A stretch of DNA of 64,000 nucleotides from Acidobacteriota bacterium (GTDB taxonomy: Bacteria > Acidobacteriota > UBA890 > WLXD01): positions 373,827-437,826 of the forward strand of contig CAXWPH010000006.1 of NCBI GenBank assembly GCA_963666055.2, read 5' to 3'. Shown here in pieces: positions 1 to 64,000 of this stretch; the first letter of the stretch is position 1, and each line of letters begins with the position of its first letter. The notes under the pieces are model-generated. The model did no database searches and was not told where the DNA came from. It worked only from the letters and a program-made list of their open reading frames with translations. The position numbers and the translations under genes are program-made.

Positions 1-2
1 AA

Positions 3-1706
3 GTTGCCGACGAGACACTGCCCGTCGTCCTCATCCGCACTCCCTACAACAAGAACGAGTTTCGCGACGACAAAGACAGCGACGCCTACATGTTCGCGTC
101 ACGAGGCTTCGTTGTGGCCGTGCAGGACAGCCGCGGGAAGTTCGAATCCGAGGGGATCTACTCGCCGCCGGCGGGCAGCGAGGCCGAGGACGGCTACGAC
201 GCCGTCGACTGGATTGCCAAACAACCTTGGTCCAATGGTAAGGTCGGGATGCACGGTTGCTCATATCCGGCCGAGGTGCAGGCCGCCACGGCGCCGCTGA
301 AGCACCCGAACCTGACCACGATGATCCCCCGAAACGGGCCGTTCATCGGTGCCGCGAACGGCCGGTATCGGTACTGGTCGGGCTTCAAGGGCGGGGTTCT
401 CGACTTCGCAGCCACCCTGCCGTGGTACTTCAGCAGCGGCAACAAGTATTCCTTCAAGCCACCTCCGGGGCTCTCAGACGAGGAGATCGCCAAGATCCGC
501 GAGTTCTACCATCCGGAGGCAAGCGCGGCACCGGAGCCGGATTGGGAGGAGCTCGTCTGGACGTTGCCCCTCATCGACGTAATGAACAAGGCGGGGGCGC
601 CGCCGAATGATTTCCTCGACCTGGTGACGCGGGATTTTGACGACCCGTGGTGGCACGACACGATGGGCTACTACGACGGCACCGAGACCATCGCCGTCCC
701 GGCTCTACACGTGAGCTCCTGGTACGACATCAGCGTCGACGAGACGATCTACGAGTTCAACTACTTCCGCGAGCGAGCCGTTACGGAGATCGCCGCCGAC
801 AATCAGTTTCTGATCATTGCCCCAACGACCCATTGCAGCTATGACCGCGCCATAGAACACACCCTGGTCGGCGATCGGGATATCGGCGACGCGCGACTCG
901 ACTACTACTCGATCTATATCAAGTGGTTCGAGTACTGGCTCAAGGGAGAACAAACCGGCGTCACGGACATGCCGAAGGTCCAGTACTACACGATGGGCAG
1001 CAACGAGTGGCGCTCCGCCGACAGATGGCCGCTGAGCAAGACCGAATTCACCAAGTACTTCCTGCACAGCGGTGGCGATGCGAACAGTCGCTACGGCGAA
1101 GGGCAGCTTTCCACCATGGCTCCCGGCGACGAGCCCGCGGACATCTTCTTTTACGACCCCGCACATCCGGTGCCGTCCATGGGTGGTCCACGGGGTACCT
1201 CCTGGGGCACATCCTCCGGTGCGATTGATCAAGGTAGCATCGAGGTTCGCAACGACGTGCTGGTCTACACCACACCGCCGCTGGAAGAAGGCATCGAGCT
1301 GACCGGCCCGATCACCGCCGTGTTCTACGTGTCGTCTTCGGCGAAGGATACGGATTTCACCGCCAAGCTCGTGGACGTGTACCCCGATGGCACGGCCTAC
1401 AACATTCAAGGTGGAATTCTGCGCGCCCGGTATCGCGAAGGATTCACCAAGAAAGTATGGATGGAAGAGGGCGGCGTGTACCGGATTCAGGTCGACCTGG
1501 ATGCCACGAGCAACTACTTCGCACCGGGGCACAGGATTCGACTACAGGTGTCGAGCAGTGACTTCCCGGCCTACGAGCGCAATCTGAACACCGGCGGCAA
1601 CAACTACGATGAGACGGAATGGATCATCGCCGAGAATACGATCCATCATTCCCAGCAATACCCCTCTCATCTGGTCCTCCCGGTGATTCCGAGTCGGGAC
1701 GACTAG
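3..1706 (+). CDS. CocE/NonD family hydrolase (S15 X-Pro dipeptidyl-peptidase-like), 5'-truncated by window edge
   Basis: Frame is open from base 3 (LPVVLIRTPYNK); also VQDSRGKFESEG, nucleophile elbow GCSYPA and C-terminal PepX_C motifs (DTDFTAKLVDVYPDG, GHRIRLQVSSSDFP). Confidence 0.9.
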   Translation, partial: VADETLPVVLIRTPYNKNEFRDDKDSDAYMFASRGFVVAVQDSRGKFESEGIYSPPAGSEAEDGYDAVDWIAKQPWSNGKVGMHGCSYPAEVQAATAPLKHPNLTTMIPRNGPFIGAANGRYRYWSGFKGGVLDFAATLPWYFSSGNKYSFKPPPGLSDEEIAKIREFYHPEASAAPEPDWEELVWTLPLIDVMNKAGAPPNDFLDLVTRDFDDPWWHDTMGYYDGTETIAVPALHVSSWYDISVDETIYEFNYFRERAVTEIAADNQFLIIAPTTHCSYDRAIEHTLVGDRDIGDARLDYYSIYIKWFEYWLKGEQTGVTDMPKVQYYTMGSNEWRSADRWPLSKTEFTKYFLHSGGDANSRYGEGQLSTMAPGDEPADIFFYDPAHPVPSMGGPRGTSWGTSSGAIDQGSIEVRNDVLVYTTPPLEEGIELTGPITAVFYVSSSAKDTDFTAKLVDVYPDGTAYNIQGGILRARYREGFTKKVWMEEGGVYRIQVDLDATSNYFAPGHRIRLQVSSSDFPAYERNLNTGGNNYDETEWIIAENTIHHSQQYPSHLVLPVIPSRDD

Positions 1707-1725
1707 TGCCCTGTAGGCACCCGGC

Positions 1726-4521
1726 CTATTGGAACGTCTTGTCGTACCAGAAGTCCTGAAGGATGCGCGACGTCTGCGTGAGGACCGCTCCACCCGCCTG
1801 CAGCTGTACCCGGTATTGTCCGGGCTGAACGCGGTGTAGCACGTACTCTCTTCCCCGCATTCCCGGCCGCCCCTGCACTCTCGTCCTCAGCGAGAGTCCG
1901 GTTCGGCCGACCTCCTCGTCGGGGGCTCCGAAGAACTCGTTGGTGTCGTAATAGTCGTAGAAAGGCTCCGGCTCACCGGTTCTCATCTGCTCATCCCAGC
2001 GGGCTACCGCTTCCGGCGATTTCTTGGCGCCCCGCCGAGTCATTCCCCACATGACGCTGTTGAGTCCCGCGTTCCCCGGACCCTCGAGCTCATTGATCAG
2101 AATCACCCCGTCGTAGACCGACAGGGTCACGCCCTCCGGAATCCCGTTCTTGAGGTAGTAGTTGAGCATCACGCCGTGCGGCTCGTTCTCGCCTTCGAAG
2201 TTCTGATCGGCGACCGCAGTCTGCCGTGGCATGACCCACTGAACCTTCGTCTCGATCTGGAACAAATGGGCGTCGCTGTCGATGACCTCTTGGGTCAGCT
2301 CCTGAAGCGGCGAGATGTCGGCGATATAGAAGCCGCGCCCGAAGGTGCCAACCACGAGATCGTTCTCGCGCGGATGAATGACCAGATCGTGCACCGGAAC
2401 GGTCGGAAGGTTGTTCTTCAGCTCACTCCAGTGGCGCCCGCCATCGAGCGTCACGTGTACGGTTCGGTCGGTTCCCACGAAGAGCAGATTCGGGTTCTTG
2501 TGATCTTCGCGGATCACGTTGATGCTCTCGTCGGGCAAGTTGCTGGCTATTGATGTCCAGGTGTCGCCGTAATCGGTCGTCTTGTAGACGAACGGTGCGG
2601 AGTCGACCATGTGGCGGCCCGTGAACGTCACGTAGGCGGTGCCCGCAGCGTGGTGCGACGCGATGATTCTCGACACCCAGTATTCGGGGTTGTCGGGAAT
2701 ATTGTCGTTGAGGAGCGTCCAGCTCTCGCCGCTGTCACGGCTCACCTGCACGTTGCCGTCATCGGATCCGGCCCACAGCACACCCTGTTCGACCGGTGAT
2801 TCGTCGATGGTTGTCAACGTGCCGTATTGACTGACCTCACGGCCGCCGAACTTCGACTCGTCGTGCTTGGTGAGGTCGGGGCTGACTTCCTCCCAGCGCT
2901 CGCCGCGGAACGGAGACTTCAGAAGAATGTTGGCCCCGTGGTAGATCACGTCCGGGTTGTGCGGTGAGATCAGCAGCGGGGCATTCCAGTTGAAGCGGAG
3001 GTCGCGGTTACCGCGGTAACGGATCCTACGTCGCACGCCAGTCTTCTGGTCGTTGCGCGAGAGGCCACCGAACTGTGATTCCGAATAGAGCCAACGGCCG
3101 TTCGTCGGGTCGACCAAGTTGTAGAAACCATCGCCGCCCTGCACGTGTTCCCAATCCTCGAAGCGGATGGGGAACCTGCCCTTCTTGGCGCTCGGGCCCT
3201 TCCAGGAGCCGAAATCCTGCAGGCCGGCATAGACGTTGTAGGGATACTCCATGTCCACGCCGATGGCGTAGATCTGCGCCATCGATACGTTATCGATATG
3301 GAGCCAGTTCGCCCCCGAGTCGAAGCTCATCGCGAAGCCGTAGTCGTATCCCAACAACATATGCTCGCTGTTTTCCGCATCGATCCAGAGAACGTGATTG
3401 TCGCCGCCGTACTCGAAGGCACGCGACCAGCTTCGACCGCCGTCGGTCGATCTGTGGACCATCGACGCCATCACGTAGACGGTGTTCTCGTCGATGGGGT
3501 CGACGACAATCTGGCCGTAGTAGTTGTTGCGCTCACCGACGGCGGCTTCGGTGGTCTGGCGCCACGAATCCCCGCCGTCGTCGGTTCGGTAGACGACGTT
3601 CCCCACCGGTTCAACAGACGCCGGCTGGCCAGCCTGGACCTCACGCCAACGATCTTCGTAGGAGACTTCGGCGGAATTGTCGTTCTCGATGACCGCGTAG
3701 AGAATCTCCGGATTCCGCCGGTACATCGTCAGACCGATCTTGCCGAGCAATCCGCCGGGAAGACCATTCGATAGCTTCGTCCATGTGGAACCGCCATCAG
3801 TTGTCTTGTGAATGCCGCTGCCGGGGCCGGAGCCCGAAAACCCCCAGGGCCTGCGAATCCGCTGGTAGGTCGCCGCATAGAGAACGTCGGGGTTGCGCGG
3901 GTCCATGACGACGTCGGTAGCGCCGATCGCAATACCGTCGACGACGACTCCAAGAGACTGGGCCCATTTCTGGCCGCCGTTCGTGCTCTTGTACACGCCG
4001 CGCTGTGGACTATCCGCGTAGTACTGGCCCTGCGCCGCGACATAGACAACGTCGGGATTGGTGGGATGAACGACCAGTCTTCCGATCTGTCCCGACTCCT
4101 GCAGGCCGACGTTCAGCCATGTCGTACCACCGTCGCCCGAACGATAGACGCCGTCGCCGTAGTAGGTGCTGTTTCTGAGGTTCCCCTCCCCGGTACCGAC
4201 GTAGACGATGTTGTCGTCGGACGGGGCAACGACAACGTCGCCGATCGACGATGTTTGCTCATCGTCGAATATCGAATCGAACGTGGTCCCGTTGTTGACC
4301 GTCTTCCACAATCCTCCAGGGCCGGCGCCAACGTAGAACACGTACGGATTCTGCTGCGATACAGCGAATGCAACCACTCTGCCACCCGGACGCGTCGGGC
4401 CGATTTCTCGGTAGTGCACCCAGTCGAGAACATTGCCTGAGCCTGACTGCCCCCGAGCGCCTGAAGCGACCATGGTGGCCAGCAGCACAAAACTCAGAGC
4501 GATCCGCTTGGACGACTTCAT
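1726..4521 (-). CDS. Secreted VPS10/sortilin-like BNR (Asp-box) repeat beta-propeller protein
   Basis: Signal peptide MKSSKRIALSFVLLA; many S/T-x-D-G-G-x-T/S-W Asp-boxes; YREIGPTRPGGRV N-terminal motif. Confidence 0.85.
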   Translation of the reverse strand: MKSSKRIALSFVLLATMVASGARGQSGSGNVLDWVHYREIGPTRPGGRVVAFAVSQQNPYVFYVGAGPGGLWKTVNNGTTFDSIFDDEQTSSIGDVVVAPSDDNIVYVGTGEGNLRNSTYYGDGVYRSGDGGTTWLNVGLQESGQIGRLVVHPTNPDVVYVAAQGQYYADSPQRGVYKSTNGGQKWAQSLGVVVDGIAIGATDVVMDPRNPDVLYAATYQRIRRPWGFSGSGPGSGIHKTTDGGSTWTKLSNGLPGGLLGKIGLTMYRRNPEILYAVIENDNSAEVSYEDRWREVQAGQPASVEPVGNVVYRTDDGGDSWRQTTEAAVGERNNYYGQIVVDPIDENTVYVMASMVHRSTDGGRSWSRAFEYGGDNHVLWIDAENSEHMLLGYDYGFAMSFDSGANWLHIDNVSMAQIYAIGVDMEYPYNVYAGLQDFGSWKGPSAKKGRFPIRFEDWEHVQGGDGFYNLVDPTNGRWLYSESQFGGLSRNDQKTGVRRRIRYRGNRDLRFNWNAPLLISPHNPDVIYHGANILLKSPFRGERWEEVSPDLTKHDESKFGGREVSQYGTLTTIDESPVEQGVLWAGSDDGNVQVSRDSGESWTLLNDNIPDNPEYWVSRIIASHHAAGTAYVTFTGRHMVDSAPFVYKTTDYGDTWTSIASNLPDESINVIREDHKNPNLLFVGTDRTVHVTLDGGRHWSELKNNLPTVPVHDLVIHPRENDLVVGTFGRGFYIADISPLQELTQEVIDSDAHLFQIETKVQWVMPRQTAVADQNFEGENEPHGVMLNYYLKNGIPEGVTLSVYDGVILINELEGPGNAGLNSVMWGMTRRGAKKSPEAVARWDEQMRTGEPEPFYDYYDTNEFFGAPDEEVGRTGLSLRTRVQGRPGMRGREYVLHRVQPGQYRVQLQAGGAVLTQTSRILQDFWYDKTFQ

Positions 4522-4603
4522 CACTGCCTCTCCTGAAACCCCGGCGCCCAACGAGCCCGAACACACTTCTCAGCATTTTCTGTATGGCTCGGCGAAGAGG
4601 AAA

Positions 4604-5335
4604 TCAGCTGTTTGATCGGCTCGCTGTTTGTCGGCGCAGTCTGCCAGCCGGCGCTTCGGGTTGCCAATCCGGTCCACGTCCTTGAGGAGCGCCTTCACCG
4701 CCTGCCCACTGCCTGCGAGTCGATCGCCGGCAGCCGCGCACCTCGAAGATGGCCTCCAGCTCAACCGGCATGTTCGCCGGCAACGACGCCATGCCGACGG
4801 CGCTACGCCCGCCCTTTCCTCTCTCCTCGCCGAACACTTCGACGAGCAGCTCGCTGAAGCCGTTGATTACCTGCGGCTGCTGACCGAAGTCAGGCGTGCA
4901 ATTCACCATGCCGAGCACTTTCACCAGCCTCACTACCTCATCGAGGCTGCCCAAGGTGTCGCGCACGGTGCTCAGCAGGTTGAGCCCGGCGACTCGCGCC
5001 GCCGCATATCCCTGTTCCACCGTCATGTCGGCGCCGATCTTTCCCGGCATAGGCGATCCATCGGGATAGCGTGGCGTATGACCTGCGGTGAACAAGATGT
5101 TGCCGGTGCGCACCGCCGGCACGTAGACCGCGACCGGACGTGGCGGCGGTGGCAACTCGATGCCGAGCTCCCGCAATCTCTGCTCGGGGGTCACACCCTG
5201 CGACAACCCGACCGCAGACGCCTCCGATGCCTCGGCGACGGCAGCCTCGCCCGATGTCAGCGCAAGAAGCGCGCCGCCAGCGGTGGCCAGACACTGGCTG
5301 CGCAGGAACCTTCGACGAGTTTCTCGTATCGACAT
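4604..5335 (-). CDS. RidA/YjgF family protein with twin-arginine-like signal peptide
   Basis: PEQRLRELGIELP...YVPAVRTGN...VINGFSELLVEVFG...RSAVGMASLP...VELEAIFEV; N-terminus ETRRRFLRS followed by a hydrophobic stretch; C-terminal tail after EVRG looks non-homologous. Confidence 0.85.
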   Translation of the reverse strand: MSIRETRRRFLRSQCLATAGGALLALTSGEAAVAEASEASAVGLSQGVTPEQRLRELGIELPPPPRPVAVYVPAVRTGNILFTAGHTPRYPDGSPMPGKIGADMTVEQGYAAARVAGLNLLSTVRDTLGSLDEVVRLVKVLGMVNCTPDFGQQPQVINGFSELLVEVFGEERGKGGRSAVGMASLPANMPVELEAIFEVRGCRRSTRRQWAGGEGAPQGRGPDWQPEAPAGRLRRQTASRSNS

Positions 5336-5475
5336 ACGTAAGTGCCTCCCTCTTGGCCCCGCTTGGGGGCAGTGATGTCGTCCGTTTTGCCCGGGTGGGC
5401 TGAGCCGGCCGCGTGATTGTGCCCAAATCCGCGCCTGCGCGGAACTGGGCACGGCGATTCCTGCTCACGCACGGA

Positions 5476-5495
5476 CCCCCCCCCCCCCCCCCCCC
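5476..5495. repeat. C20 homopolymer tract in divergent intergenic region
   Basis: 20 consecutive C between cgga and ggacg. Confidence 0.9.
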
Positions 5496-5627
5496 GGACG
5501 GCGCCACAGCGGTTTCCCAGCAATCATCGCGCTTGCACCACAGTCTGGTAGCGGCAGCCCGGGTGCATCGGCTACGGTCGATCGGCGCTGCCAGCGCAGC
5601 GGCACCTACCAGATCTGGAGGCTCAAG

Positions 5628-6745
5628 ATGAAAGTTGCTCGACTCCTGGCGATCGCTTGCTCGCTGCCATTGCTCGGCGCCGCCCTCCTGACCCCGCAGG
5701 AACCGGTCCGCTGGGACGTCGGCGGCGAAATACTCGACGAGGCGTTCAACAATTCCCAGGTCATGGAGAACGCTGGCTGGCTGACCGATGTGTTCGGGCC
5801 GCGCAACTCCAAGTCGAGCGGCTACCGGGCGGCGGCCGAGTGGTCACGGCAACGGCTCGAGGACTACGGGCTCTCCAACGCCCGGCTGGAGCCGTTCGAG
5901 TTCGGCCGTGGCTGGGAAAACAAGTACTCCTCGTTCCACATGGTCGAGCCGCAGTACATGCCGATCATCGGCTATCCGGCAGCCTGGTCGGCGGGCACCA
6001 ACGGCAAGGTCCGACTGCAAGCCATCCACGTGAACCTCGACGAGATCGAGTCGGCGGCCGACCTGGAGCCGTACCGACAAGAGATCGCGGGGAAGGTAGT
6101 TCTGATTGAGCCCTTGCGCGACCTCAGCGACCAGTATGGGCCGTCGATCACTCCCTACAGCGAAGCAGAGCTCGACGACATGGCCAGGATCCCGATCGGT
6201 CCGGCCGAATCGCGCCAACGTCGTCGACGCGGCGACGGGCTATCGCTGGAGCAACGTATCGACCTGGTCTTCGAGGCGGGCGCTACGGCAGTGGCGCGCA
6301 CCGACGGAAGCCACGCCTACGGCACGGTCGACGGCGCGGTGAATGGCTACGCAATGGTGCGGCGCATGTGGGAGATGACTACGACAAGCTGTCGGCATAC
6401 TTCAACGTCGACAACGGCGCTGCCCGAATCAAGGGCGTCTCAGTGCTGGGAAGCGAGGCTATCCGGGGGATCTTCACCGAGTGGATCAAGCCGCTGCACA
6501 ACCTCGGGATGAGACATCTGTTCCCCACCGGAATGGCACACGAGGCGTATCAAGAAGTCGGACTGCCGGGCTTCTATTTCCGCCAGGATCGCCGCGACGA
6601 CCGCCGCTACCACTCCAACATGGACGTCTACGATCGCCTCATCCCCGAAGACCTCATGGCCAATTCGGTGATCCTGGCAACGTTCGTGTATCACGCCGCC
6701 ATGCGCGACGAGATGCTGCCGCGGGTCGCTCCGAGACCCTGGTAG
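5628..6745 (+). pseudogene. M28 family (carboxypeptidase Q-like) peptidase with internal deletion and frameshift
   Basis: N-terminal half WLTDVFGPR...LEPFEFGRGW (5628..~6370) joins out of frame to C-terminal LSAYFNVDNG...YHSNMDVYDR (6368..6745). The central Zn-binding segment (HxDSW, DN, EE) is absent. Confidence 0.75.
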
Positions 6746-6859
6746 AGCTGCGCGCGCGGCCATCCAGATGCCCGAGCGACTTGCGTGCCCGCGACGAAAT
6801 GTCTACATTGCATATAAGTCTGCAAACTAGATATTTCGTTCCGGACGCAGGGGCAACAC

Positions 6860-7198
6860 ATGGGTAGGTCAGGTTTCGCCGGCGAGTTCGAACAGATGGT
6901 CCTGCTGGCGATTCTCCAGGCCGGGGACGAGGCACATGCCCCGGCGATCGCGGCGGAGCTGGAGGGCAAGGCCGGGCGCCGGGTCTCGCGCGGCGCGCTC
7001 TACGCCACCCTCGAGCGGCTCGAGGCCAAGGGTTGGATCCGCTGGCAGATCGGCGCACCAGGGGAAGATCGCGGCGGCTACCGTAAGCGGGTGTTCGATC
7101 TCACCGACGAGGGGATCGCGACGCTACGCGTGGCGCGACGCGCCATGCAGGCGATGGCCCGCGGTCTCGAGGACGTCCTGACCGAGTCCACCTCATGA
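6860..7198 (+). CDS. PadR family transcriptional regulator (acidobacterial type)
   Basis: GEFEQMVLLAIL...SRGALYATLERLEAKGWI...RKRVFDLTDEG; ATGA overlap with the permease. Confidence 0.92.
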   Translation: MGRSGFAGEFEQMVLLAILQAGDEAHAPAIAAELEGKAGRRVSRGALYATLERLEAKGWIRWQIGAPGEDRGGYRKRVFDLTDEGIATLRVARRAMQAMARGLEDVLTESTS

Positions 7199-9846
7199 GC
7201 GGTGCTTTCAAGCCGCCGTTGGTGGCACGCTGCCTGTTGCGCCTACGGGTGGGCAACGAGCTGACCGGCGAAGCGATCCGCGGCGATCTGTGGCAGGAGT
7301 ATGCGGAGCGCCGCCGTCGCGAGGGCGCCCTCGCTGCCGCTGCCTGGTACTGGCGCGAGGTCGCCAGCATCGCCAGCCAGCGTCGCGGCGCCGGGGGTCG
7401 GTTGCGCGCCTGGGCGGCCGGGTGGCACGCCGATGCGCGCTACGCGTTCCGCAACCTGCGCCGAGCGCCAGGATTCACCCTGCTGGCGATCGGCCTTCTC
7501 GCCCTCGGGCTCGGTGCCACGACAAGCATCTTCACGGCCGTCAACGCCATGTTCCTGCGGCCACCGCCGCTCGTCGAAGACCCCGGACGGCTGCTCAACG
7601 TCTACACCTCCGATCACCGTGGGCGTACCTACGGTGTGTCCTCCTACCCGGACTACCTCGCCATTCGGGACGGCGTCGACGACTTTGCCGGGGCCACTGC
7701 GTTCATGCTCGGCTTGGAGACGAAGATCGGAACCGCCGGGTGGACCCGCGCGGTGTTCAGCAGCGCCACCTCGGCCGACTATCTGGAGCTGCTCGGAGCC
7801 ACGACCAAACAGGGCCGCTGGTTCGCCCCGGACGAGGTCGGGCCCGATGCGCCAGGCGACGTGATCGTGCTCGGCTTCAACACCTGGCAGCAAGAGTTCG
7901 GCGGCGACGAAGGGATCGTGGGGAGCGAGGTCCGGGTGGATGGGCGGCCGGCTACCATCATCGGCATCGCGCCCGCTGGGCTGCTGGCGCCGGGGTTCCC
8001 GGTGTCCCCGGGTGCCTATGTGCCGCTCGCTGGCCCCGATATGGGACACCGCGGCAGCCGCTCTCTCCTGGTCCTCGGAAGACTGACCGACGGTGCGACG
8101 CTCGCCAGCGCCCAAGCGCAGCTCGACGCCCTGGCGCTCGAAGTTCATGAGCTCGATCCCGGCTATTCCTCCGACCGCAACGGTGATCCGCGTAGGTTCA
8201 GCGCCCTTTCGGAGTTCGACGCAAGGCTCGACCCCGAGTCACGGACGGGCGCGGCGAGCTTCATGGGCCTCTTGCTGATCGTCGCCGGGCTCGTGCTAGC
8301 CATCGCTTGCTCCAACCTGGCGAACCTGCAGCTGGTTCGTGCCAGTGTCCGCGGCGGCGAGATCGCCGTCCGTCGGGCGCTTGGCGCCGGCCGGCGGCGT
8401 TTGCTGCAAATGCTGCTCGCCGAGAGCTTGCTGTTGGCCCTGGGCGGCGGCCTGGTCGGGCTTCTTCTCACCGTTGCCACGGCCAGGATCGTGCCGAGCC
8501 TGGGGATCATCCCGGGAGGGGTGGTCATCGACCTGGCGGTCGACCTCAGAGTATTGGCCTTCGCGCTGGCCGCAAGCCTGGTTACGGGCCTGTTGTTCGG
8601 CCTGCTTCCGGCGCTACGCGCCGCCCGGCCCGACCTCACGACCGGGTTGCGCGGCGCGGCCGGTCAGATTGCCTCGGGGCGCAACCGGCTGCGCTCCGGG
8701 CTGGTGCTCGTGCAGGTTACCGGCTCGGTCATTCTCCTGGCCATGGCAGGGCTGTTCCTGCGCAGTCTCGAGAGCGCCGTAGGTATCGATCCGGGCTTCG
8801 ACCCCCGGGATGTAGCGCTGCTGCGGCTCGACGCGTCCGAGCTCGACATGAGCCGCGAGGAGGGACTCGCGCTGTTCGATCGGGTAGCCGACCGGCTACG
8901 CTCAGCAAGCGCCGTTGAGGACGTCGTCTATGCGTCGCGTGTGCCGCTCAGTGGTAGTTGGGAGCGCCGATCGATCGAGATCGACGGATACCAGTCGCCG
9001 GACGGGGACAACCCCGCAGTCGCTGTCCACGCGGTGACGCCCGGCTACTTCCGCCTGATGCGCCTGCAGCTGATGCGTGGCCGCGGGCTCCGCCACGAGG
9101 ATGTCGACGGGGCTCCTGACGTGGCCGTCGTCAATCAGGCGTTCGCCGACCGCTACTGGCCGGGACGCGAGGCGCTCGGCGGGCGCCTGAGCATCGAAGA
9201 TCGGCAGATCGAGGTAGTAGGGCTCGCCGCCACGACGCTGGCGCGCCAGGTGGTCGAGGACCCGACACCACAGGTCTGGGTAACGCTAGCCCAGATCTAC
9301 CGCCCCGCCATGATCTTGCACGCCCGGGCCCGCACGCCCGCCGATGCGACGGTACTGGCGCTGGTCCGATCCGCCGTTCAAGAGGTGCGGCCGGACCTTC
9401 CGATTCTCGAACCGATCTGGATGACCGACCTGACGCGCAACGTCACGCTGCCGCAGCGGGTCGCGTCCACCGTCCTGGCCATCGCCGGAGCCATGGCCCT
9501 GCTGCTGGCTACCGTCGGCCTCTATGGCGTCATCGCCTTCACGGTCCGCCGGCGCACTCGCGAGCTCGGCATCCGCATGGCGCTCGGCGCCGGGCGGGCC
9601 ACGCTGGTGCGCACCGTGCTGGCTGACACCGCAGCCATGACCGGCCTCGGCTTGACCATTGGCCTGGCCATCGTCGTTGCGCTCGGCCAGGTCATGGGCT
9701 CCTTCTTGCTCAACACTGACCCGCTCGACCCTCTGGCGCTGGGCGGCGCCGCCGTCGGGCTGGGGCTAGCAGCCATGCTGGCCGTGATCGGGCCCGTCCG
9801 GCGTGCCACTCGAATCGACCCGGTACGCGCGCTTCGCGCCGAGTGA
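7195..9846 (+). CDS. ADOP-type duplicated ABC transporter permease (MacB/FtsX domains)
   Basis: DARYAFRNLRRAPGF, IACSNLANL, EIAVRRALGAGR, RTRELGIRMALGA, terminal IDPVRALRAE; no ATPase gene adjacent. Confidence 0.92.
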   Translation: MSGAFKPPLVARCLLRLRVGNELTGEAIRGDLWQEYAERRRREGALAAAAWYWREVASIASQRRGAGGRLRAWAAGWHADARYAFRNLRRAPGFTLLAIGLLALGLGATTSIFTAVNAMFLRPPPLVEDPGRLLNVYTSDHRGRTYGVSSYPDYLAIRDGVDDFAGATAFMLGLETKIGTAGWTRAVFSSATSADYLELLGATTKQGRWFAPDEVGPDAPGDVIVLGFNTWQQEFGGDEGIVGSEVRVDGRPATIIGIAPAGLLAPGFPVSPGAYVPLAGPDMGHRGSRSLLVLGRLTDGATLASAQAQLDALALEVHELDPGYSSDRNGDPRRFSALSEFDARLDPESRTGAASFMGLLLIVAGLVLAIACSNLANLQLVRASVRGGEIAVRRALGAGRRRLLQMLLAESLLLALGGGLVGLLLTVATARIVPSLGIIPGGVVIDLAVDLRVLAFALAASLVTGLLFGLLPALRAARPDLTTGLRGAAGQIASGRNRLRSGLVLVQVTGSVILLAMAGLFLRSLESAVGIDPGFDPRDVALLRLDASELDMSREEGLALFDRVADRLRSASAVEDVVYASRVPLSGSWERRSIEIDGYQSPDGDNPAVAVHAVTPGYFRLMRLQLMRGRGLRHEDVDGAPDVAVVNQAFADRYWPGREALGGRLSIEDRQIEVVGLAATTLARQVVEDPTPQVWVTLAQIYRPAMILHARARTPADATVLALVRSAVQEVRPDLPILEPIWMTDLTRNVTLPQRVASTVLAIAGAMALLLATVGLYGVIAFTVRRRTRELGIRMALGAGRATLVRTVLADTAAMTGLGLTIGLAIVVALGQVMGSFLLNTDPLDPLALGGAAVGLGLAAMLAVIGPVRRATRIDPVRALRAE

Positions 9847-9956
9847 GCTGCGCGCACCAGAGCAGCCGGCCGGTGCCGACGCGATCGGTGCCGTCGGCTG
9901 GGACGTCTGGCGTCACTTACAGACCCAGGAAAGCGTCTCGCTGTTGCTCGATCGCC

Positions 9957-11587
<1,631 letters not shown>

Positions 11588-11591
<4 letters not shown>

Positions 11592-12733
11592 TTCGGCAGA
11601 TTCATCGGCCGATAGTAGGGCCTGTCCCCGAGCTGCTCGAACTTCGCCACCCAGTTGCTTCCGGCCTGCTCCGGCGCGAACGACCAATCCTGCCGATGGT
11701 AGTTCCAGCTATCGGGGTTGAGCTCCTGCGCGGTCTCCCAGTACTGGTTCGCCAGATCCTCTTCACCCGCCAGGTGCAGGTGCGCTGCGAGGCGGAAGTT
11801 GGCATCGGAAAGAGCCTGGGCGGAGGTTCGGGGCGTGAAACCGGCAGCGACCTCTCCGGTGCCCAACGCGTAGATGCTGTCGCTACCGTTCTCCACCCAA
11901 TCCCGCACCGCGGGAAGGTAGTCGTCGGTGCCGAAAGACAGGTCGCCAAACTCGTACAAGCGTGTGTATGCACCCTCATCCTGCCGAACGATGACCCCAT
12001 GCTCGTTGATCAGTACCGCCGTCGGAACGTTCAGCATGTCGTAGAGGGCGCTGACCGCGTGGCGTGAGTCGATCAGGGTCGTGAAGGTCGCGTTCGCGGC
12101 GTCATAGAAAGAGCCGGCGGCGGCCTCGCCACCGGTGTCCTGGGCCACGGCGACGATCTCGAAATTGTTGCCTCCAAGCTCCTCGTATACCTCCTGCCAA
12201 CCTGGCAGGTCGCGGGAGCAACCTCACCACGAGGCCCAGGTGAGCAACAGCACCTTCTTGCCGCGGAAGTCGGAAAGGCGCACGAGGGTGCCCTGGCGGT
12301 CCGGAAGCTCGAAGTCCGGCGCCACAGCGTTGTCGATCAAGCCGCTGCGCAGAATCGGCGGCTCGCTGAAGCTCCACGTGCGATGCGTGCGATCGACGAC
12401 GTAGGCCTGATCGAGCTTGCGCGCGAAGGCGGTGAGACTGAACCACCGCTGGGCATCGCGATTGACCACGATGTCGCTGTCGTCGTCCTGATTGACTGGA
12501 ATACACAGGGAGTCCAGGCACGCGCCTTCCGGTTTGAGCTCGAAACCGTTGATCCGGGTCAGATCCTCCGGCGTAACCCAGAGATCGGATGGGTCCGCAA
12601 GGGTGCTCTCGACGGTTACAACGCGGTCGATGTACAGAACGGTGATCGGTTCCGGCTCGATCCTGGCGCACGCCGGAGTGGTTGCCAACGCCGCCGTGAG
12701 AAACGCGGCTGCGGTCCGATGTCGTCGGTTCAT
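11588..12733 (-). CDS. Putative selenoprotein, TlpA/ResA-like thioredoxin fold with WASW-U-GC motif (381 aa with UGA read-through)
   Basis: ORFs 12224..12733 and 11588..12148 are in the same frame, separated by one TGA at 12226-12224. Read-through gives APDFELPDRQG...LLLTWASW*GCSRDLPGWQEVYEEL...FEIVAVAQD, a continuous redoxin fold. Confidence 0.88.
12191..12223 (-). promoter_or_regulatory. Putative bacterial SECIS element
   Basis: Minus strand after UGA: ggttgctcccgcga-CCTGCCA-GGT-TGGCAGG-ag. 7-bp stem with a G-initiated loop 21 nt after the UGA. Confidence 0.75.
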
Positions 12734-12863
12734 GGTGTCCTCTCCAGCGTTGACGTCTCCTCGGTATTCGCTTGTATATCACGCCCCGAGCAACCCGCCG
12801 GGACTCGGACGGAAGCGCGAGGTCATCGCGAGCCAGCCGCGTTGATCGTACCGCCGGCAGACC

Positions 12864-13142
12864 CTAGCAGGCCGTGGTGAAAGTGTGGTGGGTCTGGCGA
12901 CAGGGTCTTGCGAAGTGGAGGCAAGGAGAGAGGAGGAGGCGATGGGTACCCCATCGTTGACGAGCAACGACGCAGCTTACGCGCGCAACCCCCTGTCGCC
13001 CGAAGGGTTACGGCGATTTGGGGCCATTTGCGGCGTTGGCCTTCCTGGACGATGGCTAGGGCATCACCTGTGTCAGGCCGCCTTGCATCTGGCCCCAACT
13101 CGCCGTAACCAGACCCACCACACTTTCACCACGGCCTGCTAG
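12864..13142. mobile_element. Non-autonomous MITE-like element, 279 bp, with perfect 34-bp terminal inverted repeats bounded by CTAG
   Basis: ctagcaggccgtggtgaaagtgtggtgggtctgg (12864-12897) is the exact reverse complement of 13109-13142; interior forms two long hairpins; no transposase inside. Confidence 0.85.
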
Positions 13143-13153
13143 CATCTGACCTT

Positions 13154-14224
13154 ATGGCAACACCGGTACGGATCGCCCTGCTCGGCAACTCGCATGCGGA
13201 AGGCGTGCAGCTGCCCGCACTCAAGCATATCGGCGGCAACGAGGTGGTCGGGATCGCCGGCCGCGATGCCGAAAAGGCCGCGGCGAGTGCACGGCGCTGG
13301 GGGATCGGTCGCTCGACTTCCGACTGGCGTGAGCTGCTAGAGCTCGATCCCGATCTCGTGATCATCGCCACGCCGGTGCATCTGCACGCCGAGATGGTGC
13401 GCGAGGCACTGAGCACCGGTGCCGCGTTGCTGTGTGAGAAGCCCTTCACGCTCGATGTACGAGACGCGGAAGAGCTCGCTGCGCTCGCCGAGGGCCGCCT
13501 GGCCCTGATCAACTATCAGCTCCGCTGGAACCCCAACCGCCGCAAGATGCGGTCGCTGTGCCAGGACGGGTTTGTGGGCGAGGTGCTGCACGTACGCGCG
13601 GACCTGCTGCTGAACACCCCCGGATTTCAGCACCGACCGTACACTTGGTGGTCGCAGACGTCGTGTGGCGGTGGCGTGCTAGGCGCTACGGGAACGCACC
13701 TGATCGACAATGTGCAGTGGATGCTCGGTCCGATCGAGGCCGTGAGCGCGCGTCTGGAGACGTTCGTCAAGCAACGCGAGGATGCCGAGGGGGTCACGCA
13801 GCCGGTGACCTCCGATGATTTCGCCGAGCTTTGGCTGCGACTGGGGAGTGGCGCACAGGTGAGCCTGACAGCCAGCCTGGCGTTGCCCGGCGTGGCGCGC
13901 TGGTTGTTGGAGATCGCCGGCAGCGAGCGAACACTCTGCCTGGAGCGCGAACAGCACTTGACCGGCGGCCCTCACGGAGACGATTTGGCGCCAATCGTCA
14001 CAGACGTCCCCTGGCGCCCGCCGGAACACTACGGGATTCAAGGGCGCGGGCCATTCGCCGCCCTCGAGGCGCCTTTCCTCGAGGCCGTCGTCAACGCGGT
14101 GGCGAACGGAAGGACCGAGCTGGAGGAGGCAGCGACGTTTGCCGACGGCTTGAGCAACGTACGCATCCTCGCGGCGGCGCGGCAATCTGCGCGCACTGGC
14201 GGAGGCTGGATCGACTGTCGCTAG
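13154..14224 (+). CDS. Gfo/Idh/MocA family oxidoreductase
   Basis: IATPVHLH, LLCEKP, GGGVLGATGTHLID. Confidence 0.9.
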   Translation: MATPVRIALLGNSHAEGVQLPALKHIGGNEVVGIAGRDAEKAAASARRWGIGRSTSDWRELLELDPDLVIIATPVHLHAEMVREALSTGAALLCEKPFTLDVRDAEELAALAEGRLALINYQLRWNPNRRKMRSLCQDGFVGEVLHVRADLLLNTPGFQHRPYTWWSQTSCGGGVLGATGTHLIDNVQWMLGPIEAVSARLETFVKQREDAEGVTQPVTSDDFAELWLRLGSGAQVSLTASLALPGVARWLLEIAGSERTLCLEREQHLTGGPHGDDLAPIVTDVPWRPPEHYGIQGRGPFAALEAPFLEAVVNAVANGRTELEEAATFADGLSNVRILAAARQSARTGGGWIDCR

Positions 14225-14265
14225 GAGACGGACGCGACCTGCGATCTGGTCGGTGCCGCGCTAGC

Positions 14266-15201
14266 CTACGAGGTGGCTACCGGCTCCTGACTCACCGCTT
14301 CCGCACTCGGTCGAGTCGCGGCACTGTCGCGTACGATCTGCAACACGCGCTCACGCTCCTCGCCAATCAGCGGCAGGCGCGGCGCGCGAACCGTCTCCGT
14401 GCCATAGCCCATCTCGGCGCAGGTGAGCTTGATGTACTGCACCAGCTTCGGATGGCTGTCGAAGTGCAACATCGGCATGTACCACCGGTAGATTTCCAGC
14501 CCTCGCTCCCAATCCCCGGCCATCGCCGCGTCCCACATCAGGCGATTCTCGCGCGGAAACGCGTCCACCAAGCCGGAGATCCACCCGGTACAACCGAGCA
14601 TGATGCTCTCCAGCGCGACATCATCGAGGCCCGAGAAGATCGGGTAGCGGTCGCCGAGCGTGTTGAACAGGTCGGTGATTCTCCGCACGTCGCCGGAGGC
14701 TTCCTTGATGCAGACGATATTGTCGACGTCGGCGAGCTCCTGGAACATCTCCGGCGTGATGTCGACGCGATACACGGGCGGATTATTGTAGCACATGATC
14801 GGCAAGCTCATCGAGGCTGCCACGGTGCGGTAATGGTTCACCGTTTCGCGCGGGTCGGAGTTGTAGACCATGGCGGGCATGAGCATCAGCCCATCCATGC
14901 CAGCCGCCTGGGCCGCCTGGGCGGTGGTGCAGGCCCCCTGAGTGGTGTATTCGGCAACGCCGTTGAGGATCGGGACGCGATCGCCGGCGACTTCCTTGGT
15001 CGCCTTCAACACTTCGACCTTCTCGTCGAGCGACAGCGAACAGTTCTCGCCAATCGTGCCCAGCATGATGAGGCCGTGGATGCCGTCGTCGAGCAAGGCC
15101 TCCACGTGTTCTTGGGTGGCCGGGAGATTGAGCGAGAAATCGTCGTGGAACTGCGTGGGAACGGCGGGGAATACCCCTTCCCAATCAACCTTGAGTGTCA
15201 T
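14266..15201 (-). CDS. Dihydrodipicolinate synthase family protein (possibly hydroxyproline-pathway pyrroline-hydroxy-carboxylate deaminase type)
   Basis: WEGVFPAVPTQF, GTIGE, YNNP, IKEASGDVRR, KLVQYIKL. Confidence 0.85.
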   Translation of the reverse strand: MTLKVDWEGVFPAVPTQFHDDFSLNLPATQEHVEALLDDGIHGLIMLGTIGENCSLSLDEKVEVLKATKEVAGDRVPILNGVAEYTTQGACTTAQAAQAAGMDGLMLMPAMVYNSDPRETVNHYRTVAASMSLPIMCYNNPPVYRVDITPEMFQELADVDNIVCIKEASGDVRRITDLFNTLGDRYPIFSGLDDVALESIMLGCTGWISGLVDAFPRENRLMWDAAMAGDWERGLEIYRWYMPMLHFDSHPKLVQYIKLTCAEMGYGTETVRAPRLPLIGEERERVLQIVRDSAATRPSAEAVSQEPVATS

Positions 15202-15257
15202 GGCGTGCTCTCTTCTCGGGCGTAGCTGAAGCTCATACGCGTAGCGTAGTCGAAGCG

Positions 15258-16382
15258 CTATTGATCGGTTTCCGGCGGAACCTCGATGCCCAGCCTCAGC
15301 AACGGGTGAGTTTCCGGCGCGGTGATCGCGTTCAAGACCTCGAACTGCAGGTCGAAGCTGGATCGGTCCTCCCCGGTTAGGCCAAGCACTACCTGGCCGT
15401 GAGGCGGCACTCGGAAAACCGACGGGTGATTGTAAAACCGGTGTCCGGCGATGCTCCGAAGCTCGAACGCGGCGTCGGAAACATTCGACAGCGTAACGTC
15501 GACCAGCGTGCTGTCGGCCCGATACCCCACGCTCGACACAGTCAGCGAGGCCTGGATCAGCGGCATCAACACCTCTTCGCGACCGATCAGCGAGTTGTCC
15601 ATCCAGGCGACGGTGCGGTTGGCGCGGAGCGCCCTGTGCACCGATTCGGCGCTGCGTTCCTCGGCGAACACGAGCGTCACGGTGCGATGAGCGCCGTCGT
15701 GAATCGCGTAGTCCCAGTCGATCAGACCGTGGATATCCGAGACCCCGAGAATCGCCAGGTCGTGATCGAGCGCGATCTGCAGCGACTCGGCCGAGTAGAT
15801 GTACTCGTTGGCCACCTCGATACCATGCAATTGCCCAGCCGCAATCAGCCGTTGATGCATGTCGGGAAGTAGCGCGACACCGTCAGGAGCTTGCGACGTC
15901 CAGGAGGGGTGGTTCCAGAACACGAACGCGCCCTGTCGGTTGGCCGCTCGGAAAGAGTCCATCGGATCGTCGGCCAGCAACGCGTTCGCGTCGGTGATGA
16001 AGACCGCATTCACATGCCCGGGTGGCATGTCACGGGTCACTTCGGCGCCGTTGACAACGATGAGGTCGGACTGCGCGGTCTGAACGTACTCGGTAGCGAC
16101 AATGTACGAGCGATTCCTGTCGGGGTGTGGGATGTCTTCGGAGCGCGGCTGATACTCCAGATGCTCGGTGACCGCCAGGAGATCGAGCCCGTCTCGATCC
16201 GATTCGTCCACTCGAATGAAGGGCCACACCAGGCCATCGGAGAACACCGAGTGCGTATGCAGGTCGACGGCGAGCGTCTGATAGCCGGGGACGTCGGGGA
16301 ACTCGATCGCCCGCTCTTGGGCGAGCGCCACCCCGCTGCTCACTGCTACGGCCACCGTGAGAAAGCCGAGCCGTTTCGTCAT
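15258..16382 (-). CDS. Secreted PHP-domain phosphoesterase (Sb-PDE-like)
   Basis: Signal peptide; DLHTHSVFSDG, VTEH, GHVNA, NHP, SDIH metal motifs. Confidence 0.85.
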   Translation of the reverse strand: MTKRLGFLTVAVAVSSGVALAQERAIEFPDVPGYQTLAVDLHTHSVFSDGLVWPFIRVDESDRDGLDLLAVTEHLEYQPRSEDIPHPDRNRSYIVATEYVQTAQSDLIVVNGAEVTRDMPPGHVNAVFITDANALLADDPMDSFRAANRQGAFVFWNHPSWTSQAPDGVALLPDMHQRLIAAGQLHGIEVANEYIYSAESLQIALDHDLAILGVSDIHGLIDWDYAIHDGAHRTVTLVFAEERSAESVHRALRANRTVAWMDNSLIGREEVLMPLIQASLTVSSVGYRADSTLVDVTLSNVSDAAFELRSIAGHRFYNHPSVFRVPPHGQVVLGLTGEDRSSFDLQFEVLNAITAPETHPLLRLGIEVPPETDQ

Positions 16383-16537
16383 CGGGTCCTCCTTCTGTCT
16401 CCAGCGGCCCTGCGGACTCTGTCTCCAACGCCGCGAAAGTCGACCTTGCCGCCCCTCATAGTGCGGAACAAGCGCCGATAGTCAAGGCGTGCGCCGCCAG
16501 CCACGACGCTCTTCCGCAGCACCGCGCCCGTGCCGTG

Positions 16538-17647
16538 CTAGTTGCTGCGCAACAACTTGTAGCAAAGAAGCTTGGAGAGGTTGAGGAGCAGCTTGCTCGC
16601 CGCCACCGGATCTTCAGCCATGAGCTCGCGCAGGGCACTCTCGCTCAGCGATAGCACACGGGTGTCGTCCTGGGCCGCGTAGACATCAGCCGACCGCGGG
16701 CTCTCGAGAAGGAACGCCATCTCGCCGACCACGTCCCCCGAGGTGCAGACCGCCACCACCTTCCCGTCCACCCGAACCTCCAGCAAACCGGTGAGCACAA
16801 CGAACAGGTTGTGCGCCACGTTGCCTTCCTTGATCAGATGGTCGCCCTGGCGACACTCGATGGTGTTGCTCTTGGACAGGCAACGCTCCTGTTCCGTGTC
16901 GTCGAGGCCATCGAAGAGATGGATCGGGTTCTGGGACAGCTCGAGAGCGTGGTCGATGTCTGACCAGTAGCGCTGCTTGTTGGTGAGAGCAGAGCTGGTC
17001 ACAGCACCCTGGTCAGCCAGCAGATCGACAAGGCAAGCGGGCACGCGCGAGTCGGTGCCGAAATCAGGCAGGATCGACACCAGGGACGATCCGATGGCTC
17101 GCATGTACTCCAGATCCTCGGGCACCAACACCAGCGGAATCAGGTATCCGGTCTCCGGGCTGTTGACGTTGGCACTCGAGTACGTGCGGAATCCCATTCC
17201 CATGTAGAGATTGAGCAGGTGCGGCTCGCAGTCGCCGAACGTCAGCTGAATCCGCTTCTCCCTGACGAGATCGAGGTAGCGCTTGAACATGCGGAATACG
17301 AGGTCGGTGCCACGCTGCTCTGGTGTCACCATGAAGCGCTCACCGACGAGCATCTGCTGGCGTGGGATCTTCTCCAGAAACGGCGCCAGGTCATACTGCT
17401 CGACGTGGCGGTCGCTGAACTCGGCGTCCCCGCCCCAGGTCAAACGCATCGTTCCGACGGTATGGCCTTCCTGATCACGGGCGTAGTAGAGGCGGCCCGC
17501 CGCATCATCGGGTTCAATCAGCAAGCGCTTGTCGTGGTCGGCGATCGAGCCGTATCGATTCATCTCTTCGACGTAGATCTCGTAGCGAAGTCGATAGACG
17601 GCTTCACGCTCGTCGTCTGTCTCAGCGCGGTGTATCTCAGGCTTCAT
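16538..17647 (-). CDS. GNAT/FeeM-like N-acyltransferase fused to C-terminal cyclic-nucleotide-binding domain
   Basis: EREAVYRLRYEIYVEE...GTMRL...RFMVTPEQRG (FeeM/LuxI-like fold); LIKEG...LFVVLTG...GEMAFL...RSADV (cNMP phosphate-binding cassette). Confidence 0.8.
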   Translation of the reverse strand: MKPEIHRAETDDEREAVYRLRYEIYVEEMNRYGSIADHDKRLLIEPDDAAGRLYYARDQEGHTVGTMRLTWGGDAEFSDRHVEQYDLAPFLEKIPRQQMLVGERFMVTPEQRGTDLVFRMFKRYLDLVREKRIQLTFGDCEPHLLNLYMGMGFRTYSSANVNSPETGYLIPLVLVPEDLEYMRAIGSSLVSILPDFGTDSRVPACLVDLLADQGAVTSSALTNKQRYWSDIDHALELSQNPIHLFDGLDDTEQERCLSKSNTIECRQGDHLIKEGNVAHNLFVVLTGLLEVRVDGKVVAVCTSGDVVGEMAFLLESPRSADVYAAQDDTRVLSLSESALRELMAEDPVAASKLLLNLSKLLCYKLLRSN

Positions 17648-17682
17648 GACATCGAGCCCTCGAGCTGCCGAGTCTGCCGACG

Positions 17683-18420
17683 TTACGGCAAGTGCTCGTG
17701 CGCCATGTCGGGGATGTTGTAGGGCACCGGGATGACCTGCTCGGCAAGGCGTAGCTTGAGCAGCTGTAAGAAGGTAACGTCGATCGGATCGAGCTCGACC
17801 AGCAGCTCACCGGGAAGCTCGCTGCGCTGAGGGACCCAGCCATCTCCCTCACGGGCCAGATCCTGTACCTGCAGGGCGACGCCGTCGCCGACTTTCACCG
17901 GCAATTGGTCGAAGTGACGCCCGCGAACCACCACCGCGCCCGAGGCGGGGGCGCTGATCGATTCGAGCTCCATACGCTCGGGCTCGACCGATACCACTCG
18001 CAAATCCGTGACCACGACTTCGAGCCGAGAGCGCGGACGATCACCGGCGGCGATCTCAGCGAGGGTGACCTTCTGCGCTGTGCGCACGATGTCCAGCCAG
18101 GCATCCCGACTGGCGCGGTGATCCAGAATCCGGTCCTCGACCACCATCCCCTCGAGCACCCAGTCCGGGTCCGCATAACGGAACCGAAAGTATAGCTGCT
18201 CGTCGCTGACATCCGCCTCCACGAGCGCCACCCCATCGGCTGACGTCGAGTCGACGACGACAGCCTCGGCACCGGGCAACCAGCCATCGATCGCCGCGCT
18301 GGCCACCAAGGGTGGAATCGGCGGGGTACTCGGGCTGCAACTCGACGCGGCCAACAACAATGCCGCCACCAGGCACGCGCGGGTCGATCGCACACCATCC
18401 GACAGCGGATCGGGGTTCAT
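17683..18420 (-). CDS. Hypothetical lipoprotein
   Basis: Lipobox-like LLAASSC; co-oriented with neighbours; no recognisable domain. Confidence 0.55.
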   Translation of the reverse strand: MNPDPLSDGVRSTRACLVAALLLAASSCSPSTPPIPPLVASAAIDGWLPGAEAVVVDSTSADGVALVEADVSDEQLYFRFRYADPDWVLEGMVVEDRILDHRASRDAWLDIVRTAQKVTLAEIAAGDRPRSRLEVVVTDLRVVSVEPERMELESISAPASGAVVVRGRHFDQLPVKVGDGVALQVQDLAREGDGWVPQRSELPGELLVELDPIDVTFLQLLKLRLAEQVIPVPYNIPDMAHEHLP

Positions 18421-18450
18421 GTCCTGCCCCCCTTGAGCGGTCATGGAGAG

Positions 18451-18488
18451 GAAAAGAGAAAACCCCCGCGGACATCGCCCGCGGGGGT
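18451..18488 (-). terminator. Rho-independent terminator
   Basis: 10-bp stem acccccgcgg/ccgcgggggt followed on the minus strand by tttctcttttc, just after the 18515 stop. Confidence 0.8.
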
Positions 18489-18514
18489 AAGTCTCGGCAA
18501 GTCTGATCGCGGGA

Positions 18515-18871
18515 CTATTTGCTGACGTGCTCGACGCTGCTGACCTTCATGACCTTGAGGCCGTCGCGCTCCATCATCGTGCCGGTGATGTTGACCTGAT
18601 GCGCCGCGTGGTTGCTCAGCGACTTGAAGGCGTCCATCTCATCGCTGTCGGGCATCAGCACGAGCACCTGGCCGTCATCCGTCAACAAGGAGGCCGGGAC
18701 CCCCATTTCCAGGCACATCTCGGTGCAACCGACCTCTTCCGGGCCGTGGGCATCGGCAGCGTAGCAGGCGGTGTCGATCACCCTGCCGGAGATAGTCTCC
18801 TGCATCGGCGCGGCGACCGCCACGGGGGCGACGATCATGACTAGCGCTAGGGCTGAAGCTACTCGCTTCAT
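18515..18871 (-). CDS. Small secreted hypothetical protein (Cys/His/Met-rich, OB-fold-like)
   Basis: Signal peptide MKRVASALAL; ISGRVIDTACY...CTEMCLEMGVP...VNITG. Confidence 0.75.
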   Translation of the reverse strand: MKRVASALALVMIVAPVAVAAPMQETISGRVIDTACYAADAHGPEEVGCTEMCLEMGVPASLLTDDGQVLVLMPDSDEMDAFKSLSNHAAHQVNITGTMMERDGLKVMKVSSVEHVSK

Positions 18872-19011
18872 AGGGAAATACTCCTCAGTCGAAGGAATCG
18901 TTGTGGATTGGAGCCATTCCCAGGCTAGCAACCCTGCGGCTGGAGCGTGTCACGCTGCACGACCACCGCGTGACGTAGCGTACAGGAGCCGGCGAGTCTT
19001 GCCACCGATGC

Positions 19012-20943
19012 TCAATGAGCATCGGGGACCGATGTAGGCTCCGCCGCAGCGCCCAAGGCGACCCAGTTGACGTAGCCGATCATCATCTCCTCGAACGTCT
19101 GCTCGCCCCAGACTACCTCTGCCGTCGGGTCGGGGTTGGCCGGATTGCCGGCGCTGTTGTCGTACCAGGCGGTGGCCCGAAGAATTGTGCCCGCAGCAAT
19201 GGGGCGCGGTGACCGAAGAACGTAGTTGAGCTGCCAGTTGAAGTCGTACCGAGGAATCGACAGCAGCTCCTCGACGTCACCGCCGGGCGAGACAAGCTCA
19301 TAGCGGAAGGCGATACCGCGTACATGCGTGTGCGGCAGCAGCGAAAGCAGCATCGCCGGTTCGTCGAAGGTGTAGTCAGCGACCACCTGGTGGCGCCCCG
19401 CTCCGGGCGGAATCGCAAAGCGCATATTGAGCGCCGAGTCAGTACGCACCTCGGTGTGGCCGTGCTCCTCGGCGAAGTACAAGCCTATCCTGGTGCGGTC
19501 GACCACCTCGCGGCCATTCGGCGTGTAATGCAGCTGCACCTTGAGCCACGCGCCAGCCGGCAACAGCTTGCCGAACCCCTGGGGAAACCGCACACCGTCC
19601 TGTCCGGGGACGTTGCTGGCGAAGTAGCCGCGCGCTCCACCCTGCTGCACGTTCTGTGCGTCGGGGTCGCCTTCAAGGGCGCGCTCACGCACCTCTGGAT
19701 CCTCGACGAAGAGCAGCACATGGTGCACCACCTCGGGAGCACCGGGAAGGATCTCCACGGCCTGCACCCAGCGATCCTCGGCGAAATTCGTCTTGATGTA
19801 CTGGTACTGGTAGTCGATGACGCCTTCCGCCGGCACCGTGAACCCCTCGGGGACCGGCAGATCCGCGTCGGGCTCACCGAGGGTCCAGCCCTCGGTCCAG
19901 CGGATGGGAATCGGTGCGTCGGCAGCATCGCCCTCCGGCGTGCCATCGGCGAGCCACTGCTTGAACGTCGTCATCTCCTCGGCACTGAGCGATGGGTCGT
20001 TGGCCCACTCCTCATGCCCCTCGGCGAACCAGGGCGGCATGAGGCCGTCCGCAAGCACCCATTCGATCATGCCCTTCCGACGTACGACGTCGCGGTACTC
20101 GACCAACGGAAAGGGACCAGCCGCGCCGGCGCGATGACAGCGCTGGCAACGCGCCTGCACGATACGGCTTACCCGGTTGTGCCAGGTGGGTGGCGGGGTC
20201 GAAGTCGCCGCCAGCGCCGCCTCATCGAACGACAGGTAGCATCCGGGCGCCAGCGTCGCGCGCACCGCCGGCAGCCTCGCCGCGGCCGTCGCTTCGAGCG
20301 CACCCCGCAGAAACTCCTGGTCGGCGGCAGGCTTCGTGTAACCGAGGCCATATTGATCGTCCACGGCTCCGCGGTACATCAGCGTGCGAGCCGCGTCGAG
20401 TACGAAGACCTCTGTCGAGGTAACCGCGCCCAGCGCGGCTGCGATGCGGCCCTTTGGATCGACGACATACTCGCCGACGAAGCCATACCACTCGATCTCT
20501 TGGTGACCCTCCTCGGGGGTGCCGTATGGCATCGGGTCGACGAAGAGAAATTCGAAGCCCGACTTGTCGAACTCCCGCTCCATGGTGGCAAGGCGGGGCC
20601 CGTACTTCTTCGAGAGCGGGCATCCCGGATCACGCATTGCGATGACCAGGCCTCGCGATCCGGTCAGCGCAGAGATCCGCGTCGTTCGGCCCGTCAGAGT
20701 CTTCAGCTCGAGGTCGGGAATCAGCTCGCCAACGCGGGCGGCTTCATTGCCCAAGACGACGGGCGCGCCACGATACTGCAACGCGTGCCCCGAATCTTCC
20801 TGCGAGGCTTGGTGCTGCCGGGCAGCCTGCGGCGCAGGCGGCGAGACGGTCGCATCCACCCACGCTGCGGGAGCGAGAAACACCCCGCCGACCAGGAGCC
20901 CACAGGTCGCAGCAAACATCCAGTACCGGCTTGTCGGTTTCAT
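19012..20943 (-). CDS. Secreted redoxin + c-type heme + copper type II (PHM/DBH-like) monooxygenase domain protein
   Basis: Redoxin part (GCPLS, YRGAVDDQY); CQRCH + MPPW; Cu-ligand motifs VVHH, QLHY, PHTH, EEM; YDFNWQ. Confidence 0.82.
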   Translation of the reverse strand: MKPTSRYWMFAATCGLLVGGVFLAPAAWVDATVSPPAPQAARQHQASQEDSGHALQYRGAPVVLGNEAARVGELIPDLELKTLTGRTTRISALTGSRGLVIAMRDPGCPLSKKYGPRLATMEREFDKSGFEFLFVDPMPYGTPEEGHQEIEWYGFVGEYVVDPKGRIAAALGAVTSTEVFVLDAARTLMYRGAVDDQYGLGYTKPAADQEFLRGALEATAAARLPAVRATLAPGCYLSFDEAALAATSTPPPTWHNRVSRIVQARCQRCHRAGAAGPFPLVEYRDVVRRKGMIEWVLADGLMPPWFAEGHEEWANDPSLSAEEMTTFKQWLADGTPEGDAADAPIPIRWTEGWTLGEPDADLPVPEGFTVPAEGVIDYQYQYIKTNFAEDRWVQAVEILPGAPEVVHHVLLFVEDPEVRERALEGDPDAQNVQQGGARGYFASNVPGQDGVRFPQGFGKLLPAGAWLKVQLHYTPNGREVVDRTRIGLYFAEEHGHTEVRTDSALNMRFAIPPGAGRHQVVADYTFDEPAMLLSLLPHTHVRGIAFRYELVSPGGDVEELLSIPRYDFNWQLNYVLRSPRPIAAGTILRATAWYDNSAGNPANPDPTAEVVWGEQTFEEMMIGYVNWVALGAAAEPTSVPDAH

Positions 20944-21133
20944 TCGTTTCTGTCCAGTCGAGCGGCCGAACCTACGCGGCGCGGAGAGCATCGACGAATA
21001 GTACGTTGCTGGACATCCCGGGGCCACATGCGCCTTCCGCGACGCTGCCGCAGCGCGTCATTGGGCTATCGGACGAGAGACAGCGCCGGCGATTCAACTG
21101 CGCCAGGTAACCAGGCTCGCCCACGTCCTGCTA

Positions 21134-21961
21134 TCAGCGTGCTGCTGTAGCAGAGATGCGCACGCCGCCCACGGCTCCGGACGCGAACAGGTCAGCGACG
21201 ACACGGTAGAACTCCTCGAGGCCGTCGACGATCTCCGATCCGTGGACGTCGACGTTGCGTTCTCGGGCGGCGTCGAACGATCGCGAGCGCTCCGAGGTGA
21301 ACACCGCCCACGCTGCCGACATGTCCTGTACGACGATGTCGGTGAAGTGCGCCGCCTCCAGGTGAGCACGGTACTCATCAGGCGACGGAAGGTAGGGGCA
21401 CTGGACCTCCCGCCGCAAGTGACGCCACTGCTGGTCGCTGGGCTCCTGGAGCTTGATGAAGTCCTCGATCCAGATGCTCCCGCCGGGCTTCAACAGCTGC
21501 CGGCAGACACCGAACAGGCGCCGGCGCTCGGGTATGTGCAGGAATACGAGGAGCGACAACAGCACGTCGAAGGCCCCGCCAAACAGATCGCCGTCGATAT
21601 CGGGATCGAGCATGTCACCGGCACGATGCAGCACTCGATCGGAGAGGCCGCAGCGACGCGTCAGGTCCTTACCCAATCGATGAAGATCGGGCTGCAACTC
21701 GAGAGCCGTGACCTTGCATCCGGCCCGGTCAGCCACGTAGCGTGCCGGACCGCCGATGCCCGAGCCAACGTCGAGCACGCGGCTGTCAGACGTTAGCGCC
21801 AGATCCTCGATCGCAGCATCGAGCGCCTCGAGCCCGTGATAGTGGTATTGATCGTGTGCGACGAGATCGTTGACCTCGAGTGGCTCCCCGTCACCGAGGC
21901 CGTCGGCCCGCAGTTCGTCGTAAATACGTTCTGCGTGATAGTAGAGCTTCATCTCCTTCAT
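21134..21961 (-). CDS. Class I SAM-dependent methyltransferase (sarcosine/dimethylglycine N-methyltransferase-like)
   Basis: DQYHYHG; VLDVGSGIGGPAR; LKPGG. Confidence 0.8.
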   Translation of the reverse strand: MKEMKLYYHAERIYDELRADGLGDGEPLEVNDLVAHDQYHYHGLEALDAAIEDLALTSDSRVLDVGSGIGGPARYVADRAGCKVTALELQPDLHRLGKDLTRRCGLSDRVLHRAGDMLDPDIDGDLFGGAFDVLLSLLVFLHIPERRRLFGVCRQLLKPGGSIWIEDFIKLQEPSDQQWRHLRREVQCPYLPSPDEYRAHLEAAHFTDIVVQDMSAAWAVFTSERSRSFDAARERNVDVHGSEIVDGLEEFYRVVADLFASGAVGGVRISATAAR

Positions 21962-21978
21962 CGACGCACTCGCACGCT

Positions 21979-23433
21979 TCAGTCCACCCGCTCGAAAACC
22001 AAGCCCCTGGCCCTTCTGCCATCCAGGGTAAACCCCGTCACCCGGCCAGCCGGGGAACGCTCGAAGGTAACCGTCAGACGCGGGGATGCGAACACCCCAC
22101 CACCCGCGGCCTGTAGCTGCACTGGATCCCTGCCGGGGATCGTAAGCTCGAGCCCCTCGTCCGTCCGCACCACCTCGTAGGTGGCATTGACCTCGCCGCC
22201 ATCGTATGAGCCGGTGTAGCCGGCGAGATCACGGTCCGTCAGCTGCACGGCTGCCACGGGTTCGGCCTGCGCCGCGCTGCTGCTCGTTGGCGATGCCAAC
22301 GGCGCAAGCTCGGGAACGAGCGATCGTAGATAAATATCGGCTATCTCGAGGGCCAGGCGAACGGCGTTGGCGTTACCACCGTTGACCGCCGTGAACACCG
22401 CCAGGCGCTGCTCGGGATAGCGGACGGTATGCGCGGTGAACGCGGCGAAACCGCCGGAGTGGTGTACACGGCGCAGACCCCGGTCGTCGTCGAACGTCAA
22501 CCCGAACGCGTAATCCAGCTCCTCGCCGCTATTGAGCACCCCTCGCTGGCTCATCTGCTCCATGAGCTCGGGGTCGCCGTGCTCGAGGTGAACGAACCAG
22601 TGGAGCATGTCCTGCGCGGTAGTGAACACGCCGCCGGCGCCGACGAAGTCGCGCTGCGACATGTAGAGCCGCCACCCATCGGTATCTAGATCGCGGACAT
22701 ATCCATAGGCGCGCTCCGGAACGACGGCACCGTGGTCGTCCTTGAACAGCGAGCTGCGCATGCCAAGCGGCTCGAAGATCTCGTTGCGTGCGAACTCCGC
22801 CATCGTCTTGCCGGTAACCCGCTCCACCAACACCGCAATCAGGAAGTAGCCCGAGTTGCTGTAGAGAAACTGATCGCCGGGAGGAAAATTGAGCCCGCGC
22901 TGCCGAGCCAGCAGCTCGAACGTCGCGGCGGTGGTGGCGAGTTGATCCGATCGGTACCCGGCGAAGCCCGCAAGCTCGTTGTAATCGCGCGGCCCACTGG
23001 TATGGTGCACGAGGTGGCGCACCGTCACGACCCCCTCGGGGTAGAGCGGAATCTCCGGGAGGTGCTTCCGAATGTCGTCGTCCAGGCGCAGCTTTCCCCG
23101 TTGGGCCAGAATCGCGATAGCCATGGCGGCGAACTGCTTGGAGACCGAGCCCACCCGAAATACCGTCGACGGCGTGTTGGGGATTCTGTACTCCAGATTC
23201 GCGAGCCCGAAACCACGCGCGTAGACGAGCTCGCTGTCCAGGTACACGCCGAGCACACCCCCTGGTCCGTCGTCCAGATCGTACGGCGCCACTAGCTCGT
23301 CGACCGCGACAGATCGGCCGTCCGCGGTTCCGGATCGAACGGAAGGTGCCCCCGACCCGTCTCGACCCGCCGGATCAGAGCCAGCGGCGGCAACCGCCAA
23401 GGCGAGGGCAACATGTTTCCACGTACGACTCAT
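21979..23433 (-). CDS. Secreted beta-lactamase-family (S12) serine hydrolase
   Basis: SVSK, YSN and HSG motifs; TVRHLVHHTSG. Confidence 0.88.
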   Translation of the reverse strand: MSRTWKHVALALAVAAAGSDPAGRDGSGAPSVRSGTADGRSVAVDELVAPYDLDDGPGGVLGVYLDSELVYARGFGLANLEYRIPNTPSTVFRVGSVSKQFAAMAIAILAQRGKLRLDDDIRKHLPEIPLYPEGVVTVRHLVHHTSGPRDYNELAGFAGYRSDQLATTAATFELLARQRGLNFPPGDQFLYSNSGYFLIAVLVERVTGKTMAEFARNEIFEPLGMRSSLFKDDHGAVVPERAYGYVRDLDTDGWRLYMSQRDFVGAGGVFTTAQDMLHWFVHLEHGDPELMEQMSQRGVLNSGEELDYAFGLTFDDDRGLRRVHHSGGFAAFTAHTVRYPEQRLAVFTAVNGGNANAVRLALEIADIYLRSLVPELAPLASPTSSSAAQAEPVAAVQLTDRDLAGYTGSYDGGEVNATYEVVRTDEGLELTIPGRDPVQLQAAGGGVFASPRLTVTFERSPAGRVTGFTLDGRRARGLVFERVD

Positions 23434-23595
23434 CCCTCCCCTCCCTGCTGAGCTGCGTCCGCGGCCGGAGCCTGGCTTCGGCCGTCAGAGCGTACACTGG
23501 CGCACAACGTTGAACCGATCGGTGCTCGGCACCTGCGTGATCACCACACCGCGATGTGCCGACGAAGAATCCGCCGATCCGGCGGCTTCGAGTTC

Positions 23596-23776
23596 CATGC
23601 AAATGGAGTCGTTCGCCCACAGCATCGCCGCCGACCAGGAGCCCGAGGTTTCGGCCGAGGACGGGATCAAAGCGCTACGCGCGCTGCTCGCCGTCTACCA
23701 AAGCCACGAACGAGGCACCGCGATCAAGATCGGAAATTCTCAGGAAACAAGCGCGGGCGACGGACCCGAGCCGTAG
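23596..23776 (+). pseudogene. C-terminal remnant of a Gfo/Idh/MocA oxidoreductase
   Basis: QMESFAHSIAADQEPEVSAEDGIKALRALLAVYQSHERG matches the family's C-terminal helices; no N-terminal Rossmann domain. Confidence 0.6.
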
Positions 23777-23791
23777 CTCTCCAGTTGTCCC

Positions 23792-25864
23792 TCACGCCAT
23801 ATCCGCGAAGCCCTTGCGGTCAGCAACGAGCTGCTCGAGCAGCTGCGAGGGTCGCCAGAAGTCGTCCTCGTCTTGCTGCTCGAACTGCTTCAAGGCCTCC
23901 AGTACGGTCGGCAACCCGATGGTGTCGGCGTAGAACATGGGCCCTCCCCGATACACCGGCCATCCGTAACCACACACCCAGACCACGTCGATGTCGCTGG
24001 GCCGGCTGCTGATACCCTCGGCGAGGATCTTGGCGCCCTCGTTGATCATCGGATAGAGGCTGCGCTGCAGGATCTCCTCGTCGCTGAAGTCGCGGCGTGT
24101 CTTCCCCATCGTCTCCGAGATCTCCAGGATGAGCTTCTCGACGTCGGGCTCAGCACTGCTGGCACGGGTCTCCGGATCGTAGTTGTAGTAGCCGGCGCCG
24201 GTCTTCTGACCGCGCCGACCCATCTCGCACAGTCGGTCGCGCACCGTCTGACCTCCGGCGGGCGTGCCATCCCAACGAAGATCGAGACCGGCGAGATCGG
24301 CCATCGCAAACGGCCCCATCGGCATGCCGAACTCGAAGTTGACGCGGTCGACGTCCTCGGGCAAGGGGCCCTCGAGGATCATGCGGTCCACCTGGGCGCT
24401 GCGCTGAAACAGCATACGGTTGCCGATGAAGCCGGGACACACGCCCGAGACAACCGCAACTTTGCCGATCTGCTTGGCCAGGGCCATCACCGACGCCACG
24501 ACCTCCTTGGAAGTGCGTTCGGCGCGCACCACCTCGAGCAACCGCATGATGTTGGCAGGGCTGAAGAAGTGGGTACCCAACACCATCTCAGGACGCTGCG
24601 TCACCGCGGCGATCTCGTTGACGTCCAGTGCTGAAGTATTGGTTGCCAGTATCGCGCCGGCCTTGGCGATGCCGTCGAGCTTCGTGAAGACCTCTTTCTT
24701 GAGCTCCATGTTCTCGAAGACAGCTTCGATAATAAGGTCGCAGTCGGCGAGCCCCTCGAGCGACAAAGTGGGCGTAAGCAGGTCCATCCGCTCATCCACC
24801 TGCGCCGGGGTGATCCGCCCGCGCTTGGCGGTGCGATCGTAGTTCTTCCTCACTACCCCGAGGCCGCGGTCGAGCGCATCCTGCCCGGTCTCGACGATGG
24901 TGACGGGAATCCCCCGGTTGAGGAAGTTCATCGCGATACCGCCACCCATCGTTCCCGCGCCTACGATTCCAACCTTGTTGATGGGGATTTTCGGCGTGTC
25001 CTTGGGAACATCGGGGATCTTGCCCGCCTGGCGCTCGGCGAAGAAGTAGTGGCGCTGGGCAGCCGACTGCTCGCTGTTGAGCAGCGTGTCGAATCTCTCG
25101 CGCTCGGCTCGTATGCCCTCGTCGAACGGCTCGGATATGGCGTCTTCGACGCATTGGATGATCGCCTCGGGCGCTTCGAACCCGCGTGTCCTGCGCGCAA
25201 TGGATCGGCGGAACCGTTCAAACAGCTCCGGGTCCTTCCTCGCTTCCTCGATCTTGTCTTCAAGGTCGCGCACCTTCAGCAGCGGCCGACCTTCCTCGAC
25301 TACTTGCTTGGCGAAAGCCAGCCCGCCTTCGAACACGTCATCGACGATCTCGTCGATGAGACCGTTCTGAAGAGCGAAATCAGCGCCCACCATCCGGCCC
25401 GACACCATCATCTCGAGAGCCTTCTCGACGCCAACGACTCTCGGCAACCGTTGCGTCCCGCCCGCCCCCGGCAAGATCCCCAACTTCACTTCCGGCAGAC
25501 CGAAACGGGCCGTCGCGATAGCCACGCGGTAGTGGCAACAAAGCGCCGTCTCCAGCCCGCCGCCGAGTGCAGTGCCGTGGATGGACGAAACGACGGGCTT
25601 GGATGCGCCCTCGATCACGGCGTGCATTTGGGACAGCGGCACGCCTTCCGTTGGCCGACCGAACTCCTTGATATCGGCCCCAGCGAAGTACGTGCGACCC
25701 TCGCACAGGATCAAGATCGCGTCAGCGGCCTGGTCGGCGTCGGCTCTCAGAACTGCCTCGTGCAGCCCATCCCGTACTCCCCGGCTCAGGGCGTTCACCG
25801 GAGGATTGTCGACGCGGATCACCGCGATGCCATGGTCAACGTCCATTCGCACCATATCGGTCAT
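23792..25864 (-). CDS. Bifunctional enoyl-CoA hydratase / 3-hydroxyacyl-CoA dehydrogenase
   Basis: NPPVNAL, AGADIKEF, LPEVKLGILPGAGGTQRLPR, GAGTMGGGIA, HFFSPA, GFIGNRM. Confidence 0.95.
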   Translation of the reverse strand: MTDMVRMDVDHGIAVIRVDNPPVNALSRGVRDGLHEAVLRADADQAADAILILCEGRTYFAGADIKEFGRPTEGVPLSQMHAVIEGASKPVVSSIHGTALGGGLETALCCHYRVAIATARFGLPEVKLGILPGAGGTQRLPRVVGVEKALEMMVSGRMVGADFALQNGLIDEIVDDVFEGGLAFAKQVVEEGRPLLKVRDLEDKIEEARKDPELFERFRRSIARRTRGFEAPEAIIQCVEDAISEPFDEGIRAERERFDTLLNSEQSAAQRHYFFAERQAGKIPDVPKDTPKIPINKVGIVGAGTMGGGIAMNFLNRGIPVTIVETGQDALDRGLGVVRKNYDRTAKRGRITPAQVDERMDLLTPTLSLEGLADCDLIIEAVFENMELKKEVFTKLDGIAKAGAILATNTSALDVNEIAAVTQRPEMVLGTHFFSPANIMRLLEVVRAERTSKEVVASVMALAKQIGKVAVVSGVCPGFIGNRMLFQRSAQVDRMILEGPLPEDVDRVNFEFGMPMGPFAMADLAGLDLRWDGTPAGGQTVRDRLCEMGRRGQKTGAGYYNYDPETRASSAEPDVEKLILEISETMGKTRRDFSDEEILQRSLYPMINEGAKILAEGISSRPSDIDVVWVCGYGWPVYRGGPMFYADTIGLPTVLEALKQFEQQDEDDFWRPSQLLEQLVADRKGFADMA

Positions 25865-25980
25865 CTTCGCGATGGCTCCCACGTTAGATTCGTGCTAGAC
25901 CCCTTACGCTCGAGAGAGCTTACACAGACAGGATGATCGGCGCCGGAGCGAAGCTGACCACCCGACCGAAGGAGTGCGTG

Positions 25981-27171
25981 ATGCGTGAAGCAGTTGTCGT
26001 GGCGAGCTCGCGGACGCCGCTCGCCAAGTCGTTTCGTGGCTCACTGAACATGACGCGGCCCGACGACTATCTGGCGCACTGCATCAAGGACGTGATCGCC
26101 AAGGCACCCGAGCTCGACGCCGCGGAGGTGGAAGACGTCATCGCCGGCTGTGCGCGTCCGGAGGGTTCGCAGGGTTCGAACGTCGCCCGCGTGGCGGCGA
26201 TCAGGGCAGGGCTGCCCGTCCAGGTAGCTGCCACCACCGTGAATCGATTCTGTAGCTCTGGCCTGCAGGCGGTGGCCATGGCAGCACATCAGATCATCCA
26301 GGAGGGCGCCGCAGCGGCGATTGGCGGCAGCGTCGAGAGCATCACCCAAACCTTCTCGGCCAAGGTCGACCCGAACCCGTGGGTGCAGGAGCACAAGCCA
26401 GGCATCTACCTGGTCATGGGCGACACCGCCGAGGTGGTAGCGAAGCGCTACCAGATCAGCCGCGAGGTTCAGGACGAGTACGCGCTCTCGAGCCAACTGC
26501 GCACCGCGGCGGCACAGCAAGAGGGCCGGCTGGACGAGGAGCTGGCACCGATGCAGGTGACTCGTGCCATCATCGACAAGAAGACCGGCGACGCTGTGGG
26601 CGAGGAAGAGCACTCCCTCGAGGTCGACGAATGCAATCGTCCGGATACCACGCTCGAGGGCCTCGCATCCCTGAAGCCATACTTCGACCGCGACAGTGGC
26701 CACGGCACCGTTACCCCGGGTAACTCGTCGCAGCTATCCGACGGCGCGGCGGCAACATTGCTGATGTCACGCGAGCGCGCCGAGGCTCTGGGCATCACGC
26801 CGAAGCTGCTGTTCCGCGGCTTCGCCGTGGCCGGATGCGAGCCCGATGAGATGGGCATCGGACCGGTGTTCGCGGTGCCGAAGTTGCTGCAGCGTCACGA
26901 CCTCTCGGTCGATGACATCGATCTCTGGGAGCTCAATGAGGCCTTCGCCGTGCAGGTGGTCTATTGCCGCGACCGGCCCGGCATCGATCCCGACAAGCTC
27001 AACGTCAACGGCGGCGCGATCTCCATAGGCCATCCGTTCGGCATGACCGGCTCGCGCATGGTCGGCACGCTCGCCAACGAGATGGTCCGCCGCGGCGCCC
27101 GCTACGGCGTAGTGACAATGTGCATAGGCGGTGGGCAGGGTGCCGCCGGGCTCTTCGAGCGCTGCCAATAA
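25981..27171 (+). CDS. Acetyl-CoA C-acyltransferase (thiolase)
   Basis: [29 protein letters not shown]. Confidence 0.95.
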
Positions 27172-27191
27172 CCGGCGACAGGAGCGTCAGC

Positions 27192-28394
27192 ATGCTCTTC
27201 GAGATCTCTGACAAGGGAAGGCGCCACTACGAGCGGGTGCTCGAGTTCGTAGAGACCAACATCGTCCCCAACGAAGAGCTGTACGAGCAGCAGGTAGCCG
27301 AGGGGGATCGATGGGCGCCCGTTCCGATCATGGAGGAGCTCAAGCAGAAGGCCAAGGATGCCAGCCTGTGGAACCTGTTTCTGCCGGAAAGCGAGCTCGG
27401 CGCGGGCCTCACGAATCTCGAGTACGCCCCGATCGCCGAGCTCACTGGCAAGTACCGCATCGCCGGTGAAGCAATGAACTGCTCCGCGCCCGACACTGGC
27501 AACATGGAGGTGTTGGTGCGGTACGCCAGCGACCAGCTGAAGGAGCGTTGGCTGACGCCGCTGTTGAACGGCGAGATCCGCTCGGCGTTCTGCATGACCG
27601 AGCCCGACGTCGCCTCGTCGGATGCAACCAACATCCAATCACGCATCGAGCGCGACGGCGACGAATACGTGATCAACGGTCGCAAGTGGTGGACGTCCGG
27701 CGCCGGCGACCCCCGCTGCAAGGTCTTCATCTTCATGGGCAAGACGGATCCCGAGGCGTCGCCGTACGAGCAGCAATCGATGATCGTCGTTCCGCGCGAC
27801 ACGCCGGGCGTGGAGATCCTCCGAACGCTCAACGTATTCGGCTATGATCACGCGCCGCACGGGCATGCCGAGATCGAGTTCACCGACGTGCGGGTTCCCG
27901 CCTCCAACTTGCTACTGGGGGAGGGTCGTGGCTTCGAGATCGCCCAAGGCCGTCTGGGCCCAGGGCGGATCCACCACTGCATGCGCTGCGTCGGCGTAGC
28001 GGAACGCGCCCTCGAGCTCATGTGCCGACGCGTGCGCGAGCGCGTCGCCTTCGGACGGCGGCTGGCAGACATGGGCGCGATTCGACAGGACATCGCCAGA
28101 TCACGGATTGAGATAGACGCAGCACGGCTGCTGGTGCTGAACGCCGCACATCTGATGGATACGGTCGGCAACAAGGCGGCCCGGAAGGAGATCGCCGCGA
28201 TCAAGGTATTGGCGCCACAGATGTCGCTCGACGTGATCGATCGCGCCATTCAGGCCCACGGTGGCATGGGTGTCTGCCAGGACACCTTCCTCGCCTTTGC
28301 CTGGGCGGAACAGCGCACGCTTCGCCTGGCCGACGGGCCCGACGAGGTCCACCGGGCTCAGATCGCCAAGCTCGAGCTCAAGAAGTACGAATGA
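27192..28394 (+). CDS. Acyl-CoA dehydrogenase (ACAD10/11-like)
   Basis: [50 protein letters not shown]. Confidence 0.95.
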
Positions 28395-29419
28395 GCGGCC
28401 CGCAAGGCCTGATCGAGATTCGAGACAACCACCGCTTCGACGAACAGGCGCTGCACGAGTACCTACGCCAGCAACTGCACGGCTACTCTGGCCGGGCACA
28501 GATTCAGCAGTTCTCGGGCGGGCAGTCCAACCCCACCTTCTTGCTGACCGAGGCGGAGCGGTCCTGGGTGCTGCGCAAGAAACCGCCCGGCAAGCTGCTA
28601 CCCAGCGCGCATCAGGTCGAGCGTGAGCACCGCATATACGAGGCGCTGGCGAACAGCGACGTCCCAGTGCCCGCCGTGCACCTGCTGTGCGACGACGCAT
28701 CGATCATCGGCACGCCGTTCTACGTGATGGAGTACGTGCAAGGGCGGATCTTCTCCGATCCCAACCTGCCCGACGCGAGCGCATCCGATCGCCGCTCGAT
28801 CTACGCCGAGATGATGCGCGTGCTCGCCGCGCTACACACCGTCGACTATGAGTCCAACGGACTGCTCGACTTCGGCAAGCCGGGCAACTACTTCGTGCGC
28901 CAGATCGGTCGTTGGACCAAGCAATACCTGGCGGCGCAGACCGACTCCATCCCGTCGATGGACCGGCTCATGGAGTGGCTGCCCGAGAACGCCCCTCACG
29001 ACGACACCACGACGATCGTTCACGGCGACTACCAGCTCTACAACATCGTGTTCCACCCGACCGAGCCGAGAGCCCTGGCAGTGCTCGACTGGGAGCTATC
29101 GACGCTTGGCCACCCGCTGGCCGACCTGGCCTACAACTGCATGAAGTACCACGGCGAGGCACCTGGCGGCTCGGTCGGCGGAAACCCCGATGTGCCTGGT
29201 GAGCGCGAGGTCGTGGCGAGGTACTGCGAGCTCGTGGGGCGGAGCAGAATCGACAACTGGAACTTCTGCCTGGCGTTCTCGTTTTTCCGGCTGGCGAGCA
29301 TTCTCCAGGGCGTCTACAAGCGCGGCCTGCAGGGAAACGCGGCGTCTTCCCGAGCGCTACAGATGAAGGACATGGTCGCGACGACCTCGGCGGCGGGCTG
29401 GCAGCTGGCTTCTGCCTGA
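28391..29419 (+). CDS. APH-family phosphotransferase (ACAD10/11 N-terminal-like)
   Basis: [40 protein letters not shown]; ATGA overlap with the acyl-CoA dehydrogenase. Confidence 0.92.
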
Positions 29420-29433
29420 TGGAACCAGCGCCC

Positions 29434-31201
29434 CTACGAACATAGCGGCCTCAGCGCGTGCACGAACGCGGCAGGCACGGTGGGATTCGCGAGCCCCCGC
29501 TCCCCGACGCCCTGACGCGCGATCCGAATCGTCGTGATGCCGTTGGGGAACATGATGACGCGCTGACCGCCCCAGCCCGACATGTACGACAGCTCGAGCT
29601 CGCATCCGTCGCCGGCGACAAACGGCCAGTGCCAGGTAGCCATGTGGTACGTGCGCATGCCTGCGTCGGTCGGACGCCCGTACGGGAGTCCTCGGGTCGG
29701 CGTCTCGTACATGAGCTCGGCAAGCTTGTCTCGATGGAGAATCTGCCGTCCGTCGTGCTCGCCCTGATTCCGCATCAGCATGGCGATGCGGGCCAGGTCT
29801 TCTAGCGTCGGAAAGAAAGCGCCCTGCACCATCGGGACGCCGACCGAGCCGTCGGGCTCGAGTGTCAGGGCCGCCGCCGGGTGTGCGCCGATTGGCCCAT
29901 AGACTTCTTCGAGCAGGAACTCCCAGAGGTTGGCGGTCGGGCCCTCCTGTTCCTTCAGGTACGCGTCCGCCACAACGCCGACGAGGAACATGTCCTGGTC
30001 GCGATAGCGGAAGACCTCCCCAGGACCCCAGGGGTGGTTGGTGGCGGCAAGCAACCCGGTGACCTTCTCGCGGCGTGAGTCGAGCGGGTACCACTCGTCG
30101 TAGCGCACCAGATAGCCATCGCTCTGGTTGTTGGGCTCGGTTACCTCGCTACCCTCCCCCACGCCGGTGGCCATGTTCAGCGCGTCACCCACGGTGACGC
30201 CATCGTACCCGTGGTGGGGTGGAGTGGCCTCGATGTAGTCGAGGATCGGCAGATCGAAGACCTGCGGACCGTACTTCTGTGCCAGCGCCAGCATCGCCAC
30301 AGAGGCCATGGCGGTCTTGGTGGCCGACCAGACGCCGAAGCGCTGATCGTCGCAATAGGGAAGATCACCGAATGGCGTGTAGCAGGGGCTCCGGTAGAGC
30401 ACGCCGTCCCGCAACAGCGCCAGCGCGATGATGTTATCGGGGCTCACCGTCTGGTCGGCCCCCTCGAGAGCTTCTGGCCCCACGCCTGCCCCGAGCTCTT
30501 CCCACGGCGCCACGGGCAATCGGCCGGCCAGCTCAGCGGCGTAGTCGGCCACCAGAGCGTCGACGTTGGCGGGGGGTGTGGGATCGTGGGCGATGTCCAG
30601 CTGCCCCCAGGCCTCGAAGAACTCCTCGACGTAGAACGGACTGGTCAGGGTGACGATCTGATAACGGAGCTGTGATACCTCGTCGCCGTTGTAGAGGAAC
30701 ATCGCAACACCGTTGTGCGACTCGCCCTCCAGCGAGTTAGCCAGCGCGAACCCGAACGAGGCTCGCGACCACTCACCATCGGCAGGCTCGGACCCAGATC
30801 CGCCCCGGAAAAACGAGGATGTCCCAGTAGCTACCGCCGGTCTTCAACGAACCGACCCGTATCAGCCCCCGATCTAGGGGTACCAGACGATCGCCGTGTG
30901 TGAAGAACGACAGCGACACACCGGGAAACAGCTGGGTGTCGCGATCAAGCACCATTCGCTTGGCGAACTGCGCCGGATCGGTGCTCATCTCCGCAGTCTC
31001 GAGGAGCAGCGTGCCCTCGAAGGAAGCGTGGGCGGGAGCGGCGCTGGCGCCGGGAAGGAAGGCGGAATTGGGCATCACGCCCTCCGCGACCGCCGCGTCG
31101 ACGAGCGATTCGGCGGACAGCTGCGGCGGCACCGACTGGTCACATCCGGTCAGCAGGAACACGTAGAGAAACGTCGGTGTCAGGTGCTTTCGAATTCGCA
31201 T
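29434..31201 (-). pseudogene. Lipoprotein serine hydrolase (beta-lactamase-like), single frameshift near 30794
   Basis: N-terminal part with lipobox LLTGC up to PGRIW; one extra G, then SEPADGEWSRASFGFAL...; SATK, YRD and MSG motifs. Probably an intact gene with a sequencing error. Confidence 0.7.
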
Positions 31202-31253
31202 GGCCTTTGTCCTGGTGGCGGAAACAGGCGCTGGGTGACAAGCCGCGTGTTTC

Positions 31254-32676
31254 CTACCAGAGCTGTTCCTCCTTGACCGGGCCTTCGTCCCACATCTGCG
31301 CGCTCGAGATGTTCGGCATCCCCCAGTCGTTGCCGTTCCAGCCCGAGAAGCCCTTGAGACGGAAAGCCCAGAAACCGGAGTTGAAATCGCTCACCACGAT
31401 GAGGCCGTCGGCATCGCGCACATCAACGCCCCAGGCGCCAGTGTAAATGTTGCCGGTGGTGGCCTGCGGCGGCCGTTCGCCGTCGCCGTAGAGCAGCGGT
31501 CCTATTCGAGTCTGGTAGTAGCCCAGCGTGAAGGGGTGGGTCGGATCGGTCATATCGACGATCTGCAGTCCGTCGTCCTGGGCTGAGATGAAGACGTACG
31601 GCCAGCGCACCTCGTGGTTGTGGGTGGAGCCGCCGAACTTGGCGATCCAGGCGCCGATACCGGACCCGGTAATGACGTTGGGCGTACGCTCGTCCCGATC
31701 CTGGCGGCCGAAGATCGAAGAACCGCACTGGTGAGTGCTGGTAGGTCGGCTCGGGCATGCCGACGGCGTAGCGGCCGTCGGGCGTCGGGGTGAAGGTGTG
31801 CCCATCCATGACGCCCGGAATGCCGGTGACCGTGGTGAGCAGGCGAGGGTTCTCGACGTCGGTGACGTCGAAGACGTGGAAGCCGCCGGTGCCCGCCCCA
31901 TAGAAGCGATCCTGCTCGGCGTCGGGCAGGTACCCCATGAACATGTCGTGCCATTGGCGGCTGCGCTCCGCTCTGGGCGTCGGGACCCGAATGTTCGAGA
32001 CCGGCTCCGTGATGCCGCGGCCCAGCTGTCCGAAGTCATACAGGAAGACGTCTTCAGACTGGGTGGTCGCAGCGAGCAGGGCGCGACCATTCGAGTGCCT
32101 GTAGGTGAAGATGTTGTGGATCCCGCCGACCATATCCGGTAGTCGGATCTCCGCCACCTTGCGCACCGTCGAAGCATCCGGCAGCCCGGTGACGTCGAAG
32201 ACCACAGCGCCGAGGTCAGCGTCCGGTCCGCCCTGTCCGAACTGGCACGACACCACCACGTAGTAACGGCCGTTGTCCTTGGCGTATTTGATGTCGACGC
32301 ACCCAGTGCCCTGATGCAGGTCCGGATCGTCGATGATCCAGCGGTACAGGACCCTCGGTTTGTCCGGGTTCTCGATGCTGATGGCGTAGAAGCCGGAATA
32401 GCCGAAACGCTGGGCTATGTAGGCGTAGGGCCGCGACATCTCCTGTTCGATCTCGATGTCGGCATGACTGAAGCGGATGCCGGGCAGCGGCAAATGCGAC
32501 ACCAACTCGATGTTGGGTGTGCCCGGCATACCGACCGGGTGGCCGGTCTCCGGCTGGATGCAGGTCGGATCGCCGAAACAGGTCACCTGAGCTCTGGCGC
32601 TGGTAGCGGAAAGACAGACAGCCGTGGCAGCGACGAGGATGATCGCAAACGGGGTCAACGGGCTCTTGCGGTGCAC
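31254..32676 (-). pseudogene. Secreted LVIVD-repeat beta-propeller protein, frameshift near 31705
   Basis: Signal peptide; repeats VVFDVT, HVFDVTD, LQIVDMTDP; HN motifs; two overlapping frames join near RFFDLRP / RTPNV. Confidence 0.7.
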
Positions 32677-32771
32677 GGAATGCTCCTGAGTCTCGAGGGG
32701 CGTTCGTCGCTCATCCCCTGGCGCGGGGCGACGACGGCGGGATTATCGGCGCGAGGTGATCGTCAGGCAAC

Positions 32772-32793
32772 CTAGCAGGCCACGGCCTGCTAG
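32772..32793. mobile_element. Collapsed MITE remnant (fused TIR ends), 22-bp near-perfect palindrome
   Basis: ctagcaggcc+acggcctgctag equals the outer ends of both TIRs of the 12864-13142 element; overlaps the TAG stop of the CGNR gene. Confidence 0.7.
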
Positions 32794-33377
32794 GCGGTCC
32801 GCGCCCGAAACCGCCGCGCCTTGGCGCGGTTTCCGCAGGTGGCCATATCGCACCAGCAGCGACTGTGGTTCTTGCTCGTATCCACGAACAGCCAATCGCA
32901 GCCGGAGGCGCGACACGTCGTGACGCGTTCGAGCTCATCGCCCACCAACAAGTCCGCCACAGCGCGCGCCAGCGGCCACAGAGGCCGGCACAGATCCACC
33001 GGGCGTCCGCCTTGCCAGCAACGCTCGAAGCGGCCGTCAACGGAGACGATGCGAGCACGCGATTCAGCCTCTGTGACCTCTCGATTGATCGCCGCCAGAG
33101 CTTCGCGAGGCGCACCACGTCCCCCGATCGCGGCCTCGACCAATCGTTGAATGGCGTCGGCCAGCGTGTCGGCGCGCGCCACCACCGCGGTCGCATCGGA
33201 GGGCCGTCGTCGCGCCGTGCGCGCCAGTCGGTCGGCCTCCTCGACAGAGAGCGTTCCCGAACGCCTGGCAATCTCCAGGAGACCCAGGTAGGGGCGCGCC
33301 GGGTCAAGCTCGCGCATCGTCTGACGGTTGTTAGCCAGATCCAGCCCAGCGTTCCCGGCGACCAGATCGATGCTCAT
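32790..33377 (-). CDS. ABATE/CGNR zinc-finger domain protein
   Basis: LDLAN; C-terminal CRASGCDWLFVDTSKNHSRCWCDMATCGNRAKARRFR. Confidence 0.92.
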   Translation of the reverse strand: MSIDLVAGNAGLDLANNRQTMRELDPARPYLGLLEIARRSGTLSVEEADRLARTARRRPSDATAVVARADTLADAIQRLVEAAIGGRGAPREALAAINREVTEAESRARIVSVDGRFERCWQGGRPVDLCRPLWPLARAVADLLVGDELERVTTCRASGCDWLFVDTSKNHSRCWCDMATCGNRAKARRFRARTA

Positions 33378-33415
33378 TTGATCTCCGCGACTATCGGTAT
33401 GACTACTCTTTACGA

Positions 33416-33510
33416 TAACCGTCATTATTATATTTGACAAGTTACGGATCGACATACTACCGTAACTATCAAAATAAACTTTTACTAGTTATTACCGAGT
33501 TTACTAGTTC
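33416..33510. promoter_or_regulatory. AT-rich divergent promoter with repeated TAAC-N21-GTTA operator-like sites
   Basis: 33416-33444 TAACCGTCA...TGACAAGTTA and 33463-33491 TAACTA...TAGTTA, both 29 nt; a degenerate third copy at 33482-33510. Confidence 0.6.
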
Positions 33511-33530
33511 TTATCGAGGAGACGCCAGCC

Positions 33531-34472
33531 ATGTCTACCTTGACCGAAGCTTCCCCCCGAGAAGCTCTCATCGAGCGTCGCCACCGACTCCAGCACCTCG
33601 TCGACGGCATCGGCGCAGCTCCGGATCTGGCGCGTTTAATCGCCGAAGTCGACGATGCGCTGGAACGCTTCGATCAGGGCACGCACGACGTTTGCGTTGT
33701 CTGCGACGAGTCGATGCCCGAGGAGCTCGACCGTCACCCGATGGGTCGCTACTGCCTCTGTGATCTAACCAAACAGCAGGTCCGGGCGCTGGAGAACGAC
33801 CTGGAGACCGCCTGGAGCATCCAGGTCGGCCTGTTACCTGAGCAGGACGTCAGCGTCGGCGGCTGGACGAGCCACTTCCGATATTTGCCGGCCGGGCCGG
33901 TTAGCGGCGACGTAGTCGACCTGGTTGCTCACCCCGACGACTCGCTCTATTTCCTACTCGGCGACGTTGCCGGAAAGGGCGTGTCGGCCGCACTGCTGAT
34001 GGCTCATCTCGGTGCTCACTTCCGCCGCCTGGCGGAAGAGAAGTTACCGATCGCCGACACCGTTCGGCAGCTCAGCGACAAGCTTGCCGAGCGTACGGGA
34101 CCGGCACGCTATGTCACCTTGGTGGCAGGTGTGGCGTGGCCCGACGGCCGGCTGCAGCTCGCCAGCGCCGGACACTTGCCTGCGCTGCTGACGCGTTGCG
34201 GCGCAGTCGAGCGGCTGGACGCCACGGGTATCCCTGCGGGCCTGTTCCAAGGCAGCGACTACGGCGTGCACGAGCGCACGCTGGCGGCGGGCGAGTCGAT
34301 CGTGCTCTACACCGACGGCCTGGTCGAAAGCACCGACCCGGGGGGCGACGAGTACGGAATCCCGCGCCTGTCGTGCGAGCTCGAGGCGTGGCGAAGCCTG
34401 GCGCCCGATGCCCTGGCGGCGACGGTTCTGTCTGCCGCCGAGGCGTTCCGAGCCGGCGCACCGGCAGGCGAT
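33531..34472 (+). pseudogene. SpoIIE/RsbU-like PP2C phosphatase with N-terminal DksA/TraR-like Cys cluster, 3'-truncated
   Basis: CVVC...CLC; SGDVVD, GDVAGKG, SAGH, LYTDG. The final DDxT motif is replaced by antisense sequence of the neighbouring gene. Confidence 0.75.
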
Positions 34473-34922
34473 GGCGAATCCGTTGTCCTTGTAGCGGCGG
34501 ATCTCGACCAGATCGAACCGGATGTCGCTGTCAGCGTACGAATCGTTCAGCACGTCCATCTGGCGGTTGCCGCGATCGTCGGTCACATTGAACTTGCCGT
34601 TCTTTTTGGTGACCACGTGGACCACCACGGGAATCGTCGTGACGCCGCGCTCGGCACGCATCGCCATCGCCCGCCTCATATAAGGGGCCAACAGGCGATC
34701 GGTCAGCTCACGCTCCTCTCTCGTCACCGTCCGCGCGGCGCAACGAACACCGAGATGGCGGTTCCGGGCGGGACCGGAGAAGATGTCTTGCGGTAAGCTC
34801 CCGCGCTCCACGCGGCTCTGCTGGGCAAGCGCCAGGACGGCGCGAACCGCTTCGTCCTGCGCCTGCGCGACGGAACCCGGGACCAATAGGGTGACAGCAA
34901 CGACCAGGCAGGCTGTTTTCAC
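34470..34922 (-). pseudogene. N-terminal fragment of secreted M43 (pappalysin/ulilysin-like) zinc metalloprotease
   Basis: Signal peptide, RCAA propeptide Cys, TTIPVVVHVV...QMDVLNDSY...IRFDL; no HExxH, and the frame runs into the antisense of the phosphatase. Confidence 0.6.
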
Positions 34923-35199
34923 GGCTGGTTCTCCGAGAAGAAGGCACTTCGCTCAGTCTTCAACGCGAAATCGAGCGCACAAAAGGATCGTCCGGCGGGG
35001 CATTCTTTATTTCTCGTGCGCGTGAGCGGCGCCCTAGTCGCTATGGCCTCAACGCCCCTGGCGACCTCGGCAGCACTCGCCCGGGCGATGCCGCGAAGGC
35101 GGCGACCGTTACCCCGGCCGCAACCAACCCGGGCCATGACGCGATCGCGTCGATCGAAGCGCTGGCACCTTCGACGCGATGCTTCTGTGCGCCTCATGC

Positions 35200-36738
35200 C
35201 TAACCGACGATCTGCTCCATGTACCATTCGGCGAAATTGCTCGGACCGGTCTCAGCGGTTGAGTAGCGTCCGGACCTGTAGCTGCCCGACCGCACGCCCT
35301 GCTGGTTGTTCTCCACCACCCAGATGTCTTCCTGGATGGTGATGTGCCACAGCGCCATCAGCTCGTCACGATCGTAGTCGCGCCCCTCTACCGCGTCGGG
35401 GTGTACGAGCCATATCAGCTCGCAGTCAGTGAGGGCCGGCCCACGTGGCGTGAACCGCGCGATGGCGACGTGATCGTCGTAGCACTGCGCGTAATAGGAG
35501 AAGAAGCGTGTCGCCGCGATCCTTGTCCCGTACGTCCAGTCGTCGATATTGGGCAGCAGCGGCGCCAGCGGCTTGCCGTCGACCGAGCCGGTCATGTAAC
35601 CGGAGTTGAGCCTCCCGAAGACCCCGTAGGTCTCTGATCCAGATCCACCTCCACTCCCCATCCCCATGCCACCGCCGAAACCGCCTCCGAGATTTCTTTG
35701 CCCCTCGGGTTTGACCCAGGCACGCACGCTGGCGGCGCGCTGAGCGTGCTGCTCGGGGGTGCCTTCCATGTCGTAGTTGTGTGTCGTCACCAGCGACTTG
35801 TGCGCCGGCCCGCAGTGGTAGCACTCCTGAAAGTTCTCCAGCGCCAGCTTCCAGTTGCCGGAGATCGAGTACTTCTGCCGCACGGCGACCTTGAGCTCGG
35901 CGGTGCCGTAGTACTCGAGCGTCGGGCGCAAGCCACCGACCTGTTCGTCGAAGTCCGGGGGCTCGGCCGCCTGAGACAAATTGAGGAAGATGTTGCCCTC
36001 GAGGTTGCGCAGGTAGCACGGGATGAGCCCGTTGTCGGCCGGATCGAAATCCTCCTGCATGCCGTAGGCGTAGATGAGGCTGCCCTCGGTGTCATAGGTC
36101 CAGGCGTGGTAGGGGCAGCGGAACACCGGGCTACTGCCGTTGCTACCGAGCTGCTTCACCGAAAGGCGGGGGTCCCCCGGCACCGCGTCGCCATCATGTC
36201 GGCACAGCCGCGATCCGCGATGCCGGCACACGTTGTGAAACGCCTTCACGTCGCCGCCGTTGCCACGCACGACGATGACGCTGTCGTTGCCGCCATACTC
36301 GAAGACGAAGTAGTCGCCGGCGGTCGGAATCCGGCAGGCGACGTCGGCGAACATCCACTGGCTCTCTCTGAGAAACGCCTCATCCTTCAGGTAGTGTTCC
36401 TCGTCGAAGTAGTACTCGCCCGCGATCGTCCTGCCCGGTTGCCAGCCACCCGGGTAGCTCTTGCGAGTGGATGTGGCCGGAACCGCGCTCGGGTGCGCAC
36501 CGACGCCCCCGTAGCCGATCACATGCTCCGGCGGCGAGACGCGCGGCGCCGGCAGCGCGGCGCGATTCGCCGCCGACACCTTGCCGGCGGCCGTCGGAGC
36601 AGCACCGGTGAGGGTGTCTCCGCGCAATGCCGTCGGGAGCGCTACCGCCGCCGCACCGGCAGCCACCGAGGTCTTGGCAAAGGTCCGCCGGCTGACTGTG
36701 GTAGCGGTTGCTGCTTCGTCGGGGTCGCTGTTGCCCAT
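35200..36738 (-). CDS. Rieske non-heme iron oxygenase alpha subunit (GbcA/Stc2-like) with Tat-like signal
   Basis: CRHRG...CPYHAW Rieske ligands; ENFQECYHCGPAH and EDIWVVE Fe ligands; N-terminal VSRRTFAK followed by an Ala-rich helix. Confidence 0.88.
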   Translation of the reverse strand: MGNSDPDEAATATTVSRRTFAKTSVAAGAAAVALPTALRGDTLTGAAPTAAGKVSAANRAALPAPRVSPPEHVIGYGGVGAHPSAVPATSTRKSYPGGWQPGRTIAGEYYFDEEHYLKDEAFLRESQWMFADVACRIPTAGDYFVFEYGGNDSVIVVRGNGGDVKAFHNVCRHRGSRLCRHDGDAVPGDPRLSVKQLGSNGSSPVFRCPYHAWTYDTEGSLIYAYGMQEDFDPADNGLIPCYLRNLEGNIFLNLSQAAEPPDFDEQVGGLRPTLEYYGTAELKVAVRQKYSISGNWKLALENFQECYHCGPAHKSLVTTHNYDMEGTPEQHAQRAASVRAWVKPEGQRNLGGGFGGGMGMGSGGGSGSETYGVFGRLNSGYMTGSVDGKPLAPLLPNIDDWTYGTRIAATRFFSYYAQCYDDHVAIARFTPRGPALTDCELIWLVHPDAVEGRDYDRDELMALWHITIQEDIWVVENNQQGVRSGSYRSGRYSTAETGPSNFAEWYMEQIVG

Positions 36739-36773
36739 GTTGATCTCCCTCAAAAGCCTGAGACGCGTAGTGT

Positions 36774-38642
36774 TCAGAAGTCTATTTTGACAGCGCGCGG
36801 GGCTTCAAGGGGCGCCGATCCGGGGTCCCTCCGAATCGACGTGCCGTGCCGATGATCGGCTGTTTCCGACGGCACCAGAAAGAGGCCGTGCCGTCGTGCC
36901 CAATCACCAAGGGCGCGGCTGCTAGTCCAGCGCACCAAAGGCGCCGCCAACAGCATCCCAGCGAAGATGGGCGCCAGCCAGAGGGCGAACGCGGTGCTGT
37001 AATACAGCGTAGCGCCGGCCCAGGCGAAGCCAATCACGGTAATCCAGGAGGTTTTCCTGGCCGCGGTGGCCCACGAGACGTCCCTTCCGTGCCGCCGCTG
37101 AGCGCTCCACTGAATGGTGTGTCCCGTCAGCACGCTGAGCACGGAGCGCGAGTGGTAGATCATCATCAGCGGCGCGGTAACAACTGCGAAGACCATCTCC
37201 AAGAATGCGCTGAGGACGAGCCGTCGGGCACCCCCGAAGGACCTCCGATGACGCGCGATGCCGAGCGTCAGACCCAGGAGCTTCGGGACGAACAGGATGA
37301 GCGTGGTGACGACGAGAAGCGACGGGAGCAGAGACGAGTCAGGCAACGGTAGCCCGGCAAGCACGGCATACGGCACGGCGGGAGCCAGGTTCACGCCGGC
37401 GCTGTCGAGCAAGACGTACGCGGTGCTCGCCAATAACAACAACAACCACAAGACCGACGACACGTAGCCCAGCGCGCCAAGCACGAAGTGCAGCCGGCTT
37501 ATCGGGTGCAGGCCGCGCGTCAGCAGCAGCCGCAGGTGCTGGAGGCTCCCCTGAGCCCAGCGGCGGTCGCGCTTGGCGTAGTCGAGGATGGTGCCCGGAA
37601 CCTCCTCGTAGCTTCCATCAACGAACGGCAGCACGTATACGTGCCATCCGGCGCGTCGCAGGAGCGCCGCCTCGACGAAGTCATGACTCAAGATCTCACC
37701 CCCCCAAGGGGGCTTGCCACGGAGCACGGGTAGGTCGCAATGGTCGGTGAAGGCGCGCACCCTCACGATGGCATTGTGCCCCCAGTAATTAGCGGCGTCT
37801 CCCTGCCAGAAGCTTTGACCCGTCGCCAGCATCGGGCTGTAGAGACAGGCGGCAAACTGCAACAGGCGACCGAAGAGCGTCGTCTGACAACTCGGCACCG
37901 GCACGGTCTGGATGAGCCCGGCTGCCGGGTTGGATTGCATTGCCAGCACCAGCTCCACCAGCGCCGGCCCGCTCATCACGCTGTCGGCGTCGAGCACCAC
38001 CATGAAGTCGTAGAGCGCACCCCAACGCTCGCAGAAATCGGCGATATTGCCGGCCTTACGACCCACGTTCGCCTGCCGACGTCGATAGTGCAGCGACACA
38101 ACGCCCGCCCATTGGGCGCGGACTTTCTCCCAGGCAACCTGCTCGTCACCAGCGATCGCCTCGTCCGTCGTATCGCTCAAGAGATAGATGTCGAAGACTC
38201 CCGCCTCGCCGCTCGCCACCAGCGAGCGAATCGTCGCCCCCAGACCACCCATGACGCGTGCCGGCTGCTCGTTGTGGATCGGCATCACCACCGCCGTTCG
38301 CGTGGTGATTGTGCTGTCCGGAGTGACGCTCGAGGTCGACGCGGCAGGCGACAGTGGATCGCGTCGGGCGAGCTGCAGCGCGAACCCGATGACCGAGTTC
38401 CAGAACGCCACGGATATCCACGCGAACGTCAGCGCGAACAGCGGCAGGATCGCGAGCTCGAGAGGTGTCAGGCCGGCGACGCGGAATATGCCGAGCATCA
38501 TGGCGGTAGCGGCCAGCGTGGTGATTCCGACCAACCCGAAGAACAGGCACCGGCGCGCCCCGATGCGCCCGGCGCTGAGGATGCGCCCGCCGCGCGGTTT
38601 CGCCGACGACGAGCTACTGGGAAGGGTCCGGGTACCAGACAT
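36774..38642 (-). CDS. opgH: Glucans biosynthesis glucosyltransferase H
   Basis: MPIHNE, RKAGNIADF, VLDADS, NYWGHNAIVR, ILSHDFVEAALLRRAGW, RDRRWAQG. Confidence 0.93.
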   Translation of the reverse strand: MSGTRTLPSSSSSAKPRGGRILSAGRIGARRCLFFGLVGITTLAATAMMLGIFRVAGLTPLELAILPLFALTFAWISVAFWNSVIGFALQLARRDPLSPAASTSSVTPDSTITTRTAVVMPIHNEQPARVMGGLGATIRSLVASGEAGVFDIYLLSDTTDEAIAGDEQVAWEKVRAQWAGVVSLHYRRRQANVGRKAGNIADFCERWGALYDFMVVLDADSVMSGPALVELVLAMQSNPAAGLIQTVPVPSCQTTLFGRLLQFAACLYSPMLATGQSFWQGDAANYWGHNAIVRVRAFTDHCDLPVLRGKPPWGGEILSHDFVEAALLRRAGWHVYVLPFVDGSYEEVPGTILDYAKRDRRWAQGSLQHLRLLLTRGLHPISRLHFVLGALGYVSSVLWLLLLLASTAYVLLDSAGVNLAPAVPYAVLAGLPLPDSSLLPSLLVVTTLILFVPKLLGLTLGIARHRRSFGGARRLVLSAFLEMVFAVVTAPLMMIYHSRSVLSVLTGHTIQWSAQRRHGRDVSWATAARKTSWITVIGFAWAGATLYYSTAFALWLAPIFAGMLLAAPLVRWTSSRALGDWARRHGLFLVPSETADHRHGTSIRRDPGSAPLEAPRAVKIDF

Positions 38643-40281
38643 AGGTCCAGGTTTCGGTCAGCTTGGCGCCGTCGGCTGTGAGGAAAAGCCGCATGTCGGC
38701 CGGACGCTCGCCATCGGGTATCAAGTCGAAGGTGGCGCGCCACCCGGCGCCGTCAGGAAGCAGTTGCACACTCGGGCTCGACGTTTGCCCGCTGGAAGTC
38801 TCCAATACGGCTGCTACAAGCCCCGCGTCTTGGAGTGCTGAGGTAGCCGGCGCACCGAAATCGATCACGAACCGCCGATGGCTGCGCGGCGGCGGGTCGC
38901 TTTGGCCAGGCAAAGCATCCCATCCGACTCGTGCGCGCTCAACTTGCAACAAGCTCTGCGCATCCAACCGTCGATCGAAGGTGATGAGCCGATAGCGGTA
39001 TCGCCGGCTCTCCCCGGCGAGGAAGGGCTGGTCGGGCGCCCAGTAGGCGACGATGTTGTCGTTGGTTTCCGAGCTCGTCGGAATCTCGACGAGCTCCACG
39101 CCTCCACTCCCCCAGGCGGCATCCTCGGTGTCGACCCATACGCTGGGACGGCGCTGATAGTTGGTCTCGAGGTCGAGGTAGGCCTCGAACCGCCGGGCGC
39201 GCTGAATCAAGCCGAAGCCACGTGGATCACGGTCACGCAGCGAGGTAACGCGCACCTCACGACGGTTGCTGAGCGGCCGCAGAATCCACTCGTCGGCCCT
39301 GGTCCGCATCAACAAGCCATCCGAATCGTGCACTTGCGGACGGTAGTCGTCGAATTCCCGAGCTCGATTCGGGCCGTAAAGGAACATGCTGGTCAGCGGG
39401 GCGACGCCGAGCTTGGCAATGTCCCGGCGGGCGTGCAATCGGGCGTCAACCCGGAGAACGGTGCTCGCCCCCGGCTGCAGATCGAAGCGGTACGCGCCGG
39501 TGACCGACGGACTGTCGAGCAAGGCGAAGAAGACCAGCGCGGTGTCGGCCGGAGCCGGACGGAGAAGCCAAAACTCACCAAAGACCGGGAACTCCTCGTG
39601 CCCCGGCGGCACCACATCAACAGCCAGGCCCCGACCGGAGAGCCCATGAACCTGTCCGCCTCCGACCAGGCGAAAGTACGAGGCACCCAGGAAGACGGCT
39701 ACCTCCTGGCTGCGATCCGGGCTCTCGAGAGGATAGTGAACGCGGAACCCGGCGTAGCCGAGCTCCGGCGTGAGCATCTCGGCGACACCGGCGAGCGTCT
39801 CGGGGTAGCGAAAACTCTCCCGGTCGAGAAATAGCTCATCGATGCGCCCGTCTTCGACGGCGTGAATGCGCACGGGCTGCTCATAGCGGAAGCCCGGATG
39901 GAAGAACTGCACCTCGAAGAGCGTCTCGCCGCGCCACAGGGCCGCCTCCGGCCGAAACTCGATCGAGCGATACTGCGCATCGTCCAATTGCGCTAGAGCG
40001 TCGGGCGTGACGCGCCCGCCTGCCGTGTACGGGAGCTGCGCCAACCTGCGCGCCCGCTCGTCGACATACTCCTGCAGCGCGGCAGCGGTGACCGGGCGCG
40101 GGAGTGGCACAGATGACTCGGCAGCGCGTCGCTGGTGCGCCGTTGCCGCCGCGGGTTCGTCCTCGACCGGCTTGGTGTGACGGCCGCCCGTCGATAGTGT
40201 GGGGTCCGACCCACAAGCCGAGAACGCCAACATCGCCAAGAGCACTAGCAACGGCCGCGCAAGCCAGGCACTGAGCTGCAT
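38614..40281 (-). CDS. opgG: Periplasmic glucan biosynthesis protein G/D (lipoprotein-like signal)
   Basis: FLGASYFR, GLSGRGLA, APLTSMFL, RPQVHDSDGL, ETNDNIVAYW, ETWTY; LAFSAC lipobox. G versus D not distinguished. Confidence 0.88.
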   Translation of the reverse strand: MQLSAWLARPLLVLLAMLAFSACGSDPTLSTGGRHTKPVEDEPAAATAHQRRAAESSVPLPRPVTAAALQEYVDERARRLAQLPYTAGGRVTPDALAQLDDAQYRSIEFRPEAALWRGETLFEVQFFHPGFRYEQPVRIHAVEDGRIDELFLDRESFRYPETLAGVAEMLTPELGYAGFRVHYPLESPDRSQEVAVFLGASYFRLVGGGQVHGLSGRGLAVDVVPPGHEEFPVFGEFWLLRPAPADTALVFFALLDSPSVTGAYRFDLQPGASTVLRVDARLHARRDIAKLGVAPLTSMFLYGPNRAREFDDYRPQVHDSDGLLMRTRADEWILRPLSNRREVRVTSLRDRDPRGFGLIQRARRFEAYLDLETNYQRRPSVWVDTEDAAWGSGGVELVEIPTSSETNDNIVAYWAPDQPFLAGESRRYRYRLITFDRRLDAQSLLQVERARVGWDALPGQSDPPPRSHRRFVIDFGAPATSALQDAGLVAAVLETSSGQTSSPSVQLLPDGAGWRATFDLIPDGERPADMRLFLTADGAKLTETWTYVWYPDPSQ

Positions 40282-41905
40282 GTCCACGATCGCCTCGACG
40301 TCGCGCTTCCGGGCCATTGTCCTGCGGCTCTTGCCCGCGTGGATGCTCATCAACGCCATGTTGCTGGCACCCCAGTGGCTGGTGGCCGGCAGCATCGACG
40401 GGGTGTGGATAGCGGCCGAGTCAGGCTTGGCGGTGGGTCTCCTGGCGCTGCTGCCGCGTTGTCGGTGGAGCCGATTGCTCGCCACCCTGACTGCCCTCGT
40501 TTTGGTTGTCCTGAGCATCGTTGTGCTCGCCGATACCATCGCGCGGCAAAGTCTCGCACGTCCGCTCAACCTCTACCTCGATGTGAGCCTGCTGAGCGCC
40601 GTCCTGAACCTCCTGCGCGGCGCCCTCGGCCCCGTCGTAGCGACCTTGGCAGTGCCCGTCGCCCTGCTCGGCGCCGGCCTACTCACCTGGCTCTTGGCGC
40701 GCCTATTGGAGCCCACGGAGACACCGCACGGCGCATCGATCGTGCGGGCCGCGGGTATCGTATTGATGGCGTTCTCGGCGCTCGCGTTGCTTGGCGGGCA
40801 GGCACCCCGGGTAACAGAGATGATGGGGCGCCCGGCGGTGCGGGTGGCGACGCAACAAATCCGACATTTTTCCCGGATGTTGAACGAGCGGGAGCGCTTC
40901 GAGGCCGAGATGGCAGCCTCGCAGAACAGCTACGCCAGCCTGCCAGGTCTGCTGCAGCGTCTCGACGGGCGCGACGTGGTGCTCGGATTCATCGAGTCCT
41001 ATGGCATGTCGGCGATCACCGACCCACGCTACGCCGATGTCGTCGTGCCCCGGCTCCACGGGCTGGCCCGTCGCATGGCCTCGGCGAATCTGTACCTGGC
41101 CACCGGAGCACTCATTGCCCCCATCCAGGGAGGTCAGTCGTGGCTCGGGCGCGGATCGATTCTGAGTGGCCTGTGGCTCGAGAACCAACTGCGATACGAC
41201 CTGCTGTTGGCGAGCCGGCGCGAGACGCTGATCGACGATTTTCGCCACGCTGGGTACCGCACCGTAGCGTTGATGCCGGCGATCACACTCGCCTGGCCCG
41301 AAGGGGAGCGCCTTGGCTACGACAACATCTACGCATACAAAGACATCAACTACACGGGGCCGGCGCTCAACTGGGTAACCATGCCCGATCAGTTCACATG
41401 GTCGTACTTGGAGCAGCAAGTGCGCCACGACGATGATCCGCGACCGCTGTTCGCCGAGGTTGGCCTGATCAGTAGTCATGCGCCGTGGACGCCGATCCTG
41501 ACCGTCCTGGACGACTGGGACACGATCGGAGATGGGGAGGTTTTCATGCGCTGGCAGGGTGCCGGGGAGCGCCCGGGCGACCTGTGGCGAGATTACGATC
41601 GGGTGCGGGAGCACTATGCGTTGTCGATCGACTATGCCATTCAGGCGGCGACGGCATACGCCGAGCGCTACGTCGACGACAACACGCTGCTCCTGGTGCT
41701 CGGCGACCACCAGCCCGCCCCGATCATCACCGGGGATGGCGCCAGCCGCGCCTCCCCGGTGCACGTGATCACCGCCAGCCCAGCGCTCCTGGCGCCGTTC
41801 CTGGAGTGGGGTTTCGTCGAAGGTGGTATTCCTGACCCGAGCCAGTCGCCGCCTCGCATGGACGCTTTTCGCGACTGGTTTGTCCGCGCCTTGAGCACCC
41901 CATGA
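40280..41905 (+). CDS. Membrane-anchored alkaline-phosphatase-superfamily (sulfatase-like / LtaS-OpgB-like) transferase
   Basis: About 5 N-terminal TM helices, then FIESY, GGQSWL, SSHAPW and GDHQP metal/nucleophile motifs. Confidence 0.78.
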   Translation: MSTIASTSRFRAIVLRLLPAWMLINAMLLAPQWLVAGSIDGVWIAAESGLAVGLLALLPRCRWSRLLATLTALVLVVLSIVVLADTIARQSLARPLNLYLDVSLLSAVLNLLRGALGPVVATLAVPVALLGAGLLTWLLARLLEPTETPHGASIVRAAGIVLMAFSALALLGGQAPRVTEMMGRPAVRVATQQIRHFSRMLNERERFEAEMAASQNSYASLPGLLQRLDGRDVVLGFIESYGMSAITDPRYADVVVPRLHGLARRMASANLYLATGALIAPIQGGQSWLGRGSILSGLWLENQLRYDLLLASRRETLIDDFRHAGYRTVALMPAITLAWPEGERLGYDNIYAYKDINYTGPALNWVTMPDQFTWSYLEQQVRHDDDPRPLFAEVGLISSHAPWTPILTVLDDWDTIGDGEVFMRWQGAGERPGDLWRDYDRVREHYALSIDYAIQAATAYAERYVDDNTLLLVLGDHQPAPIITGDGASRASPVHVITASPALLAPFLEWGFVEGGIPDPSQSPPRMDAFRDWFVRALSTP

Positions 41906-42681
41906 CGGCCTGGTGGGGTCTGCTCCGCTCGCTGATCCTGTACTGGCGTCCGGGGCGTCAGCGCCGCCTCAGGCACCTTTATCGTCCCTTCGTCGGGTCG
42001 GGCGACCTCGTCTTCGACGTCGGTGCGCACCTGGGCGATCGCTCGGTGGCTCTCGCAGCCCTCGGCGCCCGAGTCATCGCGATCGAACCGCAGCCGCGCG
42101 CCGCGCGCTGGCTGCGGTGGTTGGTCAGGTCAAGCGATCGAATCACCGTGCGGACAGAGGCGGTCGGTCGAATGGCGGGGTCCGGTGAGCTGGCAATCAG
42201 CCGACGCACACCCGCCGTCTCGACGCTGGCCAGCGGCTGGAGATCTCGTCTGCCCGAGGCCAACAGGAGCTTCAGGAAGGTGCGTTGGGACGACACGGTG
42301 ACCGTCGCCGTCACCACCCTCGACGTGTTGATCCGGACTTATGGAGAGCCTCGTTTCTGCAAGATCGATGTCGAGGGCCACGAGGCGGACGTGCTCGCCG
42401 GTCTCAGTCGACCGGTAGCAAGCCTGTCGTTCGAGTTCGTCTCCGGCGCCCTCGATGTCGCCGTTGACTGCGTCCGACAGCTCGACAGGCTCGGCCGCTA
42501 CGAGTTCAACGCCATCGCCGGCGAGCAACGACGCTACCTCTTCGACACTTGGCGGACAGGCGACAGTGTGGTGGAGTGGCTGACTGCCGGCGGCGGCGGA
42601 ATCTCTTCCGGCGACCTGTACGCGGTATTGGTACATCCTTCCACCGGCCCGGTTTCACAAACTGCGCAACGAGACCCGTGA
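41902..42681 (+). CDS. FkbM family methyltransferase
   Basis: FDVGAHLG, AIEP, TTLD, KIDVEGHE. Confidence 0.9.
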   Translation: MTAWWGLLRSLILYWRPGRQRRLRHLYRPFVGSGDLVFDVGAHLGDRSVALAALGARVIAIEPQPRAARWLRWLVRSSDRITVRTEAVGRMAGSGELAISRRTPAVSTLASGWRSRLPEANRSFRKVRWDDTVTVAVTTLDVLIRTYGEPRFCKIDVEGHEADVLAGLSRPVASLSFEFVSGALDVAVDCVRQLDRLGRYEFNAIAGEQRRYLFDTWRTGDSVVEWLTAGGGGISSGDLYAVLVHPSTGPVSQTAQRDP

Positions 42682-43523
42682 ATAGCTTCATTGACGAACG
42701 TACCGCCTGGGATCTGGTCCGGGCGATCTCCCCGGGGACGGTGCGCCCCGGAGCGCCCCTACGCGTTTCGCCGGAGACGAGGACCGACGTCTGGCTCGAG
42801 GTCGACGCCGCCGGTGGGTGGCAGGCTTCCACAACACCGACCGACGAGGCTCGAGACATTTTCGAGCTGTATCTGCCGCTTCAACTCCGCCACCGCCTGG
42901 TGATCGCGCAGATGGGGCAGAGCCTCGACGGCCGCATCGCCACGGTCGCCGGACATTCCCAGTTCATCACCGGGCCGGCCGACATTTGCCGACTCCACCG
43001 CCTCCGAGCCCTGGTCGATGCGGTCATCGTCGGAGCGAACACGGTGGCTTCGGACAACCCACAGCTCACCGTCCGGAAGGCCGAGGGTGAGGACCCGGTC
43101 CGCGTTGTCCTCGATCCGAATGACCGCCTGGACCCGGCTAGCAAGGTATTCACTGATGGCGCTGCCCCCACCATCGTGTTGCGTCAAGCGACCAACGGCC
43201 GCGAGCCGCGCTCATCGTCGAGCGAGGTCATCGAGCTACCGGTGGTCGGTCCGCAAGGCTTCGACCCGCGTTCCGTGCTGTCATCGCTGCGAGAACGCGG
43301 CCTCAATCGCGTGCTCATCGAGGGAGGAGGTATCACCGTTTCGCGGTTCCTGCAGGCCGGCGTCTTGGATCGCCTGCACGTGACCGTGGCGCCGGTGCTG
43401 TTGGGCTCGGGGTGCCGTGGCTTCATGCTGGATCCGATCGAGACGCTCGATCAGGCGCTGCGTCCTCGGGCGCGACGTTTCGGTCTCGGTGACGACGTGG
43501 TCTTCGACCTGGACATGAGCTGA
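42678..43523 (+). CDS. RibD C-terminal (reductase) domain protein
   Basis: QSLDGRIA, HRLRALVDAVIVGANTV..DNPQLTVR, LIEGGG; no deaminase domain; GTGA overlap with the FkbM gene. Confidence 0.88.
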   Translation: MNSFIDERTAWDLVRAISPGTVRPGAPLRVSPETRTDVWLEVDAAGGWQASTTPTDEARDIFELYLPLQLRHRLVIAQMGQSLDGRIATVAGHSQFITGPADICRLHRLRALVDAVIVGANTVASDNPQLTVRKAEGEDPVRVVLDPNDRLDPASKVFTDGAAPTIVLRQATNGREPRSSSSEVIELPVVGPQGFDPRSVLSSLRERGLNRVLIEGGGITVSRFLQAGVLDRLHVTVAPVLLGSGCRGFMLDPIETLDQALRPRARRFGLGDDVVFDLDMS

Positions 43524-44451
43524 TTCGCGTTTTCGGAGCGACGATCAGAATCACCGCCCCAGGCAGGCTGGAAGCAAGTACCAGTAGGCCATAGGCGACC
43601 GAGATCGCGACGCCGTCGGCTGCCGGCAGACCCGCTGCTGCCCAGAGGAGGGCGGCGCCCGTCTCGCGCACACCCCAGCCGGCGATCGTGGCGGGAATCA
43701 GCATGGTCGCCAGCACTGGGGCGACGAGCGGCAGCAGGGTGTGCGCCGGGGTGTCGACGCCCACCGCCCTGGCGGCAACGAGATACACCGCCATGTACGA
43801 CATGACGACGAGACTGGAGCTGAGCATTTGCGCCGGTAGAGCACCCAGCGATAACAACCCGGCTCGGGCGTCGGCCCAGGTGCGTCTGACCAGGGAATCA
43901 TCAGCCTGGCGTTGCCAACGAGCCCAGACGAGCAGCCCAGCTCCGACGGCGGCAGACAGCAGCACCACGCCCAGCAACGCGGCGCGCGCAGCGGCGCCGA
44001 AGGACTGGGGCAGCCACACCACCGAGAACCCCGCGATTGCCAGCATCACGATCTGCCCTGAGGCTCGCTCCAGCACCACCGCGCGGAACGCCTGCCCGTC
44101 GAGACCGCGCGCCATTGCCCGACCATGTCGCCAGGCGCGGCTGAGATCGCCGGCCACTCCACCCGGCAGCACCTGATTCAGGAAGGTACCGATAGCGTAC
44201 TCACGTAGGGCGTCAACAAACGGCAAATGCAGCCCGAGCCGGCTGGCGGTGAATCGCCACCGCCACGCCGAGAGAGCTATCTGCAACAACGAGATCGCCA
44301 GCGCCAGTACCACCCATCGCGCTTCCATACTGCGCAGGCGCGCGACGACGGGTTCGAGATCGAGATACGTGGCAAGGACGGCGAACAACCCGATGCTCAC
44401 ACCGAGTCGCGCCAGCGGCAGCCTGCCACCGGTGGGCGTGGTCGTGGTCAT
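43423..44451 (-). CDS. Lysylphosphatidylglycerol synthase TM-domain (flippase-like) protein
   Basis: AWRW, FLNQVLPGGVAGD, AVVLER, IAGWGVRE; multiple TM helices. Confidence 0.85.
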   Translation of the reverse strand: MTTTTPTGGRLPLARLGVSIGLFAVLATYLDLEPVVARLRSMEARWVVLALAISLLQIALSAWRWRFTASRLGLHLPFVDALREYAIGTFLNQVLPGGVAGDLSRAWRHGRAMARGLDGQAFRAVVLERASGQIVMLAIAGFSVVWLPQSFGAAARAALLGVVLLSAAVGAGLLVWARWQRQADDSLVRRTWADARAGLLSLGALPAQMLSSSLVVMSYMAVYLVAARAVGVDTPAHTLLPLVAPVLATMLIPATIAGWGVRETGAALLWAAAGLPAADGVAISVAYGLLVLASSLPGAVILIVAPKTRISSCPGRRPRRHRDRNVAPEDAAPDRASRSDPA

Positions 44452-46394
44452 GCCCACCCGGCGGTGTCGACAGCAGGTAGTGCCAGCATGTCCGCATGGC
44501 CCACGGTGACCTCGAATGCGCCGCGCTCTATCGCCCCCCGGCAGCGCTCCGCCCAGCCGTCGATGCGGCCGGCACATGCGGGCCGTTCCTCGCTGGCGGC
44601 CTGGCGCCATCCGTCGACCAGGCGGCGAGCGAGATCGTCGTCACCAACCCGGAGTCGCCAGGGGCTCGGCAGCAGCCAGGTACGATACCCGGCCCGCCCA
44701 AAGAGCTCCGCCGCCATGCGGCCGGCGTCGGGTCCGAGTGCAGGGCCCAGGCCCTTGTCGCCAAGCTGATGGGAGTTCACCGCGGCACGCACCAAGTCCT
44801 CGTCGGGGTCGCGCTCGTCGCCGGTGGCCCGGTCTGCGGCCAAGAAGCGGAACTCGCCGTTGTAGCTCAAGGCGAAGTAGGCCGCCGCCGCCGCACTTCG
44901 GCAAGCATCCACCAGTCGCCGTAGCCATTGCTCGGACACCAGGTCCAGCAGGGCTGAACCGGTAACCAGATGGGCCGCCTCAGCGGCCAGCAAGCCATGC
45001 TCGGCAAGGTCGCCGCGGACACGCGTCACCTGCGCGTCGGGGTCGAGGCAGACGGCTCGGGCGAGCAAGCCGGGATCGTGATCGACCAGCGTCCACTCTT
45101 GAGGCAACGCCAGCCTTGGAGACAGGTACCGCAGGTTGGAGCCCGTACCACTTCCCAGGTCGGCGATACGCGACCATCGTTGCTGCTGCCAGGTGGCTTG
45201 CAGCCGGGTCGTCAACTCGTGGGCTCGCGACCGATGATCAACCGGTTCGCGCAATGCCAACCAGTCAGAGGTGAAGCGGGCCGCGCGGTCGCCCGGCGGC
45301 AGGTGCGATGAGACGGTCGACTCTTCTGGGGTCAACTCGAGGAGCGCTTCGGCGAATGCGCCTCCTGCCTGATCCCAGCCCGGCAAGCGCGCCGCGGCCC
45401 GGCGAGCTCCGGCGGCCAGATCGGCGCGGCGTGCTGTGCCTTCGGAGCCGGCCAGCAGACCCGCCAGGGCGCCGGCCAGTGCCCTTGCGTCGCCCGGGCA
45501 AACCAGCACCGCCGCTTCGCCGGGAACCGCTTCCGGAATAGCGCCACCGGTGGTGCTGACCACCGGCAGTCCGCGCGCCACGGCCTCTCTCAAGACCATG
45601 CCGAAGCCCTCGTAGTGCGAGGCCAAGACGAACAGCGAGCTGGAGTCGTAGTAGGCATCCAACGCGTCTTCGTCGCATTCCCCCACGAGCTCGATCCTCC
45701 TGTCGAGCCCTAATTCGGCAACCTGATCGACCACCGCCGCTGCGTGGTCGGGGTCGCGACTCAGGCTGCCCACGCAGACGCAGCTCCAGGGCAGGTGCTG
45801 CAATCGGGAAAGTGCATCCACCAGAATGTCGTACCCCTTGCGGGGGATCACCGAGCCAACGCTCAGCAAACGCGGCGCCTGGTCGTCTCCCGGCCCCGCC
45901 GCCACTCGCGCGGGCTCGGTCCCGGGAAGCACCGCCCGTACTTTCTCGGCCGCGACTCCCAGCGCTCGCAGCCGCAGCGCGGTGAACTCGCTGGTCACCA
46001 CGATCCCGTCGCAAGCATCCAACGCGGCCCGCTCCAGCGCCGCGAACCGTTCCTGCTGCTTGGCCGACAAGCCAGTCTCGTCGGCAATCGGATGATGCAC
46101 CAGGGCCAGGATCCGCAGCCGATCGCGGTGGGCGCGGACGACGTCGGGAAGGGCCCCCATGGCCAACCCATCGATCATCACACGAGCACCCCCCGGTGCC
46201 TCCGAAAGCGCCCTCCCCAGGCTCTCTCGTGCGGCGGCGTCAGCGTCCGGAAAGCGACCGGCGAGGTTGTGGACAACGACCCGCCATCCCAGCTGCCGAA
46301 GCCAGCCTGTCATCCGGGCGTCGTAGATCGTGCCGCCGGTGCGTCGGGACAGGGATCCAGGAACCACAAGATGCAGCTCCAAGCAGTCAGACAT
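44448..46394 (-). CDS. GT4 glycosyltransferase fused to class I SAM-dependent methyltransferase-like domain
   Basis: [20 protein letters not shown] (GT4), then [28 protein letters not shown]. Confidence 0.85.
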
Positions 46395-46785
46395 CGCCCT
46401 CATAGCTGGCCCAGGCAACATGAGATTCGCTGAGCGTCACGCATAGCCGTGTGACGCGGCGCGCCGCCTCTCCCAGCTTGCCTTCGCGCAACGCCGTCAC
46501 CAGGCGGTCGAAGATCTCCCGCGCCAGGAACTCGGTGGTGGTGTTCATTCCATCGAACGCCGGCGCATCGTCCAGGTTCGTGTAGTTCAGCTCGCTCAAG
46601 ATCAGCTGGAGCTGCTGCGCGGCCAGACCGATGTCGACGACGAGACCATCCGAATCGAGCTCGGGACGTCGGAACGTCGCATCCACCACGTAGGTCGCCC
46701 CGTGGAGTGCCTGCGCCGGGCCAAATACTTCGCCTCTGAAACTGTGCGCGATCATGAAGTGGTCTCGAACGTTGAGGCTGTACAA
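46387..46785 (-). CDS. 6-pyruvoyl-tetrahydropterin synthase (COG0720) family, PTPS-IV-like
   Basis: FMIAHSF...[25 protein letters not shown]; lacks the QueD CxxxHGH motif. Confidence 0.88.
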
Positions 46786-46857
46786 GTTCGTGTCTCCCGC
46801 CGTCGGATTCGATCCGCTGCGGCTATGCCAGAGCGAGACCCACCAGGGTCAGCGCAT

Positions 46858-47844
46858 TCAAGACGTCGGATAGCGGATACGGTGGCACAACGTGTCCCCC
46901 GGATTCGCACTGAGTTGCTCGAGTACCTCGGGCAGATCCTCGAAGTCGCTCTCTCCAGTAATCAGCACGTCGAGCTTCGCGTCCCCGAGCAGCCGGAGAG
47001 CGAGCTCCATTCGGCGGCGGTAGCTCCAACGCGGCGTGCGCTCGGGCGGCAGGCAACCCACCTGGCTGCTCTTGATGGTCAGCCGGCGCGAGTGGAACGC
47101 TTCGCCGAGCGGCAACGCGACGTCCAGGTTGCCGTACCAGCTCACGTCGACGATCTTCCCCTCCACTCCGGCCGCTGCCAACGCGCTGCGGAGCCCCGCG
47201 GGGCGGCCGCTGGCGTGGACAACGAGATCGGCGTCCGCGGCGGCGGGCGGTTCACCGAGAAACGCTACGCCGAGCTCCCGGACGACGGTCTCGCGCTTGG
47301 GGTTGATATCGATCACCGTCACCTCGGTGCCGGGCACCTGCCGGCACAGCCAGGCCGTCAACAAGCCCAGAACGCCGGCGCCAACGACAACCACCCGGTC
47401 TCCGACCCCGGGGAGTGCATCCCACATTGCGTTGACCGCCGTTTCCATGTTCGCCGCCAACACGGCGCGCTCGACGGGGACGTCGTCCGGCAAAGGCGTC
47501 ACGCTGCCAGCGGGAACCCGGTAGAGATCCTGGTGTGGATGCAGGGCAAAGACGTTCCGGCCCAGGAGCGACTCCCGACCCTCGACGACCTCTCCGACGC
47601 TGATATAGCCGTACTTGACGGGAGCGGGGAATTCGCCCTCCTGGAAGGGGGCTCGCATCGCCTCATACTGCGACGGTGGAACTTCACCGCGGAACACGAG
47701 AGTCTCCGTTCCCCGGCTGATCGCCGAGTAGCGGGTACGTACGAGTATCTGCCCGTCGCCCGCGGATGGCAGGAGCACCTGCCTGATCCCTCCCTTTCCG
47801 GGAGCCTCGATCCAAAACTGGCGAGCGGTGTGGGTTCCTGACAT
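46858..47844 (-). CDS. Zinc-binding/MDR-family dehydrogenase
   Basis: SAISRGTE, PVKYGY, ETAVNA, VGAGVLG, SWYG. Confidence 0.88.
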   Translation of the reverse strand: MSGTHTARQFWIEAPGKGGIRQVLLPSAGDGQILVRTRYSAISRGTETLVFRGEVPPSQYEAMRAPFQEGEFPAPVKYGYISVGEVVEGRESLLGRNVFALHPHQDLYRVPAGSVTPLPDDVPVERAVLAANMETAVNAMWDALPGVGDRVVVVGAGVLGLLTAWLCRQVPGTEVTVIDINPKRETVVRELGVAFLGEPPAAADADLVVHASGRPAGLRSALAAAGVEGKIVDVSWYGNLDVALPLGEAFHSRRLTIKSSQVGCLPPERTPRWSYRRRMELALRLLGDAKLDVLITGESDFEDLPEVLEQLSANPGDTLCHRIRYPTS

Positions 47845-47868
47845 CGTTCTCGCGCTTTCGAAACAGGT

Positions 47869-48633
47869 TTGAAGCTTCTGACTACCGCCAAGGATCCGGT
47901 GAGCGCAACCGTGCCGTCAACGACCCCCGCGCGCCGCGCACGCAACGATCTCGCCCTCGGGCTGCTACCGATGCTCGCGGTGGCAGTCGGCTTACGGGCC
48001 ATTCTCGGCCTTTCGCCCGACTACGTGCTGGTTGCGCTGACACTCTACGCGCTCGAATGCGCGCTGGTGTTGCGGGCGGTTCCTGCCGACCTTCCCGTGC
48101 CTGGCGCCGGCGTTGCGAATCGCGTAACGCTGGGACGATCTGCACTGGTGATGCCGTTGGCCGCGCTGGCGCTTTACCCGGCAGCATCGAGCAATCGCGC
48201 CCAATGGTGGATCATCTTGGTGGTTGCGGCAGCCTTGTCGCTGGACGGCATCGACGGATGGCTGGCCCGCCGCACTGGAACCTGCACAGACTTCGGCGGT
48301 CGCTTCGACATGGAGCTCGACGCCTTCCTCGTGCTGGCGTTGTCAGTGCTCGTTTGGACGAGCAACAAGGTCGGCCCGTGGGTGCTGCTCATCGGCGCCC
48401 TCCGGTATCTCTTCGTGGCGGCGGGCTGGATCTGGCCAACGCTGCGGGGCGAGCTGCCGCCCAGCCGGCGCCGTAAGTGGATCTGCGTGGTTCAGGGCAT
48501 CACGTTGCTTGTCTGTCTGGCGCCGGTCGTTCCCGCGGCCCCGGCATCGGCTTTGGGCGCCGGCGCGCTGCTGCTGTTGATCTACTCATTCGCCGTGGAT
48601 GTGCGGCAGTTGATGCTCGCCCCACCGCGCTAA
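47869..48633 (+). CDS. CDP-alcohol phosphatidyltransferase family protein
   Basis: ANRVTLGR; DGIDGWLARR...FGGRFDMELD signature; start codon uncertain. Confidence 0.9.
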   Translation: MKLLTTAKDPVSATVPSTTPARRARNDLALGLLPMLAVAVGLRAILGLSPDYVLVALTLYALECALVLRAVPADLPVPGAGVANRVTLGRSALVMPLAALALYPAASSNRAQWWIILVVAAALSLDGIDGWLARRTGTCTDFGGRFDMELDAFLVLALSVLVWTSNKVGPWVLLIGALRYLFVAAGWIWPTLRGELPPSRRRKWICVVQGITLLVCLAPVVPAAPASALGAGALLLLIYSFAVDVRQLMLAPPR

Positions 48634-48682
48634 GGTCTGCAGGACATCTGCCACGACCTCATAACCGAGAGAAAGAGAGAGC

Positions 48683-49507
48683 ATGAACAACTTGTCGGGC
48701 AAAGTTGCGTTGGTTTCGGGAAGCGGTCGCGGTATCGGGGAATCGATCGCTTGCAAGCTCGCCAGCGAAGGGGCGCGCGTGGTGGTGAATGATCTCGACG
48801 AAGCGCCCGCTCTAGAGACTGTGGCGCGCATCCGCGAGGCCGGCGGTGAAGCAACCGCATGCGTCGGAAACGTCACCGATGTGGATTTCGGCAGCCGTTT
48901 CGTGGCCGCTGCGATCGATACCTACGACGGGCTCGACATCATCGTCAACAACGCCGGCTACACCTGGGACGGCGTTATCCAGAAAATGTCCAACGAGCAG
49001 TGGCAAGCGATCATGGACGTCCACCTGACCGCGCCCTTCCGCATTCTGCGCGCCGCAGCGGAGTTCATCCGTCCGGCTGCCAAGGCGGAGGCGGCCGCCG
49101 GTGAGGAAGTGTTCCGCAAGGTGGTCAACATCTCGTCGATTGCCGGCACGGGCGGCGGCGCCGGACAGGCCAATTACTCGACAGCCAAGGCGGGTATCCT
49201 CGGCCTGACGCGGGCGATGGCCAAGGAATGGGGTCGCTACAAGGTCAATGTCAACGCCGTCGCCTTCGGGCTGATCTCCACACGCCTGACCAGGCCTTGG
49301 GGTGACGAGGACGCTCAGATCGAGATCGAGGGACGGACCATCAAGGCGGGGGCGAACCGGCAGCTGCTCGAGGCGGCACCCCAACTCATCCCGCTAGGGC
49401 GCCCCGGTACCCCCGAGGAGGCAGCCGGCGCCGTATACCTGCTGTGCACGCCGGAATCCAACTACATCAGCGGCCAGCTGGTGATCTGTGGTGGAGGACT
49501 CGTCTAG
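48683..49507 (+). CDS. SDR family oxidoreductase (3-oxoacyl-ACP reductase-like)
   Basis: SGSGRGIG, NNAG, NYSTAK. Confidence 0.92.
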   Translation: MNNLSGKVALVSGSGRGIGESIACKLASEGARVVVNDLDEAPALETVARIREAGGEATACVGNVTDVDFGSRFVAAAIDTYDGLDIIVNNAGYTWDGVIQKMSNEQWQAIMDVHLTAPFRILRAAAEFIRPAAKAEAAAGEEVFRKVVNISSIAGTGGGAGQANYSTAKAGILGLTRAMAKEWGRYKVNVNAVAFGLISTRLTRPWGDEDAQIEIEGRTIKAGANRQLLEAAPQLIPLGRPGTPEEAAGAVYLLCTPESNYISGQLVICGGGLV

Positions 49508-49526
49508 CAGGCCGAGGGCGCCTGGA

Positions 49527-50954
49527 TCACTCGGGCTCGATCGCCTCGGCTGCCGCCCTCCGCCGGTCGACGATCTCGTCGTACTCCTCCTGCTGCAAGT
49601 ACGTCACATCGACCCAGGCGTGCGCCATTTCGTCGACCGTACGGTCGCCCCACCCGACCCATTGCTCGGGATCCGGGTTGGTCGGGTTGTCAGCCGTGTT
49701 GTCGTGCCACGCCGTAATGACGATGGTGGTGCCGGCAGGCAACAGCGGAGCGACCTCGTCGGCGTAGATGTAGTTGATGTGCCAGTTCCAATTGAAGTTG
49801 TCGACCAAGCTGAGGATCTCTTCGCGGCCATCTGGGTAAATCGCCGACATCTGCATTGCCTTGCCGCGCATGTGCATGTGCGGCTGGAAGTTCTCCAGAC
49901 GCGCCGGCCACTGCATAACGTGGTGCTGCTGAGTGACCGCGATCTTGCCCGGGGGGATGTCGATGCCGGTGCGGCCTCGCGCATCGAGAAAATTGAGCCT
50001 GGTGCGGTTCCTGGGCTCGTTGCCCTTGTCGTGGAACCAGACGCCGAGCTCGACCTGTACGTCCTCGACCAGCTTGCCGATGGCGTGCATGTGCAGCTCC
50101 CAGCGGATCTGGGAGTCCGGCAGCATCATCTTGCCGGCCCCTTCGGGGAAGATCTCGCCGGCCTTTCCGACCGCCCACTCCATGAACAGGCCCGGCCCAC
50201 CCATGGCACCCCGGGTGCTGGTGACCACGGCTCCGGCGCTCATCTCGCCCTCCTCCTCCTCTTGCTCGAGGAAGGCGAGCACGTGGTGAATGATCGTGCG
50301 CGCGTCCTTGCCGACCGGGCGGATCTCGATCGCCTTGACCCAGCGCGCTTCGGTCAGGCCGGTGGGAGTCAGGGGGCGAAACCACTTGTCCTGGGTCACG
50401 GCCTCGAGCGTGTACGACTCCGACGGAATGATGAGATCGGGCTCGCCGAAGTCATCCACCAGCCGCCAGGCACCCGGATCAGGAAACTCGGCCGGCGGAG
50501 GCATGTCGGCCGCGGCGCCGAACGGGGCGCCGGCGTCGACCCAGGCACCGATCGTCTCGATCTCATCGGCGGTGAGACCGCGATCGTTCTTGAACTTCTT
50601 GATACCGACGGAACGGTTGATATGCCAGGGCGGCATCTGCCGTCTTTCGACCCTGTCCTTGATCATTGCCGCGTAGGTTCGCACCTCGTCGTAGGTCATC
50701 AGCGACATCGGCGCGATGGAATCCGGCTGATGGCACACCCGGCACTTCCGCTGCAGGATCGGCGCCACGTGCTTGGCGAAGGTGATCGCGTCCGGGCCCT
50801 CTTCCACCATCACCGCGGCGTCGGCAACCATCTGAGCGCTCGACCGCTCTTGGGATACCGCCTGCCCTTGAGGGATCAGCAACCCGGCGAACGCCAGCAC
50901 CCCCATCACACCGATAGCGATTCCGCGACGACCGAACATGGTTGTCTTCATCAC
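49527..50954 (-). CDS. Secreted c-type heme + copper type II (PHM/DBH-like) monooxygenase domain protein
   Basis: Signal peptide; CRVCH + MPPW; IIHH, ELHMH, PHMH, DEM; FNWNW. Confidence 0.82.
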   Translation of the reverse strand: MMKTTMFGRRGIAIGVMGVLAFAGLLIPQGQAVSQERSSAQMVADAAVMVEEGPDAITFAKHVAPILQRKCRVCHQPDSIAPMSLMTYDEVRTYAAMIKDRVERRQMPPWHINRSVGIKKFKNDRGLTADEIETIGAWVDAGAPFGAAADMPPPAEFPDPGAWRLVDDFGEPDLIIPSESYTLEAVTQDKWFRPLTPTGLTEARWVKAIEIRPVGKDARTIIHHVLAFLEQEEEEGEMSAGAVVTSTRGAMGGPGLFMEWAVGKAGEIFPEGAGKMMLPDSQIRWELHMHAIGKLVEDVQVELGVWFHDKGNEPRNRTRLNFLDARGRTGIDIPPGKIAVTQQHHVMQWPARLENFQPHMHMRGKAMQMSAIYPDGREEILSLVDNFNWNWHINYIYADEVAPLLPAGTTIVITAWHDNTADNPTNPDPEQWVGWGDRTVDEMAHAWVDVTYLQQEEYDEIVDRRRAAAEAIEPE

Positions 50955-50969
50955 GATCTTCTCCTGAGT

Positions 50970-51842
50970 CTACGGATCTACCGTTACTTTCACGAAACCA
51001 TTGGTCCAGCAACATTGCGCATGCCCGGCGGACGCGAAGGCGGAAGATCCGGGTCTGTATCCAGATGCGTCGTTAGCTCGGACCCGGAGCAAGTACTCTC
51101 CCGGAGCGCTGAAGGTCGCCACCGTAGCCATCTCGGCGCCGCCCACTGGAAGCTCGGCGGTCGGCGGGTCGAAAACCACGTTCCCTGGGCCCTGGTGCTT
51201 GAACCAGGTGAGAGTTATCGGAACGTCAACCACCCCTGCGCTGGCGATTCTCGGGGCCGGCCGGCCATCGTCGCGGGCCCATACCGTGAGCGTCAACGGC
51301 TCGCGAACCGACCCCACCATCGGAGCGCTCGTGACGCCAGCCGGGCCGGCTCCCTCGGCGCGGCCAAACTTGAGCACCGGCGGCGTGTTGCCCGAGCCCG
51401 CCTCGCCGGCCAGCGCGTCAATCTGCCAGTCAGCTCTGAGATGGCCTGGGATGGTGAATGTCTCGCCGCGGATCTTCAGCGTCCAGTAGACCTTCGTGTT
51501 GCCGTGGTCCGCCGGCACCTTGACCGCGAACACGCCCCAGTTTTGGCGCGGCTGAAAGTGCGACGGCTGGCCGCCATCGAACCGGGCCGGCTCGATGAAG
51601 TTGTTCGGGCCGAGGGGGATCTCGAGCTCTTCTTCGGTATTGCGGTTGTAGTAGCCGAAGGAAAGGCTGAACGTGCCGTCCGGGTTCTCGTACCACCCTT
51701 CGAAGGCCGGCGTGACCGTCATCCCGGCGGCGCTTTCAGGAGCGAACGGCAGCTGCGGTGATGGCGTCGCCGACAACGCCGCGGCGCCCCCGGTGACCAA
51801 GCCGGCAGCCACGACGATGGCGACCGATGTCGGTCTGCGCAC
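50970..51842 (-). CDS. Secreted hypothetical protein with Ig/PKD-like C-terminal domain
   Basis: AGGAGG RBS + GTG; signal peptide; PAFEGWYENPDG...FGYYNRN; ATFSAPGEYLLRVRAND; terminal QCCWTN. Confidence 0.75.
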   Translation of the reverse strand: MRRPTSVAIVVAAGLVTGGAAALSATPSPQLPFAPESAAGMTVTPAFEGWYENPDGTFSLSFGYYNRNTEEELEIPLGPNNFIEPARFDGGQPSHFQPRQNWGVFAVKVPADHGNTKVYWTLKIRGETFTIPGHLRADWQIDALAGEAGSGNTPPVLKFGRAEGAGPAGVTSAPMVGSVREPLTLTVWARDDGRPAPRIASAGVVDVPITLTWFKHQGPGNVVFDPPTAELPVGGAEMATVATFSAPGEYLLRVRANDASGYRPGSSAFASAGHAQCCWTNGFVKVTVDP

Positions 51843-51987
51843 AGATGTCCTCCTGAAGAACTGTATTGAGCGCTGGAACCCCTCCGGTGCCCGAAGCTCC
51901 CGCCACACGTTCCTTTCGGAGGGTCATCGGTGCCGCTCTAGAAGTCAATCGAATCGGGCGCCCAACCGTCGAAGATCTCGTGAGCCA

Positions 51988-53937
51988 CTATTCAAGCGCC
52001 AACGCCACCAGCTCGCCCGGGTGCCCGGTCGCCCCGACAGCGACCACCACGTACTGCTTGCCATCGTGCATGTAGGTGATCGGCACCCCGCTCTGATTGG
52101 CCGGCAGCTCGATCTCGGCGAGCACCTCACCGGAGAGCTTGTCGTGGGCGCGGAGCTTGTTTCCACCGCCTCCATAGGCAGCGAACAGACCGGAGCCCTC
52201 ACCAACGAACAGCAGCGTCTTGGTCACCAGCGGGGCACCGCGGTCGGTGCGGCCGGTCGGCGGGATGTCGAGCCCACGGAGCGCCGGGTGCTCACGAACA
52301 TAGTCGGGAGTGTCGCCGTTCGGTCGCGTCCATACGTGCTCGCCGGTATTCAGATCGATGGCAGTGATGCGCCCCCAGGGTGGCTTGATCAGCGGCAACC
52401 CGCGTGGCCCGCCGCCCTGCGGCAGCCTGACGCTCCGACCCTGCACGTACCTCATGTTGGAGCTCGCGGGATCGCTCCACAGCCCGTACACATCCGGTTT
52501 GGTGGTCGAGGTCACGTACAAGATGCCGGTTTCTGGATCTGCTGCGGCACTGGGCCAGTTGGCCCCGCCCACACTTCCCGGCATCGCCAGGGTCCCCTTG
52601 GTCCCGTTCTCCTCGATGAGCGACGGCGGCGTGAACAGGGGCCCGAGGCGGAAGGTGGAGGCCAGCTCCTTGGCCTCCTCGAAGAGCTCGGGCGTGAAGT
52701 CGATGAGGTCATCGATGGTGACACCCTGACGATCGAACGGCGCCGGCTTGGTCGGAAACGGCTGCGTTGCCGCGGTGCGCTCACCGGGGACATCGGTCTG
52801 CGGGACGGGGCGGTCCTCGATCGGCCATACGGGCTGGCCGGTGACGCGGTCGAAGACGAAGGTGAACGCCTGCTTGGTGACCTGGGCGACCGCCTTGATC
52901 GAGCGACCGTCGACGTTGATGTCGAGCAGGATCGGGGCGGCCGGCAGATCGTAGTCCCAGATGCCGTGGCGAACCGTCTGGAAGTGCCAGACGCGCTCGC
53001 CGGTCCTGGCGTCCAGGCACACCAGGCTCTGGGAGAAGAGGTTGTCGCCGGGGCGGTGGCCGCCGTAGTAGTCGCCGGTCGGGGCCTCGAGCGGCACATA
53101 CACGTAGCCGAGCTCGGGATCGGCGGAAAACGTCGTCCACTGGCCGACGTTGCCTGTGTAGCTGGCGGAGCCCTCCTCCCAGGTGTCATGGCCGAGCTCG
53201 CCGGGCTCGGGAATGGTGTGGAAGATCCACAGGCGATCGCCCGTTCGCGCGTCGTAGCCGCGAATGTGGCCAGCTGGCATCTCCTTGGTCGGCGGACTGC
53301 CGCCGGCCGGAAAGGCGCTGCCGACCACGACAACATCGCCCACGACGACGGCCGGCGAGCTCGAGCCTATGGTTGCCGTCTCGACATCGAGCTCGCGGTC
53401 CAGCTCGCGCCGCAGATCCACAGTTCCGTCGATGCCGAAGTCCGGCATGGGCCGCCCGGTCTTCGGGCTCAGCGCCACCAAGTGGTAGGCAGGCGTAACC
53501 AGGAAGATCGCCTCCTCGTCGCCGTCCGACCAGTACGCTACCCCACGGCCCGAGTTGGGACGCGGCGCGGTGTCGCCGCGCGCCCCTTCGTCCATACGGT
53601 ACGACCACAGCGTCTCGCCGGTAGCCGCGTCGATCGCCACCACGGCGCGACGCGTTCCCGCCGTCGCATACAGCACGCCGTTCACCATCAGCGGCGTGGT
53701 GCGGTAATTAAACTCCGGCCGCGGACCGTAATTGTCGGACTTCCAACGCCAGGCGATCTGCAGCTCAGCGACGTTGTCTCGATCGATCTGGTCGAGCGGC
53801 GCGTAGCGGGTGCTGGCCGCGTCGCCGCCGTAGTAGTGCCACTCGCCGTCGCCGGCGCCGTTCTGCATTCTGCCGGTCGACGCGGCGGCCGAGCCCAGCA
53901 GCAACGCCATTCCCACGAAGGCCGCGCCTGCTCTCAT
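51988..53937 (-). CDS. Secreted PQQ-dependent dehydrogenase (glucose/quinate/shikimate dehydrogenase-like, no membrane domain)
   Basis: RYAPLDQIDRDNV..L..AW, TPLMVNGVLY, WHFQTVRHGIWDYD, GGANW, PPWGRITAIDLNTGEHVW. Confidence 0.9.
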   Translation of the reverse strand: MRAGAAFVGMALLLGSAAASTGRMQNGAGDGEWHYYGGDAASTRYAPLDQIDRDNVAELQIAWRWKSDNYGPRPEFNYRTTPLMVNGVLYATAGTRRAVVAIDAATGETLWSYRMDEGARGDTAPRPNSGRGVAYWSDGDEEAIFLVTPAYHLVALSPKTGRPMPDFGIDGTVDLRRELDRELDVETATIGSSSPAVVVGDVVVVGSAFPAGGSPPTKEMPAGHIRGYDARTGDRLWIFHTIPEPGELGHDTWEEGSASYTGNVGQWTTFSADPELGYVYVPLEAPTGDYYGGHRPGDNLFSQSLVCLDARTGERVWHFQTVRHGIWDYDLPAAPILLDINVDGRSIKAVAQVTKQAFTFVFDRVTGQPVWPIEDRPVPQTDVPGERTAATQPFPTKPAPFDRQGVTIDDLIDFTPELFEEAKELASTFRLGPLFTPPSLIEENGTKGTLAMPGSVGGANWPSAAADPETGILYVTSTTKPDVYGLWSDPASSNMRYVQGRSVRLPQGGGPRGLPLIKPPWGRITAIDLNTGEHVWTRPNGDTPDYVREHPALRGLDIPPTGRTDRGAPLVTKTLLFVGEGSGLFAAYGGGGNKLRAHDKLSGEVLAEIELPANQSGVPITYMHDGKQYVVVAVGATGHPGELVALALE

Positions 53938-54383
53938 CGCTGCTCCTGGGCAGCTGTGAGCAGGATCTCGAACAAGGCGTCGGTGTCGGCCTCGAGCTCT
54001 TCGTCGCCGGGCGGGAACCCGTTGCCACGCAGGATCATCGCGATAAGGTCGACCGTTTCCCCCGGCGACAGACGGCCGGGGTCGTCCTCAGGCATGGTCT
54101 CCTGAATGATCGCGTACAGGATCCCCAGCGACTCCTGAGCCCAGAAGTGCATGAAGTCCCTGCCCACCAACCCGATGGAGGTTTCCCCGCCGCGCAACTG
54201 TACTCCGTGGCAGGTGCCGCACTCGCGCACGTAGGTGCGCTGACCGCGATCGGCTTGCTCGGCCGAATAGACACCGTCCTCGGCGGTAGCTTGGAGCGTC
54301 CCTGAGCTCACGCTGCCGGCTACGAGGGTCATCCCAGCAAGCGCCGCCGTGCCGGCCAACGTGCTGAGGACCATCTTTGTCAC
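53934..54383 (-). CDS. Periplasmic monoheme cytochrome c
   Basis: Signal peptide; GVYSAEQADRG...CGTCHG...MP; ATGA overlap with the PQQ gene; GGAG RBS before GTG. Confidence 0.88.
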   Translation of the reverse strand: MTKMVLSTLAGTAALAGMTLVAGSVSSGTLQATAEDGVYSAEQADRGQRTYVRECGTCHGVQLRGGETSIGLVGRDFMHFWAQESLGILYAIIQETMPEDDPGRLSPGETVDLIAMILRGNGFPPGDEELEADTDALFEILLTAAQEQR

Positions 54384-54545
54384 CTGCGTCTCCGATTTCT
54401 GCGGCAGCGAGCCGGCACACTCCGGTAGCAAACCCGGCAACACTACCCTACCGAGCTGCAGGTGAGGTAGTTGTTCCGCCCCGCCATTGGACACCTCGGC
54501 GGCTTCACGGCTATCTTCAGGTATCGGTAGCTCCGAGGAGGCACC

Positions 54546-55844
54546 ATGAGGCGAGCGTTGCTGGTCGGAATCGGTTCGATCGTTGCTATTTGCGGCTGGA
54601 ACGAAGTGCCGGCCGCCAGCGCGGCACAGGCACAGGCGACACCTGCTGCGTTGGAGGAGGACTCGTCCAGGCAGCGCGCACCCACTTGGACCGAAGACAT
54701 CGGACCGCTCATGGCCGTCAAGTGCATGAACTGTCACCGGCCGGGCGAAGTGGCGCCGCTGTCGCTGCTCACCTACGAGGAGGCGCGCCCGTGGGCCGAC
54801 TCGATTCGCTTGATGGTGGAGCTCGGCATCATGCCGCCATGGCACGCCGACCCGCGCTACGGCCACTTCGGCAACGATCGCCGGCTGAGCGACGCGCAAC
54901 GGCAGACGATCCTGGCGTGGGTCGACGAGGGAGCGCCGCGCGGAGAGGGTGATTTCATCCCACCCGAGTTCCCCGAGGGCTGGCTGCTCGGAGGTCTGCT
55001 CGGACCTCCAGACTACGTGTTCGAGATGGACGAGGAGTTCGAGGTGCCGGCCGGCGGCGCCGATATCAACATCGACATCATGGCCCCGACCACCCACCAA
55101 GAGGACATCTGGGTGCAGGCCGTCGAGGTGCGCGGCAACTCACGTGTCGTGCACCACAACGTCGTCACCGTGATGCGTCCCGACGGAACCTACGATCCGT
55201 CCGGGCGGCTTGCCAGCGCCGTTCCCGGCAAGCAATGGGATCGGTTTCCCGAAGGCGCGGGCAAGCTGATCCCCGCCGGTTCCCAGCTGCGCCACGGATT
55301 GCACTACCACCCCAGCAACACCCTCGAGAGGGATCGATCCCGCGTCGCGGTGTGGCTCGTCGACAACCCCATCAGCCACACGATCCACTCGTCGGTCGTG
55401 GCCGACCCGACGCTGCAGATCCCTCCTCACGAGCCGAACTACACGAGCCGTGGCGAGTTCATCTTCGATGTCGACGCCGAGCTCACGCTGATGAAGCCCC
55501 ACATGCACTACCGGGGCAAGGACATGACGTACCGCGCCATCTACCCCGACGGCACCGCGGAGATCCTGCTGCACGTGCCGAACTACGACATGTACTGGCA
55601 GATTTCCTACGAGCTCGCCGAGCCGATCCCGATGCCCAAGGGGACCAAGCTCGAGGTCGTTGCCCACTTCGACAACTCGGCGAGCAATCCCTGGAACCCG
55701 GATCCCACTGTGCAGGTGATCTGGGGCGCCGATTCCCGCGACGAGATGATGGAGGGCTGGTTCGACTACCGGGTGAAGCTGGAGGAGCCCATCGTGCCCG
55801 ACAACGTCGAGAGCGCCTCGGGCTCTGACTCCGGGGCGCGATGA
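54546..55844 (+). CDS. Secreted c-type heme + copper type II (PHM/DBH-like) monooxygenase domain protein
   Basis: Signal peptide; CMNCH + MPPW; VVHH, LHYH, PHMH, DEMM; YDMYWQ. Confidence 0.82.
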   Translation: MRRALLVGIGSIVAICGWNEVPAASAAQAQATPAALEEDSSRQRAPTWTEDIGPLMAVKCMNCHRPGEVAPLSLLTYEEARPWADSIRLMVELGIMPPWHADPRYGHFGNDRRLSDAQRQTILAWVDEGAPRGEGDFIPPEFPEGWLLGGLLGPPDYVFEMDEEFEVPAGGADINIDIMAPTTHQEDIWVQAVEVRGNSRVVHHNVVTVMRPDGTYDPSGRLASAVPGKQWDRFPEGAGKLIPAGSQLRHGLHYHPSNTLERDRSRVAVWLVDNPISHTIHSSVVADPTLQIPPHEPNYTSRGEFIFDVDAELTLMKPHMHYRGKDMTYRAIYPDGTAEILLHVPNYDMYWQISYELAEPIPMPKGTKLEVVAHFDNSASNPWNPDPTVQVIWGADSRDEMMEGWFDYRVKLEEPIVPDNVESASGSDSGAR

Positions 55845-56530
55845 TCTTCGGCCGGCGCTCCGGAGCTAGCGTCGCCTTAGCGGGTCTCGGGGCAGCAGCG
55901 CTGCTAGCAGGCGCCTGCTCGGGTTCGGCCTCCGTCGACCCTACCGGCATGTGGAACCTGAAATCCGGCGACCTGACGAACCGGGCTACGGGTGGCGTCC
56001 GCACGGTGCTGCTGCGGGTCCAGGAGGTCGACGGCGAGCTTGAGGCCGAGATCACATCGATCAGCGGTGCGTTCCTGCCGACGCAAAGCTTCGACTACGA
56101 CGACGGCGTGATGTCGGTCAAGTCCGGCGCCTACGAGTACACGCTCGACATCGACGGCGACGACATCGAGGGAACTGTCGTCAGCCCGCTCGGCAGGCAG
56201 CAGATCGTCGGGTTCCGCCAGTACGACACGCTGCTGTATGTCGGCGACCAGCCCGAGGAGTACCAGTTCACGCGCACCGGCATCATCGGTCACCGCACCG
56301 AGTTGCAGCCCCCGGAAGACGCTTCCGATCCCGCCGACTGGGTAACCAGCCGTATCGAATCGGCGAACGATCTAGCGCTCATCGTCGGCCGCCGCCATAA
56401 GCTCGCCGTCGAGTTCACCAACGCCGAGGAGTTCGAAGCCGAGCTCCGGGCCCACGCCGGACAGCGCGTCGCCATCAGCGGCGTCTGGGTGGGCGAAAGA
56501 ATCCGGATCGAGGCTGTCGATACGCCCTGA
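55841..56530 (+). CDS. Hypothetical lipoprotein
   Basis: Lipobox LAGAC; ATGA overlap with the upstream monooxygenase-like gene. Confidence 0.7.
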   Translation: MIFGRRSGASVALAGLGAAALLAGACSGSASVDPTGMWNLKSGDLTNRATGGVRTVLLRVQEVDGELEAEITSISGAFLPTQSFDYDDGVMSVKSGAYEYTLDIDGDDIEGTVVSPLGRQQIVGFRQYDTLLYVGDQPEEYQFTRTGIIGHRTELQPPEDASDPADWVTSRIESANDLALIVGRRHKLAVEFTNAEEFEAELRAHAGQRVAISGVWVGERIRIEAVDTP

Positions 56531-56778
56531 TCCGTCAGTTGCTCGCCTCGTTGAAGAGCGTGCAGCTGACGCTCTGGGTCTTCCTCAGCGTGAACGTGGC
56601 GGTGCGGGTGCCGACCTTGCCCTTGTCCTTGGCGCGTCACGGGAGGGTCGGCTGACCATCGAATTCTAGACAGCTCGGCTCCTACATCGCTCGGTACGCA
56701 CACCGACCTGCGTCCATCCGCGACCGGCATACTCGAGCCGCCCGGAAGCAGTAGCGTTTATCGTCTGGAGACGATGCC

Positions 56779-57789
56779 TTGAGAATCACCGAGCGAATCG
56801 CCGCGGCCAAAGCGCCCTTCTTCAGCTTCGAGCTGCTGCCGCCGCTACGCGGCGGCACCATCGCACCGCTGCTTGAGACCGTCGAGGCGCTGCTCCCCTA
56901 CCGTCCCGCCTTCATCGACGTCACCAGCCACGCCGGTGTGGTGACGTATGAGGACGGTCCTGATGGGCTGAAGCGGCACATTGTCCGGCGTCGACCCGGA
57001 ACGCTCGCGGCCAGCTCGCTGATCCAGCACAAGTACGGCATCCCCACCGTCCCGCATGTCGTCTGCAAAGGTTTCACGCGCCAGGAGACCGAGGATTTCC
57101 TCATCGACACGAGCTACGTCGGCATCGATACGGTGCTGGCGATCGCCGGCGACGACCACGGCTACGACAAGCCGCTCACCGACAATCGAACCCGCAACGA
57201 AAACGCCCTCGAGCTGGTGCAGCAGATTCGCGATCTGGGCGAGGGCAAGTACGTATCGGCGCCTCGCGAGGGCTCTCCGATCCGCTTCGAGATCGGAGTG
57301 GCCGGATACCCCGAGAAGCACATTCAGGCCCCCAACCTGGAAGCCGACGTTCGCTGGCTGAAGCGCAAGCTCGACGCCGGCGCGCATTATGTCGTCACCC
57401 AGATGTTCTTCAACAACCAGAGCTACTACGACTACGTGCGGCTGTGTCGTGAGATGGGCATCGAGGCGCCGATCATCCCGGCGCTGAAGGTGCTCACCGC
57501 CAAGCGACAGCTGAGTTTGCTGCCGAAGTTATTCTTCATCCACCTGCCGCCAGAGCTCGTCGATGCGGTCGAAGCGGCCGACGATGACGCAGTCACGGAA
57601 GTCGGAATCGATTGGGCACGACGCCAGATCGAGGATCTGCTGGCGCACGACGTGCCGGCCATCCACCTGTACGTCATGCAGAACCCGCAACCGACGCTGC
57701 ACTTGCTGGAAAAGCTACAGCGCGCTGACCCGCAGCCGATGCGGCGCGCGCCGCACGGGCAGCAATGCGCCAACGGACTCCGGGCTTGA
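56779..57789 (+). CDS. metF: Methylenetetrahydrofolate reductase
   Basis: FSFELLPP, IDVT, VAGYPEKH, VTQMFF, IHLYVM. Confidence 0.9.
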   Translation: MRITERIAAAKAPFFSFELLPPLRGGTIAPLLETVEALLPYRPAFIDVTSHAGVVTYEDGPDGLKRHIVRRRPGTLAASSLIQHKYGIPTVPHVVCKGFTRQETEDFLIDTSYVGIDTVLAIAGDDHGYDKPLTDNRTRNENALELVQQIRDLGEGKYVSAPREGSPIRFEIGVAGYPEKHIQAPNLEADVRWLKRKLDAGAHYVVTQMFFNNQSYYDYVRLCREMGIEAPIIPALKVLTAKRQLSLLPKLFFIHLPPELVDAVEAADDDAVTEVGIDWARRQIEDLLAHDVPAIHLYVMQNPQPTLHLLEKLQRADPQPMRRAPHGQQCANGLRA

Positions 57790-57801
57790 TAGAGTCGGCC
57801 G

Positions 57802-59469
57802 GTGGTTGAGCGCACGCCGAGCAAAGAAACAACCTGGGACATCGTCATCGTCGGCGGTGGCTCGGCCGGATGCGTGTTAGCCAATCGCCTCAGCGCAGAC
57901 CCTTCCACCCGGGTGCTGGTGCTGGAGGCGGGGCCGATGGACCATCGTTGGGATTTTCGCCTCCACATGCCGGCTGCCCTGGCGTGGCCGCTCGCCGGGC
58001 GTACCTACAATTGGTGGTACGAGTCCGATCCGGAGCCCGGTATGGGAGGTCGGCGGATATACCAACCTCGGGGCAAGGTGCTCGGCGGCTCCGGCTCTAT
58101 CAACGGCATGGTCTGGATCCGTGGCAACCCGCTCGACTACGAGAGATGGGGGCACGAACCGGGGCTGGCACATTGGGACTTTGCGCACTGCTTGCCCTAC
58201 TTCCGACGCCTGGAGCACCGGCTGTCCGGCGCCGATGCCTACCACGGCGACTCGGGACCCCTGTTTCTCACCACGCCGAGCTGTGACAACCCGCTCGTCG
58301 AGGCCTTTTTTGCGGCGGCGCAGCAAGCCGGGTACCCGCTGACCGAGGATGTCAACGGCTTCCAGCAAGAGGGTTTTTCGAGCTTCGACCGCACCACCTA
58401 CCGGGGACGTCGATGGAGCGCCGCCCGCGCCTACTACCACCCGATCAAGCGCCGCAAGAACCTCACCCTGAAGTGTCGGGCGCTCACCACGCGCATCCTC
58501 TTCGACGAACGTCGGGCGGTAGGGGTCGAGTACCGGCACGGCGGGCAGCAACATGTCGCCCACGGCAACGAGATCATCTGCTGCGGCGGCGCCATCAACT
58601 CCCCCCAGTTGTTGCAGCTCTCCGGCGTGGGCCCCGCCGACCGCCTGAAGCGACTGGGAATCAAGGTGATCCAGGACCTACCCGGGGTGGGCGAGAATCT
58701 CCAAGATCATCTGGAGGTGTACGTGCAGTACGCCTGCACCCAGCCGGTGAGCCTCTACCCGGCGCTAGCCTGGTGGCGCCAGCCATGGATCGGCGCCAAG
58801 TGGCTCTTCGGCCGCCGCGGCATCGGCGCCAGCAACCAGTTCGAGGCTGGCGGCTTCATCCGCAGCAACGACCAGGTGGGCATTCCCAACGTCCAGTTCC
58901 ACTTCCTTCCCATCGCTATCCGCTACGACGGTTCCGCCCCGAGCTCCGGCCACGGCTACCAGGTGCACGTCGGGCCCACTCTTTCGGACGCACGCGGGTG
59001 GGTGCGGAGCCGCTCCTCCGACCCGGACGAGCACCCCTCTATTCGATTCAACTATGTCTCTACGGAGCAGGATCGGCGCGAGTGGGTAGAGGCCATACGC
59101 TGCACGCGCCGCATCATGACCCAGCCGGCCCTCGAGCCGCTCCGGGGTGGCGAGCTGGTGCCCGGCGACGAGGTCGAGACAGATGAGGAGATCCTCAGCT
59201 TCGTCGCCCGCGAGGGCGAGAGCGCCTACCATCCGTGCTGTACCTGTCGCATGGGTACGGACGACGACGCCGTGATCGACGCCGAGCTCCGGGTGCACGG
59301 CCTGCAGGGCCTTCGCGTGGTGGACGCGTCCGCTATGCCGTCCATCACCAACGGCAACATCTACGCACCGGTGCTGATGATCGCCGAGAAGGCCGCCGAC
59401 ATGATCCGCGGAGATACACCGCTGGAGCCCTCCACGGCCCCCTTTTACACGCACGATCCGGTGGCCTGA
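57802..59469 (+). CDS. betA: Choline dehydrogenase (GMC oxidoreductase)
   Basis: GGGSAG, HMPAAL, RGKVLGGSGSINGM, VGENLQDHLEVYVQY, SNQFEAGGF, AYHPCCTCRMG, ITNGN. Confidence 0.9.
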   Translation: MVERTPSKETTWDIVIVGGGSAGCVLANRLSADPSTRVLVLEAGPMDHRWDFRLHMPAALAWPLAGRTYNWWYESDPEPGMGGRRIYQPRGKVLGGSGSINGMVWIRGNPLDYERWGHEPGLAHWDFAHCLPYFRRLEHRLSGADAYHGDSGPLFLTTPSCDNPLVEAFFAAAQQAGYPLTEDVNGFQQEGFSSFDRTTYRGRRWSAARAYYHPIKRRKNLTLKCRALTTRILFDERRAVGVEYRHGGQQHVAHGNEIICCGGAINSPQLLQLSGVGPADRLKRLGIKVIQDLPGVGENLQDHLEVYVQYACTQPVSLYPALAWWRQPWIGAKWLFGRRGIGASNQFEAGGFIRSNDQVGIPNVQFHFLPIAIRYDGSAPSSGHGYQVHVGPTLSDARGWVRSRSSDPDEHPSIRFNYVSTEQDRREWVEAIRCTRRIMTQPALEPLRGGELVPGDEVETDEEILSFVAREGESAYHPCCTCRMGTDDDAVIDAELRVHGLQGLRVVDASAMPSITNGNIYAPVLMIAEKAADMIRGDTPLEPSTAPFYTHDPVA

Positions 59470-59557
59470 TCCCATCTGGATCGCCGCACGGAATGTGCGC
59501 CGACAAGGCGGCGTGGCACACAGCGCGCCGGCCTGGAGCGCATCCCGGCGCCCGGCG

Positions 59558-60862
59558 TTAGCGCGATTCGCGGTCGTCCCGGTAGATCTCGCCGCCCCTC
59601 ATCACGAACATGACGCGCTCCATCACGGTGATGTTGTGGAGTGGATTACCGCGCACCGCGATCACATCGGCCAGCTTTCCCGCCTCGAGGCTGCCGATGC
59701 GATCCTCCCATCCCATGATCATCGCTGACACACTGGTCGCCGAGGTGATCGCATCGAGCTCGCTCTCACCGTTCTCGGTGCGCTCCTGGAATTCGCGCGC
59801 GTTGTGCCCGTGCGCGAAGACGCCGGCATCGGTGCCGAACCCGATCGTCAGCCCACGCTCCACGGCGCGACGGAAGGTCGCATTGCGGAACCTCATCATC
59901 TCGAGCGATCGCTGGATCTGATCCGGCGGAATTCCCAGGCTGGGCCCGTCGCGCGGAATGATCACGCCGACGTACAGGGTTGGAACGTAGAAGGTGGAGT
60001 CGCTGGCGGCAAGCATCTCCAGGCCCTCGTCGTCCAGCATCGAACCGTGATCGATGGTGCGGACCCCGGCACGAATGGCCGCCTTGATGCCCTCGGCCCC
60101 GTGGGCGTGGGCCGCGACGAACCCTTCCCGGCGGGTTGTTTCCTCAACCGCGACGGCCAGTTCCTCGGCGGAGTACTGTTGCGCCCCTGGTGAGATTCCA
60201 CGCGAGAGCACCGCACCGGTGGCGAGGATCTTGGTGAAATCGGCGCCGTGCTTGAAGTTGGTGCGCACCGCGGCGCGCACGGCGTCGACGCCGTCTGCCA
60301 GGTTGCGCACCGTCGGCACGTCGACGTAGATGGAAAACTGACGCGCATCCCCCGCCCCGCCCGTGGCCGAAACGTAATTGCCCGCCACCTGCATGCGCGG
60401 TCCTGGGAGCACCCCGGCGTCGATCACCTTGCGAAGATCAACATCGGTGTAAGGCCATTCCGGGCCCATGTCGCGAACCGTCGTGAAACCCGCACGCAGC
60501 GTCACCAGCGCGTTGGCGGCCCCGTGCAACGCGGACTCACCAGGAGTCGTGGTGACCAGCACTTCCTCCCAGTGCACCCCGACCTCGGAGGTGAGGTGCG
60601 TGTGTAAGTCGATCAGGCCCGGAAGAATGGTGGCGTCCTCAAGATCGATCGTCGGCGTGCCAGCCGGCACCGCGAGCTCCGGGCCAACCGCCACGATCCG
60701 CTCTCCCTCGATCAGGATCCGACCGGGCTCGATGACGTTGCCGAGCCCATCGATGAGCCGCTCGGCCCGAATGAGCACCGCCCCTCCGCCTTGAGCGAGC
60801 CCGGTCGCAGGCAAGGTGGCGGCGACGGCAAGAACGGCAACAGCGATGCGTCTCGTGCTCAT
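59558..60862 (-). CDS. Secreted amidohydrolase family protein (metal-dependent, Xaa-Pro dipeptidase-like)
   Basis: PGLIDLHTH, GFTTVRDMG, AAHAHG, IDHG, GTDAG, GKLAD. Confidence 0.9.
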   Translation of the reverse strand: MSTRRIAVAVLAVAATLPATGLAQGGGAVLIRAERLIDGLGNVIEPGRILIEGERIVAVGPELAVPAGTPTIDLEDATILPGLIDLHTHLTSEVGVHWEEVLVTTTPGESALHGAANALVTLRAGFTTVRDMGPEWPYTDVDLRKVIDAGVLPGPRMQVAGNYVSATGGAGDARQFSIYVDVPTVRNLADGVDAVRAAVRTNFKHGADFTKILATGAVLSRGISPGAQQYSAEELAVAVEETTRREGFVAAHAHGAEGIKAAIRAGVRTIDHGSMLDDEGLEMLAASDSTFYVPTLYVGVIIPRDGPSLGIPPDQIQRSLEMMRFRNATFRRAVERGLTIGFGTDAGVFAHGHNAREFQERTENGESELDAITSATSVSAMIMGWEDRIGSLEAGKLADVIAVRGNPLHNITVMERVMFVMRGGEIYRDDRESR

Positions 60863-61338
60863 GGTCCAACTCCCGGTTTCGAGGAAGGGTGACGCCAGGC
60901 GAACACCAGACCGAGCAGACTGATCACGGTCATCGTGCCCGGCGCCAGCACCGGGGTGGCGCCGCTCATCGACTTCTGGAGCAGTTTCACACCGGCGATG
61001 TTGGGGTACATCTCTCGTTCGAACTCGGCGTTGCCGGAATAGTGCAGCCACTGGCCCGTCAAGCCGCTCAGCAGGCAAGCCCACATCAGCACGCGCAACG
61101 TCAACAGCACGGCGCCGCTGGAAGCAAACCAAGCAGCCGCGGCGACGACGATGACGGCACCGAGCAAGGCCAGCGGGAGGATCTGCCACCAGTCCTCCGT
61201 ATGCCCTATCAGCAACAGCTCGATGAGCACCCCGATGCTACCGAACAGGATGATTGCGAGCATACCGCGGCGGAGCCCACCAACCGTGGCAACGCCATTC
61301 GTGATCCCGGCGCCAGCTGCAGGAGCCGGTCGGCCCAT
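60859..61338 (-). CDS. Hypothetical 4-TM membrane protein
   Basis: Four hydrophobic helices; ELLLIGH, LHY..N.EFE and P.LAPG motifs; coupled to neighbours. Confidence 0.7.
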   Translation of the reverse strand: MGRPAPAAGAGITNGVATVGGLRRGMLAIILFGSIGVLIELLLIGHTEDWWQILPLALLGAVIVVAAAAWFASSGAVLLTLRVLMWACLLSGLTGQWLHYSGNAEFEREMYPNIAGVKLLQKSMSGATPVLAPGTMTVISLLGLVFAWRHPSSKPGVGP

Positions 61339-61342
61339 CGAG

Positions 61343-62002
61343 CTAGTGTCCTTCGATGACCACGTAGCGCTCGAAGCGCGCCACCTCGTCGTCGTCGACG
61401 TACTTACCGATCTCCCGACGAAACTGTTCGATCGCCACGTAGGGACGGTACTCCTCGAACTCGTGGATCATTCGCGGACCAATTCCCGGAATCGTTGCGA
61501 GCTGCTCCGCGGAGGCCGAGTTCAGGTCTAGCGGCACGAAGACGTACTGCTCGAGGCGTGCGACCTCGTCGTCGTCGACATACTTGCCGATCTCTCGACG
61601 AAACTGCGGCAGCGCTGCATACGGCCGGTACTCTTCGAACTCGTGCGCGATACGGCGCCCCACCCCGGGAATCAGCTGAATCTCGGCGTCGGTCACGTCG
61701 TTCAGGTTGATTGGCAGCCAGAGACGCGAGTAGACGGCGTCGCGCTGCTCGTCGCTCAGCCCGCCGCCAATCGCCGTGTCGAGCGCCGCGACGCTCACCC
61801 AAGGTCTTCCGCCGATGATGGTCGCGGCGCCGTCGGCACCGATGTGCGGCACCGCGGCGAGCTCCTGCTCGGTGGCCAGGTTCGGGTTGAGCAGGCTCTG
61901 GTTGGTGCCGACCTGCGCCGGCGCGGAGGTCACAGCGAGAGCGAAAACGGCGATGGCGAAGGCGGCGATGGCGAAGGTAAAGGCAACGCGAGGCGGGCGC
62001 AT
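61343..62002 (-). CDS. Secreted helix-hairpin-helix repeat protein (ComEA-like)
   Basis: Signal peptide; three HhH units (LAAVPHIG, IQLIPGVG, LATIPGIG); the last two are a 60-aa tandem duplication. Confidence 0.82.
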   Translation of the reverse strand: MRPPRVAFTFAIAAFAIAVFALAVTSAPAQVGTNQSLLNPNLATEQELAAVPHIGADGAATIIGGRPWVSVAALDTAIGGGLSDEQRDAVYSRLWLPINLNDVTDAEIQLIPGVGRRIAHEFEEYRPYAALPQFRREIGKYVDDDEVARLEQYVFVPLDLNSASAEQLATIPGIGPRMIHEFEEYRPYVAIEQFRREIGKYVDDDEVARFERYVVIEGH

Positions 62003-62056
62003 GAGGTCCTCGTCAGCAGGGGTTCAGAAAGGGCAAGGCTAACCTTAGGGACTACG

Positions 62057-64000
62057 TCAGGCTAGCGCCTCCCGGACACGCTGACGGTTCATCGGCATGT
62101 GGCACACGCGACGACCCGTCAGGGCGGCGAACGCGTTGGCGATGGCCGGGGCGATACCGAGGACCGCACGATCGCCGATGCCCGTGGGGGGGCGATCGCC
62201 GTCGATCAGCTCGACGTGAGTCTCGGGAGCGTCGGTCATGCGCATCACGGCGTAGTCGTGGAAGTTCGACTGCTCGACGCGCCCGTTCTTCATCGTAATG
62301 CGCCTCGTACAACGCGTTGCTGGCGCCGTAGACGACGGCGCCCTCGATCTGGCCGACGACGATTCTCGGCTGCACCGCGATACCGAGGTCGACGGCCATC
62401 CAGACGTTCGGCACGCGGATTGCGCCGCGTTGCTCGTCCGAGCGTGACCTCGGCGATCGTCGCCATGATCGTTCCGAAGGAGGGCGTGTAGGCAACGCCC
62501 AGCGCTCGCTCGCCGCGCCATTCCCAACTCGCCATGTCGGCCACGGTTCGCAGTACCTTGCGCGCCTGCTCCGATGGCAGGAACCGCAAGCGGAACTCCC
62601 ACCGGATCGACTCCCTCGGCGACCGCCACCTCATCGATGAAGCTCTCGGCAGCGAACTCCTGCTGCGCCGACGAGACACCGCGCATCCAAGAGACGCGAG
62701 TGGGGATCGGGCGGCGAACCCGCTGCGAGGCGCGTCCGAAGTCGTAGGCAAACTCCTCGCCCATACCCCAGGAGACCGCCGCGTGCTGCTCGGGGGTGCC
62801 GTCCCGCACCGCCGCAACCAGGCGAGGATCGGCGCGGCTCATCACGTCCTCTCCGACGGTGCGGTGGCCCCAGTCGACGATCCTCCCTTGATCGTCAACC
62901 CCACAGCGCACGCAGTGGGCGCTGATCGGCTTGAAGCGACCGAACTGGACGTCGTGCTCGCGGGTCCAGATCGACTTCACCGGCCGGCCGACAGCACGAG
63001 ACAGCAGCACCGCATCGATGGCCCATTCATGGTCCATGTCGCTGCGACGGCCGAACCCGCCACCAATGAACATGCGGTGCAACTTGACGTTGTCGGTCGG
63101 AATTCCGAGGGCGCCCGCGGCGGCGTGGACGAGGTGTGTGGGAGCCTGAGTACCGGCCCAGATCTCGACGCTCCGACCGTTGTCCGTCACCTGGGCGACC
63201 GCATTCAACGGCTCCATCTGCGCCTGGTACAGGAAGTCGGTGCGGTATTCCCGCTCGTAAGTGCTCACCCCCGTGCCCTCAACCGCCGACGCAGGCTGGT
63301 CGCGGGCAATCTCCATGTGTACCTCGAGCTCCGCATCGGAGTCGAAGTCGTCGCCTTCCACGGAGCTCCATTCGATCTGCAGCGTCGTACCCGCGGCGAT
63401 GGCGCCCTCGTACGTCGCGCTCACCACCCCGACGCCGTAGGGCAGCGCCACCACGTCGAGCACTCCGGGCACGGCTCTGGCAGCCTCGTCGTCGAGGCGC
63501 AGCACCGCGGCGCCGGGGACAGGTGCGCGAGCCACAGTCGCGTACACCATGCCGGGCAGATCGACATCGATGCTGTACTGCGCCACCCCAGTAACCTTCG
63601 ATGGAATGTCGCGCCGCGGCAGATCGTGACCGATGAGCCGGAAGACAGCCGGGTCCTTGAGGTCAGCGTCGGTGATCTCGGGCATGGTGGCAGGTAGCGA
63701 AGCCGTGGCGGCCACCTCGCCATAGTTGATGCGGCGGCCGCTTCTGGCGTGCACCACGACGCTCGGCTCGGTACTCAACTCCTCCACCGGAACGCCCCAC
63801 CGGGAGGCCACGCTATCCAACAAGACACGCCTCGCCTGAGCACCCTGACGTCGGAGCAGGTCGTAGTAGCCGGCCACCGAGGCGCTCGACTCGGTCATCA
63901 GCAGCCCGTAGTAACCCGGGTTGCCGTAGGGTTCGTCTTGCGCCGGGGTGAACTCGATGCGAACGGCGTCCCAGTCGGCATCGAGCTCCTCGGCAAAGAT
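62057..64000 (-). pseudogene. Xanthine dehydrogenase family molybdopterin subunit (IorB-like), 5'-truncated by window edge, three frameshifts
   Basis: QAQMEP, GTQAP, GGGFGRR, WTREHD, QIEG, NFHDY, APAIANA. Single extra G on the minus strand near 62599, 62438 and 62303, which together restore the frame. Confidence 0.8.

Follow-up and report, generated by a model that had tools for sequence, protein, structure and literature searches.

A modular locus of predicted heme-fused, PHM/DBH-like copper proteins with a facultative PQQ-type dehydrogenase neighborhood in an Acidobacteriota bacterium

Organization of the locus

The window analyzed here is a stretch of 64,000 nucleotides from contig CAXWPH010000006.1 of an Acidobacteriota bacterium. 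It contains six open reading frames at the positions given in the initial annotation, four of which run leftward (D, C, B, A) and two rightward (E, F):

D, 49527-50954, minus strand: 475 aa; signal peptide, monoheme cytochrome c and PHM/DBH-like two-domain copper core; C-partnered subfamily
C, 50970-51842, minus strand: 290 aa, starting at a GTG that AGGAGG precedes; partner of D, predicted to be exported
B, 51988-53937, minus strand: 649 aa; soluble PQQ-type beta-propeller dehydrogenase
A, 53934-54374, minus strand: 146 aa; small monoheme cytochrome c, translationally coupled to B
Divergent intergenic region, 54375-54545, no strand: 171 bp between A and E
E, 54546-55844, plus strand: 432 aa; signal peptide, monoheme cytochrome c and PHM/DBH-like copper core; F-partnered subfamily
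F, 55841-56530, plus strand: 229 aa; predicted lipoprotein partner of E

The translational coupling proposed at the outset is confirmed by an ATGA overlap at both A/B and E/F. Signal peptides and the lipobox of F (LAGAC) were called by eye from the sequence. A promoter scan of the A/E intergenic region returned one sigma-70-like site (plus strand, 54488-54517), which was no better than chance. The locus is composed of three modules (C+D, E+F, and A+B) rather than one six-gene system. Two unpublished genomes (G038 and G152) were left out of every claim, and a set of 20 loci that was partly chosen with PQQ positions in view was left out of all counts.

Motifs and fold of the heme–copper proteins

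D carries the motif residues C71-x-x-C74-H75, M107 (in MPPW), H223 H224, H288, H359-x-H361, and M443; their counterparts in E are C60-x-x-C63-H64, M96, H203 H204, H253, H319-x-H321, and M401. These motifs lie beyond chance because each residue is conserved in 56–57 of 57 relatives of D and in 73–74 of 74 relatives of E. The heme cysteines, the heme histidine, and the distal methionine are invariant in both alignments, and the His/Met heme (Met of MPPW) thus probably serves as the electron entry point, as first suggested. At the sequence level, profile alignments match the HH + H positions of CuH to those of rat PHM and human DBH, and the same holds for the HxH of CuM. The CuM methionine (of DEM; 74/74 in the E set, 56/57 in the D set) lies outside the profile alignments and was placed by motif and fold. 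All six copper-ligand positions of PHM/DBH are hence kept in both CxxCH proteins, in agreement with the initial annotation.

The fold agrees with the ligand set, as profile hits, Foldseek, and a structural alignment of the E model all point to PHM/DBH. Profile searches with the D family retrieved DBH (E 4e-9) and PHM (E 3e-8). The structure model is that of E, and D is placed through its 34–35% identity to E. In the model, the tandem two-domain beta-sandwich core of the copper type II ascorbate-dependent monooxygenases is present. Foldseek ranks PHM as its best match (E 5e-14, TM 0.58 by target length), and the alignment to 1sdw gives a Z of 19.6 and an rmsd of 3.5 over 246 residues, with the next unrelated fold at Z 7.9. 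The heme domain of the model aligns to cytochrome PccH (Z 7.8). When E was searched as a single sequence against PDB sequences, only spurious designed-protein matches appeared; this search was uninformative, and profiles were therefore needed. Of the family matches expected for the locus, PF01011 (B) and PF13442 (A) were found, but D and E missed the gathering score of Pfam Cu2_monoox (PF01082/PF03712; E, 14.4 bits versus 23; D, no match). Some relatives exceed the PF03712 cut-off (e.g., P0308 with 27.7 bits and P0320 with 29.1 bits).

D and E resemble rat PHM (PDB 1PHM/1SDW/3MLL) in the two-domain fold, in the order of HH+H followed by HxH+M, and in their likely export, at an identity of 14–18%. 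They differ from it by the fused N-terminal heme c domain, by a fixed partner (C or F), and by a mature core that is free of cysteines outside the heme motif. Arg240, the carboxylate anchor of the PHM substrate, is absent from both proteins. The position is Q in D, as in DBH, and in 47/47 scored C-linked homologs (65 examined); it is K in E and in 63/76 scored close homologs. D shares with human DBH (PDB 4ZEL), its best profile match, this Gln two residues before HxH. Like DBH, both proteins place an N-terminal accessory domain ahead of the core, which is a DOMON domain in DBH and a c-type cytochrome in D and E. A PAL-like neighbor was found in 0/80 and 1/80 loci in a single-sequence search with one NHL protein of the host genome as query. 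An NHL gene flanks the C12 paralog in the host genome.

Fused c-type hemes often act as electron exits, as in quinohemoproteins. The copper core could accordingly act as a dehydrogenase, oxidase, or peroxygenase that oxidizes its substrate without inserting O2, with the heme exporting the electrons; A and the respiratory chain would then receive electrons from B as well as from D and E. The missing substrate anchor would fit such a reversed flow, as would an A-like cytochrome that lies near C-D without a PQQ gene (C12 in the host genome and L237). We nevertheless judge it improbable, since the ligand set of CuH and CuM, with its methionine, is complete across the family, and since PHM mutants show that hydroxylation depends on every one of these ligands (PMC12164859). 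In many relatives, moreover, a redoxin domain is fused to the protein and has the appearance of an entry point for reductant.

The partner proteins C and F

C has no Pfam family, and F, which belongs to a small family, has no Pfam match. The label “Ig-like” given to C is borne out by its model, which predicts two Ig-like beta-sandwich domains. Fold searches with C gave generic Ig-like matches alone (best Z 10.1), and its Atlas clusters are unnamed or PKD-like. The Atlas search with F yielded a weak lipocalin lead (score 0.76).

Neither protein appears to be the bystander that the initial annotation made of it, as fixed adjacency and natural fusions tie C to D and F to E. In the host genome, a C-type gene adjoins a D-type gene in 6/6 cases and an F-type gene adjoins an E-type gene in 4/4. 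C lies beside a heme–copper gene in 39/40 cases, versus 1.3 expected, and in 60/60 metagenomic loci. Natural fusions occur in the order C-D (P0247, L187) and D-C (P0251, P0254), with D inserted inside C in P0249; E and F are fused in P0030, P0033, and P0057. C and D, and likewise E and F, likely function together as fixed partner pairs.

The PQQ-type dehydrogenase B and cytochrome A

B matches PF01011 (E 1.5e-192), a propeller family distinct from AA12. It is 30% identical to Escherichia coli Gcd, begins at about Gcd residue 151, and differs from Gcd by having no membrane anchor. The positions of Gcd R266, W404, D466, and K493 are kept. Gcd E217 is replaced by Arg, and D354/N355 are unmatched. 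B falls below every NCBIfam cut-off. It reaches 383 versus 833 bits for TIGR03074 (membrane-bound PQQ glucose/quinate/shikimate dehydrogenase), whose N-terminal anchor it does not have, and 246 versus 650 bits for TIGR04528 (Acido-empty-quinoprotein group A). The TIGR04528 group features an adjacent Cys pair; B has no CC. A matches PF13442 (27.5 bits) with the heme motif CGTCH and the M of TMP. It is likely the acceptor for B, and in this pairing with a coupled monoheme cytochrome the two resemble the soluble quinoprotein–cytochrome pairs PedH/PedF, ExaA/ExaB, and XoxF/XoxG.

Linkage of PQQ-type and heme–copper genes

The A-B neighborhood is recurrent but facultative. The recurrence anticipated in the initial annotation is found across several samples. 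A-B-C-D is intact in 4/4 same-genus genomes, a PQQ gene is adjacent in 6/21 well-flanked metagenomic C-D loci, and the linked dehydrogenases spread over at least four clades. PQQ-type genes form the most frequent non-core neighbor cluster (28/160 loci). An A-like cytochrome occurs in 11/80 metagenomic loci, 10 of which also contain a PQQ gene. Amidohydrolase genes, examined as a control, were not close to either family.

In its strongest form, this linkage would be a single dedicated chain of all six genes, with B reducing A and with D and E both depending on A as their donor. Besides the retention of A-B-C-D in the genus, such a chain is favored by three observations: 5/11 heme–copper genes of the host genome have a PQQ gene no more than 5 kb away (0.46 expected), the link persists in divergent as well as downstream arrangements within one clade of 10 metagenomic dehydrogenases, and all five sampled genomes with at least three heme–copper matches carry at least seven PQQ matches. 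It is disfavored by the loss of E-F from 3/4 of the same-genus genomes in which A-B-C-D stays, and by the orthologous C-D loci of a sister family (G003, G008, and G009), where no A-B was found within the 18 kb examined. Once the study locus is set aside, a PQQ neighbor is present at only 2/8 host-genome loci, and 15/21 of the well-flanked C-D loci have no adjacent PQQ gene. In four near-complete high-copy genomes of another family, no PQQ enrichment was seen at 3 or 5 kb of 130 heme–copper genes (within 5 kb, 21/130 versus 15.6 by chance). Among 12 sampled carriers, five gave no PF01011 match at E≤1e-40, with just 15 candidates scored in three of these five. The dedicated chain is consequently unlikely. 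What stands of the claim that a PQQ–cytochrome system supplies the heme–copper proteins is the recurrence of PQQ-type dehydrogenase and cytochrome genes beside them, and what is not supported is the single six-gene chain.

PQQ supply and the CCW motif

The host genome (95.7% complete) contains about 27 PQQ-type genes, yet pqqB, pqqC, and pqqE gave no match over cut-off, and no ortholog of the importer PqqU was found (best match 25–26% identity, E 2e-6); PQQ may enter the host by a different route. Matches to PqqD, TenA, radical SAM, and PqqB-like proteins in the host genome lie in unrelated, separate loci. The pqqC model gives a match over cut-off in 3/45 other genomes, and none over cut-off in 17/19 carrier-group genomes searched.

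This deficit could be accommodated if D acted as a maturase, either hydroxylating a partner residue or producing a quinone for dehydrogenases in hosts without PQQ synthesis. A candidate target is the Trp of the CCW motif in C (residues 275-277), which might become a cysteine-tryptophylquinone-like cofactor and is present in 120/120 close C homologs. CCW is, however, absent from distant C homologs and from three of the fusions, and two genomes (G057 and G115) contain pqqC together with about 30–40 heme–copper genes each. Dozens of paralogs with varied pocket residues better fit substrate diversification than a single cofactor step, and PQQ scavenging is widespread (PMC12124388). A maturase role is thus very unlikely.

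Proposed function and mechanism

The reading we favor, and hold to be somewhat better than even, is that D and E are exported and act as monooxygenases, each with a PHM/DBH-like core and a fused cytochrome c domain that passes electrons to two coppers, with C assisting D, F assisting E, and A+B being one probable but optional electron source. The reaction cycle would be preceded by Sec export and heme attachment by the Ccm system (a CcmF-like gene is present in the host genome with 463 bits, below the NrfE cut-off), and copper would then be loaded into HH+H (CuH) and HxH+M (CuM). A periplasmic cytochrome may subsequently reduce the His/Met heme, which would reduce the coppers in the place of ascorbate. 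O2 would be activated at CuM, leading to the hydroxylation of an activated C-H bond in a substrate that is probably an amine, an amide, or a similar small molecule and may differ between paralogs. C and F would act as substrate-binding or scaffolding subunits. B may oxidize an alcohol or sugar, possibly the monooxygenase’s own product, and thereby reduce A, which could pass electrons to D and also to the respiratory chain. The role of ascorbate in PHM seems to go beyond the reduction of copper (PMC12164859), and therefore the heme may not be a simple substitute for it.

A comparable wiring from PQQ enzyme through cytochrome to copper monooxygenase has been described in vitro for LPMOs. CcPDH (an AA12 PQQ dehydrogenase with an AA8 cytochrome) drives fungal LPMOs, and the c-type cytochrome CjX183 reduces bacterial ones (PMC5960967, PMC8981238). 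LPMOs differ in being mono-copper histidine-brace enzymes with the heme on the donor, whereas in D and E it is on the predicted oxygenase.

More tentatively, and with a likelihood that we place well below even, A-B-C-D may form a self-sustaining periplasmic oxidation loop. C-D would hydroxylate a C-H bond with O2, the alcohol or carbinolamine so formed would be oxidized by B, and A would return the two electrons to the heme of D.

Extent and significance of the family

The heme–copper family extends over an estimated 6200 or so genome stretches, with 7572 representatives at E≤1e-10. Unlike DBH, it is bacterial, and a single genome of 3.9 Mb can contain as many as about 40 members. Source annotations name its members hypothetical protein, cytochrome c, peroxiredoxin, or thiol-disulfide isomerase. 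A literature search for the family or its host group, conducted mostly outside subscription journals, turned up no publication that deals with PHM-like proteins fused to a heme domain in bacteria.

The electron route to the PHM/DBH coppers and the true role of ascorbate are still debated (PMC12164859). A bacterial homolog whose own heme can be followed by spectroscopy would be easier to express and would let single electrons be delivered at chosen times. The locus provides a compact test set for this, since one operon encodes the donor, the shuttle, an oxygenase, and its partner, and natural deletions of the E-F arm exist. If the oxidation loop is true, its PHM-type enzyme would dispense with ascorbate and take electrons from a protein, and the paralogs that some genomes carry by the dozen would constitute an unrecognized oxidative toolkit for dissolved organic matter.

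Genes of the locus

The six open reading frames of the locus were all found in the orientation claimed by the initial annotation, and its proposed translational coupling is borne out by ATGA overlaps between A and B and between E and F. Signal peptides of the locus proteins were assigned by eye.

49527–50954, minus strand: D, heme–copper protein (Pfam search: no hit)
50970–51842, minus strand: C, partner of D (Pfam search: no family)
51988–53937, minus strand: B, PQQ-type dehydrogenase (Pfam: PQQ propeller, E 1.5e-192)
53934–54374, minus strand: A, small cytochrome c (Pfam: cytochrome c)
54546–55844, plus strand: E, heme–copper protein (Pfam: Cu2_monoox_C match, sub-threshold only)
55841–56530, plus strand: F, predicted lipoprotein partner of E (Pfam search: no family)

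The HMM searches uphold B as a PQQ propeller and A as a cytochrome c, but Cu2_monoox_C stays below threshold in E and is not found in D. MTHFR and GMC oxidoreductase genes (56779–59469, plus strand) flank the locus and are syntenic across the genus; by our own reading, the oxidoreductase is choline dehydrogenase-like.

B is a soluble relative of Gcd from Escherichia coli (30% identity) that keeps the R266, W404, D466, and K493 positions, whereas E217 is replaced by Arg and D354/N355 have no match. These residues have functional roles in Gcd. None of the NCBIfam cut-offs is passed by B.

Fold and ligands of D and E

The best PDB matches of the E profile (74 sequences) and the D profile (54 sequences) are DBH and PHM, and in the profile alignments HH, H, and HxH of both proteins are in register with these enzymes. 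The claimed PHM/DBH copper-ligand motifs are conserved at the sequence level. The six ligand positions are kept in 73–74 of 74 rows for E and 56–57 of 57 for D, and the heme Cys, Cys, and His together with the Met of MPP are invariant in both alignments. In PHM, mutation of each of the six ligands is reported to abolish about 95% or more of the activity (PMC12164859). Structure prediction agrees as regards the overall fold: in an AlphaFold model of E alone (pLDDT 89), PHM/DBH outrank every other fold (Foldseek E 5e-14; structural alignment Z 19.6, 18.5, and 16.2, next fold 7.9). Residues 44–132 align to the monoheme cytochrome PccH with a middling Z of 7.8.

At the position of PHM Arg240, D shares Q with DBH, whereas E has K; the residue varies among paralogues, so that C-terminal peptide amidation is not indicated. 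Because Arg240 is replaced and the Pfam thresholds were missed, D and E are not filed as PHM; by fold and ligands they resemble PHM/DBH and look to work like them. No study of the heme–copper family was found in the accessible literature, and PMC12665527 covers only animal DBH-like genes. Named close relatives of E belong mostly to the Gemmatimonadota (Longimicrobiales), more distant loci mostly to the Acidobacteriota and Planctomycetota.

Partner modules

The host encodes 11 heme–copper proteins. All six of D type have a C-type gene beside them (one truncated), and all four of E type an F-type gene; the eleventh is a redoxin fusion that lies in the window, 33 kb from the nearest PQQ gene.

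19012–21027, minus strand: third heme–copper paralogue of the window; AhpC/TSA redoxin domain at its N terminus
~18515–18931: 138-aa Cys-bearing ORF after it (Pfam search: no match)
16538–17647, minus strand: fusion protein of an FeeM/GNAT-like N-acyl amino acid synthase domain and a cyclic-nucleotide-binding domain; two genes from the redoxin fusion

In four near-complete genomes from a family other than the host's (10 C genes scored in each), 39 of 40 C genes have a heme–copper gene no more than 2.5 kb away, against 1.3 expected from rotations. A heme–copper gene is likewise present in all 60 metagenomic C-profile loci with at least 400 bases downstream (20 of the 80 being too short). Natural fusions join C to D in either order or place D inside C, and three proteins fuse E and F. 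The model of C consists of two Ig-like sandwiches, in keeping with its earlier Ig-like label; structure searches with it found no specific relative. Its CCW motif occurs in 120 of 120 close homologues and is missing from distant ones.

No C or F partner occurs in the first 80 genome loci with heme–copper genes; in their place, redoxin, TPR, EF-hand, ankyrin, and lipocalin fusions are found. We infer that the heme–copper core is a catalytic unit with interchangeable accessory parts. Tandem arrays occur at L008, L010, L014, and L259 (G212 C27), the last with five heme–copper genes. One C-type protein carries three RidA/YjgF-like domains, a single case that weakly hints at amine or imine chemistry.

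L120:5827–7968 (genome G003), minus strand: C-type protein with three PF01042 domains in one open frame, immediately following a D-type gene; single occurrence

Linkage to PQQ dehydrogenases

Counts across genomes include related, hence non-independent, genomes: A-B-C-D is unbroken in all four same-genus genomes, and a PQQ-type propeller occurs in 13 of 80 genome loci. Five of these (L021, L024, L025, L030, and L031, from named Acidobacteriota) have a co-directional gene for heme c plus a PQQ-like propeller, a distinct family, directly upstream of the heme–copper gene. PQQ-type genes form the commonest non-core neighbor cluster (28/160 loci). Among metagenomic C-D loci, for which the background rate is not known, a PQQ gene is present in 14 of 80 and adjoins 6 of the 21 with 1.5 kb visible on each side; an A-like cytochrome is present in 11 of the 80, ten of them also with a PQQ gene. 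The linked B-type dehydrogenases fall into at least four clades, one of which (ten dehydrogenases) is linked in two different arrangements of the genes, according to a quick tree supported by SH-aLRT only. In L112 (G011), B is tandemly duplicated between A and C (85% and 81% identical to B).

In the host, 5 of 11 heme–copper genes have a PQQ gene at a distance of 5 kb or less (0.46 expected), a count that includes the study locus, itself chosen for this link; without it, only two of eight other loci have a PQQ neighbor. No PQQ gene is near one of the C-D paralogues (host contig C12:461079–465440), which faces genes for an NHL-repeat protein and an A-like cytochrome. Of 74 genomes sampled from the phylum, all five with at least three heme–copper matches carry at least seven PQQ matches. 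In 5 of 12 sampled carriers, however, no PF01011 match at E ≤ 1e-40 was found (all candidates scored in two, only 15 in three).

Four genomes (G057, G082, G115, and G245) show extreme co-expansion, with about 28–42 heme–copper genes per 3.9–6.5 Mb genome and at least 40–82 PQQ-type matches each; pqqC exceeds the cut-off in only two. A PQQ gene lies within 3 kb of 13 of their 130 heme–copper genes (null 9.8, p 0.19) and within 5 kb of 21 (null 15.6, p 0.12); an excess appears only at 8 kb (39 versus 23.5 expected, p 0.001) and looks regional, not operonic. For this test, 20 split matches were merged out of 150, genome lengths were rounded, and the PQQ lists were incomplete (scores for 83 candidates in each genome, with 14 rows missing).

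The counts favor a PQQ link that is common yet facultative: it recurs in the genus and in several dehydrogenase clades, but shows no enrichment at 3–5 kb in the four high-copy genomes. Three of the four same-genus genomes have lost E-F by deletion, with differing scars and with flanks and A-B-C-D retained, and neither A nor B occurs in the 18 kb fetched around the closest C-D orthologues of the sister family (G003, G008, and G009). A dedicated six-gene chain from PQQ dehydrogenase through cytochrome c to both heme–copper proteins, as first proposed, is accordingly unlikely, the unbroken A-B-C-D notwithstanding.

Cofactor and electron supply

The host has about 27 PQQ-type genes (hand-made list), and neither pqqB, pqqC, or pqqE over cut-off nor a PqqU orthologue was found in its 95.7% complete genome. 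PQQ scavenging is described as common (PMC12124388). That the heme–copper enzymes act as maturases making a substitute cofactor is highly improbable; pqqC in two high-copy genomes rich in heme–copper genes argues against it.

Electron transfer from PQQH2 over a His/Met heme to copper is downhill by textbook values. Reverse electron flow, or chemistry other than oxygenation, is an unlikely alternative. Comparable wiring is described for CcPDH-LPMO (PMC5960967) and CjX183-LPMO (PMC8981238). D and E are probably heme-fed dicopper hydroxylases: periplasmic cytochromes would reduce them, A and B would be one local electron source, and hydroxylation would proceed in concert with C and F.
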